Source: Escherichia coli (lineage in GTDB: Bacteria; Pseudomonadota; Gammaproteobacteria; Enterobacterales; Enterobacteriaceae). Taken from it: a stretch of DNA of 64,000 nt. A program made the translations under genes and the position numbers. Positions 1-64,000 of this stretch are shown in pieces. A model generated the notes under the pieces. The model ran no database searches and had not been told where the DNA came from. It saw nothing but the letters and a program-made list of their open reading frames with translations. The DNA lies in assembly GCF_003018115.1 (NCBI RefSeq), contig NZ_CP027457.1; one strand, written 5' to 3'. The first letter of the stretch is position 1. Each line of letters starts with the position of its first letter.

Positions 1-1983
1 AAGCGCACCGGTTTTCATCTACCGGTGTTTTTGTATTCCGAACATGCTGTTGAATTACCTGCGGGCGTTACGGCGGTAATCAACGGCAACGAGCAGCAGT
101 GGCTGGAGCTGGAATCCGCAGCCTGTCAGTATGAAGAGAATTTGCTGCCACCGTTTTATGACACGCTGACGCAGTACGTTGAGATGGGCAACAGCACCTT
201 TGCTTGCCCTGGACATCAACATGGTGCGTTTTTTAAAAAGCATCCTGCCGGACGCCATTTTTACGATTTCTTTGGTGAGAACGTCTTTCGCGCCGATATG
301 TGTAATGCTGACGTAAAATTGGGCGATCTGCTTATTCATGAAGGATCGGCGAAAGATGCGCAGAAATTCGCAGCCAAAGTCTTTCATGCCGATAAAACCT
401 ATTTTGTGCTGAACGGCACATCGGCAGCGAATAAAGTGGTGACGAATGCGCTGTTAACGCGTGGCGATCTGGTGCTCTTCGACCGTAACAACCATAAGTC
501 GAATCATCACGGCGCGCTGATTCAGGCGGGGGCGACGCCGGTCTATCTGGAAGCTTCACGTAACCCGTTTGGTTTCATTGGCGGTATTGATGCGCACTGT
601 TTTAATGAAGAGTATCTGCGCCAGCAAATTCGCGACGTTGCGCCAGAAAAAGCTGAGTTGCCGCGCCCGTTTCGCCTGGCGATTATTCAGCTGGGAACCT
701 ATGACGGCACTGTCTATAACGCCCGTCAGGTGATCGATACCGTTGGGCATCTGTGTGATTACATTCTGTTTGATTCCGCGTGGGTCGGTTATGAACAATT
801 TATCCCGATGATGGCGGATAGCTCGCCGCTGCTGTTAGAACTTAACGAAAACGATCCGGGGATTTTTGTGACCCAGTCGGTGCACAAACAGCAGGCTGGA
901 TTCTCACAGACGTCGCAGATCCATAAAAAAGATAACCATATCCGCGGACAGGCGCGTTTTTGCCCGCATAAGCGGTTGAATAACGCCTTTATGCTCCATG
1001 CTTCTACCAGCCCTTTCTATCCGCTGTTTGCTGCACTGGATGTTAACGCCAAAATTCATGAAGGGGAGAGTGGGCGTCGGCTGTGGGCTGAGTGCGTTGA
1101 GTTGGGTATTGAGTCGCGCAAGGCTATTCTTGCGCGCTGTAAGCTGTTCCGCCCGTTTATCCCGCCCGTTGTTGATGGCAAATTGTGGCAGGATTATCCG
1201 ACATCAGTGTTAGCCAGCGACCGCCGTTTTTTCAGTTTTGAGCCGGGGGCGAAGTGGCACGGCTTTGAAGGATATGCCGCGGATCAGTATTTTGTTGATC
1301 CGTGCAAGCTGTTACTCACTACACCAGGTATCGATGCCGAAACCGGCGAATATAGCGACTTTGGCGTTCCGGCGACGATTCTGGCGCACTATCTGCGTGA
1401 GAACGGCATTGTGCCGGAGAAGTGCGATCTCAACTCCATTCTGTTCTTATTAACTCCGGCGGAAAGCCACGAGAAGCTGGCACAACTGGTGGCGATGCTG
1501 GCGCAATTTGAACAGCATATTGAGGATGACTTGCCGCTGGTTGAGGTGTTGCCGAGCGTTTATAACAAATATCCGGTGCGCTATCGCGACTACACCCTGC
1601 GCCAGTTGTGTCAGGAGATGCACGATCTGTATGTCAGTTTCGACGTCAAAGACCTACAAAAAGCGATGTTCCGCCAGCAGAGTTTCCCGTCAGTGGTGAT
1701 GAACCCCCAGGATGCGCATAGCGCTTATATTCGCGGTGACGTGGAGTTGGTGCGGATTCGTGATGCCGAAGGGCGAATTGCGGCAGAAGGGGCGTTGCCT
1801 TATCCACCTGGCGTGCTTTGCGTGGTACCCGGGGAAGTCTGGGGTGGGGCGGTTCAACGTTATTTCCTTGCACTGGAAGAAGGGGTGAATTTGTTGCCGG
1901 GATTTTCGCCGGAGCTGCAAGGTGTTTATAGCGAAACCGATGCGGATGGCATGAAACGGTTGTACGGTTATGTGTTGAAGTAA
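1..1983 (+). CDS. speC: Ornithine decarboxylase SpeC, 5'-truncated by window edge (frame open to position 1)
   Basis: ORF 25..1983 translation recognised as the C-terminal ~650 aa of a PLP-dependent Orn/Lys/Arg decarboxylase; no stop between position 1 and the first ATG; position next to nupG matches K-12 order. Confidence 0.93.
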   Translation, partial: KRTGFHLPVFLYSEHAVELPAGVTAVINGNEQQWLELESAACQYEENLLPPFYDTLTQYVEMGNSTFACPGHQHGAFFKKHPAGRHFYDFFGENVFRADMCNADVKLGDLLIHEGSAKDAQKFAAKVFHADKTYFVLNGTSAANKVVTNALLTRGDLVLFDRNNHKSNHHGALIQAGATPVYLEASRNPFGFIGGIDAHCFNEEYLRQQIRDVAPEKAELPRPFRLAIIQLGTYDGTVYNARQVIDTVGHLCDYILFDSAWVGYEQFIPMMADSSPLLLELNENDPGIFVTQSVHKQQAGFSQTSQIHKKDNHIRGQARFCPHKRLNNAFMLHASTSPFYPLFAALDVNAKIHEGESGRRLWAECVELGIESRKAILARCKLFRPFIPPVVDGKLWQDYPTSVLASDRRFFSFEPGAKWHGFEGYAADQYFVDPCKLLLTTPGIDAETGEYSDFGVPATILAHYLRENGIVPEKCDLNSILFLLTPAESHEKLAQLVAMLAQFEQHIEDDLPLVEVLPSVYNKYPVRYRDYTLRQLCQEMHDLYVSFDVKDLQKAMFRQQSFPSVVMNPQDAHSAYIRGDVELVRIRDAEGRIAAEGALPYPPGVLCVVPGEVWGGAVQRYFLALEEGVNLLPGFSPELQGVYSETDADGMKRLYGYVLK

Positions 1984-1986
1984 GAA

Positions 1987-2026
1987 TAAAAAAAACGGGT
2001 CGCCTTCTGGCGACCCGTTTTTCTTT
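1987..2026. terminator. Bidirectional intrinsic terminator between convergent speC and nupG
   Basis: A-tract, GC-rich hairpin cgggtcgcc-ttct-ggcgacccg, then T-tract. Confidence 0.7.
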
Positions 2027-2032
2027 GCGTAA

Positions 2033-3289
2033 TTAGTGGCTAACCGTCTGTGTACCTGTCGGGACACGAACGTGTTTATATTTGAACATCGCCATGAACG
2101 CGAAGGCCAGAACCACGGAGTAACCAGCGAAAATCAACCATACGGTCTGCCAGTCGGTAATGCCGTTTTGGGTGTACATCTCAACCACTTTACCGCTCAC
2201 GATGCCGCCGAGGATACAGCCGAAGCCGTTGGTCATCATCAGGAACATCCCTTGCGCACTGGCGCGAATCGCCGGGCTAACTTCTTTTTCGACAAACACC
2301 GAACCAGAGATGTTGAAGAAGTCGAACGCACAGCCGTAAACAATCATCGACAGAACCAGCAGTACGGTGCCGAACGGAGTCGGGTCGCCGTAAGCAAACA
2401 GCGCAAAACGCAGGATCCACGCCACGATACTGATCATCATTACGTTCTTAATGCCGTAGCGGCTTAAGAAGAACGGGATGGTCAGAATGAACAGGGTTTC
2501 AGAGATCTGCGAAATCGACATGATGATTGACGCATGCTGCACAATAAAGCTGCTGGCAAACATCGGATCTTTGTCGAAGCTGTGCAGGAAGGTATTACCG
2601 AACATGTTGGTAATCTGCAGTTCCGCGCCCAGCAGCATTGAGAAGATGAAGAAGATTGCCATACGCTTGTTTTTAAACAGCGCGAATGCATCGAGGCCCA
2701 GCAGGGTTGTCCAGCTCTGATTCGCTTGCTGTTTAGCAACCGGAATATGCGGCAGAGTCAGGGTAAACAGAACCAGAATGGCGGAAAGTGCTGCGCCAAT
2801 ATACAGCTGCATGTGGCTTAATTCGAAGCCAGACAGGCTCACCACCCACATTGCCATGATAAAGCCGATGGTGCCCCAGATACGGATTGGCGGGAAGTCA
2901 GTAACGATATCCATCCCGGCATTTTGCAGGCGATAGTAAGAGATGGTGTTGATTAACCCAAGCGTTGGCATATAAGCAAACGAGTTAATCAATATCACAA
3001 GGAACATCGCTTCCGGCGTCGTGACCTGTGCCGCCATGAACAGCGTGATAGCGCCAATGGTGTGGCAAATGGCATATACCCATTTCGCACTTAACCATTT
3101 GTCGGCCACAATCCCCAGCAGCGCAGGCATAAAGACCGCGGCGATACCCAGTGAGCTATAAACTGCGCCAATAGAAGCACCGTCAAACTTCAGGGTAACA
3201 AACATATAGGAACCGAGGGTCGTCAGCCAACTTCCCCACAGACAGAACTGCAGAAAAGAGAGGATTTTCAGCTGCAGCTTAAGATTCAT
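2033..3289 (-). CDS. nupG: Nucleoside:H+ symporter NupG (MFS)
   Basis: ORF 2033..3337; start placed at MNLKLQLKIL (418 aa); polytopic membrane protein matching NupG. Confidence 0.93.
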   Translation of the reverse strand: MNLKLQLKILSFLQFCLWGSWLTTLGSYMFVTLKFDGASIGAVYSSLGIAAVFMPALLGIVADKWLSAKWVYAICHTIGAITLFMAAQVTTPEAMFLVILINSFAYMPTLGLINTISYYRLQNAGMDIVTDFPPIRIWGTIGFIMAMWVVSLSGFELSHMQLYIGAALSAILVLFTLTLPHIPVAKQQANQSWTTLLGLDAFALFKNKRMAIFFIFSMLLGAELQITNMFGNTFLHSFDKDPMFASSFIVQHASIIMSISQISETLFILTIPFFLSRYGIKNVMMISIVAWILRFALFAYGDPTPFGTVLLVLSMIVYGCAFDFFNISGSVFVEKEVSPAIRASAQGMFLMMTNGFGCILGGIVSGKVVEMYTQNGITDWQTVWLIFAGYSVVLAFAFMAMFKYKHVRVPTGTQTVSH

Positions 3290-3490
3290 GTTAATTTCCT
3301 CACATCGTGATGCGGATGAGTGTTTGAAAAAGCACATTTGACCGTGCGAGATGATGGGATTCTATCAACTTCGCGGACTGGTTTTTTGTTACCTGTGGCA
3401 AATAATTGCAAACATTCCCAATTTGCAAAACGAAATTGTGATGTGGATAACATTTTTACCCCTGAGCATCGTCAGGGGCGGTTAATGGAA

Positions 3491-4597
<1,107 letters not shown>

Positions 4598-4634
4598 TTA
4601 TGCAAGTTGCCGGAGGCGTGCTCCGGCACTGTTT

Positions 4635-4913
<279 letters not shown>

Positions 4914-4937
4914 TCATCCTCTTTATCGACTCACGCG

Positions 4938-5990
4938 CTAAACCGGCGCGCCAGTGCGTAACTGCTGTAACAAACGCTCCACGGGAGCCGCCAGGCCAAC
5001 TGACGGCGGTTGCGCTAAGTTATACCAGAGCGCATTGCCTTCATCCATGCAGCCGGTGAATGACGACACGGGAAGCCACATAGGCACAATATCTAAGTGG
5101 AAATGGCTGAAGGTATGCCGAAACGCGGTCAGCTGCGTCAGGTTATCGGCAGCAATCTGCCGTTGCGCCAGCCACTGCCGCAAACTTTCTTCGTCGGCAA
5201 ACTGCGGGAAACAGTATAAACCGCCCCACAATCCGCTCGGCGGACGCTGCGCCAGCAATACTTCATCTTCGTGCTGTAACAGGAGTAAGTAGCCGGTGCG
5301 CTCCGGCAGCGTCTGTTTCGGTTTTTTGCCCGGATAAAGCGACCAGCTATTGTTGGTGGCGGCAATACATCCGTTTTGTAGCGGACAGAGCGAACATTTC
5401 GGCTTCGAACGCGTGCAAATCATCGCGCCCAAATCCATCATCGCCTGATTAAACCGTTCCACGCCGACCGCGGGCGTCACCTGCTCGCTTAAACTCCATA
5501 ATTTATTCTCGACCTCTTTTTTCCCAGGCCAGCCGCTTACAGCATAGCAGCGCGCCAGCACCCGTTTGACGTTACCGTCGAGAATCGGAAAGTGCTTACC
5601 CAGAGAAAGCGAGAGAATCGCGCCTGCGGTGGAACGCCCGACGCCCGGCAGTGCTGCAACTTCCTCAAAGGTTTCCGGGAATTTACCGCCGTGTAAGGTC
5701 GCCACTTGTTGTGCCGCTTTATGCAGATTGCGCGCGCGGGCGTAATAGCCAAGCCCGGTCCACAAGTGGAGAACTTCGTCGAGCGGCGCATTGGCGAGAT
5801 CGGTCACCGTCGGGAAGCGCGCCATAAAGCGTTCAAAATAGGGGATAACGGTCGCAACCTGAGTTTGTTGCAACATCACTTCTGAGAGCCATACTTTGTA
5901 GGGCGTCTTGTCAATTTGCCAGGGCAGAGTTTTTCGCCCGTATTTATCGTACCAGTCCAGAACCTGGGCTGAAAATTGCGACGCTTGCAT
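4938..5990 (-). CDS. mutY: Adenine DNA glycosylase MutY
   Basis: ORF 4938..6005; start set at [19 protein letters not shown] (350 aa); HhH-GPD and 4Fe-4S Cys cluster motifs. Confidence 0.94.
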
Positions 5991-6150
5991 GGTCACCGAA
6001 TTCACTGTTGTTGGGGGTAAGATTGCAGCACAGCGACGGCAGGGTGTAAACCGGAACTTTCCGCAGCCACGGCCTTATCATGCTTGCATCCGGCAACTAA
6101 CTTTGGATAATGCCCGTTTTCAGAACACTTTCACAAGCGACTAAATCTTT

Positions 6151-6870
6151 ATGAAAAACGACGTCATTTCACCGGAATTTGATGAAAACGGCCGCCCACT
6201 GCGCCGTATCCGTAGTTTTGTGCGCCGCCAGGGGCGACTGACCAAAGGCCAGGAACATGCGCTGGAAAACTACTGGCCGGTGATGGGCGTTGAGTTCAGC
6301 GAAGATATGCTGGATTTCCCCGCGCTTTTTGGCCGTGAAGCGCCGGTGACGCTTGAGATTGGTTTTGGCATGGGGGCGTCGCTGGTGGCAATGGCTAAAG
6401 ATCGCCCCGAGCAGGACTTCCTCGGCATCGAAGTGCATTCACCGGGCGTTGGTGCGTGCCTGGCTTCTGCGCATGAAGAGGGCTTAAGCAACCTGCGCGT
6501 GATGTGTCACGATGCGGTTGAAGTGCTGCATAAAATGATTCCTGACAATTCATTGCGCATGGTGCAGCTCTTTTTCCCTGACCCGTGGCACAAAGCGCGC
6601 CATAATAAACGCCGTATCGTTCAGGTGCCGTTTGCCGAACTGGTAAAAAGCAAACTGCAGCTGGGGGGCGTATTCCATATGGCGACCGACTGGGAACCTT
6701 ATGCGGAACATATGCTTGAAGTGATGTCTTCTATTGACGGTTATAAAAACCTGTCAGAGAGCAATGATTACGTACCGCGTCCGGCATCACGTCCGGTGAC
6801 GAAATTTGAACAACGTGGTCATCGTCTTGGTCACGGAGTATGGGACTTAATGTTCGAGAGGGTGAAATAA
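6151..6870 (+). CDS. trmB: tRNA (guanine46-N7)-methyltransferase TrmB
   Basis: 239 aa, SAM-methyltransferase motif LEIGFGMG; divergent from mutY. Confidence 0.94.
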
Positions 6871-7196
6871 TGGCAAAGAACCGTAGCCGTCGTCTGCGTA
6901 AAAAAATGCACATCGACGAATTCCAGGAATTAGGATTTTCGGTGGCATGGCGATTCCCGGAAGGTACATCGGAAGAACAGATTGATAAAACCGTTGATGA
7001 TTTTATTAACGAGGTTATCGAACCGAACAAACTGGCCTTTGACGGCAGCGGTTATCTGGCCTGGGAAGGTCTGATCTGCATGCAGGAAATCGGCAAATGC
7101 ACCGAAGAACATCAGGCGATTGTGCGTAAGTGGCTGGAAGAGCGCAAACTGGATGAGGTACGCACCAGCGAACTTTTCGACGTTTGGTGGGACTAA
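6870..7196 (+). CDS. yggL: DUF469 protein YggL
   Basis: ORF 6840..7196; start set at [18 protein letters not shown] (108 aa); overlaps trmB stop (ATGA-type coupling). Confidence 0.88.
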   Translation: MAKNRSRRLRKKMHIDEFQELGFSVAWRFPEGTSEEQIDKTVDDFINEVIEPNKLAFDGSGYLAWEGLICMQEIGKCTEEHQAIVRKWLEERKLDEVRTSELFDVWWD

Positions 7197-7228
7197 GAAA
7201 GCATACGGGCGATGACAAATGCAAAACT

Positions 7229-7308
7229 GCCTGATGCGCTACGCTTATCATGCCTACAAAGATGCACGATCGAGTAGGCGGGATAAGGCGTTTACGCCGC
7301 ATCCGGCA
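7229..7308. repeat. REP/BIME pair (two inverted REP units)
   Basis: gcctgatgcgctacgcttatcatgcctac ... gtaggcgggataaggcgtttacgccgcatccggc; canonical REP consensus. Confidence 0.8.
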
Positions 7309-7379
7309 TGGAAAACGCGTACTTTGTTATCAATCTGGGGCCAGCAAATGCTGGCCTGATTTGTTCTTGAGGGAAGACT

Positions 7380-8099
7380 ATGATGCGCAAAATGCTGCTG
7401 GCGGCAGCACTTTCAGTGACGGCAATTACCGCTCACGCCGACTACCAGTGCAGCGTCACGCCGCGTGACGATGTGATTGTCAGCCCGCAAACCGTGCAGG
7501 TGAAGGGCGAAAACGGCAATCTGGTGATCACGCCAGACGGCAACGTGATGTATAACGGTAAGCAATATTCTCTGAATGCCGCCCAGCGCGAGCAGGCGAA
7601 GGATTATCAGGCTGAACTACGCAGCACACTGCCGTGGATTGATGAAGGCGCGAAAAGCCGCGTCGAAAAAGCCCGTATTGCTCTGGATAAAATTATCGTT
7701 CAGGAGATGGGCGAAAGCAGCAAAATGCGCAGCCGTCTGACCAAACTTGATGCGCAGCTGAAAGAGCAGATGAACCGCATTATCGAAACGCGCAGCGATG
7801 GCCTGACGTTTCACTATAAAGCCATTGATCAGGTTCGCGCCGAAGGCCAGCAATTAGTGAATCAGGCAATGGGTGGAATTTTACAGGACAGCATTAATGA
7901 AATGGGCGCGAAAGCGGTGCTGAAAAGCGGCGGCAACCCATTACAGAATGTGCTGGGAAGTCTGGGCGGTCTGCAATCCTCAATCCAAACCGAGTGGAAA
8001 AAGCAGGAAAAAGATTTCCAGCAGTTTGGCAAAGATGTTTGTAGCCGCGTTGTGACTCTGGAAGATAGCCGCAAAGCCCTGGTCGGGAATTTAAAATAA
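7380..8099 (+). CDS. yggN: Periplasmic DUF2884 protein YggN
   Basis: 239 aa with N-terminal signal peptide (MMRKMLLAAALSVTAITAHA). Confidence 0.88.
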   Translation: MMRKMLLAAALSVTAITAHADYQCSVTPRDDVIVSPQTVQVKGENGNLVITPDGNVMYNGKQYSLNAAQREQAKDYQAELRSTLPWIDEGAKSRVEKARIALDKIIVQEMGESSKMRSRLTKLDAQLKEQMNRIIETRSDGLTFHYKAIDQVRAEGQQLVNQAMGGILQDSINEMGAKAVLKSGGNPLQNVLGSLGGLQSSIQTEWKKQEKDFQQFGKDVCSRVVTLEDSRKALVGNLK

Positions 8100-8204
8100 T
8101 CCTCTATTTTAAGACGGCATAATACTTTTTTATGCCGTTTAATTCTTCGTTTTGTTACCTGCCTCTAACTTTGTAGATCTCCAAAATATATTCACGTTGT
8201 AAAT

Positions 8205-8218
8205 TGTTTAACGTCAAA
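8205..8218. promoter_or_regulatory. Candidate FNR-type site (TTGTT-N4-GTCAA) upstream of ansB
   Basis: Near-palindromic match to TTGAT-N4-ATCAA about 60 bp upstream of the ansB ATG; ansB is known to be FNR/CRP-activated. Confidence 0.35.
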
Positions 8219-8274
8219 TTTCCCATACAAAGCTAAGGGATAATGCGTAGCGTTCACGTAACTGGAGGAATGAA

Positions 8275-9321
8275 ATGGAGTTTTTCAAAAAGACGGCACT
8301 TGCCGCACTGGTTATGGGTTTTAGTGGTGCAGCATTGGCATTACCCAATATCACCATTTTAGCAACCGGCGGGACCATTGCCGGTGGTGGTGACTCCGCA
8401 ACCAAATCTAACTACACAGCGGGTAAAGTTGGCGTAGAAAATCTGGTTAATGCGGTGCCGCAACTGAAGGACATTGCGAACGTTAAAGGCGAGCAGGTAG
8501 TGAATATCGGCTCCCAGGACATGAACGATAATGTCTGGCTGACACTGGCGAAAAAAATTAACACCGACTGCGATAAGACCGACGGCTTCGTCATTACCCA
8601 CGGTACCGACACGATGGAAGAAACTGCTTACTTCCTCGACCTGACGGTGAAATGCGATAAGCCGGTGGTGATGGTCGGCGCAATGCGTCCGTCCACGTCT
8701 ATGAGCGCAGACGGTCCATTCAACCTGTATAACGCGGTAGTGACCGCAGCTGATAAAGCCTCCGCCAACCGTGGCGTGTTGGTAGTGATGAACGACACCG
8801 TGCTTGATGGCCGTGACGTCACCAAAACCAACACCACCGACGTAGCGACCTTCAAGTCTGTTAACTACGGTCCTCTGGGTTACATTCACAACGGTAAGAT
8901 TGATTACCAGCGTACCCCGGCACGTAAGCACACCAGCGACACGCCATTCGATGTCTCTAAGCTGAATGAACTGCCGAAAGTCGGCATTGTTTATAACTAC
9001 GCTAACGCATCCGATCTTCCGGCTAAAGCACTGGTAGATGCGGGCTATGATGGCATCGTGAGCGCTGGTGTGGGTAACGGCAACCTGTATAAAACCGTAT
9101 TTGACACCCTTGCGACCGCCGCGAAAAACGGCACTGCGGTCGTGCGTTCTTCCCGCGTACCGACGGGCGCTACCACTCAGGATGCCGAAGTGGATGATGC
9201 GAAATACGGCTTCGTCGCCTCTGGCACGTTGAACCCGCAAAAAGCGCGCGTTCTGCTGCAACTGGCTCTGACGCAAACCAAAGATCCGCAGCAGATCCAG
9301 CAGATCTTCAATCAGTACTAA
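8275..9321 (+). CDS. ansB: Periplasmic L-asparaginase II
   Basis: 348 aa, signal peptide, asparaginase active-site motif ILATGGTIAG and full-length identity to AnsB. Confidence 0.96.
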   Translation: MEFFKKTALAALVMGFSGAALALPNITILATGGTIAGGGDSATKSNYTAGKVGVENLVNAVPQLKDIANVKGEQVVNIGSQDMNDNVWLTLAKKINTDCDKTDGFVITHGTDTMEETAYFLDLTVKCDKPVVMVGAMRPSTSMSADGPFNLYNAVVTAADKASANRGVLVVMNDTVLDGRDVTKTNTTDVATFKSVNYGPLGYIHNGKIDYQRTPARKHTSDTPFDVSKLNELPKVGIVYNYANASDLPAKALVDAGYDGIVSAGVGNGNLYKTVFDTLATAAKNGTAVVRSSRVPTGATTQDAEVDDAKYGFVASGTLNPQKARVLLQLALTQTKDPQQIQQIFNQY

Positions 9322-9437
9322 TCACCTCGCCCCGGTATCGTGCCGGGGCTTTTTCACTTCAGACTTACTTCCATTGCCAATTTTTATTACCCTGATGATA
9401 ATCACCGGAATAAATTATTCCGCGCGAGGGTTTTCGG

Positions 9438-10445
9438 GTGAAAAAGCAATGGATTGTTGGCACGGCACTGCTTATGTTGATGACTGGTAATGTCTGGGCA
9501 GATGGCGAACCGCCAACTGAAAATATCTTAAAAGATCAATTCAAAAAGCAGTATCACGGCATTCTCAAGCTTGATGCCATCACCTTAAAAAATCTTGATG
9601 CTAAGGGTAATCAGGCCACCTGGTCAGCGGAAGGCGATGTCTCTTCCAGTGACGATCTCTATACCTGGGTCGGTCAGTTGGCAGATTACGAACTGCTGGA
9701 ACAGACCTGGACGAAAGATAAACCGGTAAAATTCTCGGCAATGTTAACCAGTAAAGGAACGCCCGCGTCTGGCTGGTCGGTGAACTTTTACTCTTTTCAG
9801 GCGGCAGCCAGCGATCGTGGTCGGGTGGTCGACGATATCAAAACGAATAATAAATACCTGATCGTGAATAGCGAAGATTTCAATTATCGTTTTAGTCAGC
9901 TTGAGTCAGCGTTGAATACCCAGAAGAACTCGATTCCTGCGCTGGAGAAGGAAGTGAAAGAGCTTGATAAGAAAATGGCAGCGGCGCAGAAAGCAGCGGA
10001 TGCATATTGGGGAAAAGATGCAAACGGCAAGCAAATGACCCGCGAAGACGCCTTTAAAAAAATTCACCAACAGCGTGATGAGTTTAATAAACAGAACGAT
10101 AGCGAGGCGTTCGCGGTTAAATATGACAAAGAGGTTTATCAACCGGCGATTGCGGCATGTCATAAACAGAGTGAAGAGTGTTATGAAGTGCCGATTCAGC
10201 AGAAACGAGATTTCGATATCAACGAACAACGGCGACAGACTTTTCTGCAATCACAAAAACTCAGCCGTAAATTGCAGGATGACTGGGTAACGCTCGAAAA
10301 AGGGCAATATCCGTTAACGATGAAAGTTTCAGAAATAAACAGTAAAAAAGTCGCGATTTTGATGAAAATTGACGATATCAACCAAGCTAATGAACGCTGG
10401 AAAAAAGATACCGAACAACTGCGGCGCAATGGGGTGATTAAGTAA
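9438..10445 (+). CDS. yggM: DUF1202 periplasmic protein YggM
   Basis: 335 aa, signal peptide, apparent GTG start; conserved neighbour of ansB. Confidence 0.88.
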   Translation: MKKQWIVGTALLMLMTGNVWADGEPPTENILKDQFKKQYHGILKLDAITLKNLDAKGNQATWSAEGDVSSSDDLYTWVGQLADYELLEQTWTKDKPVKFSAMLTSKGTPASGWSVNFYSFQAAASDRGRVVDDIKTNNKYLIVNSEDFNYRFSQLESALNTQKNSIPALEKEVKELDKKMAAAQKAADAYWGKDANGKQMTREDAFKKIHQQRDEFNKQNDSEAFAVKYDKEVYQPAIAACHKQSEECYEVPIQQKRDFDINEQRRQTFLQSQKLSRKLQDDWVTLEKGQYPLTMKVSEINSKKVAILMKIDDINQANERWKKDTEQLRRNGVIK

Positions 10446-10463
10446 GTTTGATATAGTGCCTTT

Positions 10464-10500
10464 GCCGGATAATATAAAAAGTTATCCGGCAAATTATTTT
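10464..10500 (+). terminator. Intrinsic terminator after yggM (shared convergent junction with TRAP operon)
   Basis: Hairpin gccggataa-N9-ttatccggc followed by T-rich tract. Confidence 0.6.
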
Positions 10501-11802
10501 TTACATTAGCCCTAGTAGCTGTGGAATGAACAAGGATATTTGCGGAATGTAAGTGATCATCATCAACGCTACTAGCAATGCAGCATAAAATGGCAGCAAT
10601 GGTTTGATTAAATGTTGAATCTTCACACCCGAGATAGAACAACCAACAAATAGCGCACTACCCACCGGCGGTGTTAACAGCCCAATACAAAGGTTGGCCA
10701 CCATCATAATACCGAAATGTACTGGGTCCATTCCCAGCTCTTGTGCAATCGGCAAGAAGATCGGTGTAAAGATTAGTACAGCCGGTGTCATGTCCATAAA
10801 GATGCCGACAATTAATAAGACGATATTAATCAGCAGCAATATGATCAGTGGGTTATCAGAAATCCCCATCAATGCGTCGCTGATCATATAAGGAATATCA
10901 GCATTAGTCATTGCCCAGGACATGCCCACGGAAAAACCGATCAACAGTAATACAATCGAAGTGGTAACAACCGACTCCAGAATCAGTTTGGGTAAATGGC
11001 GCCATTTTACTTCCCGGTAAATCAGCACCGAGAGAATAAATGTGTAGACAACGGCAATTGCTGACGCTTCAGTTGCGGTAAAAATGCCGCCCAGAATGCC
11101 GCCCATCACAATGAACACCAGAAGCAAACTTGGTAAGGCATCCAGAAACGCTTTACAGGACTGAGCAAAGGTTGCTCTTTCTGAAAGCGGGTAGCCACGG
11201 CGTTTAGCAATAATGCCGCAGACTATCATTACCGCAAGACCCATTAAGATCCCTGGCAAATATCCCGCCATAAATAGCGATGCTACAGAAACGCCGCCAG
11301 CTGTCAGGGAAAACACAATTAACACGTTTGAGGGCGGTATCAGTAATCCAGTAATACAAGATGAGACGTTTACAGCGGTAGAAAATGCCGGATCATAACC
11401 TTGTTTGGTCTGAATGGGATTCAGTGTGCCACCAACGGCAGCAGCTGCCGCAACGGCTGAACCAGAAATGGAACCAAACATCATATTCGCCAGGACGTTC
11501 ACATGACCAAGTGAACCAGGAACCCGACCAACCATTACCTGGGCGAGGTTAATCAAACGTATCGCAATACCGCCGCTGTTCATCAGCGTTCCGGCAAAGA
11601 TGAAAAAGGGGATTGCCAATAGGGCAAAGTTATCCAGTCCATTAGCCAGTCGCTGCGAAACAGTGATTGCCGCGATATCCCAGGGAAACATCAAAAGCAT
11701 TGAAGCTACAGTGGCAATACCGATTGAGAACGAAATGGGCATACCAATAAAGACCAACACAAAAAAACAGCCAAACAGTGTAATCGCGATATAACTATCC
11801 AT
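10501..11802 (-). CDS. TRAP transporter large permease (DctM family)
   Basis: 433 aa polytopic membrane protein with DctM-type sequence; not present at this locus in K-12 as I recall. Confidence 0.88.
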   Translation of the reverse strand: MDSYIAITLFGCFFVLVFIGMPISFSIGIATVASMLLMFPWDIAAITVSQRLANGLDNFALLAIPFFIFAGTLMNSGGIAIRLINLAQVMVGRVPGSLGHVNVLANMMFGSISGSAVAAAAAVGGTLNPIQTKQGYDPAFSTAVNVSSCITGLLIPPSNVLIVFSLTAGGVSVASLFMAGYLPGILMGLAVMIVCGIIAKRRGYPLSERATFAQSCKAFLDALPSLLLVFIVMGGILGGIFTATEASAIAVVYTFILSVLIYREVKWRHLPKLILESVVTTSIVLLLIGFSVGMSWAMTNADIPYMISDALMGISDNPLIILLLINIVLLIVGIFMDMTPAVLIFTPIFLPIAQELGMDPVHFGIMMVANLCIGLLTPPVGSALFVGCSISGVKIQHLIKPLLPFYAALLVALMMITYIPQISLFIPQLLGLM

Positions 11803-12314
11803 TAACTGGCCTCCTGCGCATGTTGTTTCAGTTGTTGAATGCTTTGATTAATAAAACACAAGGCATAAAACATCATCACCAATCCACTTAATGGCAGAAT
11901 GATATATACGTATCCCATCGGTATTTGCATCGCGGCAGATACCTGTGATGTTGCCAGCGTTTTATCAATTAATTTCAGGCCACCAGTCACAATGACCGAA
12001 CCGGCAAAACCTAAAATAAGAACGTTAATGACTATACTAAGAAGTAATTGCTTGCGCTTATTCAGGGCGAGAGCAAATAAATCGATAGAGAGATGTCTCT
12101 GCGCGCCGACGGTATATGCAGCACCTAATAACCCTACCCAGATCATCAAAAATCGTGCCAGCTCATCGGTTAATGTACTTGGCTGGTTAAGTACGTAGCG
12201 GCTAAATACTTGCCAGACTACGCATACAACCAGAGCAAGCATGACGGCGACAGAAAACGCGGCAATGACGCGGTCTACCGCAAGTTTCAGGCGGTTAAAT
12301 ATCATTGTAAGCAT
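11802..12314 (-). CDS. TRAP transporter small permease (DctQ family)
   Basis: 170 aa, 4 predicted TM segments; stop overlaps the dctM-like start by 1 nt. Confidence 0.82.
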   Translation of the reverse strand: MLTMIFNRLKLAVDRVIAAFSVAVMLALVVCVVWQVFSRYVLNQPSTLTDELARFLMIWVGLLGAAYTVGAQRHLSIDLFALALNKRKQLLLSIVINVLILGFAGSVIVTGGLKLIDKTLATSQVSAAMQIPMGYVYIILPLSGLVMMFYALCFINQSIQQLKQHAQEAS

Positions 12315-12349
12315 CCTGGAAAATCAGGGCCAGAGACTGGCCCGGAATA

Positions 12350-23845: not shown

Positions 23846-24093
23846 TAACATTTATCTTAGTTATGATTTAAGTGCATGAAAATAATTGAGTTATATCATC
23901 ATAGATTAAACGCTGTTATCTGCAATTAAGACTTTACTGAAAAGAAATGTAACAACTGTGAAAACCGAATAATAATATGAAAATATTACAAATCTTTGTC
24001 TGTTGTGGTTGGTGTAATCGGTTTCAGTTGTGATGATAATTTGCGGTGAAACGTGATCAGGAAGAATGATGTTATTGTGCAGGCGGTTTTTTT

Positions 24094-24119
24094 GCCGGAT
24101 GCGGCGTGAACGCCTATCC
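24094..24119. repeat. Single REP unit
   Basis: gccggatgcggcgtgaacgcctatcc. Confidence 0.6.
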
Positions 24120-24130
24120 ACCGCGGTGAG

Positions 24131-24164
24131 GTAAAAGAAAAAGGCCAGCGCGAGGCTGGCCTTT
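24131..24164 (-). terminator. metK intrinsic terminator
   Basis: On minus strand: hairpin ggccagc-N5-gctggcc then U-tract, 20 bp after metK stop. Confidence 0.75.
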
Positions 24165-24183
24165 GAAAGCAGGTGAAGAAAGA

Positions 24184-25338
24184 TTACTTCAGACCGGCAG
24201 CATCGCGCAGCAGCTGCGCTTTGTCGGTTTTTTCCCACGGGAAATGTTCACGACCAAAGTGACCGTATGCTGCGGTTTCTTTGTAGATCGGGTGCAGCAG
24301 ATCCAGCATCTGAATCAGACCGTATGGGCGCAGGTCGAAGAACTCACGTACCAGCAGAGTCAGTTGTTCAGAAGGCACTTTCTCAGTACCGAAAGTTTCT
24401 ACCATGATGGAGGTCGGTTCAGCCACGCCGATTGCGTAGGAAACCTGAATTTCACAACGATCGGCCAGGCCAGCAGCAACGATGTTTTTCGCGACATAAC
24501 GTGCTGCGTAGGCTGCGGAACGGTCCACTTTTGATGGATCTTTACCAGAGAATGCTCCGCCACCGTGACGTGCCATGCCGCCGTAGGTATCAACGATAAT
24601 TTTACGACCAGTCAGACCGCAGTCACCCATCGGGCCACCGATAACAAAACGACCGGTCGGGTTGATGAAGAATTTGGTGGCAGAAGTCAGCCATTCAGCG
24701 GGCAGAATCGGCTTGATGATCTCTTCCATTACCGCTTCTTGCAGCGATTTCTGGTCGATCTCTTCAGAGTGCTGAGTGGAAAGCACGACAGCATCGATAC
24801 CAACGATTTTGCCGTCGTCATACTGGAAAGTCACCTGGCTTTTCGCGTCCGGGCGCAGCCACGGCAGAGTGCCGTTTTTACGCACTTCAGCCTGACGCTG
24901 TACCAGACGGTGTGCATAGGTGATAGGTGCTGGCATCAGCACGTCGGTTTCATTAGTTGCGTAGCCAAACATCAGACCCTGGTCACCCGCGCCCTGTTCC
25001 AGCGGATCGGCACGGTCAACGCCCTGGTTGATGTCAGGAGACTGTTTGCCGATAGCGCTCAGAACCGCACAGGAGTTAGCGTCAAAGCCCATGTCGGAAT
25101 GCACATAGCCAATTTCGCGAACGGTGTTACGGGTGATCTCTTCGATGTCTACCCAGGCGCTGGTGGTGATTTCGCCGCCAACTAAAACCATGCCGGTTTT
25201 TACGTAGGTTTCGCAAGCAACGCGTGCTTTCGGATCCTGTTCGAGGATCGCGTCTAAAACGGCATCAGAGATTTGGTCAGCAATTTTGTCAGGATGCCCT
25301 TCAGAGACGGACTCGGACGTAAAAAGGTGTTTTGCCAT
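24184..25338 (-). CDS. metK: S-adenosylmethionine synthetase
   Basis: ORF 24184..25350; start set at [18 protein letters not shown] (384 aa). Confidence 0.98.
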
Positions 25339-25378
25339 ATTTAATATCACCTAAAGAGAATTTGGTTAGCTCAAACTG

Positions 25379-25645
25379 TTGTGTGGATTTTCTGTGGTAG
25401 CGGATCCTACCACGACTCTGCAGGTTAAAAACACTGGCAGTCTGAGTGTTAATCGGTATGGATGGATTAACATCTGGATGGCTATTTTAGGTCAATTCTT
25501 CACCCGATTTCCACTTTTTTTTGAATCGTGTCTCATTCTGTTAAAAACGTGGCTGGAAATTTTTCCTGACAATGCCGGCATTCTGCGTATTTATCTTTTG
25601 CAATTTTCTGCCATTGTGGGGTATAAAACGCGGCGCGCGGCTTAA
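25379..25645 (+). CDS. Small hypothetical ORF in the metK upstream region (possibly yqgD-like); coding status doubtful
   Basis: 88-aa ORF, no recognisable domain; K-12 annotates small ORFs yqgC/yqgD here. Confidence 0.25.
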
Positions 25646-25857
25646 ATAAAAAGCACACGGCGTTTCTTTCGTGTTGCCACTTCCAGCCGGGTTGAAATCA
25701 GAGTTTTGGCTTGTGGGTTCGTCTTAACAGGCGGCCGTGGAGGTGATACGAAATAATGAACCGTTGTCTGCTGCTTAACCTGTCTCACCGTTCTGGTGAA
25801 GATTCGTTCCCCGCACTCTGCATCTCTGCTTTGCATACCTGCCGATGTTATACCCAT
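25642..25857 (-). CDS. Small hypothetical ORF (yqgC-like, 71 aa); coding status doubtful
   Basis: 71-aa ORF, same length as K-12 yqgC; no domain evidence. Confidence 0.3.
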
Positions 25858-25992
25858 CTCGGCGCTTCTCAGGATTCAAGAGCTGGTTACAGTTACTGAG
25901 GACTGAACAAGGGCGCTCTTGTAAAAACAAGAGTTTTCTCGTGGTTTCGCCGAACTGTCACACTTACGTTCGGTTATGTGCTTAATAATGTT

Positions 25993-26124
25993 ATGAAAAA
26001 GAAACCGGTTGCGCAGTTGGAGCGTCAGCATTCACTGCTGGAAAATCCATGTGCTTATGGGTTGTTATCGCAGTTCCAGGCTGCGATAGTCGTTAACTGT
26101 TTTACACTTAATAAAATAATTTGA
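25993..26124 (+). CDS. yqgB: Small protein YqgB (43 aa) immediately upstream of speA
   Basis: Translated by hand: [43 protein letters not shown]; below ORF-track size cutoff; stop 8 nt before speA ATG. Confidence 0.8.
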
Positions 26125-26132
26125 GGTTCGCT

Positions 26133-28109
26133 ATGTCTGACGACATGTCTATGGGTTTGCCTTCGTCAGCGGGCGAACACGGTGTACTACGCTCCATGCA
26201 GGAGGTTGCAATGAGCTCCCAGGAAGCCAGCAAGATGCTGCGTACTTACAATATTGCCTGGTGGGGCAATAACTACTATGACGTTAACGAGCTGGGCCAC
26301 ATCAGCGTGTGCCCGGACCCGGACGTCCCGGAAGCTCGCGTCGATCTCGCGCAGTTAGTGAAAACTCGTGAAGCACAGGGTCAGCGTCTGCCTGCACTGT
26401 TCTGTTTCCCACAGATCCTGCAGCACCGTTTGCGTTCCATTAACGCCGCGTTTAAACGTGCGCGGGAATCCTACGGCTATAACGGCGATTACTTCCTTGT
26501 TTATCCGATCAAAGTTAACCAGCACCGTCGCGTGATTGAGTCCCTGATTCATTCGGGCGAACCGCTGGGTCTGGAAGCCGGTTCCAAAGCCGAGTTGATG
26601 GCAGTGCTGGCACATGCTGGCATGACCCGTAGCGTCATCGTTTGCAACGGTTATAAAGACCGCGAATATATCCGCCTGGCATTAATTGGCGAGAAGATGG
26701 GGCACAAGGTCTATCTGGTCATTGAGAAGATGTCAGAAATCGCCATTGTGCTGGATGAAGCAGAACGTCTGAATGTCGTTCCTCGTCTGGGCGTGCGTGC
26801 ACGTCTGGCTTCGCAGGGCTCGGGTAAATGGCAGTCCTCCGGCGGGGAAAAATCGAAGTTCGGCCTGGCTGCGACTCAGGTACTGCAACTGGTTGAAACC
26901 CTGCGTGAAGCCGGGCGTCTCGACAGCCTGCAACTACTGCACTTCCACCTCGGTTCGCAGATGGCGAATATTCGCGATATCGCCACAGGCGTTCGTGAAT
27001 CGGCGCGTTTCTATGTGGAACTGCACAAGCTGGGCGTCAATATTCAGTGCTTCGACGTCGGCGGCGGTCTGGGCGTGGATTATGAAGGTACTCGTTCGCA
27101 GTCCGACTGTTCGGTAAACTACGGCCTCAATGAATATGCCAACAACATCATCTGGGCGATTGGTGATGCGTGTGAAGAAAACGGTCTGCCGCATCCGACG
27201 GTAATCACCGAATCGGGTCGTGCAGTGACTGCGCATCACACCGTGCTGGTGTCTAATATCATCGGCGTGGAACGTAACGAATACACGGTGCCGACCGCGC
27301 CTTCAGAAGATGCGCCGCGCGCGCTGCAAAGCATGTGGGAAACCTGGCAGGAGATGCACGAACCGGGAACTCGCCGTTCTCTGCGTGAATGGTTACACGA
27401 CAGTCAGATGGATCTGCACGACATTCATATCGGCTACTCTTCCGGCACCTTTAGCCTGCAAGAACGTGCATGGGCTGAGCAGCTTTATTTGAGCATGTGC
27501 CATGAAGTGCAAAAGCAGCTGGATCCGCAAAACCGTGCTCATCGTCCGATTATCGACGAGCTGCAGGAACGTATGGCGGACAAAATGTACGTCAACTTCT
27601 CGCTGTTCCAGTCGATGCCGGATGCGTGGGGGATCGACCAGTTGTTCCCGGTTCTGCCGCTGGAAGGGCTGGATCAAGTGCCGGAACGCCGCGCTGTGCT
27701 GCTGGATATTACCTGTGACTCTGACGGTGCTATCGACCACTATATCGATGGTGATGGTATTGCCACGACAATGCCTATGCCGGAGTACGATCCAGAGAAT
27801 CCGCCGATGCTCGGTTTCTTTATGGTCGGCGCATATCAGGAGATCCTCGGCAACATGCACAACCTGTTCGGTGATACCGAAGCGGTTGACGTGTTCGTCT
27901 TCCCTGACGGTAGTGTAGAAGTGGAACTGTCTGACGAAGGCGATACCGTGGCGGACATGCTGCAATATGTACAGCTCGATCCGAAAACGCTGTTAACTCA
28001 GTTCCGTGATCAAGTGAAGAAAACCGATCTTGATGCTGAACTGCAACAACAGTTCCTTGAAGAGTTCGAGGCAGGTTTGTACGGTTATACCTATCTTGAA
28101 GATGAATAA
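26133..28109 (+). CDS. speA: Biosynthetic arginine decarboxylase
   Basis: ORF 26121..28109; start set at [12 protein letters not shown] (658 aa); PLP-dependent decarboxylase. Confidence 0.96.
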
Positions 28110-28123
28110 TTAAGATTATTCTG

Positions 28124-28165
28124 CTGGCGGGTCGATTTATTTACGTAAATCGGTCCGCTTTCTTT
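28124..28165 (+). terminator. Candidate speA terminator
   Basis: Imperfect hairpin gcgggtcgattta-N6-taaatcggtccgc followed by tttcttttt. Confidence 0.5.
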
Positions 28166-28254
28166 TTATATATTCTTAAAAATAATTTAGCTGCTTTTCT
28201 TATTAAATAATCTCCCTACAATCGCTGCATTAATTAAATGCAGAGGGAACGGTT

Positions 28255-28986
28255 ATGAAAAAATGGAAAGTACGTAGCGCGTTGGTGGCATTAATCGTGC
28301 TGCTGGCCGGTTGTTCCAGTAATGCGCAGTATAATAGCAGTGCATCGGGCAATGTCGGCACCGCCTGGGGTGGGGATGTGCACTCAACGGTTCAGGGCGT
28401 ATCTGCTGAGCGAGCCTGGCGCGATCCGGCAGAGATGATCGTTATTAGTTATTCGACTAATGTTCCTTCCGGCTACGACCGCGTTTATAGCATTCGTATT
28501 AACGAACTGGAATATGCTATTCGCGATGGTAATTTTAATTCTCTACCTATTACGCGGGTTTATGATTCATCCAATAATGAACCACGCTATATTATCCATG
28601 CCAGAGTAGGAATGAATTATCAATTATATGTCCGCAATTACAGTCGTAACACCAACTACGAGATCGTTGCTACGGTTGATGGCCTGGATGTGCTGAACGG
28701 CAAGCAAGGTTCGCTGAATAACAACGGCTATATTGTGAATGCCGGAGATTCGTTAGCGATTAAAGGATTCCGCAAAGATAAACATACCGAAGCGGCTTTT
28801 CAGTTCGCCAACGTTGTTGATTCCTACGCAGCCAATTCGGCGCAAGGCGATATGCGTAATACCGGGGTAATCGGCTTTGCCGCCTTTGAATTACAAGGCC
28901 CGGCGCAAAACGCGCTGCCACCGTGCTCTGGACAAGCTTTTCCAGCAGATAACAATGGCTATGCGCCGCCACCGTGTCGGAAATAG
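28255..28986 (+). CDS. Orphan lipoprotein of unknown function
   Basis: 243-aa ORF with signal peptide and lipobox (LLAGC), Asn/Tyr/Ser-rich, two C-terminal Cys; own AT-rich upstream region and downstream terminator; no family recognised; not present between speA and speB in K-12 as I recall. Confidence 0.7.
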   Translation: MKKWKVRSALVALIVLLAGCSSNAQYNSSASGNVGTAWGGDVHSTVQGVSAERAWRDPAEMIVISYSTNVPSGYDRVYSIRINELEYAIRDGNFNSLPITRVYDSSNNEPRYIIHARVGMNYQLYVRNYSRNTNYEIVATVDGLDVLNGKQGSLNNNGYIVNAGDSLAIKGFRKDKHTEAAFQFANVVDSYAANSAQGDMRNTGVIGFAAFELQGPAQNALPPCSGQAFPADNNGYAPPPCRK

Positions 28987-29052
28987 CAACCTCGCTTGAT
29001 GCCTCGCCCATTTAAGGCGATAATTAGCACAAACTTGTGTTTCGCAAATCCA

Positions 29053-29095
29053 ACCCTTCCTCGTCGGGCCTAACGACGCGGAAGGGTTTTTTTAT
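29053..29095 (+). terminator. Intrinsic terminator after the lipoprotein gene
   Basis: Hairpin cccttcc...ggaaggg followed by T7. Confidence 0.65.
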
Positions 29096-29121
29096 ATCGA
29101 CTTTGTAATAGGAGTCCATCC

Positions 29122-30042
29122 ATGAGCACCTTAGGTCATCAATACGATAACTCACTGGTTTCCAACGCCTTTGGTTTTTTACGCCTGCCGATGAACTTCC
29201 AGCCGTATGACAGCGATGCCGACTGGGTGATTACTGGTGTGCCGTTCGATATGGCCACTTCTGGTCGTGCGGGGGGACGCCACGGCCCGGCAGCTATCCG
29301 TCAGGTTTCGACTAACCTGGCCTGGGAACACAACCGCTTCCCGTGGAATTTCGACATGCGCGAGCGTCTGAACGTGGTGGACTGCGGCGATCTGGTATAT
29401 GCCTTCGGCGATGCCCGTGAGATGAGCGAAAAACTGCAGGCACACGCCGAGAAGCTGCTGGCTGCCGGTAAGCGTATGCTCTCCTTCGGTGGTGACCACT
29501 TTGTTACGCTGCCGCTGCTGCGTGCTCATGCGAAGCATTTCGGCAAAATGGCGCTGGTACACTTTGACGCCCACACCGATACCTACGCGAACGGTTGTGA
29601 ATTTGACCACGGCACCATGTTCTATACCGCGCCGAAAGAAGGTCTGATCGACCCGAATCATTCCGTGCAGATTGGTATTCGTACCGAATTTGATAAAGAC
29701 AACGGCTTTACCGTGCTGGACGCCTGCCAGGTGAACGATCGCAGCGTGGATGACGTTATCGCCCAGGTGAAACAGATTGTGGGTGATATGCCGGTTTACC
29801 TGACCTTTGATATTGACTGCCTGGATCCTGCTTTTGCACCAGGCACCGGTACCCCGGTAATTGGCGGCCTGACCTCCGATCGCGCTATTAAACTGGTACG
29901 CGGCCTGAAAGATCTCAACATCGTTGGGATGGACGTAGTGGAAGTGGCTCCGGCATACGATCAGTCGGAAATCACTGCTCTGGCAGCGGCAACGCTGGCG
30001 CTGGAAATGCTGTATATTCAGGCGGCGAAAAAGGGCGAGTAA
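29122..30042 (+). CDS. speB: Agmatinase
   Basis: 306 aa, arginase-family Mn-binding motifs (DAHTD, DIDCLDP). Confidence 0.96.
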
Positions 30043-30071
30043 GCACCAGATGCGATGCGCACGGGTAAAAC

Positions 30072-30350
<279 letters not shown>

Positions 30351-30360
30351 CCACCATGCC

Positions 30361-31119
30361 TTACTTAATCCCGTCCGCGCTCATACGATCGCGAATATGC
30401 TGGGCGCGTTCGGCGGATGCAGGATGGTCGTCAAACATTGAGCTTTGGCGACCTTCTTCCAGTTTTGCCAGTTTTTCAAAGCTGGTGGCAAGACCTGCCG
30501 GACTGATGCCGTGTTGGCGCAGTAAATCGTAGGAGTAATCATCCGCCTCTGCTTCCTGGCGCTGGGAGAATTGCGAATTGACTAATTTCTCGCCCAGATC
30601 ACCGAGTTGTGATTGAGATAAACTGCCGACGATACCGCCCGCAGAGGCCGCCGCGACTCGCACGGCATTTGTACCAAGTGCCACCTGCATCCCTTTCTTC
30701 ACATGGCCTAACGCCACGTGCCCCATTTCGTGACCGATCACCGCTTCGACTTCGTTATCCGTCATCATATCCATCAGCCCGCTATAGACGCGGATACAGC
30801 CGTTAGCCATTGCAAAGGCGTTCACATCCTTCGCCATATACACTTTGTAATTTACCGGCTGACCGTTGATATTGTTGCCTAGCGCATTGGCAATAGTTGT
30901 CAGACGTTTAGCGTATTCGCTATTGGCTGGCGCAATCGTCGCCTTGCTGTCCATCTCCTGACATGCCTGATCGCTCAGGGTTTTCACCTGCGCATCACTC
31001 AAACTGTAAGCCTGAAAAGCTTCCGCTCCTGATGAGAGCAGTCCGTTGGAGTCCATATTCTGGCAACCAGTCAGTACCGTTGCCACGCTCATTGCTACCA
31101 ATAAGGCGCGAATTTTCAT
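30361..31119 (-). CDS. loiP: Outer-membrane M48 metalloprotease lipoprotein LoiP (YggG)
   Basis: ORF 30361..31338; start set at MKIRALLVAMSVATVLTGC (252 aa); HEMGH zinc motif. Confidence 0.92.
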   Translation of the reverse strand: MKIRALLVAMSVATVLTGCQNMDSNGLLSSGAEAFQAYSLSDAQVKTLSDQACQEMDSKATIAPANSEYAKRLTTIANALGNNINGQPVNYKVYMAKDVNAFAMANGCIRVYSGLMDMMTDNEVEAVIGHEMGHVALGHVKKGMQVALGTNAVRVAAASAGGIVGSLSQSQLGDLGEKLVNSQFSQRQEAEADDYSYDLLRQHGISPAGLATSFEKLAKLEEGRQSSMFDDHPASAERAQHIRDRMSADGIK

Positions 31120-31396
31120 GTTTTTTCTTCCGCACAAGGTCAGGATTATTCTAAAAATGCGCCGTTTGCAGGTGAACCGACGCTCAGTCTCAGTATAAGG
31201 AAAAGCGCAGCGGACGGGCGAGTAGATTGCGCAACATGCGAGCATGATCCAGAGATTTCTGAAGCGGCAAAAGGATGTTCCATGTACATGACGCGCGGCT
31301 TGCGGTAAATTGTTGGCAAATTTTCCGGCGTAGCCCAAAACGCGCTGTCGTCAAGTCGTTAAGGGCGTGCCCTTCATCATCCGATCTGGAGTCAAA

Positions 31397-33388
31397 ATGT
31401 CCTCACGTAAAGAGCTTGCCAATGCTATTCGTGCGCTGAGCATGGACGCAGTACAGAAAGCCAAATCCGGTCACCCGGGTGCCCCTATGGGTATGGCTGA
31501 CATTGCCGAAGTCCTGTGGCGTGATTTCCTGAAACACAACCCGCAGAATCCGTCCTGGGCTGACCGTGACCGCTTCGTGCTGTCCAACGGCCACGGCTCC
31601 ATGCTGATCTACAGCCTGCTGCACCTCACCGGTTACGATCTGCCGATGGAAGAACTGAAAAACTTCCGTCAGCTGCACTCTAAAACTCCGGGCCACCCGG
31701 AAGTGGGTTACACCGCTGGTGTGGAAACCACCACCGGTCCGCTGGGGCAGGGTATTGCCAACGCAGTCGGTATGGCGATTGCAGAAAAAACGCTGGCGGC
31801 GCAGTTTAACCGTCCGGGCCACGACATTGTCGACCACTACACCTACGCCTTCATGGGCGACGGCTGCATGATGGAAGGCATCTCCCACGAAGTTTGCTCT
31901 CTGGCGGGTACGCTGAAGCTGGGTAAACTGATTGCATTCTACGATGACAACGGTATTTCTATCGATGGTCACGTTGAAGGCTGGTTCACCGACGACACCG
32001 CAATGCGTTTCGAAGCTTACGGCTGGCACGTTATTCGCGACATCGACGGCCATGACGCAGCATCCATCAAACGCGCAGTTGAAGAAGCGCGCGCAGTGAC
32101 TGACAAACCGTCCCTGCTGATGTGCAAAACCATCATCGGTTTCGGTTCCCCGAACAAAGCCGGTACCCACGACTCCCACGGTGCGCCGCTGGGCGACGCT
32201 GAAATTGCCCTGACCCGCGAACAGCTGGGCTGGAAATACGCGCCGTTCGAAATCCCGTCTGAAATCTATGCGCAGTGGGATGCGAAAGAAGCAGGTCAGG
32301 CGAAAGAATCTGCATGGAACGAGAAGTTTGCTGCTTACGCCAAAGCTTATCCGCAGGAAGCTGCTGAATTCACCCGTCGTATGAAAGGCGAAATGCCGTC
32401 TGACTTCGACGCGAAAGCGAAAGAGTTCATTGCTAAACTGCAGGCTAATCCGGCGAAAATCGCCAGCCGTAAAGCGTCTCAGAATGCTATTGAAGCGTTC
32501 GGCCCGTTGTTGCCGGAATTCCTCGGCGGCTCTGCTGACCTGGCACCGTCTAACCTGACCCTGTGGTCTGGTTCTAAAGCAATCAACGAAGATGCTGCGG
32601 GTAACTACATCCACTACGGTGTTCGCGAGTTCGGTATGACCGCGATTGCTAACGGTATCTCCCTGCACGGTGGTTTCCTGCCGTACACCTCCACCTTCCT
32701 GATGTTCGTGGAATACGCACGTAACGCCGTACGTATGGCTGCGCTGATGAAACAGCGTCAGGTGATGGTTTACACCCACGACTCCATCGGTCTGGGCGAA
32801 GACGGCCCGACTCACCAGCCGGTTGAGCAGGTCGCTTCTCTGCGCGTGACCCCGAACATGTCTACATGGCGTCCGTGTGACCAGGTTGAATCCGCGGTCG
32901 CGTGGAAATACGGTGTTGAGCGTCAGGACGGTCCGACCGCGCTGATCCTCTCCCGTCAGAACCTGGCGCAGCAGGAGCGTACTGAAGAGCAACTGGCAAA
33001 CATCGCGCGCGGTGGTTATGTGCTGAAAGACTGTGCTGGTCAGCCGGAACTGATCTTCATCGCCACCGGTTCTGAAGTTGAACTGGCGGTTGCTGCCTAC
33101 GAAAAACTGACTGCCGAAGGCGTGAAAGCGCGCGTGGTTTCCATGCCGTCTACCGACGCATTCGACAAGCAGGACGCGGCTTACCGTGAGTCTGTCCTGC
33201 CGAAAGCGGTTACTGCACGCGTTGCGGTGGAAGCGGGTATTGCTGACTACTGGTACAAGTATGTTGGCCTGAACGGTGCTATCGTCGGTATGACCACCTT
33301 CGGTGAATCTGCTCCGGCAGAGCAACTCTTTGAAGAGTTCGGCTTCACCGTTGACAACGTTGTTGCGAAAGCAAAAGAACTGCTGTAA
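31397..33388 (+). CDS. tktA: Transketolase 1
   Basis: ORF 31367..33388; start set at [12 protein letters not shown] (663 aa); TPP-binding motifs. Confidence 0.98.
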
Positions 33389-33401
33389 TTAGCATTTTGG
33401 G

Positions 33402-33430
33402 TAAAAAGGTCGCTTCGGCGACCTTTTTTA
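33402..33430 (+). terminator. tktA intrinsic terminator
   Basis: ggtcgc-ttcg-gcgacc hairpin followed by tttttt. Confidence 0.8.
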
Positions 33431-33701
33431 TTACCTTGACATGTCCGTTTTCGGACGAGCAATAGATAAAGCGTGTTGTAGATCACAAATATTTATATGC
33501 AATAAATATCAATTATGTAATATGCATCACGATATGCGTGTTGACATTTGTTGTTATATCTATAACTCAATGTTATATAAGAAATTAATAATTCACTGTT
33601 TTCAAAACACCGGTTTCCCTGCTCAATTGCTTTCATTAAACCGCACGAGTATTTTATTTTTACCGCCGGACGGTACCCTAAAAATAAAATAAGGATAATT
33701 T

Positions 33702-34145
33702 ATGCGGCTTAGTGATTATTTTCCAGAATCATCAATCTCAGTTATACATTCAGCAAAAGATTGGCAGGAAGCTATCGATTTCTCGATGGTATCATTGCTG
33801 GATAAAAACTATATCAGCGAGAATTACATTCAGGCAATTAAAGATTCCACCATTAACAATGGCCCTTATTATATTCTCGCACCAGGCGTGGCAATGCCTC
33901 ATGCGCGACCGGAATGTGGGGCGCTTAAAACCGGGATGTCTTTGACATTACTTGAACAAGGTGTTTATTTTCCGGGGAATGACGAACCAATTAAATTACT
34001 CATCGGACTCTCTGCTGCCGATGCCGATTCGCACATTGGCGCTATTCAGGCGTTAAGTGAATTACTGTGCGAAGAAGAAATACTCGAACAACTCTTAACA
34101 GCATCATCAGAAAAACAATTAGCGGACATTATCAGCCGCGGATAA
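33702..34145 (+). CDS. cmtB: Mannitol-family PTS EIIA (cryptic)
   Basis: 147 aa, PTS EIIA-2 domain with His motif (GVAMPHAR). Confidence 0.9.
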   Translation: MRLSDYFPESSISVIHSAKDWQEAIDFSMVSLLDKNYISENYIQAIKDSTINNGPYYILAPGVAMPHARPECGALKTGMSLTLLEQGVYFPGNDEPIKLLIGLSAADADSHIGAIQALSELLCEEEILEQLLTASSEKQLADIISRG

Positions 34146-34172
34146 TTACTCTCTCCTCTACAGGATAATATT

Positions 34173-35561
34173 ATGGAAAACAAGTCTGCTCGTGCAAAGG
34201 TCCAGGCTTTTGGGGGCTTTTTGACTGCAATGGTCATCCCCAATATTGGTGCTTTTATTGCCTGGGGTTTTATTACTGCGTTATTTATTCCCACCGGTTG
34301 GCTGCCTAACGAACATTTCGCCAAAATTGTCGGCCCGATGATTACCTATTTATTGCCCGTGATGATTGGTTCTACCGGTGGTCATCTGGTCGGCGGTAAA
34401 CGCGGCACGGTCATGGGCGGAATAGGTACTATTGGTGTGATCGTCGGCGCAGAGATCCCGATGTTCCTTGGCTCAATGATTATGGGGCCGCTCGGTGGGC
34501 TGGTCATAAAATATGTCGATAAGGCACTGGAAAAACGCATACCTGCTGGTTTTGAGATGGTTATCAATAACTTCTCATTAGGTATCGCGGGGATGCTCCT
34601 TTGCCTGCTGGGTTTTGAAGTGATCGGCCCGGCGGTGTTAATTGCCAATACTTTCGTCAAAGAGTGTATTGAGGCGCTGGTACATGCGGGTTATCTGCCT
34701 CTGCTGTCAGTCATCAATGAACCGGCGAAAGTGCTTTTCCTTAATAATGCGATCGATCAGGGCGTCTATTATCCGCTGGGAATGCAACAGGCTTCGGTTA
34801 ACGGTAAATCCATCTTCTTTATGGTGGCCTCTAACCCAGGTCCGGGCCTGGGGCTGCTGCTGGCGTTTACCTTGTTTGGTAAAGGGATGAGTAAACGTTC
34901 TGCGCCCGGGGCGATGATTATTCACTTCCTCGGTGGGATCCACGAACTGTATTTCCCATATGTGCTGATGAAGCCGCTGACTATTATTGCCATGATTGTG
35001 GGCGGTATGTCTGGCACCTGGATGTTTAACTTACTGGACGGTGGTCTGGTGGCTGGCCCAAGTCCGGGGTCTATCTTTGCTTACCTGGCGCTGACGCCGA
35101 AAGGTTCGTTCCTGGCGACAATTGCCGGTGTTACGGTAGGTACCCTGGTGTCCTTTGCTATCACTTCGCTGATACTGAAGATGGAAAAAACGGTGGAAAC
35201 GGAGAGCGAAGATGAGTTTGCTCAGTCAGCCAATGTGGTTAAGGCGATGAAACAAGAGGGTGCATTCTCGTTAAGCAGGGTTAAGCGTATCGCCTTTGTT
35301 TGCGATGCGGGGATGGGCTCCAGTGCGATGGGCGCGACCACCTTCCGTAAACGCCTGGAAAAAGCGGGGCTGGCAATTGAAGTAAAACATTACGCCATAG
35401 AAAACGTGCCTGCGGATGCGGATATCGTCGTTACTCATGCCAGTCTGGAAGGGCGCGTGAAACGTGTGACGGATAAACCACTGATATTGATTAATAACTA
35501 TATTGGCGATCCAAAACTCGACACTTTATTTAATCAATTAACCGCCGAACATAAACACTGA
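34173..35561 (+). CDS. cmtA: Mannitol-family PTS EIICB (cryptic)
   Basis: 462 aa, polytopic EIIC followed by EIIB (CDAGMGSS). Confidence 0.92.
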   Translation: MENKSARAKVQAFGGFLTAMVIPNIGAFIAWGFITALFIPTGWLPNEHFAKIVGPMITYLLPVMIGSTGGHLVGGKRGTVMGGIGTIGVIVGAEIPMFLGSMIMGPLGGLVIKYVDKALEKRIPAGFEMVINNFSLGIAGMLLCLLGFEVIGPAVLIANTFVKECIEALVHAGYLPLLSVINEPAKVLFLNNAIDQGVYYPLGMQQASVNGKSIFFMVASNPGPGLGLLLAFTLFGKGMSKRSAPGAMIIHFLGGIHELYFPYVLMKPLTIIAMIVGGMSGTWMFNLLDGGLVAGPSPGSIFAYLALTPKGSFLATIAGVTVGTLVSFAITSLILKMEKTVETESEDEFAQSANVVKAMKQEGAFSLSRVKRIAFVCDAGMGSSAMGATTFRKRLEKAGLAIEVKHYAIENVPADADIVVTHASLEGRVKRVTDKPLILINNYIGDPKLDTLFNQLTAEHKH

Positions 35562-35575
35562 TTACAGAGGTAAAA

Positions 35576-36853
35576 ATGAAAACCAAAGTTGCTGCTATTT
35601 ATGGCAAGCGGGATGTCCGTCTGCGCGAATTTGAACTACCAGAAATTACCGATAATGAATTACTGGTGAGTGTGATTTCTGACAGCGTCTGTTTATCCAC
35701 CTGGAAAGCGGCGTTACTCGGTAGTGAACATAAACGCGTACCCGACGATTTAGAAAATCATCCGGTCATTACCGGGCATGAATGTGCCGGGGTTATTGTC
35801 GAAGTGGGTAAAAATCTCACTGGCAAATATAAAAAAGGCCAGCGTTTTGTATTGCAACCGGCGATGGGATTACCAAGCGGATATTCAGCGGGCTACAGCT
35901 ACGAATATTTTGGCGGCAATGCCACTTATATGATTATTCCCGAAATCGCCATTAATTTGGGCTGCGTATTACCGTATCACGGCTCTTATTTTGCTGCGGC
36001 GTCGCTGGCAGAGCCTATGTGCTGCATTATTGGTGCTTATCATGCCAATTATCACACCACGCAATATGTTTATGAGCATCGCATGGGCGTCAAACCTGGC
36101 GGCAATATTGCGCTACTGGCGTGTGCAGGTCCGATGGGCATTGGCGCTATAGATTACGCCATTAACGGCGGCATACAACCGTCGCGGGTGGTGGTGGTCG
36201 ATATCGACGACACACGTCTGGCGCAGGTACAGAAGCTGCTGCCGGTGGAACTGGCGGCCAGTAAAGGCATTGAGCTGGTGTATGTGAATACCAAAGGGAT
36301 GAGCGATCCTGTCCAGATGCTGCGGGCGCTGACAGGAGATGCCGGGTTCGATGACATTTTTGTTTATGCGGCGGTGCCTGCTGTCGTTGAGATGGCTGAT
36401 GAATTACTGGCGGAAGATGGCTGTCTGAACTTCTTTGCCGGGCCGACGGATAAAAACTTCAAAGTGCCGTTTAATTTCTACAACGTTCATTACAACAGCA
36501 CGCACGTCGTCGGTACATCCGGCGGTTCAACGGACGACATGAAAGAGGCGATTGCCCTTAGCGCCACTGGGCAGTTACAGCCGTCGTTTATGGTGACCCA
36601 TATCGGTGGCCTGGATGCGGTGCCAGAAACCGTGCTCAATCTGCCGGATATCCCTGGCGGTAAAAAACTCATTTATAACGGCGTGACCATGCCGCTCACT
36701 GCCATTGCCGATTTTGCCGAAAAAGGCAAAACCGATCCGCTGTTTAAAGAGTTGGCGCGGCTGGTTGAGAAAACGCACGGCATCTGGAATGAACAGGCCG
36801 AGAAATATCTGCTGGCACAATTTGGCGTTGATATCGGGGAGGCCGCGCAATGA
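35576..36853 (+). CDS. yggP: Zinc-type alcohol dehydrogenase-like (MDR) protein YggP
   Basis: 425 aa, MDR family (GHECAG zinc-ligand region, Rossmann fold). Confidence 0.9.
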   Translation: MKTKVAAIYGKRDVRLREFELPEITDNELLVSVISDSVCLSTWKAALLGSEHKRVPDDLENHPVITGHECAGVIVEVGKNLTGKYKKGQRFVLQPAMGLPSGYSAGYSYEYFGGNATYMIIPEIAINLGCVLPYHGSYFAAASLAEPMCCIIGAYHANYHTTQYVYEHRMGVKPGGNIALLACAGPMGIGAIDYAINGGIQPSRVVVVDIDDTRLAQVQKLLPVELAASKGIELVYVNTKGMSDPVQMLRALTGDAGFDDIFVYAAVPAVVEMADELLAEDGCLNFFAGPTDKNFKVPFNFYNVHYNSTHVVGTSGGSTDDMKEAIALSATGQLQPSFMVTHIGGLDAVPETVLNLPDIPGGKKLIYNGVTMPLTAIADFAEKGKTDPLFKELARLVEKTHGIWNEQAEKYLLAQFGVDIGEAAQ

Positions 36854-37815
36854 TGTCCCTGGCGTGGCCATTATTTCGCGTTACGGAACAGGCAGCGTTG
36901 GCTGCCTGGCCGCAAACCGGATGTGGCGACAAAAATAAAATTGATGGCCTGGCGGTCACCGCGATGCGCCAGGCATTAAACGAAGTCGCTTTTCGTGGAC
37001 GAGTGGTTATCGGCGAAGGAGAAATTGACCATGCGCCGATGCTGTGGATTGGAGAAGAGGTGGGCAAAGGCGATGGGCCAGAAGTCGATATCGCGGTTGA
37101 TCCCATTGAAGGCACGCGGATGGTGGCGATGGGGCAGAGCAATGCGCTGGCGGTCATGGCTTTCGCCCCTCGAGATAGCCTGTTACATGCGCCCGATATG
37201 TATATGAAAAAGCTGGTTGTTAATCGACTGGCTGCCGGGGCGATTGATCTGTCTTTGCCTCTGGCGGACAACTTGCGTAACGTGGCGCGGGCGTTAGGTA
37301 AACCGCTGGACAAGCTGCGCATGGTTACGCTGGATAAACCGCGTCTGAGTGCCGCGATTGAAGAAGCAACACAGCTGGGCGTGAAGGTTTTTGCCCTGCC
37401 GGATGGCGATGTCGCCGCCAGCGTGCTGACCTGCTGGCAGGATAATCCTTACGATGTGATGTACACCATCGGCGGTGCGCCGGAAGGCGTGATTTCTGCC
37501 TGTGCCGTTAAAGCATTAGGCGGGGATATGCAGGCCGAGCTGATTGACTTTTGTCAGGCTAAAGGGGATTACACGGAAAATCGGCAGATTGCAGAGCAGG
37601 AGCGCAAGCGTTGCAAGGCAATGGGCGTTGACGTTAACCGTGTGTACTCGCTCGATGAACTGGTGAGGGGGAACGATATCCTCTTTAGCGCTACGGGCGT
37701 GACGGGCGGTGAGCTGGTGAACGGTATCCAACAGACGGCGAATGGGGTGCGGACGCAGACATTACTGATCGGCGGCGCGGACCAAACGTGTAATATAATA
37801 GACTCCCTGCATTGA
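36850..37815 (+). CDS. yggF: Class II fructose-1,6-bisphosphatase (GlpX paralogue) YggF
   Basis: 321 aa GlpX-family; start overlaps yggP stop. Confidence 0.92.
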   Translation: MMSLAWPLFRVTEQAALAAWPQTGCGDKNKIDGLAVTAMRQALNEVAFRGRVVIGEGEIDHAPMLWIGEEVGKGDGPEVDIAVDPIEGTRMVAMGQSNALAVMAFAPRDSLLHAPDMYMKKLVVNRLAAGAIDLSLPLADNLRNVARALGKPLDKLRMVTLDKPRLSAAIEEATQLGVKVFALPDGDVAASVLTCWQDNPYDVMYTIGGAPEGVISACAVKALGGDMQAELIDFCQAKGDYTENRQIAEQERKRCKAMGVDVNRVYSLDELVRGNDILFSATGVTGGELVNGIQQTANGVRTQTLLIGGADQTCNIIDSLH

Positions 37816-37836
37816 TGGTGATCTATCGGAAGACCA

Positions 37837-38346
37837 ATGGCGACGCTGACAGAAGATGATGTGCTTGAGCAACTGGATGCACAGGACAATTTATTTTCAT
37901 TTATGAAAACGGCGCATTCTATTTTGCTCCAGGGGATACGCCAGTTTCTACCGTCGCTGTTTGTCGATAACGATGAAGAGATCGTCGAATATGCAGTGAA
38001 GCCGTTACTCGCCCAAAGCGGCCCGCTTGACGATATTGATGTTGCGCTGCGTTTGATTTATGCGCTGGGGAAAATGGATAAATGGCTGTACGCCGATATC
38101 ACGCACTTTTCCCAGTTCTGGCATTACCTGAACGAACAGGATGAAATGCCCGGATTTGCCGATGACATGACCTGGGATTTTATCAGCAACGTCAATAGCA
38201 TAACCCGCAATGCGACGCTCTATGACGCGTTGAAAGCGATGAAGTTCGCCGATTTCGCCGTCTGGTCAGAGGCGCGTTTTAGCGGGATGGTCAAAACGGC
38301 GCTGACGCTGGCAGTAACGACAACCTTAAAGGAATTAACGCCGTGA
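37837..38346 (+). CDS. yggD: MtlR-like regulatory protein YggD
   Basis: 169 aa, MtlR-family. Confidence 0.88.
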   Translation: MATLTEDDVLEQLDAQDNLFSFMKTAHSILLQGIRQFLPSLFVDNDEEIVEYAVKPLLAQSGPLDDIDVALRLIYALGKMDKWLYADITHFSQFWHYLNEQDEMPGFADDMTWDFISNVNSITRNATLYDALKAMKFADFAVWSEARFSGMVKTALTLAVTTTLKELTP

Positions 38347-39056
38347 AAATTGAATTAACGGTGAATGGTCTGAAGGTACAGGCACAGTACCATGATGATG
38401 AGATAGAAAATGTACATAAACCGTTGCTGCGCATGTTGGCGGCCTTACAGACGGTAAATCCGCAGCGGCGTACGGTAGTTTTTCTTTGCGCTCCGCCGGG
38501 GACGGGGAAATCTACCCTAACCACCTTCTGGGAATATCTCGCACAACAAGACCCGGAACTACCCGCTATTCAGACGCTCCCGATGGATGGTTTTCACCAT
38601 TACAATAGCTGGCTGGATGCGCATCAATTGCGCCCCTTCAAAGGCGCACCAGAGACATTTGACGTTGCGAAACTGGCGGAAAATCTGCGCCAGGTAATGG
38701 AAGGGGATTGTACGTGGCCACAGTACGATCGACAAAAGCATGATCCTGTTGAAGATGCGTTGCACGTTACCGCACCACTCGTCATCGTCGAAGGAAACTG
38801 GTTGTTGCTGGACGACGAGAAGTGGTGCCAGCTTGCGCAATTTTGTGATTTCTCGATCTTTATCAACGCGCCAGCTACTGCGTTGCGGGAACGACTGGTG
38901 GGGCGCAAGCTGGCGGGAGGGTTATCGCTGGCAGACGCAGAAGCCTTTTATGACCGTACCGATGGGCCGAATGTTCGCCGGGTGCTGGAAGAGAGTCTGC
39001 CTGCACATTTGACCTTAATAATGACCGCTACGGGTGAATATCGTCTGGTGGATTAA
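38343..39056 (+). CDS. yggC: P-loop NTPase/kinase-like protein YggC
   Basis: 237 aa, Walker A (APPGTGKST). Confidence 0.9.
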   Translation: MKIELTVNGLKVQAQYHDDEIENVHKPLLRMLAALQTVNPQRRTVVFLCAPPGTGKSTLTTFWEYLAQQDPELPAIQTLPMDGFHHYNSWLDAHQLRPFKGAPETFDVAKLAENLRQVMEGDCTWPQYDRQKHDPVEDALHVTAPLVIVEGNWLLLDDEKWCQLAQFCDFSIFINAPATALRERLVGRKLAGGLSLADAEAFYDRTDGPNVRRVLEESLPAHLTLIMTATGEYRLVD

Positions 39057-39705
39057 CGTTCCTGATTACACCATCTTCCAGTCGCACCACCCGAGAGAAA
39101 TGACGCCGGGTAAATGCGGCGTCATGACTGATTGCTACGACGCTCGTGCCTCGCTGGCGGCACTTTTCCAGCCAGCTTTCAAACACGCTCATCCAATTTT
39201 CGTCAAAATCCCGACTCGGCTCGTCCAGCAGCAATAGCGGCGGAGAGAGTGCTTCCAGGCAGGCGACGGCGACCATCCGTCGCTGCGCACTATGCAGATC
39301 TAACGGATGCGCGCTGGCAGTGTCTGCTAACTGACAGCATTGCAGGGCAGCATGGGTACGTTGAGTGATTTCATCCGCCGGGCATTTTTGCAGTTTCAAA
39401 CCAAATGCGATCTCGTCGGCGACGGTGCTGTGAAAAAGCTGGTTTTCCGCTTCCTGAAACAGTACGCCAATCTTTGCTGCACGTTGGCGGTTTTTCAGGT
39501 TTTTCATCGCCTGTTGTTGCAATATAACCGTACCGGTTGTGGGCGTAAGAAGACCTGCCATTACTCGTAACAGCGTCGATTTTCCCGCGCCATTGTCGCC
39601 GGTCAGCGCCAACCATTCACCTTGTTTGAGTTGCAGAGAAATGTCGCAAAGACAATCCGTTGCCGCGCCAGGCCAGCGATAAGTTATCTGATTTAACGTT
39701 AGCAT
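39028..39705 (-). CDS. ECF/ABC transporter ATPase subunit 2 (EcfA'-like) with degenerate signature motif
   Basis: 225 aa; Walker A GDNGAGKST, Walker B LLLLDEPS, LSGGQ replaced by LHSAQRR; 3' end overlaps yggC 3' end by 29 bp (convergent). Confidence 0.85.
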   Translation of the reverse strand: MLTLNQITYRWPGAATDCLCDISLQLKQGEWLALTGDNGAGKSTLLRVMAGLLTPTTGTVILQQQAMKNLKNRQRAAKIGVLFQEAENQLFHSTVADEIAFGLKLQKCPADEITQRTHAALQCCQLADTASAHPLDLHSAQRRMVAVACLEALSPPLLLLDEPSRDFDENWMSVFESWLEKCRQRGTSVVAISHDAAFTRRHFSRVVRLEDGVIRNVNPPDDIHP

Positions 39706-40376
39706 AGTGGCTGGAGCGCTCCGTTTTGCAATTGCCAGGCTTGCTGGCAGTAGTTCAGGAAAGGTGTGCGATGACGTTCAAAAAGAATAATCAGCGAACC
39801 ACGTTCAAGCGCCCAGTGTTGTAAGCGCTGCAACAGCATTTCGCTGGCCTGCGGCGTCAGGCGACTAAAGGCTTCATCAAGTATTAAGAGCTTTGGCTGC
39901 ATCGCGATGGCGCAGGCGATGACCACGCGCTGTGTCTCTCCACCGGAGAGTGTTGCCGGGTGACGATGGCGCAACGGCTGGCACTCGGTCAGAGTCAGGG
40001 CGGCATCAATCCGCGCCATAATCTCTTCTTCAGCAAGACACAGATTTTCTGGCCCAAAGGCAACTTCTTCTTCCACGCTAAAGGTACAGCCGGAGAGCTG
40101 CAAATAGGGCGATTGCTGAACGAGCTGGATGGTGGCGGATTGTTCATTAAGCGGGAGATGCCCAATGGGCGTACCGAGAAGCGTCCCCGTGCCGGTTATC
40201 TCTCCTGGCAGAAAGTCCGGATACCAGCCCGCCATCAGCTGTGCCAGCGTACTTTTGCCACTGCCGTTGTCACCAAAGATGGCGACCATCCCCGGTTTGA
40301 CATAGTGAAAGTCATAACAGAACGGAGGATGCGTTGAGTGTGTCGGGCAATAACGGAACTGTTCTAACGTAACCAT
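39699..40376 (-). CDS. ECF/ABC transporter ATPase subunit 1 (EcfA-like)
   Basis: Walker A GDNGSGKST, signature LSGGETQR, Walker B LLILDEA; first ATG at 40376 (GTG at 40382 also possible); overlaps flanking genes. Confidence 0.85.
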   Translation of the reverse strand: MVTLEQFRYCPTHSTHPPFCYDFHYVKPGMVAIFGDNGSGKSTLAQLMAGWYPDFLPGEITGTGTLLGTPIGHLPLNEQSATIQLVQQSPYLQLSGCTFSVEEEVAFGPENLCLAEEEIMARIDAALTLTECQPLRHRHPATLSGGETQRVVIACAIAMQPKLLILDEAFSRLTPQASEMLLQRLQHWALERGSLIILFERHRTPFLNYCQQAWQLQNGALQPLC

Positions 40377-41071
40377 ATCCACGCTCCGAATTCTGTCAGC
40401 ATCAGCAAGATCATGGTGTAACGCGCTACGCGTTGTAGGGTGCTATCGGCTGGTGCCCACAACGTTGTTCGTCGGTTGTGGATCCGAAATGCCCGCATAT
40501 CCAGCGCCGCACCACGGACAGCAAGATTGTTTAGCGCATTGTGTGTTAGCGGAATAATTAACGCGGGCATCGCACGTAAACGCTGATACCAGCCCTCATC
40601 CAGCGGCACGCCGCGGGCACGCTGCGCTTCATGAATAATCGCTAATTGCCGTTTTAACTGCTCAACGACCAATAACGGCCCGGCAAACAGATAAGCGACG
40701 CCTGGCGGCAGGCGAGAAGCAAACAGAGCGCGGATAAAACATTGCACGGGGACGTACTGCATCCACAACTGTGAGGTTGAAACAATCGCCAGAATCCGCA
40801 ACCAGAGCGTAATAGCATGCGTCCAACGCTCCGGCGAACGCGGCGTGCCGCTTAGCCATTCTGTTAGCCAGCCACCGTGTACCAGCCACAGCCCGGCTCC
40901 CAGCGAGAACATCAGCCAGACGACATATTTTGCCCGCCGCCGCGTGGCCTTTAGCGCAATAAGGCAGAAAAAGGTCGCCGCGCTATAGACTGGCAGTATT
41001 GTCTGTGTGGGCAGGATAAGCGTGGTGCAGGCCGCCAATGCCCATAGTGTTAATGAGGTAAATGGATGCAT
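40364..41071 (-). CDS. ECF transporter transmembrane T component (EcfT/CbiQ family)
   Basis: 235 aa polytopic; conserved Ala-Arg-Gly motifs (EAQRARGVP, LAVRGAAL); start codon directly abuts the S-component stop. Confidence 0.83.
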   Translation of the reverse strand: MHPFTSLTLWALAACTTLILPTQTILPVYSAATFFCLIALKATRRRAKYVVWLMFSLGAGLWLVHGGWLTEWLSGTPRSPERWTHAITLWLRILAIVSTSQLWMQYVPVQCFIRALFASRLPPGVAYLFAGPLLVVEQLKRQLAIIHEAQRARGVPLDEGWYQRLRAMPALIIPLTHNALNNLAVRGAALDMRAFRIHNRRTTLWAPADSTLQRVARYTMILLMLTEFGAWIWLR

Positions 41072-41650
41072 TTAGCGCACGGCAGCCATTGCCGGAAAAT
41101 GGCGCGTGGTGCGAATCGGCAGCTGGCGCAGTAAAAGCCAGACAATCACCGCTGTAAGAGTTTTATCGACCAGGTTCGCGCCTATCACCGTAATCGCCAC
41201 CGACTCCACCAGGTTTTGCCCCATCGAGTGCATCCAGGCAACGAACAAATCGGCTCCGCTACCGGTGACACCGCCGAACAGCGCAGTACGCAGCGGTACA
41301 GCGACGACCGTTACCGCAAGCGTAATAATCACGCCGCTGACAACGACTTTTGGCAGGGTGCGAAACCAACCCGCTCGCGCCAGCCAACCGGCGACCAGGC
41401 CGATGACCATCGCGACGGGTGCAAATGCGGCGGCGATCGGGTCGGTCAGCAATCCCCAGAGTAAATTGGTCAGTAAGCCGGTCAGCATTCCGATCACCGG
41501 ACCAAGCAGTACCGCGCTAATAAGTGTGCCGATGGAGTCGAGAAATATAGGTAATTTGACCATGCTGGCCAGTTGCCCGCCGATCATATTGATGGCGATA
41601 GATATAACGATCAACACCAGTGCCTGACTGGAAAAGTGGCTACGCGCCAT
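41072..41650 (-). CDS. ECF transporter substrate-specific S component (substrate unknown)
   Basis: 192 aa from MARSHFSS, ~6 TM segments, GAGAGG RBS 7 nt upstream; S-component-like small integral membrane protein. Confidence 0.75.
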   Translation of the reverse strand: MARSHFSSQALVLIVISIAINMIGGQLASMVKLPIFLDSIGTLISAVLLGPVIGMLTGLLTNLLWGLLTDPIAAAFAPVAMVIGLVAGWLARAGWFRTLPKVVVSGVIITLAVTVVAVPLRTALFGGVTGSGADLFVAWMHSMGQNLVESVAITVIGANLVDKTLTAVIVWLLLRQLPIRTTRHFPAMAAVR

Positions 41651-41672
41651 AAGAAAACCTCTCTGAAAGTAG

Positions 41673-42104
41673 TTATTTAACGGGGGAAATATGCAACTCG
41701 TCGTAACCAGAAAGCGCGCAAGGTTGGCGGCTAAACGCCAGTTCCTCAAGGCTACCGATCACCAGTTCAAGCGTGGTCCGCACGGTACAGCCGGGCATCA
41801 TATGACCGCCAAGCATCGTGCCGTGTGGATCGGAAACGCAGAGATGAAGATGCTCACCACTCTGTTCCAACGTGCCGTTTAGTGAGATCACTTCGAATGT
41901 ACCGTTCAGGAGCGTGGTGCCTTCTTGCCCGGCATAGCGCAAGGCGATGTCAGTCAGGCTACCGGTACAGCCTGCAATCCAGGCGGCATGAAGTTGCTGC
42001 TGCTGTGCAAAAGCGTGTAGCTGGGAAAAAACTTCCTGCCCGGGGAGGAGGCGCAGTGCGTAAAAGCGTGCGGAGGAAGAATATGGGTAGGGCAATGTCA
42101 TCAT
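41673..42104 (-). CDS. PPC/DUF296 domain protein, first gene of the ECF operon
   Basis: 143 aa; recognised as PPC (DUF296) from memory; GGAG RBS 7 nt upstream of MMTLPYPY. Confidence 0.7.
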   Translation of the reverse strand: MMTLPYPYSSSARFYALRLLPGQEVFSQLHAFAQQQQLHAAWIAGCTGSLTDIALRYAGQEGTTLLNGTFEVISLNGTLEQSGEHLHLCVSDPHGTMLGGHMMPGCTVRTTLELVIGSLEELAFSRQPCALSGYDELHISPVK

Positions 42105-42475
42105 TGGAGTACTCCGAAACTCGGACGTATTGCGGATAATATCGACGCTGCATCAGTCATATTCTGATATAAGTCAGGGTTTGTGACGGCACAACGAAAA
42201 GATTTTGCTACGCTTATTCGTGATTCTGCAAAGTGGAATAAATTCCACAGGGGCGGGGCTGAAAACGTGACGTAAGTCAGATATTTGTTTTCTTTGACTG
42301 GACAATCATTCCTTTTATTCCACGTTTCGCTTATCCTAGCTGAAGCGTTTCAGTCGATTAAATGTTCGACAATTAACCAATCAGTCGCAGTTTGCGACAG
42401 GTAAGGTTTCCCCGGACGATTTGCTGGATTACTCTGTCTGGCAAATTTGCTCAGGGAAAACCTTGCAGGAGATCT

Positions 42476-43495
42476 ATGACCGTACGCGTAGCGATAAATG
42501 GCTTCGGTCGCATCGGGCGTAATGTGGTTCGTGCTTTGTATGAATCCGGACGCCGGGCGGAAATTACCGTGGTGGCAATCAACGAACTGGCGGATGCTGC
42601 GGGCATGGCGCATTTGTTGAAATATGACACCAGCCATGGCCGTTTTGCATGGGAAGTACGACAGGAACGCGATCAACTTTTTGTTGGTGATGACGCCATC
42701 CGCGTATTGCATGAACGTTCACTGCAATCGCTCCCCTGGCGTGAACTTGGCGTTGATGTAGTCCTCGACTGCACCGGCGTATATGGCTCCCGCGAGCATG
42801 GCGAAGCGCATATTGCCGCCGGGGCCAAAAAAGTGCTCTTTTCACATCCTGGCAGTAACGATCTCGACGCGACCGTTGTTTACGGCGTCAATCAGGATCA
42901 ACTTCGTGCGGAACACCGCATCGTTTCTAACGCTTCCTGTACCACGAATTGCATAATTCCCGTCATCAAATTGTTAGATGATGCGTACGGTATTGAGTCC
43001 GGCACTGTGACCACAATTCACTCCGCCATGCACGATCAACAGGTTATTGATGCATACCATCCTGACCTGCGTCGCACCCGGGCAGCCAGCCAGTCGATCA
43101 TTCCGGTCGATACTAAACTGGCCGCCGGTATCACACGATTTTTTCCGCAATTTAACGATCGCTTTGAAGCGATTGCGGTACGTGTGCCAACCATAAATGT
43201 GACGGCAATCGATTTAAGCGTGACGGTGAAGAAACCTGTAAAAGCCAATGAAGTCAACCTGTTGCTGCAAAAAGCAGCACAAGGTGCATTTCATGGTATA
43301 GTTGACTATACGGAATTGCCGTTGGTCTCTGTAGATTTTAACCACGATCCGCACAGTGCCATTGTCGATGGCACCCAAACCCGGGTCAGTGGCGCACACC
43401 TGATCAAAACGTTGGTCTGGTGCGATAACGAATGGGGCTTTGCTAACCGAATGCTCGACACGACGTTAGCTATGGCTACTGTTGCTTTCAGGTAA
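42476..43495 (+). CDS. epd: D-erythrose-4-phosphate dehydrogenase
   Basis: ORF 42392..43495; start set at [15 protein letters not shown] (339 aa); GAPDH family. Confidence 0.96.
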
Positions 43496-43544
43496 GACGC
43501 AAGCAGCGTCTGCAAAACTTTTAGAATCAACGAGAGGATTCACC

Positions 43545-44708
43545 ATGTCTGTAAATAAGATGACCGATCTGGATCTTGCTGGGAAACGTGTATTTATCCG
43601 TGCGGATCTGAACGTACCAGTAAAAGACGGGAAAGTAACCAGCGACGCGCGTATCCGTGCTTCTCTGCCGACCATCGAACTGGCCCTGAAACAAGGCGCA
43701 AAAGTGATGGTAACTTCCCACCTGGGTCGTCCTACCGAAGGCGAGTACAACGAAGAATTCTCTCTGCTGCCGGTTGTTAACTACCTGAAAGACAAACTGT
43801 CTAACCCGGTTCGTCTGGTTAAAGATTACCTCGACGGCGTTGACGTTGCTGAAGGTGAACTGGTTGTTCTGGAAAACGTTCGCTTCAACAAAGGCGAGAA
43901 GAAAGACGACGAAACCCTGTCCAAAAAATACGCTGCACTGTGTGACGTGTTCGTAATGGACGCATTCGGTACTGCTCACCGCGCGCAGGCTTCTACTCAC
44001 GGTATCGGTAAATTCGCTGACGTTGCATGCGCAGGCCCGCTGCTGGCAGCTGAACTGGACGCGCTGGGTAAAGCACTGAAAGAACCTGCTCGCCCGATGG
44101 TGGCTATCGTTGGTGGTTCTAAAGTATCTACCAAACTGACCGTTCTGGACTCCCTGTCTAAAATCGCTGACCAGCTGATTGTTGGTGGTGGTATCGCTAA
44201 CACCTTTATCGCGGCACAAGGCCACGATGTGGGTAAATCCCTGTACGAAGCTGACCTGGTTGACGAAGCTAAACGTCTGCTGACCACCTGCAACATCCCG
44301 GTTCCGTCTGATGTTCGCGTAGCAACCGAGTTCTCTGAAACTGCACCGGCTACCCTGAAATCTGTTAACGATGTGAAAGCTGACGAGCAGATCCTGGATA
44401 TCGGTGATGCTTCCGCTCAGGAACTGGCTGAAATCCTGAAGAATGCGAAAACCATTCTGTGGAACGGTCCGGTTGGCGTGTTCGAATTCCCGAACTTCCG
44501 CAAAGGTACTGAAATCGTGGCTAACGCTATCGCAGACAGCGAAGCGTTCTCCATCGCTGGCGGCGGCGACACTCTGGCAGCAATCGACCTGTTCGGCATT
44601 GCTGACAAAATCTCCTACATCTCCACTGGCGGCGGCGCATTCCTCGAATTCGTGGAAGGTAAAGTACTGCCTGCAGTAGCGATGCTCGAAGAGCGCGCTA
44701 AGAAGTAA
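43545..44708 (+). CDS. pgk: Phosphoglycerate kinase
   Basis: ORF 43482..44708; start set at [15 protein letters not shown] (387 aa). Confidence 0.98.
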
Positions 44709-44922
44709 AAAATCACAGGGCAGGGAAACCTGCCCTTGTTTCAGCGCGCTTTTAGAGCACGCATTTTTTCATACTCTAAATAATTCGAGTTGCAGGAAGG
44801 CGACAAGAGAGTGAATCCCCAGGAGCTTACATAAGTAAGTGACTGGGGTGAGCGAACGCAGACGCAGCACATGCAACTTGAAGTATGACGAGTATAAGGC
44901 CCGACGATACAGGACAAGAGAC

Positions 44923-46002
44923 ATGTCTAAGATTTTTGATTTCGTAAAACCTGGCGTAATCACTGGTGATGACGTACAGAAAGTTTTCCAGGTAGCAAAA
45001 GAAAACAACTTCGCACTGCCAGCAGTAAACTGCGTCGGTACTGACTCCATCAACGCCGTACTGGAAACCGCTGCTAAAGTTAAAGCGCCGGTTATCGTTC
45101 AGTTCTCCAACGGTGGTGCTTCCTTTATCGCTGGTAAAGGCGTGAAATCTGACGTTCCGCAGGGTGCTGCTATCCTGGGCGCGATCTCTGGTGCGCATCA
45201 CGTTCACCAGATGGCTGAACATTATGGTGTTCCGGTTATCCTGCACACTGACCACTGCGCGAAGAAACTGCTGCCGTGGATCGACGGTCTGCTGGACGCG
45301 GGTGAAAAACACTTCGCTGCTACCGGCAAGCCGCTGTTCTCTTCTCACATGATCGACCTGTCTGAAGAATCTCTGCAAGAGAACATCGAAATCTGCTCTA
45401 AATACCTGGAGCGCATGTCCAAAATCGGCATGACTCTGGAAATCGAACTGGGTTGCACCGGTGGTGAAGAAGACGGCGTGGACAACAGCCACATGGACGC
45501 TTCTGCACTGTACACCCAGCCGGAAGACGTTGATTACGCATACACCGAGCTGAGCAAAATCAGCCCGCGTTTCACCATCGCAGCGTCCTTCGGTAACGTA
45601 CACGGTGTTTACAAGCCGGGTAACGTTGTTCTGACTCCGACCATCCTGCGTGATTCTCAGGAATATGTTTCTAAGAAACACAACCTGCCGCACAACAGCC
45701 TGAACTTCGTATTCCACGGTGGTTCCGGTTCTACTGCTCAGGAAATCAAAGACTCCGTAAGCTACGGCGTAGTGAAAATGAACATCGATACCGATACCCA
45801 ATGGGCAACCTGGGAAGGCGTTCTGAACTACTACAAAGCGAACGAAGCTTATCTGCAGGGTCAGCTGGGTAACCCGAAAGGCGAAGATCAGCCGAACAAG
45901 AAATACTACGATCCGCGCGTATGGCTGCGTGCCGGTCAGACTTCGATGATCGCTCGTCTGGAAAAAGCATTCCAGGAACTGAACGCGATCGACGTTCTGT
46001 AA
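44923..46002 (+). CDS. fbaA: Class II fructose-bisphosphate aldolase
   Basis: ORF 44839..46002; start set at MSKIFDFVKPGV (359 aa). Confidence 0.98.
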   Translation: MSKIFDFVKPGVITGDDVQKVFQVAKENNFALPAVNCVGTDSINAVLETAAKVKAPVIVQFSNGGASFIAGKGVKSDVPQGAAILGAISGAHHVHQMAEHYGVPVILHTDHCAKKLLPWIDGLLDAGEKHFAATGKPLFSSHMIDLSEESLQENIEICSKYLERMSKIGMTLEIELGCTGGEEDGVDNSHMDASALYTQPEDVDYAYTELSKISPRFTIAASFGNVHGVYKPGNVVLTPTILRDSQEYVSKKHNLPHNSLNFVFHGGSGSTAQEIKDSVSYGVVKMNIDTDTQWATWEGVLNYYKANEAYLQGQLGNPKGEDQPNKKYYDPRVWLRAGQTSMIARLEKAFQELNAIDVL

Positions 46003-46024
46003 GTCATTCCTTTCTGCTTATCTC

Positions 46025-46049
46025 AAGGCCCGCTCTGCGGGTCTTTTTT
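46025..46049 (+). terminator. fbaA intrinsic terminator
   Basis: cccgc-tct-gcggg hairpin followed by T8. Confidence 0.8.
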
Positions 46050-46056
46050 TTGCCAA

Positions 46057-46154
46057 AAGAAAAATTGCCTGATGCGCTACGCTTATCAGGCCTACACGTA
46101 TCCTGCAATATATTGAATTAGCAGGTTTTTGTAGGCCGGATAAGGCGTTCACGC
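46057..46154. repeat. REP/BIME pair between fbaA and mscS
   Basis: gcctgatgcgctacgcttatcaggcctac ... gtaggccggataaggcgttcacgccgcatccggc. Confidence 0.85.
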
Positions 46155-46194
46155 CGCATCCGGCATGACAAAGCGCACATTGATATCTGTCTGA

Positions 46195-46218
46195 GCCCCG
46201 CTCTGCGGGTCTTTTTTT
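46195..46218 (+). terminator. Second copy of the fbaA terminator hairpin
   Basis: ccccgctctgcgggtcttttttt, near-identical to 46025-46049, on the far side of the BIME. Confidence 0.6.
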
Positions 46219-46360
46219 CGCCAAAAGCAAGGTGATACAGATGAGAAATCTGTGATCTATTTGGCAAAATTATGCTTTATTGTTTACCCTTGTCAGACTG
46301 CCCGTCATAAGGCGGCGGAGTGTATTTCTCCATTTTGAGTCAGTTGAAAAGGAATATTGA

Positions 46361-47221
<861 letters not shown>

Positions 47222-47359
47222 TCAACGCTGAGGCCAGATAATACTCTCTGGCCTCTCTCTTATTATTTTTTCTGATTGCCAATTAATATTATCAATTTCC
47301 GCTAATAACAATCCCGCGATATAGTCTCTGCATCAGATACTTAATTCGGAATACCAAAC

Positions 47360-47995
47360 GTGTTTTCTTATTACTTTCAAGGTCTTGCACTTGGCGCAGC
47401 TATGATCCTACCGCTCGGTCCACAAAATGCTTTTGTGATGAATCAGGGCATTCGTCGTCAGTACCACATTATGATTGCCTTACTTTGCGCTATCAGCGAT
47501 TTGGTCCTGATTTGCGCCGGGATTTTTGGTGGCAGCGCGTTATTGATGCAGTCGCCGTGGTTGCTGGCGCTGGTCACCTGGGGCGGCGTAGCCTTCTTGC
47601 TCTGGTATGGTTTTGGCGCTTTTAAAACAGCGATGAGCAGTAATATTGAGTTAGCCAGTGCCGAAGTCCTGAAGCAAGGCAGATGGAAAATTATCGCCAC
47701 CATGCTGGCAGTGACCTGGCTGAATCCGCATGTTTACCTGGATACTTTTGTTGTACTGGGCAGCCTTGGCGGGCAGCTTGACGTTGAACCAAAACGTTGG
47801 TTTGCGCTCGGGACAATTAGCGCCTCTTTCCTGTGGTTCTTTGGTCTGGCTATTCTCGCAGCCTGGCTGGCACCGCGCCTGCGCACGGCAAAATCACAGC
47901 GCATTATCAATCTGGTAGTGGGATGTGTCATGTGGTTTATAGCCTTGCAGCTGGCGAGAGACGGTATTGCTCATGCACAAGCCTTGTTCAGTTAG
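47360..47995 (+). CDS. argO: Arginine exporter ArgO (LysE family)
   Basis: 211 aa, apparent GTG start. Confidence 0.92.
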
Positions 47996-48087
47996 GCGCT
48001 ATCTGATGGAAAAATAAAACAGAGGCGCTAAGCTTGCCTCCAGAGGTCCTGAATTTTGGGCAAGTCAATTAACACGGAGAGACTAAC

Positions 48088-48828
48088 GTGAAGTTCAAAG
48101 TTATCGCCCTGGCGGCATTAATGGGTATTAGCGGGATGGCAGCGCAGGCTAACGAATTGCCGGATGGACCGCATATTGTCACCTCCGGTACGGCAAGTGT
48201 GGATGCGGTGCCAGACATTGCCACTCTTGCGATTGAAGTTAACGTGGCCGCGAAGGATGCCGCTACAGCCAAGAAACAGGCAGATGAGCGCGTCGCACAA
48301 TACATTTCCTTCCTTGAACTCAATCAGATCGCGAAAAAAGATATCAGCTCAGCGAATTTACGCACCCAGCCAGATTATGATTATCAGGATGGTAAAAGTA
48401 TCCTTAAAGGCTACCGCGCTGTGAGAACGGTGGAAGTCACGCTCCGTCAGTTAGACAAACTGAATTCCTTGCTGGATGGCGCGCTGAAGGCGGGTCTTAA
48501 CGAAATTCGTTCTGTGTCGCTGGGCGTGGCGCAGCCGGATGCCTATAAAGACAAAGCGCGTAAGGCAGCGATTGATAACGCGATTCATCAGGCGCAGGAA
48601 CTGGCGAACGGCTTTCATCGTAAACTGGGGCCGGTATATAGCGTGCGCTACCATGTTTCCAACTATCAGCCCAGCCCAATGGTGCGGATGATGAAAGCCG
48701 ATGCCGCGCCGGTGTCCGCCCAGGAAACTTACGAGCAGGCCGCTATTCAGTTTGATGATCAGGTCGATGTGGTCTTCCAGTTAGAACCTGTGGATCAACA
48801 ACCCGCTAAAACACCTGCAGCACAATAA
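48088..48828 (+). CDS. yggE: DUF541/SIMPL periplasmic protein YggE
   Basis: 246 aa, signal peptide. Confidence 0.92.
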   Translation: MKFKVIALAALMGISGMAAQANELPDGPHIVTSGTASVDAVPDIATLAIEVNVAAKDAATAKKQADERVAQYISFLELNQIAKKDISSANLRTQPDYDYQDGKSILKGYRAVRTVEVTLRQLDKLNSLLDGALKAGLNEIRSVSLGVAQPDAYKDKARKAAIDNAIHQAQELANGFHRKLGPVYSVRYHVSNYQPSPMVRMMKADAAPVSAQETYEQAAIQFDDQVDVVFQLEPVDQQPAKTPAAQ

Positions 48829-48994
48829 TACTTGTAGCCCGACGTATTCGTCGGGCTAATGCCTTTACCCGATATTGCCTCCTTTTTCTGTAATTTTCTG
48901 TAAAACCATGACGTAATCACCTATCTTTGCTCGCGGTTTCATCAAGGATAGGCTGACTGAAACGGTTAAGCGGACAAGGATGCGGGGGAGGGGG

Positions 48995-49891
48995 ATGGAC
49001 ATTTTTATTTCGAAAAAGATGCGCAATTTCATTTTATTAGCGCAAACCAATAATATTGCCCGGGCGGCAGAAAAAATCCATATGACGGCTTCGCCATTTG
49101 GTAAAAGCATTGCCGCGCTGGAAGAACAAATTGGCTATACGCTATTTACCCGCAAAGATAATAATATCAGCCTCAATAAAGCCGGACAGGAACTGTATCA
49201 AAAACTGTTCCCGGTTTATCAACGGCTTTCTGCGATTGATAATGAAATCCATAACTCAGGGCGTCGTTCACGAGAAATTGTGATTGGCATAGATAATACT
49301 TATCCGACAATTATTTTCGATCAGTTGATTAGTCTCGGAGATAAGTATGAAGGCGTGACCGCCCAGCCAGTTGAGTTCAGCGAAAACGGCGTTATCGATA
49401 ATCTTTTTGACCGCCAGTTAGATTTTATTATCTCCCCACAGCATGTATCTGCACGAGTTCAGGAACTGGAAAACCTGACTATCAGTGAACTACCACCGCT
49501 GCGATTAGGCTTTCTCGTTTCTCGCCGTTATGAAGAGCGTCAAGAGCAAGAGCTGCTTCAGGAGCTGCCCTGGCTACAAATGCGCTTTCAGAACCGGGCC
49601 AACTTCGAAGCAATGATTGATGCGAATATGCGACCTTGTGGGATCAATCCAACCATTATTTATCGTCCCTACAGTTTTATGGCCAAAATCAGCGCCGTGG
49701 AGCGCGGACATTTTCTGACGGTGATCCCGCATTTTGCCTGGCGACTGGTGAATCCGGCAACGCTGAAATATTTTGATGCGCCGCACAGGCCGATGTATAT
49801 GCAGGAATATCTTTATTCAATCAGAAATCATCGTTATACCGCCACGATGCTTCAGCATATTGCTGAAGATCGTGACGGGACGAGTCATTAA
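48995..49891 (+). CDS. ygfI: LysR-type transcriptional regulator YgfI
   Basis: ORF 48980..49891; start set at MDIFISKKMRNF (298 aa); N-terminal wHTH; 3' end overlaps scpC 3' end by 4 bp. Confidence 0.86.
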   Translation: MDIFISKKMRNFILLAQTNNIARAAEKIHMTASPFGKSIAALEEQIGYTLFTRKDNNISLNKAGQELYQKLFPVYQRLSAIDNEIHNSGRRSREIVIGIDNTYPTIIFDQLISLGDKYEGVTAQPVEFSENGVIDNLFDRQLDFIISPQHVSARVQELENLTISELPPLRLGFLVSRRYEERQEQELLQELPWLQMRFQNRANFEAMIDANMRPCGINPTIIYRPYSFMAKISAVERGHFLTVIPHFAWRLVNPATLKYFDAPHRPMYMQEYLYSIRNHRYTATMLQHIAEDRDGTSH

Positions 49892-51366
49892 CCCAGCATC
49901 GAGCCGGTTGCTATTAAATTACGGTGTAAGTCGAAGACGTGGCTAAGATCGTGGTGAATATGTCCGCCAGGCGCATTTTCCAGATAGCGATGCAGATAAT
50001 CCCGATACATAGGATGTGCACAATTATCAATGATAGTGCGGGCGCGTTGAAGCGGGGAAAGACCGCGCAGATCGGCGATCCCTTGTTCAGTGATGATCAC
50101 TTTGACGCTGTGTTCGCTGTGATCAACATGGCTGCACATTGGCACGACGGTTGAGATCTTGCCTTCTTTAGCAATCGACGGGGCCATAAAGATCGACAGA
50201 TACGCGTTGCGTTCAAAATCACCGCTGCCGCCGATGCCGTTCATCAGATCGACCCCGGCTACGTGCGTTGAGTTGGCATGCCCGTAAATATCAAACTCCA
50301 GGCCGACGTTCAGAGCGATGACGCCCAGACGACGGATGATTTCCGGGTTATTGGAAATCTCCTGCGGACGCAACACAATGCGGCTGGCAAAGTAATCCAT
50401 ATTGTCGTAAATCTTGCGCAGGGAATCGGCCGAGATTGTCAGGCTGGAGGCGCTGGCCCCGCTGATTTTGCCGGTTTCCAGTAAATGCACCACCGATTCC
50501 TGTAGCACTTCCGAATACATCATAAACGGAGGAATTTCCGGGTTTTCCCCCAGACGCGCCATTACCGCATTATTGATATTGCCCACGCCACTTTGCAGCG
50601 GCAGAAATTCCGGCGGAATACGCCCATGCGCCATTTCCTGCAACAAGAACGTGACCACGTTATCGGCAATCTGCTGGCACATGGGATTTTGCTTATCCAG
50701 CATATTACCGGCGTCGGGCAAGTTGGTTTCCACGACGGCGACAATCTTTTTCGGATCGATTTGCACATAGCGGGTACCGACGCGATCCATTGCATGGAAG
50801 ATCGACACGCTATTGCGCCGCGGTGGCGCGCCAGGAATCACAATATCTGCCAGTTCTGCAACGCGCGGATCGTGATAGTGATTAAGTTCAATGATCACTT
50901 TCTTCGCTCGCAGCAGCCAGGTCGGCGCATTACCGATCCCGCTGGTTAACCAGACTCGACCATCTGGTGCCAGTGCCGATGCTTCAATGACGGCAACATC
51001 AATGTCGCCGAAGAAACCGTAATTGACCATTTGCGCCACTTCGCTCAAATGCAGGTCAACGAAACTCACCGCGCCCTGATTGATCTTTTTACGTAAACCG
51101 GACGATGTTTGATATGGCGCACGCCAGGAAACAGCATCGGCGTCAGAAAGTACATCGTCAGCGGCGGCGCTGATTGACGCCCCCGTCAGCAGGCGAATTT
51201 GATACGGCTTTTTGGCCTCATGCTGTTCGTTAGCTCTGCGGGCAATCGCGGTGGGTAGGGCTTTCGGCGAACCCGCTGGGGTAAAACCGCTAAATGCCAC
51301 CATGTCGTTATGCTGGATAATTTCTGCCGCTTCATCGGCGGTCATCCTTGTCCACTGAGTTTCCAT
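49888..51366 (-). CDS. scpC: Propionyl-CoA:succinate CoA-transferase
   Basis: 492 aa, full-length match. Confidence 0.94.
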   Translation of the reverse strand: METQWTRMTADEAAEIIQHNDMVAFSGFTPAGSPKALPTAIARRANEQHEAKKPYQIRLLTGASISAAADDVLSDADAVSWRAPYQTSSGLRKKINQGAVSFVDLHLSEVAQMVNYGFFGDIDVAVIEASALAPDGRVWLTSGIGNAPTWLLRAKKVIIELNHYHDPRVAELADIVIPGAPPRRNSVSIFHAMDRVGTRYVQIDPKKIVAVVETNLPDAGNMLDKQNPMCQQIADNVVTFLLQEMAHGRIPPEFLPLQSGVGNINNAVMARLGENPEIPPFMMYSEVLQESVVHLLETGKISGASASSLTISADSLRKIYDNMDYFASRIVLRPQEISNNPEIIRRLGVIALNVGLEFDIYGHANSTHVAGVDLMNGIGGSGDFERNAYLSIFMAPSIAKEGKISTVVPMCSHVDHSEHSVKVIITEQGIADLRGLSPLQRARTIIDNCAHPMYRDYLHRYLENAPGGHIHHDLSHVFDLHRNLIATGSMLG

Positions 51367-51389
51367 TTTTACTCCTTCGTTCGCAGGGA

Positions 51390-52175
51390 TTAATGACCAA
51401 CGAAATTAGGTTTACGTTTTTCGAGGAAAGCGTTCATCCCTTCCTGGTAATCTTCGCTGTCATAAACCGCGCGGCGCATCCCCTGAATACGTTCAAATTC
51501 ATCGGAGTTCATGGTGTGTGCTTCGCCCAGTACACGCAGCTCTTCTTTGATAACGGCAATGGCTAACGGCGCTTTCTCAGAGATGTGGTGCGCCATTTGT
51601 AAGGTGAAATCTTCCAGTTCTTCCACTTCCACAACATGGTTGAGGATGCCGACAGCCAGCGCGCGCTGGGCGGTGATTGGCGAAGCGGTAAAAATCAGCT
51701 CTTTGACAATGTGGAAGCCCGCGTCGCGGGTCAGGTTGTGAATGCCGACCAGGTTATACGGGACGCCGAGGTTTACAGGCGTCATTGAGAAGGTTGAGGT
51801 ACTGGCGGCGATGATCAGATCGGAACTCATGATCATTTCAAATGCGCCACCCCAAACACTACCTTCCACCATCGAAATGATCGGTTTCGGGAATTTTTGG
51901 ATCATGCGGGTGATTTGACGCAACGGATCATCATAGGAGAGCGGATCGCGACCGCCAGACGGCAGTTCGTGAATATCGTGACCTGCGGAGAAGACTTTGG
52001 ATCCACTCGGCGCGCGCAAAATGATACAGCGAATTTCCGGCCGGTTGAGATCGCTTAACGCCTGCATAAGATCATCAATAAAGACTTTACTTAAGGCATT
52101 AAGTTTTCGGCCATAGTTAAACTCAATGACCGCCACTTTGTTGATAGTGGCAACGTTCACATACTGATAAGACAT
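51390..52175 (-). CDS. scpB: Methylmalonyl-CoA decarboxylase (crotonase fold)
   Basis: ORF 51390..52217; start set at MSYQYVNVATINKVAVIEF (261 aa). Confidence 0.92.
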   Translation of the reverse strand: MSYQYVNVATINKVAVIEFNYGRKLNALSKVFIDDLMQALSDLNRPEIRCIILRAPSGSKVFSAGHDIHELPSGGRDPLSYDDPLRQITRMIQKFPKPIISMVEGSVWGGAFEMIMSSDLIIAASTSTFSMTPVNLGVPYNLVGIHNLTRDAGFHIVKELIFTASPITAQRALAVGILNHVVEVEELEDFTLQMAHHISEKAPLAIAVIKEELRVLGEAHTMNSDEFERIQGMRRAVYDSEDYQEGMNAFLEKRKPNFVGH

Positions 52176-52185
52176 AAAAATTCCT

Positions 52186-53181
52186 TTAATCAAAATATTG
52201 CGTCTGGATAAATTCACTGAGCTGCCGCAGGCCGGTGCGCGGTGAGAGCGTATTGTTTTTGACCGCTAAAAGCGTCTGGCGGTAATAGCGATCGAAATCT
52301 TCATTCGCGAACAGGTGATTCAGTACTTCTTCTTCGGTCTGCTTACGCAGCCATTCCACCGATTGTTGTTGCCGCACTTGTTGTAAACGACCACTGGCAG
52401 TTAGCGCGGTTTTGAAGTCGATGATGGCGTGCCAGATCTCATCGATTCCACGTTTTTCCAGTGCGCTACAAGTCAGAACCCGTGGCTGCCATTCGTCGTA
52501 TTTACGTCGCAGAATATGCAGGGCACTCTCGTACATATGCCGGGCAATGGCGACATTGGTATGGTTATCGCCATCGTCTTTGTTGATAACGATCAGATCA
52601 GCCACTTCCATCAGCCCTTTTTTAATGCCCTGCAGATCATCGCCGCCACCGGCAATTTGCAACGAGATAAAACAGTCCACCATGCGGGCGACTTCCGTTT
52701 CCGACTGCCCGACGCCAACCGTTTCGACAATCACTACGTCATAACCCGCCGCTTCGCATAACAGCATTAATTCCCGCGCTCGCTGACTGGCACCGCCCAG
52801 ATGACCGGAGGATGGTACCGGGCGAATAAACGCCGTCTCGGCACGCGCCAGGTCATTCATGCGGGTTTTATCCCCGAGAATGCTACCGCCAGTGACCGGA
52901 CTGCTGGGATCGACCGCAATAACCGCAACCTTTAATCCATCACGAATCAACAACATGCCAAAGGCTTCAAGAAAGGTACTTTTCCCCGCGCCGGGTGTGC
53001 CGGTAACGCCCAGTCGCAGGGCGTTACCGCAGTACGGCATAATGGCATCAAGCAGTTGCGTACTTAGCGCCTGATGACGCGGGTGACGGCTTTCCACCAG
53101 CGTCATGGCCTGGGCGAGTGTGGCACGCTCACCCTGACGTAAGCGGCGAATACTTTCTGCCAGCGTGGCTTCATTAATCAT
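52186..53181 (-). CDS. argK: MeaB-like GTPase / methylmalonyl-CoA mutase accessory protein ArgK
   Basis: 331 aa, P-loop GTPGAGKST. Confidence 0.94.
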
Positions 53182-55318
53182 GATGCTGGCTTATCAGATT
53201 CAGTACGTCGCGCACACTGTCGAGCATAGGTGTACCTGGACCATAAATCGCCGCCACGCCGCGCTCTTGCAGGAAGGCGTAATCCTGCGGTGGAATGACG
53301 CCACCGGCGACTACGCAGATATCTTCGCGTCCCCATTTTTTCAGCGCTTCGACCAGTTCCGGGATCAGCGTTTTATGACCGGCAGCCAGTGAGGATGCGC
53401 CCACTACGTGAACGTCATTTTCTACTGCCAGGCGGGCGATCTCTTCAGGTGTAGAGAACATCGGGCTTAAATCTACGTCGAAACCGAGATCGGAATAGGC
53501 GCTGGCGATCACTTTCGCGCCGCGATCGTGCCCATCCTGGCCCATTTTGGCGATCAGAATGCGCGGGCGACGACCATTGTCGGCAAGGAACTGCTCCGTT
53601 TGCGCAACAATGGCATCGAACTCCGAGGCCGATTTCTCAGATTGATGATAGCTTTGCGCAATCACGCCGGTAACACACTGGCTTGGCACCAGATAACGGT
53701 CGAAAGCGGCTTCCAGCGCATCGGAAATTTCACCCAGGGTGGCGCGAACGCGAGCGGCATTAACAGCGGCAGCCAGCAGGTTTTCGTTATGCTGTGCGGC
53801 GTGAGTCAGGGCGTTCAACGCGGCGGTTACGGCGGCATCATCACGGGTGGCGCGAATGCGTTCCAGCGAAGCAATTTGCTCGTTACGCACCATCACGTTG
53901 TCGATCTCAAGTACATCGGTTTCGTCTTCGTGATCCAGTTTGTACTTGTTGACACCAACGATGACACGCTTGCCCTGGTCGATCAGCGACTGTTCGCGCG
54001 CTGAGGCCTCTTCGATCATTCGTTTTGGCAGACCTGCTTCGATCGCTTTCGCCATGCCACCGGCTTCGTCGATCTGTTGGATAATAGCTCTGGCTTGTTT
54101 GACGATTTGATCGGTCAGCGACTCAATGTAATAGGATCCGGCCAGTGGATCGACGGTGCGGCAGAGTTCTGATTCTTCCTGGATGATGATCTGGGTGTTG
54201 CGGGCAATGCGTGCGGAGAAATCGGTAGGCAAACCAAGCGCTTCGTCAAAGGCGTTGGTATGCAGTGACTGAGTACCGCCCAGCGTCGCAGCCAGTGCTT
54301 CAATGGTGGTGCGGATAACGTTGTTATACGGATCCTGTTCAGTCAGGCTCCAGCCTGAGGTCTGGCAGTGGGTACGCAGCGCCAGTGATTTCGGGTCCTG
54401 TGCGCCAAATCCACTGACCGCTTCGCTCCATAAATAACGTGCCGCACGCAACATGGCGACGTTCATAAACAGATCCATGCCGATGCCGAAGAAGAACGAC
54501 AGGCGAGGAGCGAAGTCATCAATTTTCAGTCCGGCAGAGATTGCTGCTTTGATGTACTCAATCCCATCAGCGAGCGTAAATGCTACCTGCTGCACGCAGT
54601 TGGCACCCGCTTCACCCATGTGGTAACCGCTGATACTGATGGTATTAAATCGCGGCATGTTGCCGGAACACCAGGCGATGATGTCGGCGATAATGCGCAT
54701 TGACGGTTTTGGCGGGTAAATATAGGTGTTGCGGCAGAGGTACTCTTTGAGGATATCGTTCTGAATGGTGCCGGTCAGTTTATCAGGTGTAACACCTTGC
54801 TCTTCCGCGGCGACGATATAAAACGCCAGTACTGGTAGCACTGCGCCATTCATGGTCATCGAAACCGACATTTTATCCAGCGGGATCTGGTCGAACAGGA
54901 CTTTCATATCTTCCACGGTGTCGATAGCGACGCCCGCTTTGCCGACGTCGCCCGCCACGCGCGGGTTATCGGAGTCGTAGCCTCGGTGGGTGGCAAGGTC
55001 AAACGCAACGGAAAGACCTTTTTGCCCGGCGGCCAGGTTACGGCGATAAAAAGCGTTGGACTCTTTTGCTGTTGAAAAACCAGCATACTGACGGATGGTC
55101 CACGGTTGGGCGGTATACATAGTGGCACGCGGGCCACGAACGTAGGGCGGCAAACCAGGAAGGGTACCTGTCACCTCCAGATTATCGAGATCGGCTTCGG
55201 TATACAGCGGCTTGATGGCGATCCCTTCCGCGGTTTGCTGAACCAGCGAGTCGACAGTTTTCTCCCGACGGCTCAATTCCTTGTTGGCAAGCTGTTGCCA
55301 CTCCTGCACGTTAGACAT
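53174..55318 (-). CDS. scpA: Methylmalonyl-CoA mutase (B12-dependent) ScpA/Sbm
   Basis: ORF 53174..55339; start set at [14 protein letters not shown] (714 aa). Confidence 0.95.
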
Positions 55319-55521
55319 TATTTGCTCCGTAAAACGCAATCAAAATGAGGGTATTTGCGCCTACGGTGAGCTTTTTACGTGGGTTTGTCGCCAGCAAAAA
55401 AAATGCATTCAGACGTCGTTTTTTGCCGCCTGAGATTTGTCTATTTTGTGATGTGATTCAAGGAATACAAAAAGAAGTGAGGACAACGCCTGATATGTGC
55501 TATCAGGCATTATTTGATGGA

Positions 55522-56415
55522 TTAATCCTGACGAAGGACTTTGTGACCATAATCGAGTAACGCATCAGTGACTTTACGCATCATGCGGCTTTCAGGAGCA
55601 AAGCGGTGCCAGTAGAGCATCCGTCGTTGAAATAGCCCAGGCGTTAAGTCAATCAGTTCACCGCTGGCCAGCTCTTTCTCGATTTGCAGGTGCGGGATCA
55701 TACAGCAGGTGGTGCCCTGGCGAGCAAGTTGTACGAACGCTTCTGAAGAATTAACGATATGGCAGGGCACGCTGCCTGGAGGCAGATCGAAGTTTTGCTG
55801 CAAAAAGGCCTGGTGCATATCGTCAAGATGGTCAAACGCGACCACTGGCGCTTTCAGTAATGCCGAACGCGTTACGCCGTTAGGGAAATATTTTTCGGCA
55901 AAGGGTTTTGAGCTGACGAACAGATAGTCGAGCGCACCAAGTTTATCGACAAGACAACTCGGCAGCGCCTGATGTTGAATACTCACCGCGCCGACCACTT
56001 CGCCGCGGCGCAGACGTTCCTGAGTGCGGGTTTCATCTTCTACCTGCAAGTTGAGGCGGATAGGCGAATCAGCCAACACAGGAGCCAGTGCAGGAAGCAA
56101 CCACGTCGCCAGACTGTCGGCGTTGACCGCCAGTGAAAGCAGCAGCGGAGTCGAACCGGTTTGTTCATCGCCCAGCCACTCTTCTTCCAGCAACTCCACC
56201 TGGCGCAGCAGTGCCAGCAGTTTTTGACCTTGTTCCGTTGGGCGCGGCGGTACGGTACGCACTAACAGCGGCTGCCCGAACATATTTTCCAGTTGCTTAA
56301 TGCGCTGTGAGACGGCTGATTGTGTAATGCACAGCTTTTGTGCCGCGCGCTCAAATCCTCGTTCACGTATCACCGCATCCAGTGCCTGTAATGTTCTGTA
56401 GTCCGGGCGTTTCAT
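55522..56415 (-). CDS. argP: LysR-type regulator ArgP (IciA)
   Basis: ORF 55522..56481; start set at [15 protein letters not shown] (297 aa). Confidence 0.94.
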
Positions 56416-56556
56416 TGCTGTTGTCTGCTCCTGGTAAATGCTTTTTCCTGCACTATGACACAATTTTGTGTCAGGTTGCATATACCGAAGCCGTCGGCGG
56501 GTAACATTTGTATTCGTGGTTAAACGCGCAGCTTAAAAGATCAGGGATTTGCGCTA

Positions 56557-56787
56557 ATGCATTTCGCTCAGCGAGTTCGCGCCCTGGTTGTGTTGAATGG
56601 CGTGGCGTTATTGCCTCAATTTGCCTGTAAACAGGGGCTTGCGAACGGTGAACTGGTGCGCCTGTTTGCACCGTGGAGCGGCATACCCAGATTGTTGCAT
56701 GCCTTATTTGCGGGGCGAAAGGGGATGCCTGCCATTGCGCGATATTTTATGGATGAGTTAACCACGCGGCTTGCCAACGGGGTCTGA
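56557..56787 (+). pseudogene. yqfE: Remnant encoding only the C-terminal end of a LysR-family regulator (yqfE-like pseudogene)
   Basis: 76-aa ORF resembling the C-terminal effector-domain end of LysR proteins (LVRLFAPW...); no N-terminal HTH anywhere upstream. Confidence 0.5.
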
Positions 56788-56842
56788 ATCGCTTTTTTTG
56801 TATATAATGCGTGTGAAATTTCATACCACAGGCGAAACGATC

Positions 56843-57502
56843 ATGACGCAGGATGAATTGAAAAAAGCAGTAGGATGGGCGGCACTTCAGTATGTTCAGC
56901 CCGGCACCATTGTTGGTGTAGGTACAGGTTCCACCGCCGCACACTTTATTGACGCGCTCGGTACAATGAAAGGCCAGATTGAAGGGGCCGTTTCCAGTTC
57001 AGATGCTTCCACTGAAAAACTGAAAAGCCTCGGCATTCACGTTTTTGATCTCAACGAAGTCGACAGCCTTGGCATCTACGTTGATGGCGCAGATGAAATC
57101 AACGGCCACATGCAAATGATCAAAGGCGGCGGCGCGGCGCTGACCCGTGAAAAAATCATTGCTTCGGTTGCGGAAAAATTTATCTGCATTGCAGACGCTT
57201 CCAAGCAGGTTGATATTCTGGGTAAATTCCCGCTGCCAGTAGAAGTTATCCCGATGGCACGTAGTGCAGTGGCGCGCCAACTGGTGAAACTGGGCGGTCG
57301 TCCGGAATACCGTCAGGGCGTGGTGACCGATAATGGCAACGTGATCCTCGACGTCCACGGCATGGAAATCCTTGACCCGATAGCGATGGAAAACGCCATA
57401 AATGCGATTCCTGGCGTGGTGACTGTTGGCTTGTTTGCTAACCGTGGCGCGGACGTTGCGCTGATTGGCACACCTGACGGTGTCAAAACCATTGTGAAAT
57501 GA
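56843..57502 (+). CDS. rpiA: Ribose-5-phosphate isomerase A
   Basis: ORF 56771..57502; start set at [12 protein letters not shown] (219 aa). Confidence 0.96.
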
Positions 57503-57757
57503 TCTGACGGGGGAACCTCCCCCGTTAAAAAAATTCTCTTCATTAAATTTGGTGACATGTGTCACGCTTTTACCAGGCAATTGTCGATTGCTCTAAATAA
57601 ATCCTCTAAACCAGCATATTCATCCAAGAATTACCTTTGCGTGATATTTCCTCAACATCGCGACGCAAACGTTCATATTGCCGCAATATTATTTTTTGAT
57701 ATGTTGAAAGGCGGATGCAAATCCGCACACAACATTTCAAAAGACAGGATTGGGTAA

Positions 57758-58990
57758 ATGGCAAAGGTATCGCTGGAGAAAGACAAGATTAAGTTTCTGC
57801 TGGTAGAAGGCGTGCACCAAAAGGCGCTGGAAAGCCTTCGTGCAGCTGGTTACACCAACATCGAATTTCACAAAGGCGCGCTGGATGATGAACAATTAAA
57901 AGAATCCATCCGCGATGCCCACTTCATCGGCCTGCGATCCCGTACCCATCTGACTGAAGACGTGATCAACGCCGCAGAAAAACTGGTCGCTATTGGCTGT
58001 TTCTGTATCGGAACAAACCAGGTTGATCTGGATGCGGCGGCAAAGCGCGGGATCCCGGTATTTAACGCACCGTTCTCAAATACGCGCTCTGTTGCGGAGC
58101 TGGTGATTGGCGAACTGCTGCTGCTATTGCGCGGCGTGCCGGAAGCCAATGCTAAAGCGCACCGTGGCGTGTGGAACAAACTGGCGGCGGGGTCTTTTGA
58201 AGCGCGCGGCAAAAAGCTGGGTATCATCGGCTACGGTCATATTGGTACGCAATTGGGCATTCTGGCTGAATCGCTGGGAATGTATGTTTACTTTTATGAT
58301 ATTGAAAACAAACTGCCGCTAGGCAACGCCACTCAGGTACAGCATCTTTCTGACCTGCTGAATATGAGCGATGTGGTGAGTCTGCATGTACCAGAGAATC
58401 CGTCCACCAAAAATATGATGGGCGCGAAAGAAATTTCACTAATGAAGCCCGGCTCGCTGCTGATTAATGCTTCGCGCGGTACTGTGGTGGATATTCCGGC
58501 GCTGTGTGATGCGCTGGCGAGCAAACATCTGGCGGGGGCGGCAATCGACGTATTCCCGACGGAACCGGCGACCAATAGCGATCCATTTACCTCTCCGCTG
58601 TGTGAATTCGACAACGTCCTTCTGACGCCACACATTGGCGGTTCGACTCAGGAAGCGCAGGAGAATATTGGCCTGGAAGTTGCGGGTAAATTGATCAAGT
58701 ATTCTGACAATGGCTCAACGCTCTCTGCGGTGAACTTCCCGGAAGTCTCGCTGCCACTGCACGGTGGGCGTCGTCTGATGCACATCCACGAAAACCGTCC
58801 GGGCGTGCTAACTGCGCTGAACAAAATCTTCGCCGAGCAGGGCGTCAACATCGCCGCGCAATATCTACAAACTTCCGCCCAGATGGGTTATGTGGTTATT
58901 GATATTGAAGCCGACGAAGACGTTGCCGAAAAAGCGCTGCAGGCAATGAAAGCTATTCCGGGTACCATTCGCGCCCGTCTGCTGTACTAA
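57758..58990 (+). CDS. serA: D-3-phosphoglycerate dehydrogenase
   Basis: 410 aa, NAD Rossmann motif plus C-terminal ACT domain. Confidence 0.98.
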   Translation: MAKVSLEKDKIKFLLVEGVHQKALESLRAAGYTNIEFHKGALDDEQLKESIRDAHFIGLRSRTHLTEDVINAAEKLVAIGCFCIGTNQVDLDAAAKRGIPVFNAPFSNTRSVAELVIGELLLLLRGVPEANAKAHRGVWNKLAAGSFEARGKKLGIIGYGHIGTQLGILAESLGMYVYFYDIENKLPLGNATQVQHLSDLLNMSDVVSLHVPENPSTKNMMGAKEISLMKPGSLLINASRGTVVDIPALCDALASKHLAGAAIDVFPTEPATNSDPFTSPLCEFDNVLLTPHIGGSTQEAQENIGLEVAGKLIKYSDNGSTLSAVNFPEVSLPLHGGRRLMHIHENRPGVLTALNKIFAEQGVNIAAQYLQTSAQMGYVVIDIEADEDVAEKALQAMKAIPGTIRARLLY

Positions 58991-59010
58991 TTCCCCTTCT
59001 CTGAAAATCA

Positions 59011-59041
59011 ACGGGCAGGTCACTGACTTGCCCGTTTTTTT
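59011..59041 (+). terminator. serA intrinsic terminator
   Basis: acgggcaggtc-N-gacttgcccgt hairpin followed by T7. Confidence 0.8.
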
Positions 59042-59171
59042 ATCCCTTCTCCACACCGTTGCCGCGTTGCGCATTCTACTTTGCGAGTCTGCTCCAGAAA
59101 ATAAATCAAAGTCAGATCAATGCGTTGTGTTTATTTAATGGGGATTTACGATGGCAGGACAGCATAGGGCT

Positions 59172-59330
59172 GTAACGGTAAAGCCCTCACCGAAGCGAGG
59201 GCTTGAAGGAGAAGGGTTATGATGCGACTTGTCATCATACTGATTGTACTGTTACTCATAAGTTTCCCAGCTTATTAACAGTCAGTCTCAGGGGAGGAGT
59301 CATCCTCCCTTACCCTTACTCACTAAATTA
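59172..59330 (-). ncRNA. Inferred Sib-type antisense sRNA opposite ibs copy 1 (approximate ends)
   Basis: Sib antitoxins are ~140-nt antisense RNAs covering the ibs ORF; minus-strand hairpin gccctcgcttcggtgagggc then UUU lies just beyond the ibs 5' end. Confidence 0.35.
59219..59278 (+). CDS. Ibs-family type I toxin (19 aa), copy 1, variant with Pro17
   Basis: atgatgcgacttgtcatcatactgattgtactgttactcataagtttcccagcttattaa = MMRLVIILIVLLLISFPAY; GGAGA RBS 6 nt upstream. Confidence 0.7.
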   Translation: MMRLVIILIVLLLISFPAY

Positions 59331-59360
59331 GGTCAAAGAATCAACGATGTCAATCAGGGC

Positions 59361-59428
59361 GATGCGGGATGTATCGCCCTGAACCGATCATTTGGATGCG
59401 GGATGTATCGCCCTGAACCGATCATTTG
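59361..59428 (+). repeat. Perfect 34-bp tandem direct duplication
   Basis: gatgcgggatgtatcgccctgaaccgatcatttg occurs twice back-to-back (59361-59394, 59395-59428). Confidence 0.95.
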
Positions 59429-59597
59429 ATAGACACTTCATCGCCCACGTTTACTGCCGTAATTAATCCCTTATCCCTGCAATGTGTGTCTGTCTTACAT
59501 GACGTTTTACGAGTGCGCTCGAAGAAAAAATTTAAAGGTAGATCAATGCATTGTGCATATTTAAAGAGAGTTTACGATGGCAGGGCAGCATGGGGCT

Positions 59598-59756
59598 GTA
59601 ACGGTAAAGCCCTCACCGAAGCGAGGGCTTGAAGGAGAAGGGTTATGATGCGACTTGTCATCATACTGATTGTACTGTTACTCATAAGTTTCAGCGCTTA
59701 TTAACAGTCAGTCACAGGGGAGGAGCAATCCTCCCTTACCCTTACTCACTAAATTA
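59598..59756 (-). ncRNA. sibC: Inferred SibC-type antisense sRNA opposite ibs copy 2 (approximate ends)
   Basis: Same repeat architecture as copy 1, 426 bp downstream. Confidence 0.35.
59645..59704 (+). CDS. ibsC: Ibs-family type I toxin IbsC (19 aa), copy 2
   Basis: atgatgcgacttgtcatcatactgattgtactgttactcataagtttcagcgcttattaa = MMRLVIILIVLLLISFSAY. Confidence 0.75.
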   Translation: MMRLVIILIVLLLISFSAY

Positions 59757-59804
59757 GGTTAAAGAATCAACGATGTCAATCAGGGCGATGCAGGTGTGTC
59801 GCCC

Positions 59805-60353
59805 TCACCACTCCCAGACTTTCGACGGTGTAACCACCGCAGGAAGAGGGATATCCCACTCTTCAACGGGGAGTTTTTCCACCAACTGACAATCATGCGC
59901 ATAACCCACCGGTTGCATTTTATAGTGCTGCCAGTTTTGTAAGGTCCGATCATAAAAACCACCGCCCATTCCCAGGCGCTGGCCGTACTCATCAAAGGCG
60001 ACCAGCGGTGTGATCAACACGTCTAATCGGGAAAGGGGTAGCACGTCACGCACATCCAATTTTGGCTCATGGATCTTCAACCTGTTCATCACCAGTTCGC
60101 TTTGCGGATGGTAATTCAGGAACAGCAAATTACCGGCACTAAAGGGATGCAAAACTGGAAGATATACGCGCTTACCGGCGCGCCAGAGTTGTTCTATGAG
60201 TGGCTGGGTGTCGAGTTCGCCATCAAAAGAGAGGAATACAGCGACCGTATGTGCCATCACCACCGGGGGATAAGTCATCATCCGGGTAGCGGCTTGTTGA
60301 CCCATTTCCTGCTGTTGTTCCGGCGTTAACGTACGACGACGTTGCCGAATCAT
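59805..60353 (-). CDS. fau: 5-formyltetrahydrofolate cyclo-ligase family protein Fau (YgfA)
   Basis: ORF 59805..60551; start set at MIRQRRRTLTPEQQQEM (182 aa); downstream of ssrS as in K-12. Confidence 0.88.
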   Translation of the reverse strand: MIRQRRRTLTPEQQQEMGQQAATRMMTYPPVVMAHTVAVFLSFDGELDTQPLIEQLWRAGKRVYLPVLHPFSAGNLLFLNYHPQSELVMNRLKIHEPKLDVRDVLPLSRLDVLITPLVAFDEYGQRLGMGGGFYDRTLQNWQHYKMQPVGYAHDCQLVEKLPVEEWDIPLPAVVTPSKVWEW

Positions 60354-60424
60354 TTTGCGGATTTCTTGTCGGGATAATGTCAGTGGGAGTTCTGGTAGTT
60401 GCGTCATGGCTGGTGCCAGATAAG

Positions 60425-60611
60425 AAGGGAATCTCCGAGATGCCGCCGCAGGCTGTAACCCTTGAACCCTTGGTTCAAGGTGAATGTGTCGTCGCAGTTT
60501 TAAGGCTTCTCGGACGGACCGAGCATGCTCACCAACCGCGGAGCGCCACATTCTTGTGGTATGAAATATCGGCTCAGGGGACTGGCCCGCTTGCGAACAT
60601 CTCAGAGAAAT
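60425..60611 (-). ncRNA. ssrS: 6S RNA
   Basis: Minus-strand sequence reads AUUUCUCUGAGAUGUUCGCAAGCGGGCCAGUCCCCUGAGCCGAUAUUUCAUACCACAAGAAUGUGGCGCUCCGCGG...GGCAUCUCGGAGAUUCCCU, matching E. coli 6S RNA; between zapA and fau. Confidence 0.92.
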
Positions 60612-60652
60612 TTTGTCTTCACGGTTACTCTACCACAGTAAACCGAAAAGTG

Positions 60653-61048
<396 letters not shown>

Positions 61049-61149
61049 CTATAGCTACCCTGATGAGAAGAGACAAGCCCTTTTCTGGTCCACCAGGGCC
61101 CAAAGTGGTAGCATATCATGAATATTCCTCCCTTTGACGACGAATGCTT

Positions 61150-61728
61150 ATGTCTATACAGAACGAAATGCCTGGTTACAACGAAATGAACCAGTATCTG
61201 AACCAACAAGGGACGGGTCTGACCCCTGCTGAGATGCATGGTTTAATCAGTGGGATGATATGTGGCGGTAACGATGACAGCTCATGGCTGCCGCTACTTC
61301 ACGACCTGACGAACGAAGGCATGGCTTTCGGTCATGAGCTGGCACAGGCACTGCGTAAAATGCACTCTGCCACCAGCGATGCCCTGCAGGATGACGGCTT
61401 CCTTTTTCAGCTTTATCTGCCTGATGGCGATGATGTCAGCGTTTTCGATCGGGCTGATGCGCTGGCAGGTTGGGTCAATCACTTCCTGCTTGGTCTTGGC
61501 GTTACGCAACCGAAGCTGGACAAAGTGACCGGCGAAACCGGTGAAGCCATCGACGATCTGCGTAACATCGCGCAGTTGGGCTACGACGAAGACGAAGATC
61601 AGGAAGAGCTTGAAATGTCGCTTGAAGAGATCATCGAGTACGTCCGTGTTGCCGCGCTGTTATGCCACGACACCTTTACTCATCCGCAACCGACCGCGCC
61701 AGAAGTACAAAAACCGACTCTACACTAA
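61150..61728 (+). CDS. ygfB: UPF0149 protein YgfB
   Basis: ORF 61144..61728; start set at [17 protein letters not shown] (192 aa). Confidence 0.9.
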
Positions 61729-61753
61729 AAACAAAAAACGTAAGGAGAGTGTT

Positions 61754-63079
61754 ATGAGTGAGATATCCCGGCAAGAGTTTCAGCGTCGCCGTCAGGCCCT
61801 GGTGGAGCAAATGCAACCCGGCAGCGCCGCGCTGATTTTTGCTGCACCAGAAGTAACACGTAGCGCCGACAGCGAATACCCCTATCGTCAGAACAGTGAC
61901 TTCTGGTACTTCACCGGCTTTAACGAACCGGAAGCGGTGCTGGTGCTGATTAAAAGCGATGACACTCATAACCACAGCGTTCTGTTTAACCGCGTTCGCG
62001 ACCTGACGGCGGAGATCTGGTTTGGCCGTCGTTTAGGTCAGGATGCCGCGCCAGAGAAACTGGGCGTTGACCGCGCACTGGCATTCAGCGAAATTAATCA
62101 GCAACTTTATCAACTACTTAATGGTCTGGATGTGGTTTACCACGCCCAGGGCGAATATGCATATGCTGATGAAATCGTGAACAGCGCGCTTGAGAAACTG
62201 CGTAAAGGTTCGCGGCAAAATCTCACCGCGCCGGCAACGATGATCGACTGGCGTCCCATTGTTCATGAAATGCGCCTGTTCAAATCGCCGGAAGAGATTG
62301 CCGTACTTCGCCGCGCGGGTGAAATCACCGCCCTGGCGCATACCCGGGCGATGGAAAAATGCCGTCCGGGAATGTTCGAGTACCACCTGGAAGGCGAAAT
62401 TCACCACGAATTTAACCGCCACGGCGCGCGCTATCCTTCCTATAACACCATTGTCGGCAGCGGTGAAAACGGCTGCATTCTGCATTACACCGAAAACGAG
62501 TGTGAACTGCGCGACGGCGATCTGGTGTTGATTGACGCGGGTTGCGAATACAAAGGTTACGCTGGCGATATTACCCGCACCTTCCCGGTCAACGGCAAAT
62601 TCACTCAGGCTCAGCGTGAAATCTACGACATTGTGCTGGAGTCTCTCGAAACCAGCCTGCGCCTGTATCGTCCGGGAACTTCCATTCAGGAAGTCACCGG
62701 TGAAGTGGTGCGCATCATGGTTAGCGGCCTGGTAAAACTCGGCATCCTGAAAGGTGATGTTGATGAACTGATCGCTCAGAACGCCCATCGTCCTTTCTTT
62801 ATGCATGGCCTTAGCCACTGGTTAGGGCTGGATGTCCATGACGTTGGCGTTTATGGTCAGGATCGCTCGCGCATTCTGGAACCGGGCATGGTACTGACCG
62901 TAGAGCCAGGGCTGTATATTGCGCCGGATGCAGAAGTGCCAGAACAATATCGCGGTATCGGCATTCGTATTGAAGACGACATTGTGATTACCGAAACCGG
63001 TAACGAAAACCTCACCGCCAGCGTGGTGAAAAAGCCGGAAGAAATCGAAGCATTGATGGCAGCTGCGAGAAAGCAATGA
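61754..63079 (+). CDS. pepP: Xaa-Pro aminopeptidase (aminopeptidase P II)
   Basis: ORF 61541..63079; start set at MSEISRQEFQRRRQAL (441 aa) with GGAGAG RBS; M24 metallopeptidase. Confidence 0.96.
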   Translation: MSEISRQEFQRRRQALVEQMQPGSAALIFAAPEVTRSADSEYPYRQNSDFWYFTGFNEPEAVLVLIKSDDTHNHSVLFNRVRDLTAEIWFGRRLGQDAAPEKLGVDRALAFSEINQQLYQLLNGLDVVYHAQGEYAYADEIVNSALEKLRKGSRQNLTAPATMIDWRPIVHEMRLFKSPEEIAVLRRAGEITALAHTRAMEKCRPGMFEYHLEGEIHHEFNRHGARYPSYNTIVGSGENGCILHYTENECELRDGDLVLIDAGCEYKGYAGDITRTFPVNGKFTQAQREIYDIVLESLETSLRLYRPGTSIQEVTGEVVRIMVSGLVKLGILKGDVDELIAQNAHRPFFMHGLSHWLGLDVHDVGVYGQDRSRILEPGMVLTVEPGLYIAPDAEVPEQYRGIGIRIEDDIVITETGNENLTASVVKKPEEIEALMAAARKQ

Positions 63080-64000
63080 GCGTAATCATCGTCGGTGGCG
63101 GCATGGCGGGCGCGACGCTGGCGCTGGCTATTTCCCGGTTAAGTCACGGGGTGTTGCCGGTACATCTGATTGAAGCGATCGCACCAGAGTCACATGCCCA
63201 TCCAGGCTTTGATGGCCGGGCTATTGCGCTGGCAGCAGGCACTTGTCAGCAGCTGGCGCGCATCGGTGTCTGGCAATCTCTGGCCGATTGCGCAACCGCC
63301 ATCACCACCGTTCATGTCAGCGATCGCGGCCATGCCGGATTCGTCACTCTTGCCGCAGAAGATTATCAACTGGCGGCGCTAGGGCAGGTTGTCGAATTGC
63401 ACAATGTTGGGCAACGGCTGTTTGCGCTGTTGCGTAAAGCACCAGGCGTCACGCTGCATTGTCCGGATCGCGTGGCTAACGTTGCCCGTACTCAGAGTCA
63501 TGTTGAAGTGACGCTGGAGTGTGGCGAGACGCTAACGGGCCGCGTGCTGGTAGCCGCTGATGGCACCCATTCAACGTTAGCCACTGTGTGCGGCGTTGAC
63601 TGGCAGCAGGAGCCTTACGAACAACTGGCTGTGATTGCCAACGTTGCGACTTCCGTTGCGCATGAAGGGCGAGCTTTTGAACGCTTTACGCAACATGGCC
63701 CGCTGGCGATGTTGCCGATGTCTGACGGACGCTGTTCGCTGGTCTGGTGTCATCCACTGGAACGGCGCGAAGAGGTGCTGTCGTGGAGCGACGAGAAGTT
63801 TTGCCGTGAACTCCAGTCGGCCTTTGGCTGGCGACTTGGGAAAATTACCCACGCTGGTAAACGCAGTGCTTATCCGCTGGCGTTAACCCACGCCGCCAGA
63901 TCTATTACCCATCGTACCGTGCTGGTGGGCAATGCGGCGCAAACCCTGCACCCGATTGCCGGGCAAGGGTTCAACCTCGGTATGCGAGATGTCATGAGTC
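63076..64000 (+). CDS. ubiH: 2-octaprenyl-6-methoxyphenol hydroxylase UbiH, 3'-truncated by window edge
   Basis: ATG at 63076 overlaps pepP stop (ATGA); translation MSVIIVGGGMAGATLALAI... shows FAD-binding GxGxxG; frame open to window end. Confidence 0.93.
   Translation, partial: MSVIIVGGGMAGATLALAISRLSHGVLPVHLIEAIAPESHAHPGFDGRAIALAAGTCQQLARIGVWQSLADCATAITTVHVSDRGHAGFVTLAAEDYQLAALGQVVELHNVGQRLFALLRKAPGVTLHCPDRVANVARTQSHVEVTLECGETLTGRVLVAADGTHSTLATVCGVDWQQEPYEQLAVIANVATSVAHEGRAFERFTQHGPLAMLPMSDGRCSLVWCHPLERREEVLSWSDEKFCRELQSAFGWRLGKITHAGKRSAYPLALTHAARSITHRTVLVGNAAQTLHPIAGQGFNLGMRDVMS

What the first reader, a model, noticed from the sequence alone, without database searches (positions are those of the whole stretch)
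59361..59428. Perfect 34-bp tandem duplication on the right flank of ibs/sib copy 1
The sequence gatgcgggatgtatcgccctgaaccgatcatttg occurs twice back-to-back with no mismatch, implying a very recent slippage or duplication. It lies where the Sib promoter or ibs 3' region of copy 1 is expected, and the matching flank of copy 2 is divergent. It could alter antitoxin expression for copy 1.
Basis: seen in the sequence. Interest (0 to 1): 0.3.

Follow-up and report, generated by a model that had tools for sequence, protein, structure and literature searches.

The report
Rare 34-bp duplication beside Sib antitoxin promoter
A 34-base stretch of non-coding DNA between two copies of a small E. coli toxin/antitoxin gene pair is present twice in a row in this strain and in one other sequenced strain; it is a real but ordinary and probably harmless length variant.

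Summary
GATGCGGGATGTATCGCCCTGAACCGATCATTTG occurs exactly twice head to tail at 59361-59428, with no mismatch and no partial third copy. The locus is the E. coli serA-fau (ygfA) intergenic region. Here it carries two ibs/sib type I toxin-antitoxin modules. Copy 2 is the K-12 ibsC/sibC orthologue.

The duplication lies in the spacer between the modules, at -44 to -111 from the Sib copy-1 start site (59317, minus strand). It is 7 bp upstream of the intact TTGACA -35 hexamer. It is also 44 nt or more beyond the modelled 3' end of the ibs1 mRNA. So it is outside both transcripts and outside the 35-bp core promoter.

At least 1869 of 5426 complete E. coli genomes hold the single-unit form. The duplication junction occurs in only one, isolate AB66. 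AB66 differs from the window at 371 sites over 33.8 kb. The allele is therefore real (not an assembly error), inherited, rare, and not private to one strain.

The breakpoints show no microhomology, and the left one falls inside a conserved 12-bp hairpin.

It is most likely a neutral indel polymorphism. An effect on Sib1 expression is not excluded, but nothing supports it. Interest is low.

The parts
59361..59394 (.). 34-bp unit 1, the promoter-proximal copy. Its position corresponds to the single unit of other genomes.
   Evidence: Alignment with single-unit genomes.
59395..59428 (.). 34-bp unit 2, the extra copy relative to single-unit genomes. Which of the two is 'new' cannot be told.
   Evidence: The junction 59394|59395 was found in 1 of 5426 genomes.
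59354..59382 (.). 12-bp-stem hairpin TCAGGGCGATGC-GGGAT-GTATCGCCCTGA abutting the Sib1 -35 hexamer. The left breakpoint of the duplication (59360|59361) lies inside its 5' arm.
   Evidence: Folds; arm coordinates. Conserved in other genomes, with a G.U to G-C change in a second haplotype. Not scored as an intrinsic terminator.
59405..59416 (.). Second copy of the hairpin 3' arm (GTATCGCCCTGA), created by the duplication. It has only a 5-nt remnant of a 5' arm next to it.
59325..59353 (-). Sib copy-1 promoter: TTGACA (59353-59348), 17-nt spacer, TAATTT (59330-59325). Not touched by the duplication.
   Evidence: Read from the sequence and positioned. It is homologous to the copy-2 promoter, with 1 difference in 36 nt. 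The SibC 5' end is fixed by the Han 2010 primers. The generic promoter scan did not call it because the -10 matches only 3 of 6.
59177..59317 (-). Sib copy-1 antitoxin RNA, 141 nt by homology with SibC, +1 A at 59317.
   Evidence: Rfam RF00113 at 137.6 bits. The published SibC 5'-end sequence and the +141 probe match at these coordinates.
59219..59278 (+). ibs copy-1 toxin ORF, 19 aa, MMRLVIILIVLLLISFPAY.
   Evidence: Sequence. Annotated as an Ibs family toxin at the same place in AB66.
59383..59505 (.). Spacer between the two ibs/sib repeat units. It is present only in genomes with two modules, and the distal 46 bp of the duplication (59383-59428) lie in it.
   Evidence: Large repeat 59080-59368 versus 59506-59794, 90% identity, spacing 426. 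Alignment.
59603..59743 (-). Sib copy 2, the orthologue of K-12 SibC. Its promoter is at 59751-59779.
   Evidence: Rfam at 134.6 bits. Published SibC probes NPSC8-29, NPSC46-68 and NPSC+141, and the ibsC+159 primer, match exactly.
59645..59704 (+). ibs copy 2 (IbsC). The mapped ibsC mRNA start corresponds to 59585.
59805..60407 (-). fau (ygfA), 5-formyltetrahydrofolate cyclo-ligase. Its stop codon is where homology between the copy-1 and copy-2 right flanks ends.
   Evidence: AB66 annotation transferred by coordinates; ORF.
57758..58990 (+). serA, the left boundary of the locus. Its terminator is at 59010-59036.

Best explanation
This is a real, inherited and rare 34-bp tandem duplication, an insertion/deletion polymorphism in non-coding DNA. 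The ancestral state is one unit. The unit consists of the last 20 bp of the ibs/sib copy-1 repeat (hairpin loop and 3' arm) plus the first 14 bp of the inter-copy spacer. A single replication or repair error copied it once more, without any flanking microhomology. The adjacent 12-bp hairpin may have favoured this.

The duplication lies outside the Sib1 RNA, outside the modelled ibs1 mRNA and outside the sigma-70 core promoter of sib1. It leaves the 77 bp upstream of the Sib1 start unchanged and only pushes more distal spacer DNA 34 bp further away. The most likely consequence is none: the variant is neutral or nearly so.

Shown: existence, exact structure, position relative to the mapped or homology-placed transcript ends, polarity (one unit versus two), rarity, and presence in a second strain. 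Inferred: neutrality, and the mechanism of origin.
For: Exact 2.0-copy repeat, not expected by chance.

The junction occurs in exactly 1 of 5426 complete E. coli genomes, by megablast and by word-11 blastn. The collinear single-unit form occurs in at least 1869 genomes. It is present in all five single-unit genomes aligned, from different lineages, with otherwise identical flanks in three of them. The closest haplotype to a de-duplicated 1495-nt query is single-unit (OkiPb01695, 99.8%).

AB66 carries the identical duplication but differs from the window at 371 of 33,840 aligned positions, and is identical over 59232-60760.

Published SibC/ibsC primers and probes place Sib +1 at 59743 for copy 2, hence 59317 for copy 1. 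They place the modelled ibs 3' end at the same point (PMC2943612). The duplication therefore spans -44 to -111.

For sibD, a 35-bp minimal promoter gave a similar amount of NAD-capped SibD RNA to a 189-bp promoter, and only sigma-70 drove sibD transcription in vitro (PMC12956327).

No promoter-like or terminator-like site is found in or created by the repeat. The main hairpin is kept in folds of both alleles.
Against: No expression data exist for this allele.

The sibD promoter result comes from a paralogue on a plasmid, and the text quantifies the NAD-capped RNA rather than total SibD.

The 3' end of ibs mRNA is only predicted from a transcript length of about 160 nt, so longer read-through ibs1 transcripts could include the repeat.

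The duplicated segment includes a conserved hairpin arm and a GATC site, which could in principle matter.

A perfect 34-bp tandem should be able to collapse by slippage, yet it is kept in two diverged strains. That is compatible with neutrality but does not prove it.

Reads were not available.
Confidence: 0.85

Rival explanations
1. The duplication is a regulatory change. By doubling a segment upstream of the sib1 promoter (a hairpin arm, a GATC site, a possible protein site), or by altering insulation from transcription coming from the copy-2 side, it changes Sib1 antitoxin or ibs1 toxin levels in this lineage.
For: The position is immediately upstream of the -35 hexamer, from -44. The hairpin next to the -35 is conserved, with a pair-strengthening change in another haplotype. 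The duplication adds an alternative 3' arm. The allele persists in two diverged strains.
Against: The core promoter and 77 bp upstream are unchanged. The sibD 35-bp promoter suffices. No promoter or terminator motif is created. The allele is present in 1 of about 1870 two-module genomes, so there is no sign of spread or recurrence. No regulator is known to bind upstream of sib promoters (own knowledge).
Confidence: 0.08
2. The duplication is an assembly or consensus artefact and the real genome has one unit.
For: Reads could not be inspected. The allele is very rare.
Against: The identical two-unit structure is present in an independent complete assembly of a different strain, AB66, with 371 differences over 33.8 kb. 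A 34-bp unit with unique flanks is not a typical assembler failure (own knowledge).
Confidence: 0.02
3. It is a contingency-type repeat whose copy number switches frequently by slippage and toggles expression (phase variation).
For: Perfect head-to-tail copies are substrates for slippage (own knowledge).
Against: Only two states are seen, and the two-unit state occurs in one genome of 5426. No 3-copy or other alleles appeared in the junction searches or in the sampled alignments. The repeat is not in a promoter spacer or an ORF.
Confidence: 0.03
4. It is a footprint of a mobile element, either a target-site duplication left after excision or an attachment-site remnant.
For: None beyond the presence of a direct repeat.
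Against: The two units abut with no intervening bases. 34 bp is far longer than the usual IS target duplications of 2-14 bp (own knowledge). No genome sampled carries an insertion at this point.
Confidence: 0.01

Closest known systems
ibs/sib (QUAD) type I toxin-antitoxin repeats of E. coli, in particular ibsC/sibC between serA and ygfA (fau)
   Same: The surrounding locus is this system: two Rfam SIB_RNA matches, each with an antisense 19-aa ibs ORF. Copy 2 matches the published SibC/ibsC primers exactly. Tandem duplication of whole modules in one intergenic region, and strain-to-strain variation in their number, are described in PMC2887945.
   Different: The 34-bp repeat is not a module and not part of either RNA. 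It is a small secondary duplication in the spacer, upstream of the sib1 promoter.
Short tandem duplications (indel polymorphisms) produced by replication misalignment or template switching in bacteria
   Same: Head-to-tail, perfect, a single extra copy, derived from a single-copy ancestral allele.
   Different: Classical slipped mispairing uses short flanking direct repeats. Here the register extends by 0 bp on both sides. One breakpoint lies inside a hairpin arm, which suggests, but does not show, a structure-assisted event.
Phase-variable (contingency) promoter repeats
   Same: A repeat close to a promoter.
   Different: It lies outside the -35/-10 spacer, has a long unit, shows only two alleles, and shows no evidence of switching.

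Membership tests
Sib antitoxin RNA / ibs-sib type I TA module (Rfam RF00113) | Match to the SIB_RNA covariance model above the gathering score, with an antisense ibs ORF of about 19 aa | tested here: met
   Met for the two modules at 59203-59353 and 59629-59779 (137.6 and 134.6 bits against 56). ibs ORFs are at 59219-59278 and 59645-59704.
Sib antitoxin RNA / ibs-sib type I TA module (Rfam RF00113) | The feature in question (the 34-bp units) lies within the Sib RNA or the ibs mRNA | tested here: not met
   Sib1 spans 59317-59177. The modelled ibs1 mRNA ends near 59317. The Rfam match ends at 59353. The repeat starts at 59361.
Tandem duplication / VNTR-type length polymorphism | Head-to-tail copies of one unit | tested here: met
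   Period 34, 2.0 copies, 100% identity.
Tandem duplication / VNTR-type length polymorphism | Copy number differs between strains at the same locus | tested here: met
   One unit in at least 1869 genomes and in five aligned genomes. Two units in the window and in AB66.
Slipped-strand mispairing between flanking short direct repeats | Microhomology at the two breakpoints (a partial extra copy extending the period) | tested here: not met
   Left and right extension of the period-34 register are both 0 bp.
Phase-variable contingency repeat | Repeat located in a promoter spacer or coding frame, so that copy number changes expression | tested here: not met
   The repeat is at -44 to -111, upstream of the -35 hexamer, and in no annotated ORF.
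Phase-variable contingency repeat | Many length alleles in the population, or heterogeneity within a culture | tested here: not met
   Population level: two alleles only, the longer in 1 of 5426 genomes. Within-culture heterogeneity is not testable with these tools.
Intrinsic (Rho-independent) terminator, for the hairpin partly duplicated | G+C-rich stem-loop followed by a T run | tested here: not met
   The stem is present. No T run follows on either strand, and the scan reports only the serA terminator in 58950-59850.
Sigma-70 promoter created by the junction | -35 and -10 hexamers at 16-18 nt spacing in or across the repeat | tested here: not met
   0 promoter-like sites in 58950-59850. Note that the scan also misses the genuine sib promoters because their -10 (TAATTT) matches only 3 of 6.

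The most novel reading that the evidence does not exclude
The extra unit doubles a functional upstream element of the sib1 promoter. Candidates are the hairpin arm that may insulate the promoter from incoming transcription, a GATC-containing site, or a site for an unknown binding protein. This would shift the Sib1/ibs1 antitoxin-to-toxin ratio, giving a lineage-specific re-tuning of one type I toxin-antitoxin module that has been kept in at least two diverged strains.
Probability: 0.05. Interest if true: 0.25.

Novelty: new member of a known kind. Interest (0 to 1): 0.06.

Why it matters
It matters little. At most it is a convenient strain or lineage marker: a 34-bp length difference, detectable by PCR, in the serA-fau spacer. 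It is also a natural allele with which to ask whether DNA upstream of -44 has any influence on a sib promoter. Its value here is mainly negative. The eye-catching perfect repeat is shown to be a real but ordinary polymorphism outside the functional parts of the toxin-antitoxin module, so it need not be pursued as a regulatory novelty.

Tried and rejected
1. Junction scans. I searched for the exact 25-nt junction in the GTDB species-representative genomes and in JGI metagenome contigs; both gave 0. The control 28-mer of the single-unit allele also gave 0 in both. These collections therefore do not hold this spacer haplotype, and the negative results say nothing about frequency. Only the 5426 complete E. 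coli genomes were informative.

2. Generic promoter/terminator scan. It found nothing in the ibs/sib region, not even the sib promoters, because its -10 threshold is too strict for TAATTT. I placed the promoter by homology with published SibC ends instead.

3. Fozo et al. 2008 (PMC2597788), the primary Sib/Ibs paper, is not held. Its content is used only through citing papers.

4. Hit H127 (TB06051) looked like a second length variant, with a 1647-bp span for a 1495-nt query. It proved to be an ordinary two-module, single-unit locus, and the extra span was an artefact of joining pieces across the two paralogous copies.

5. Rejected origins. A 33-bp slippage on the GAT triplets would give CATTT|GATG, not the observed CATTTG|GATG. 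A transposon footprint does not fit: there are no intervening bases and the length is implausible. A REP/BIME element is unlikely: at up to 3 mismatches the unit occurs only at these two positions in the window, the 97-nt query containing it found at most 2 places per genome, and the real REP-like array in the window is elsewhere (30068-30352).

Full report
**Observation**

The window reads ...tcaatcagggc|GATGCGGGATGTATCGCCCTGAACCGATCATTTG|GATGCGGGATGTATCGCCCTGAACCGATCATTTG|atagacac... The two 34-mers are at 59361-59394 and 59395-59428.

- Tandem Repeats Finder gives period 34, 2.0 copies, 100% matches, score 136. The repeat finder agrees.
- A search with up to 3 mismatches finds only these two copies in the window, and none in 100 shuffles.
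- The period-34 register cannot be extended by a single base on either side. The array is exactly two units, and the breakpoints share no microhomology.
- It is one of only two tandem arrays scoring 50 or more in the whole window. The other is a 113-bp REP/BIME-like array at 30068-30352.

**Context**

The locus is the E. coli serA-fau (ygfA) intergenic region.

- serA is at 57758-58990 (+), with its terminator at 59010-59036.
- Two Rfam SIB_RNA matches lie on the minus strand, at 59203-59353 and 59629-59779 (137.6 and 134.6 bits).
- 19-codon ibs ORFs lie on the plus strand at 59219-59278 and 59645-59704.
- fau is on the minus strand, ending at 59805. 6S RNA (ssrS) is at 60428-60611.
- The two ibs/sib modules form a 289-bp direct repeat: 59080-59368 versus 59506-59794, 90% identical, 426 bp apart.

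Published oligonucleotides for K-12 SibC/ibsC (PMC2943612) match copy 2 exactly. This fixes several positions.

- SibC +1 is at 59743 and its 3' end is at 59603.
- ibsC +1 is at 59585.
- The authors' modelled ibsC 3' end (+159) is at 59743.
- By the 426-bp offset, and because the first 16 nt of the RNA are identical, Sib copy 1 runs from 59317 (+1, A) to 59177.
- The modelled ibs1 mRNA runs from 59159 to about 59317.

The sib1 promoter, read on the minus strand, is TTGACA (59353-59348), a 17-nt spacer, then TAATTT (59330-59325). It differs from the copy-2 promoter at 1 of 36 positions. The generic promoter scan does not call either sib promoter, because TAATTT matches only 3 of 6. The assignment therefore rests on the mapped RNA ends and on homology.

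**Where the repeat sits**

- Relative to the Sib1 start, unit 1 spans -44 to -77 and unit 2 spans -78 to -111.
- Relative to ibs1, the repeat begins 83 nt after the stop codon and 44 nt after the modelled mRNA end.
- It is therefore outside both RNAs and outside the core promoter.
- It begins inside the 5' arm of a 12-bp hairpin: TCAGGGCGATGC / GGGAT / GTATCGCCCTGA, 59354-59382. This hairpin directly abuts the -35 hexamer.
- The unit consists of the last 5 nt of that arm, the loop, the whole 3' arm and 12 further nt.
- So the unit straddles the end of the ibs/sib repeat (homology with copy 2 ends at ...CGCCCT, 59380) and the beginning of the copy-1-specific spacer.
- In copy 2 the homologous hairpin overlaps the fau stop codon.

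**Comparison with other genomes**

- Against 5426 complete E. coli genomes, a 50-nt probe centred on the junction hits exactly one genome, isolate AB66 (NZ_OZ547461.1). This holds both with megablast and with the more permissive word-11 blastn.
- A 97-nt query in which the repeat was reduced to one unit matches collinearly (80% coverage or more) in 1869 genomes. It is 100% identical in O145 RM9872.
- Alignments were made of O145 RM9872, TB06051, OkiPb01695, 89-3156 and CFSAN064035. Each shows a clean 34-bp gap relative to the window and AB66. In the first three the flanks are otherwise identical.
- The best match to a 1495-nt de-duplicated haplotype is a single-unit genome: OkiPb01695, 99.8%.
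- One unit is therefore the ancestral and overwhelmingly common state, and two units is a derived, rare allele.
- The remaining roughly 3500 genomes have a single ibs/sib module, as in K-12, and lack the spacer altogether.

**Age and authenticity**

AB66 carries the same two perfect units, but it is not the same strain.

- Over 33.8 kb it differs from the window at 371 positions, in a mosaic pattern.
- It is identical over 59232-60760.
- Six differences cluster in 59156-59231.
- Two independent assemblies of different strains with the same structure make an assembly artefact very unlikely.
- The allele is also not private to one isolate. It is either older than the split of these haplotypes or was passed between them by recombination.
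- With local divergence of a few SNPs per kb, about 0.1 differences are expected between two 34-bp units. Perfect identity therefore does not imply a very recent event.

**Likely consequence**

- The duplication leaves everything from the Sib1 start to -77 unchanged. It displaces more distal spacer DNA by 34 bp.
- For the paralogue sibD, only sigma-70 supported transcription in vitro. A 35-bp minimal promoter gave a similar amount of NAD-capped SibD RNA to a 189-bp promoter (PMC12956327).
- No promoter-like or terminator-like motif is present in or created by the repeat.
- The main hairpin is retained in minimum-free-energy folds of both alleles on both strands. The extra unit adds only weak local pairings.
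- The most probable reading is a neutral indel polymorphism.
- Caveats: the sibD data come from a paralogue on a plasmid; the ibs 3' end is only modelled from a transcript of about 160 nt; no expression data exist for this allele.

**Origin**

- Classical slipped mispairing between flanking short direct repeats is not supported, because there is 0 bp of microhomology.
- A slip on the GAT triplets would have given a 33-bp period, which is not what is observed.
- A transposon footprint is not supported. There are no intervening bases, the length is implausible, and no related genome sampled has an insertion at this point.
- The left breakpoint inside a strong hairpin arm suggests a structure-assisted template switch or a repair event. 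This is inference only.

**Relation to what is known**

- The ibs/sib system, its tandem arrangement within one intergenic region, and strain-to-strain differences in module number are established (PMC2887945; PMC4147584).
- The 34-bp duplication is not part of that system's functional parts. It fails the tests for belonging to the Sib RNA, to a terminator, to a new promoter, or to a contingency repeat.
- It is a new (rare) instance of a very ordinary kind of variant.

**Dead ends**

- Junction scans of GTDB representatives and JGI metagenomes were negative, but so were the single-unit controls, so they are uninformative.
- Fozo et al. 2008 is not in the library.
- An apparent second length variant (H127) was a hit-joining artefact.

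**Verdict**

Interest is low (0.06).

Noticed in passing
window 59156-59231: The six differences between the window and AB66 in the 851-bp locus are clustered in 76 bp covering the ibs1 5' UTR and start (the 3' half of Sib1). They change Ibs1 from MMRLV... to MMRFF... in AB66. The next 1.5 kb (59232-60760) is identical. This looks like a gene-conversion or recombination patch in the toxin/antitoxin pairing region.
   Followed up: partly
window 59354-59382 and 59780-59805: A hairpin directly abuts the -35 hexamer of both sib promoters. In copy 2 it overlaps the fau stop codon. A second haplotype family (89-3156, CFSAN064035) has GTATC changed to GCATC, turning a G.U pair into G-C. It is possibly a fau 3' structure or an insulator, but it is not scored as an intrinsic terminator.
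   Followed up: partly
window 59080-59805: The serA-fau region holds two ibs/sib modules here and in at least 1869 of 5426 complete E. coli genomes. K-12 and most others hold one, corresponding to copy 1's left flank joined to copy 2's right flank. In TB06051 both modules encode an identical IbsC.
   Followed up: partly
window 59386-59389 and 59420-59423: Each 34-bp unit contains a GATC (Dam) site, so the duplication produces two GATC sites 34 bp apart upstream of the sib1 promoter. There is no evidence that this matters.
   Followed up: no
window 30068-30352: A tandem array of period 113 bp, 2.5 copies, 92% identity. Its unit contains REP-like palindromes (GATGCGGCGTGAACGCCTTATC..., GCCGGATAAG...), so it is probably a BIME.
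   Followed up: no
window 30000-64000 versus L003 (AB66): Divergence from AB66 is strongly mosaic: 74 differences in the 38-39 kb bin, 40 in 63-64 kb, and 0-4 in many other 1-kb bins. This is the pattern expected from recombination tracts.
   Followed up: no
whole window: The window is not identical to any of the 5426 RefSeq complete E. coli genomes; the best over its last 19 kb is AB66 at 99.5%. Its junction 25-mer is also absent from the GTDB species representatives. The source strain therefore lies outside the collections that could be searched.
   Followed up: partly
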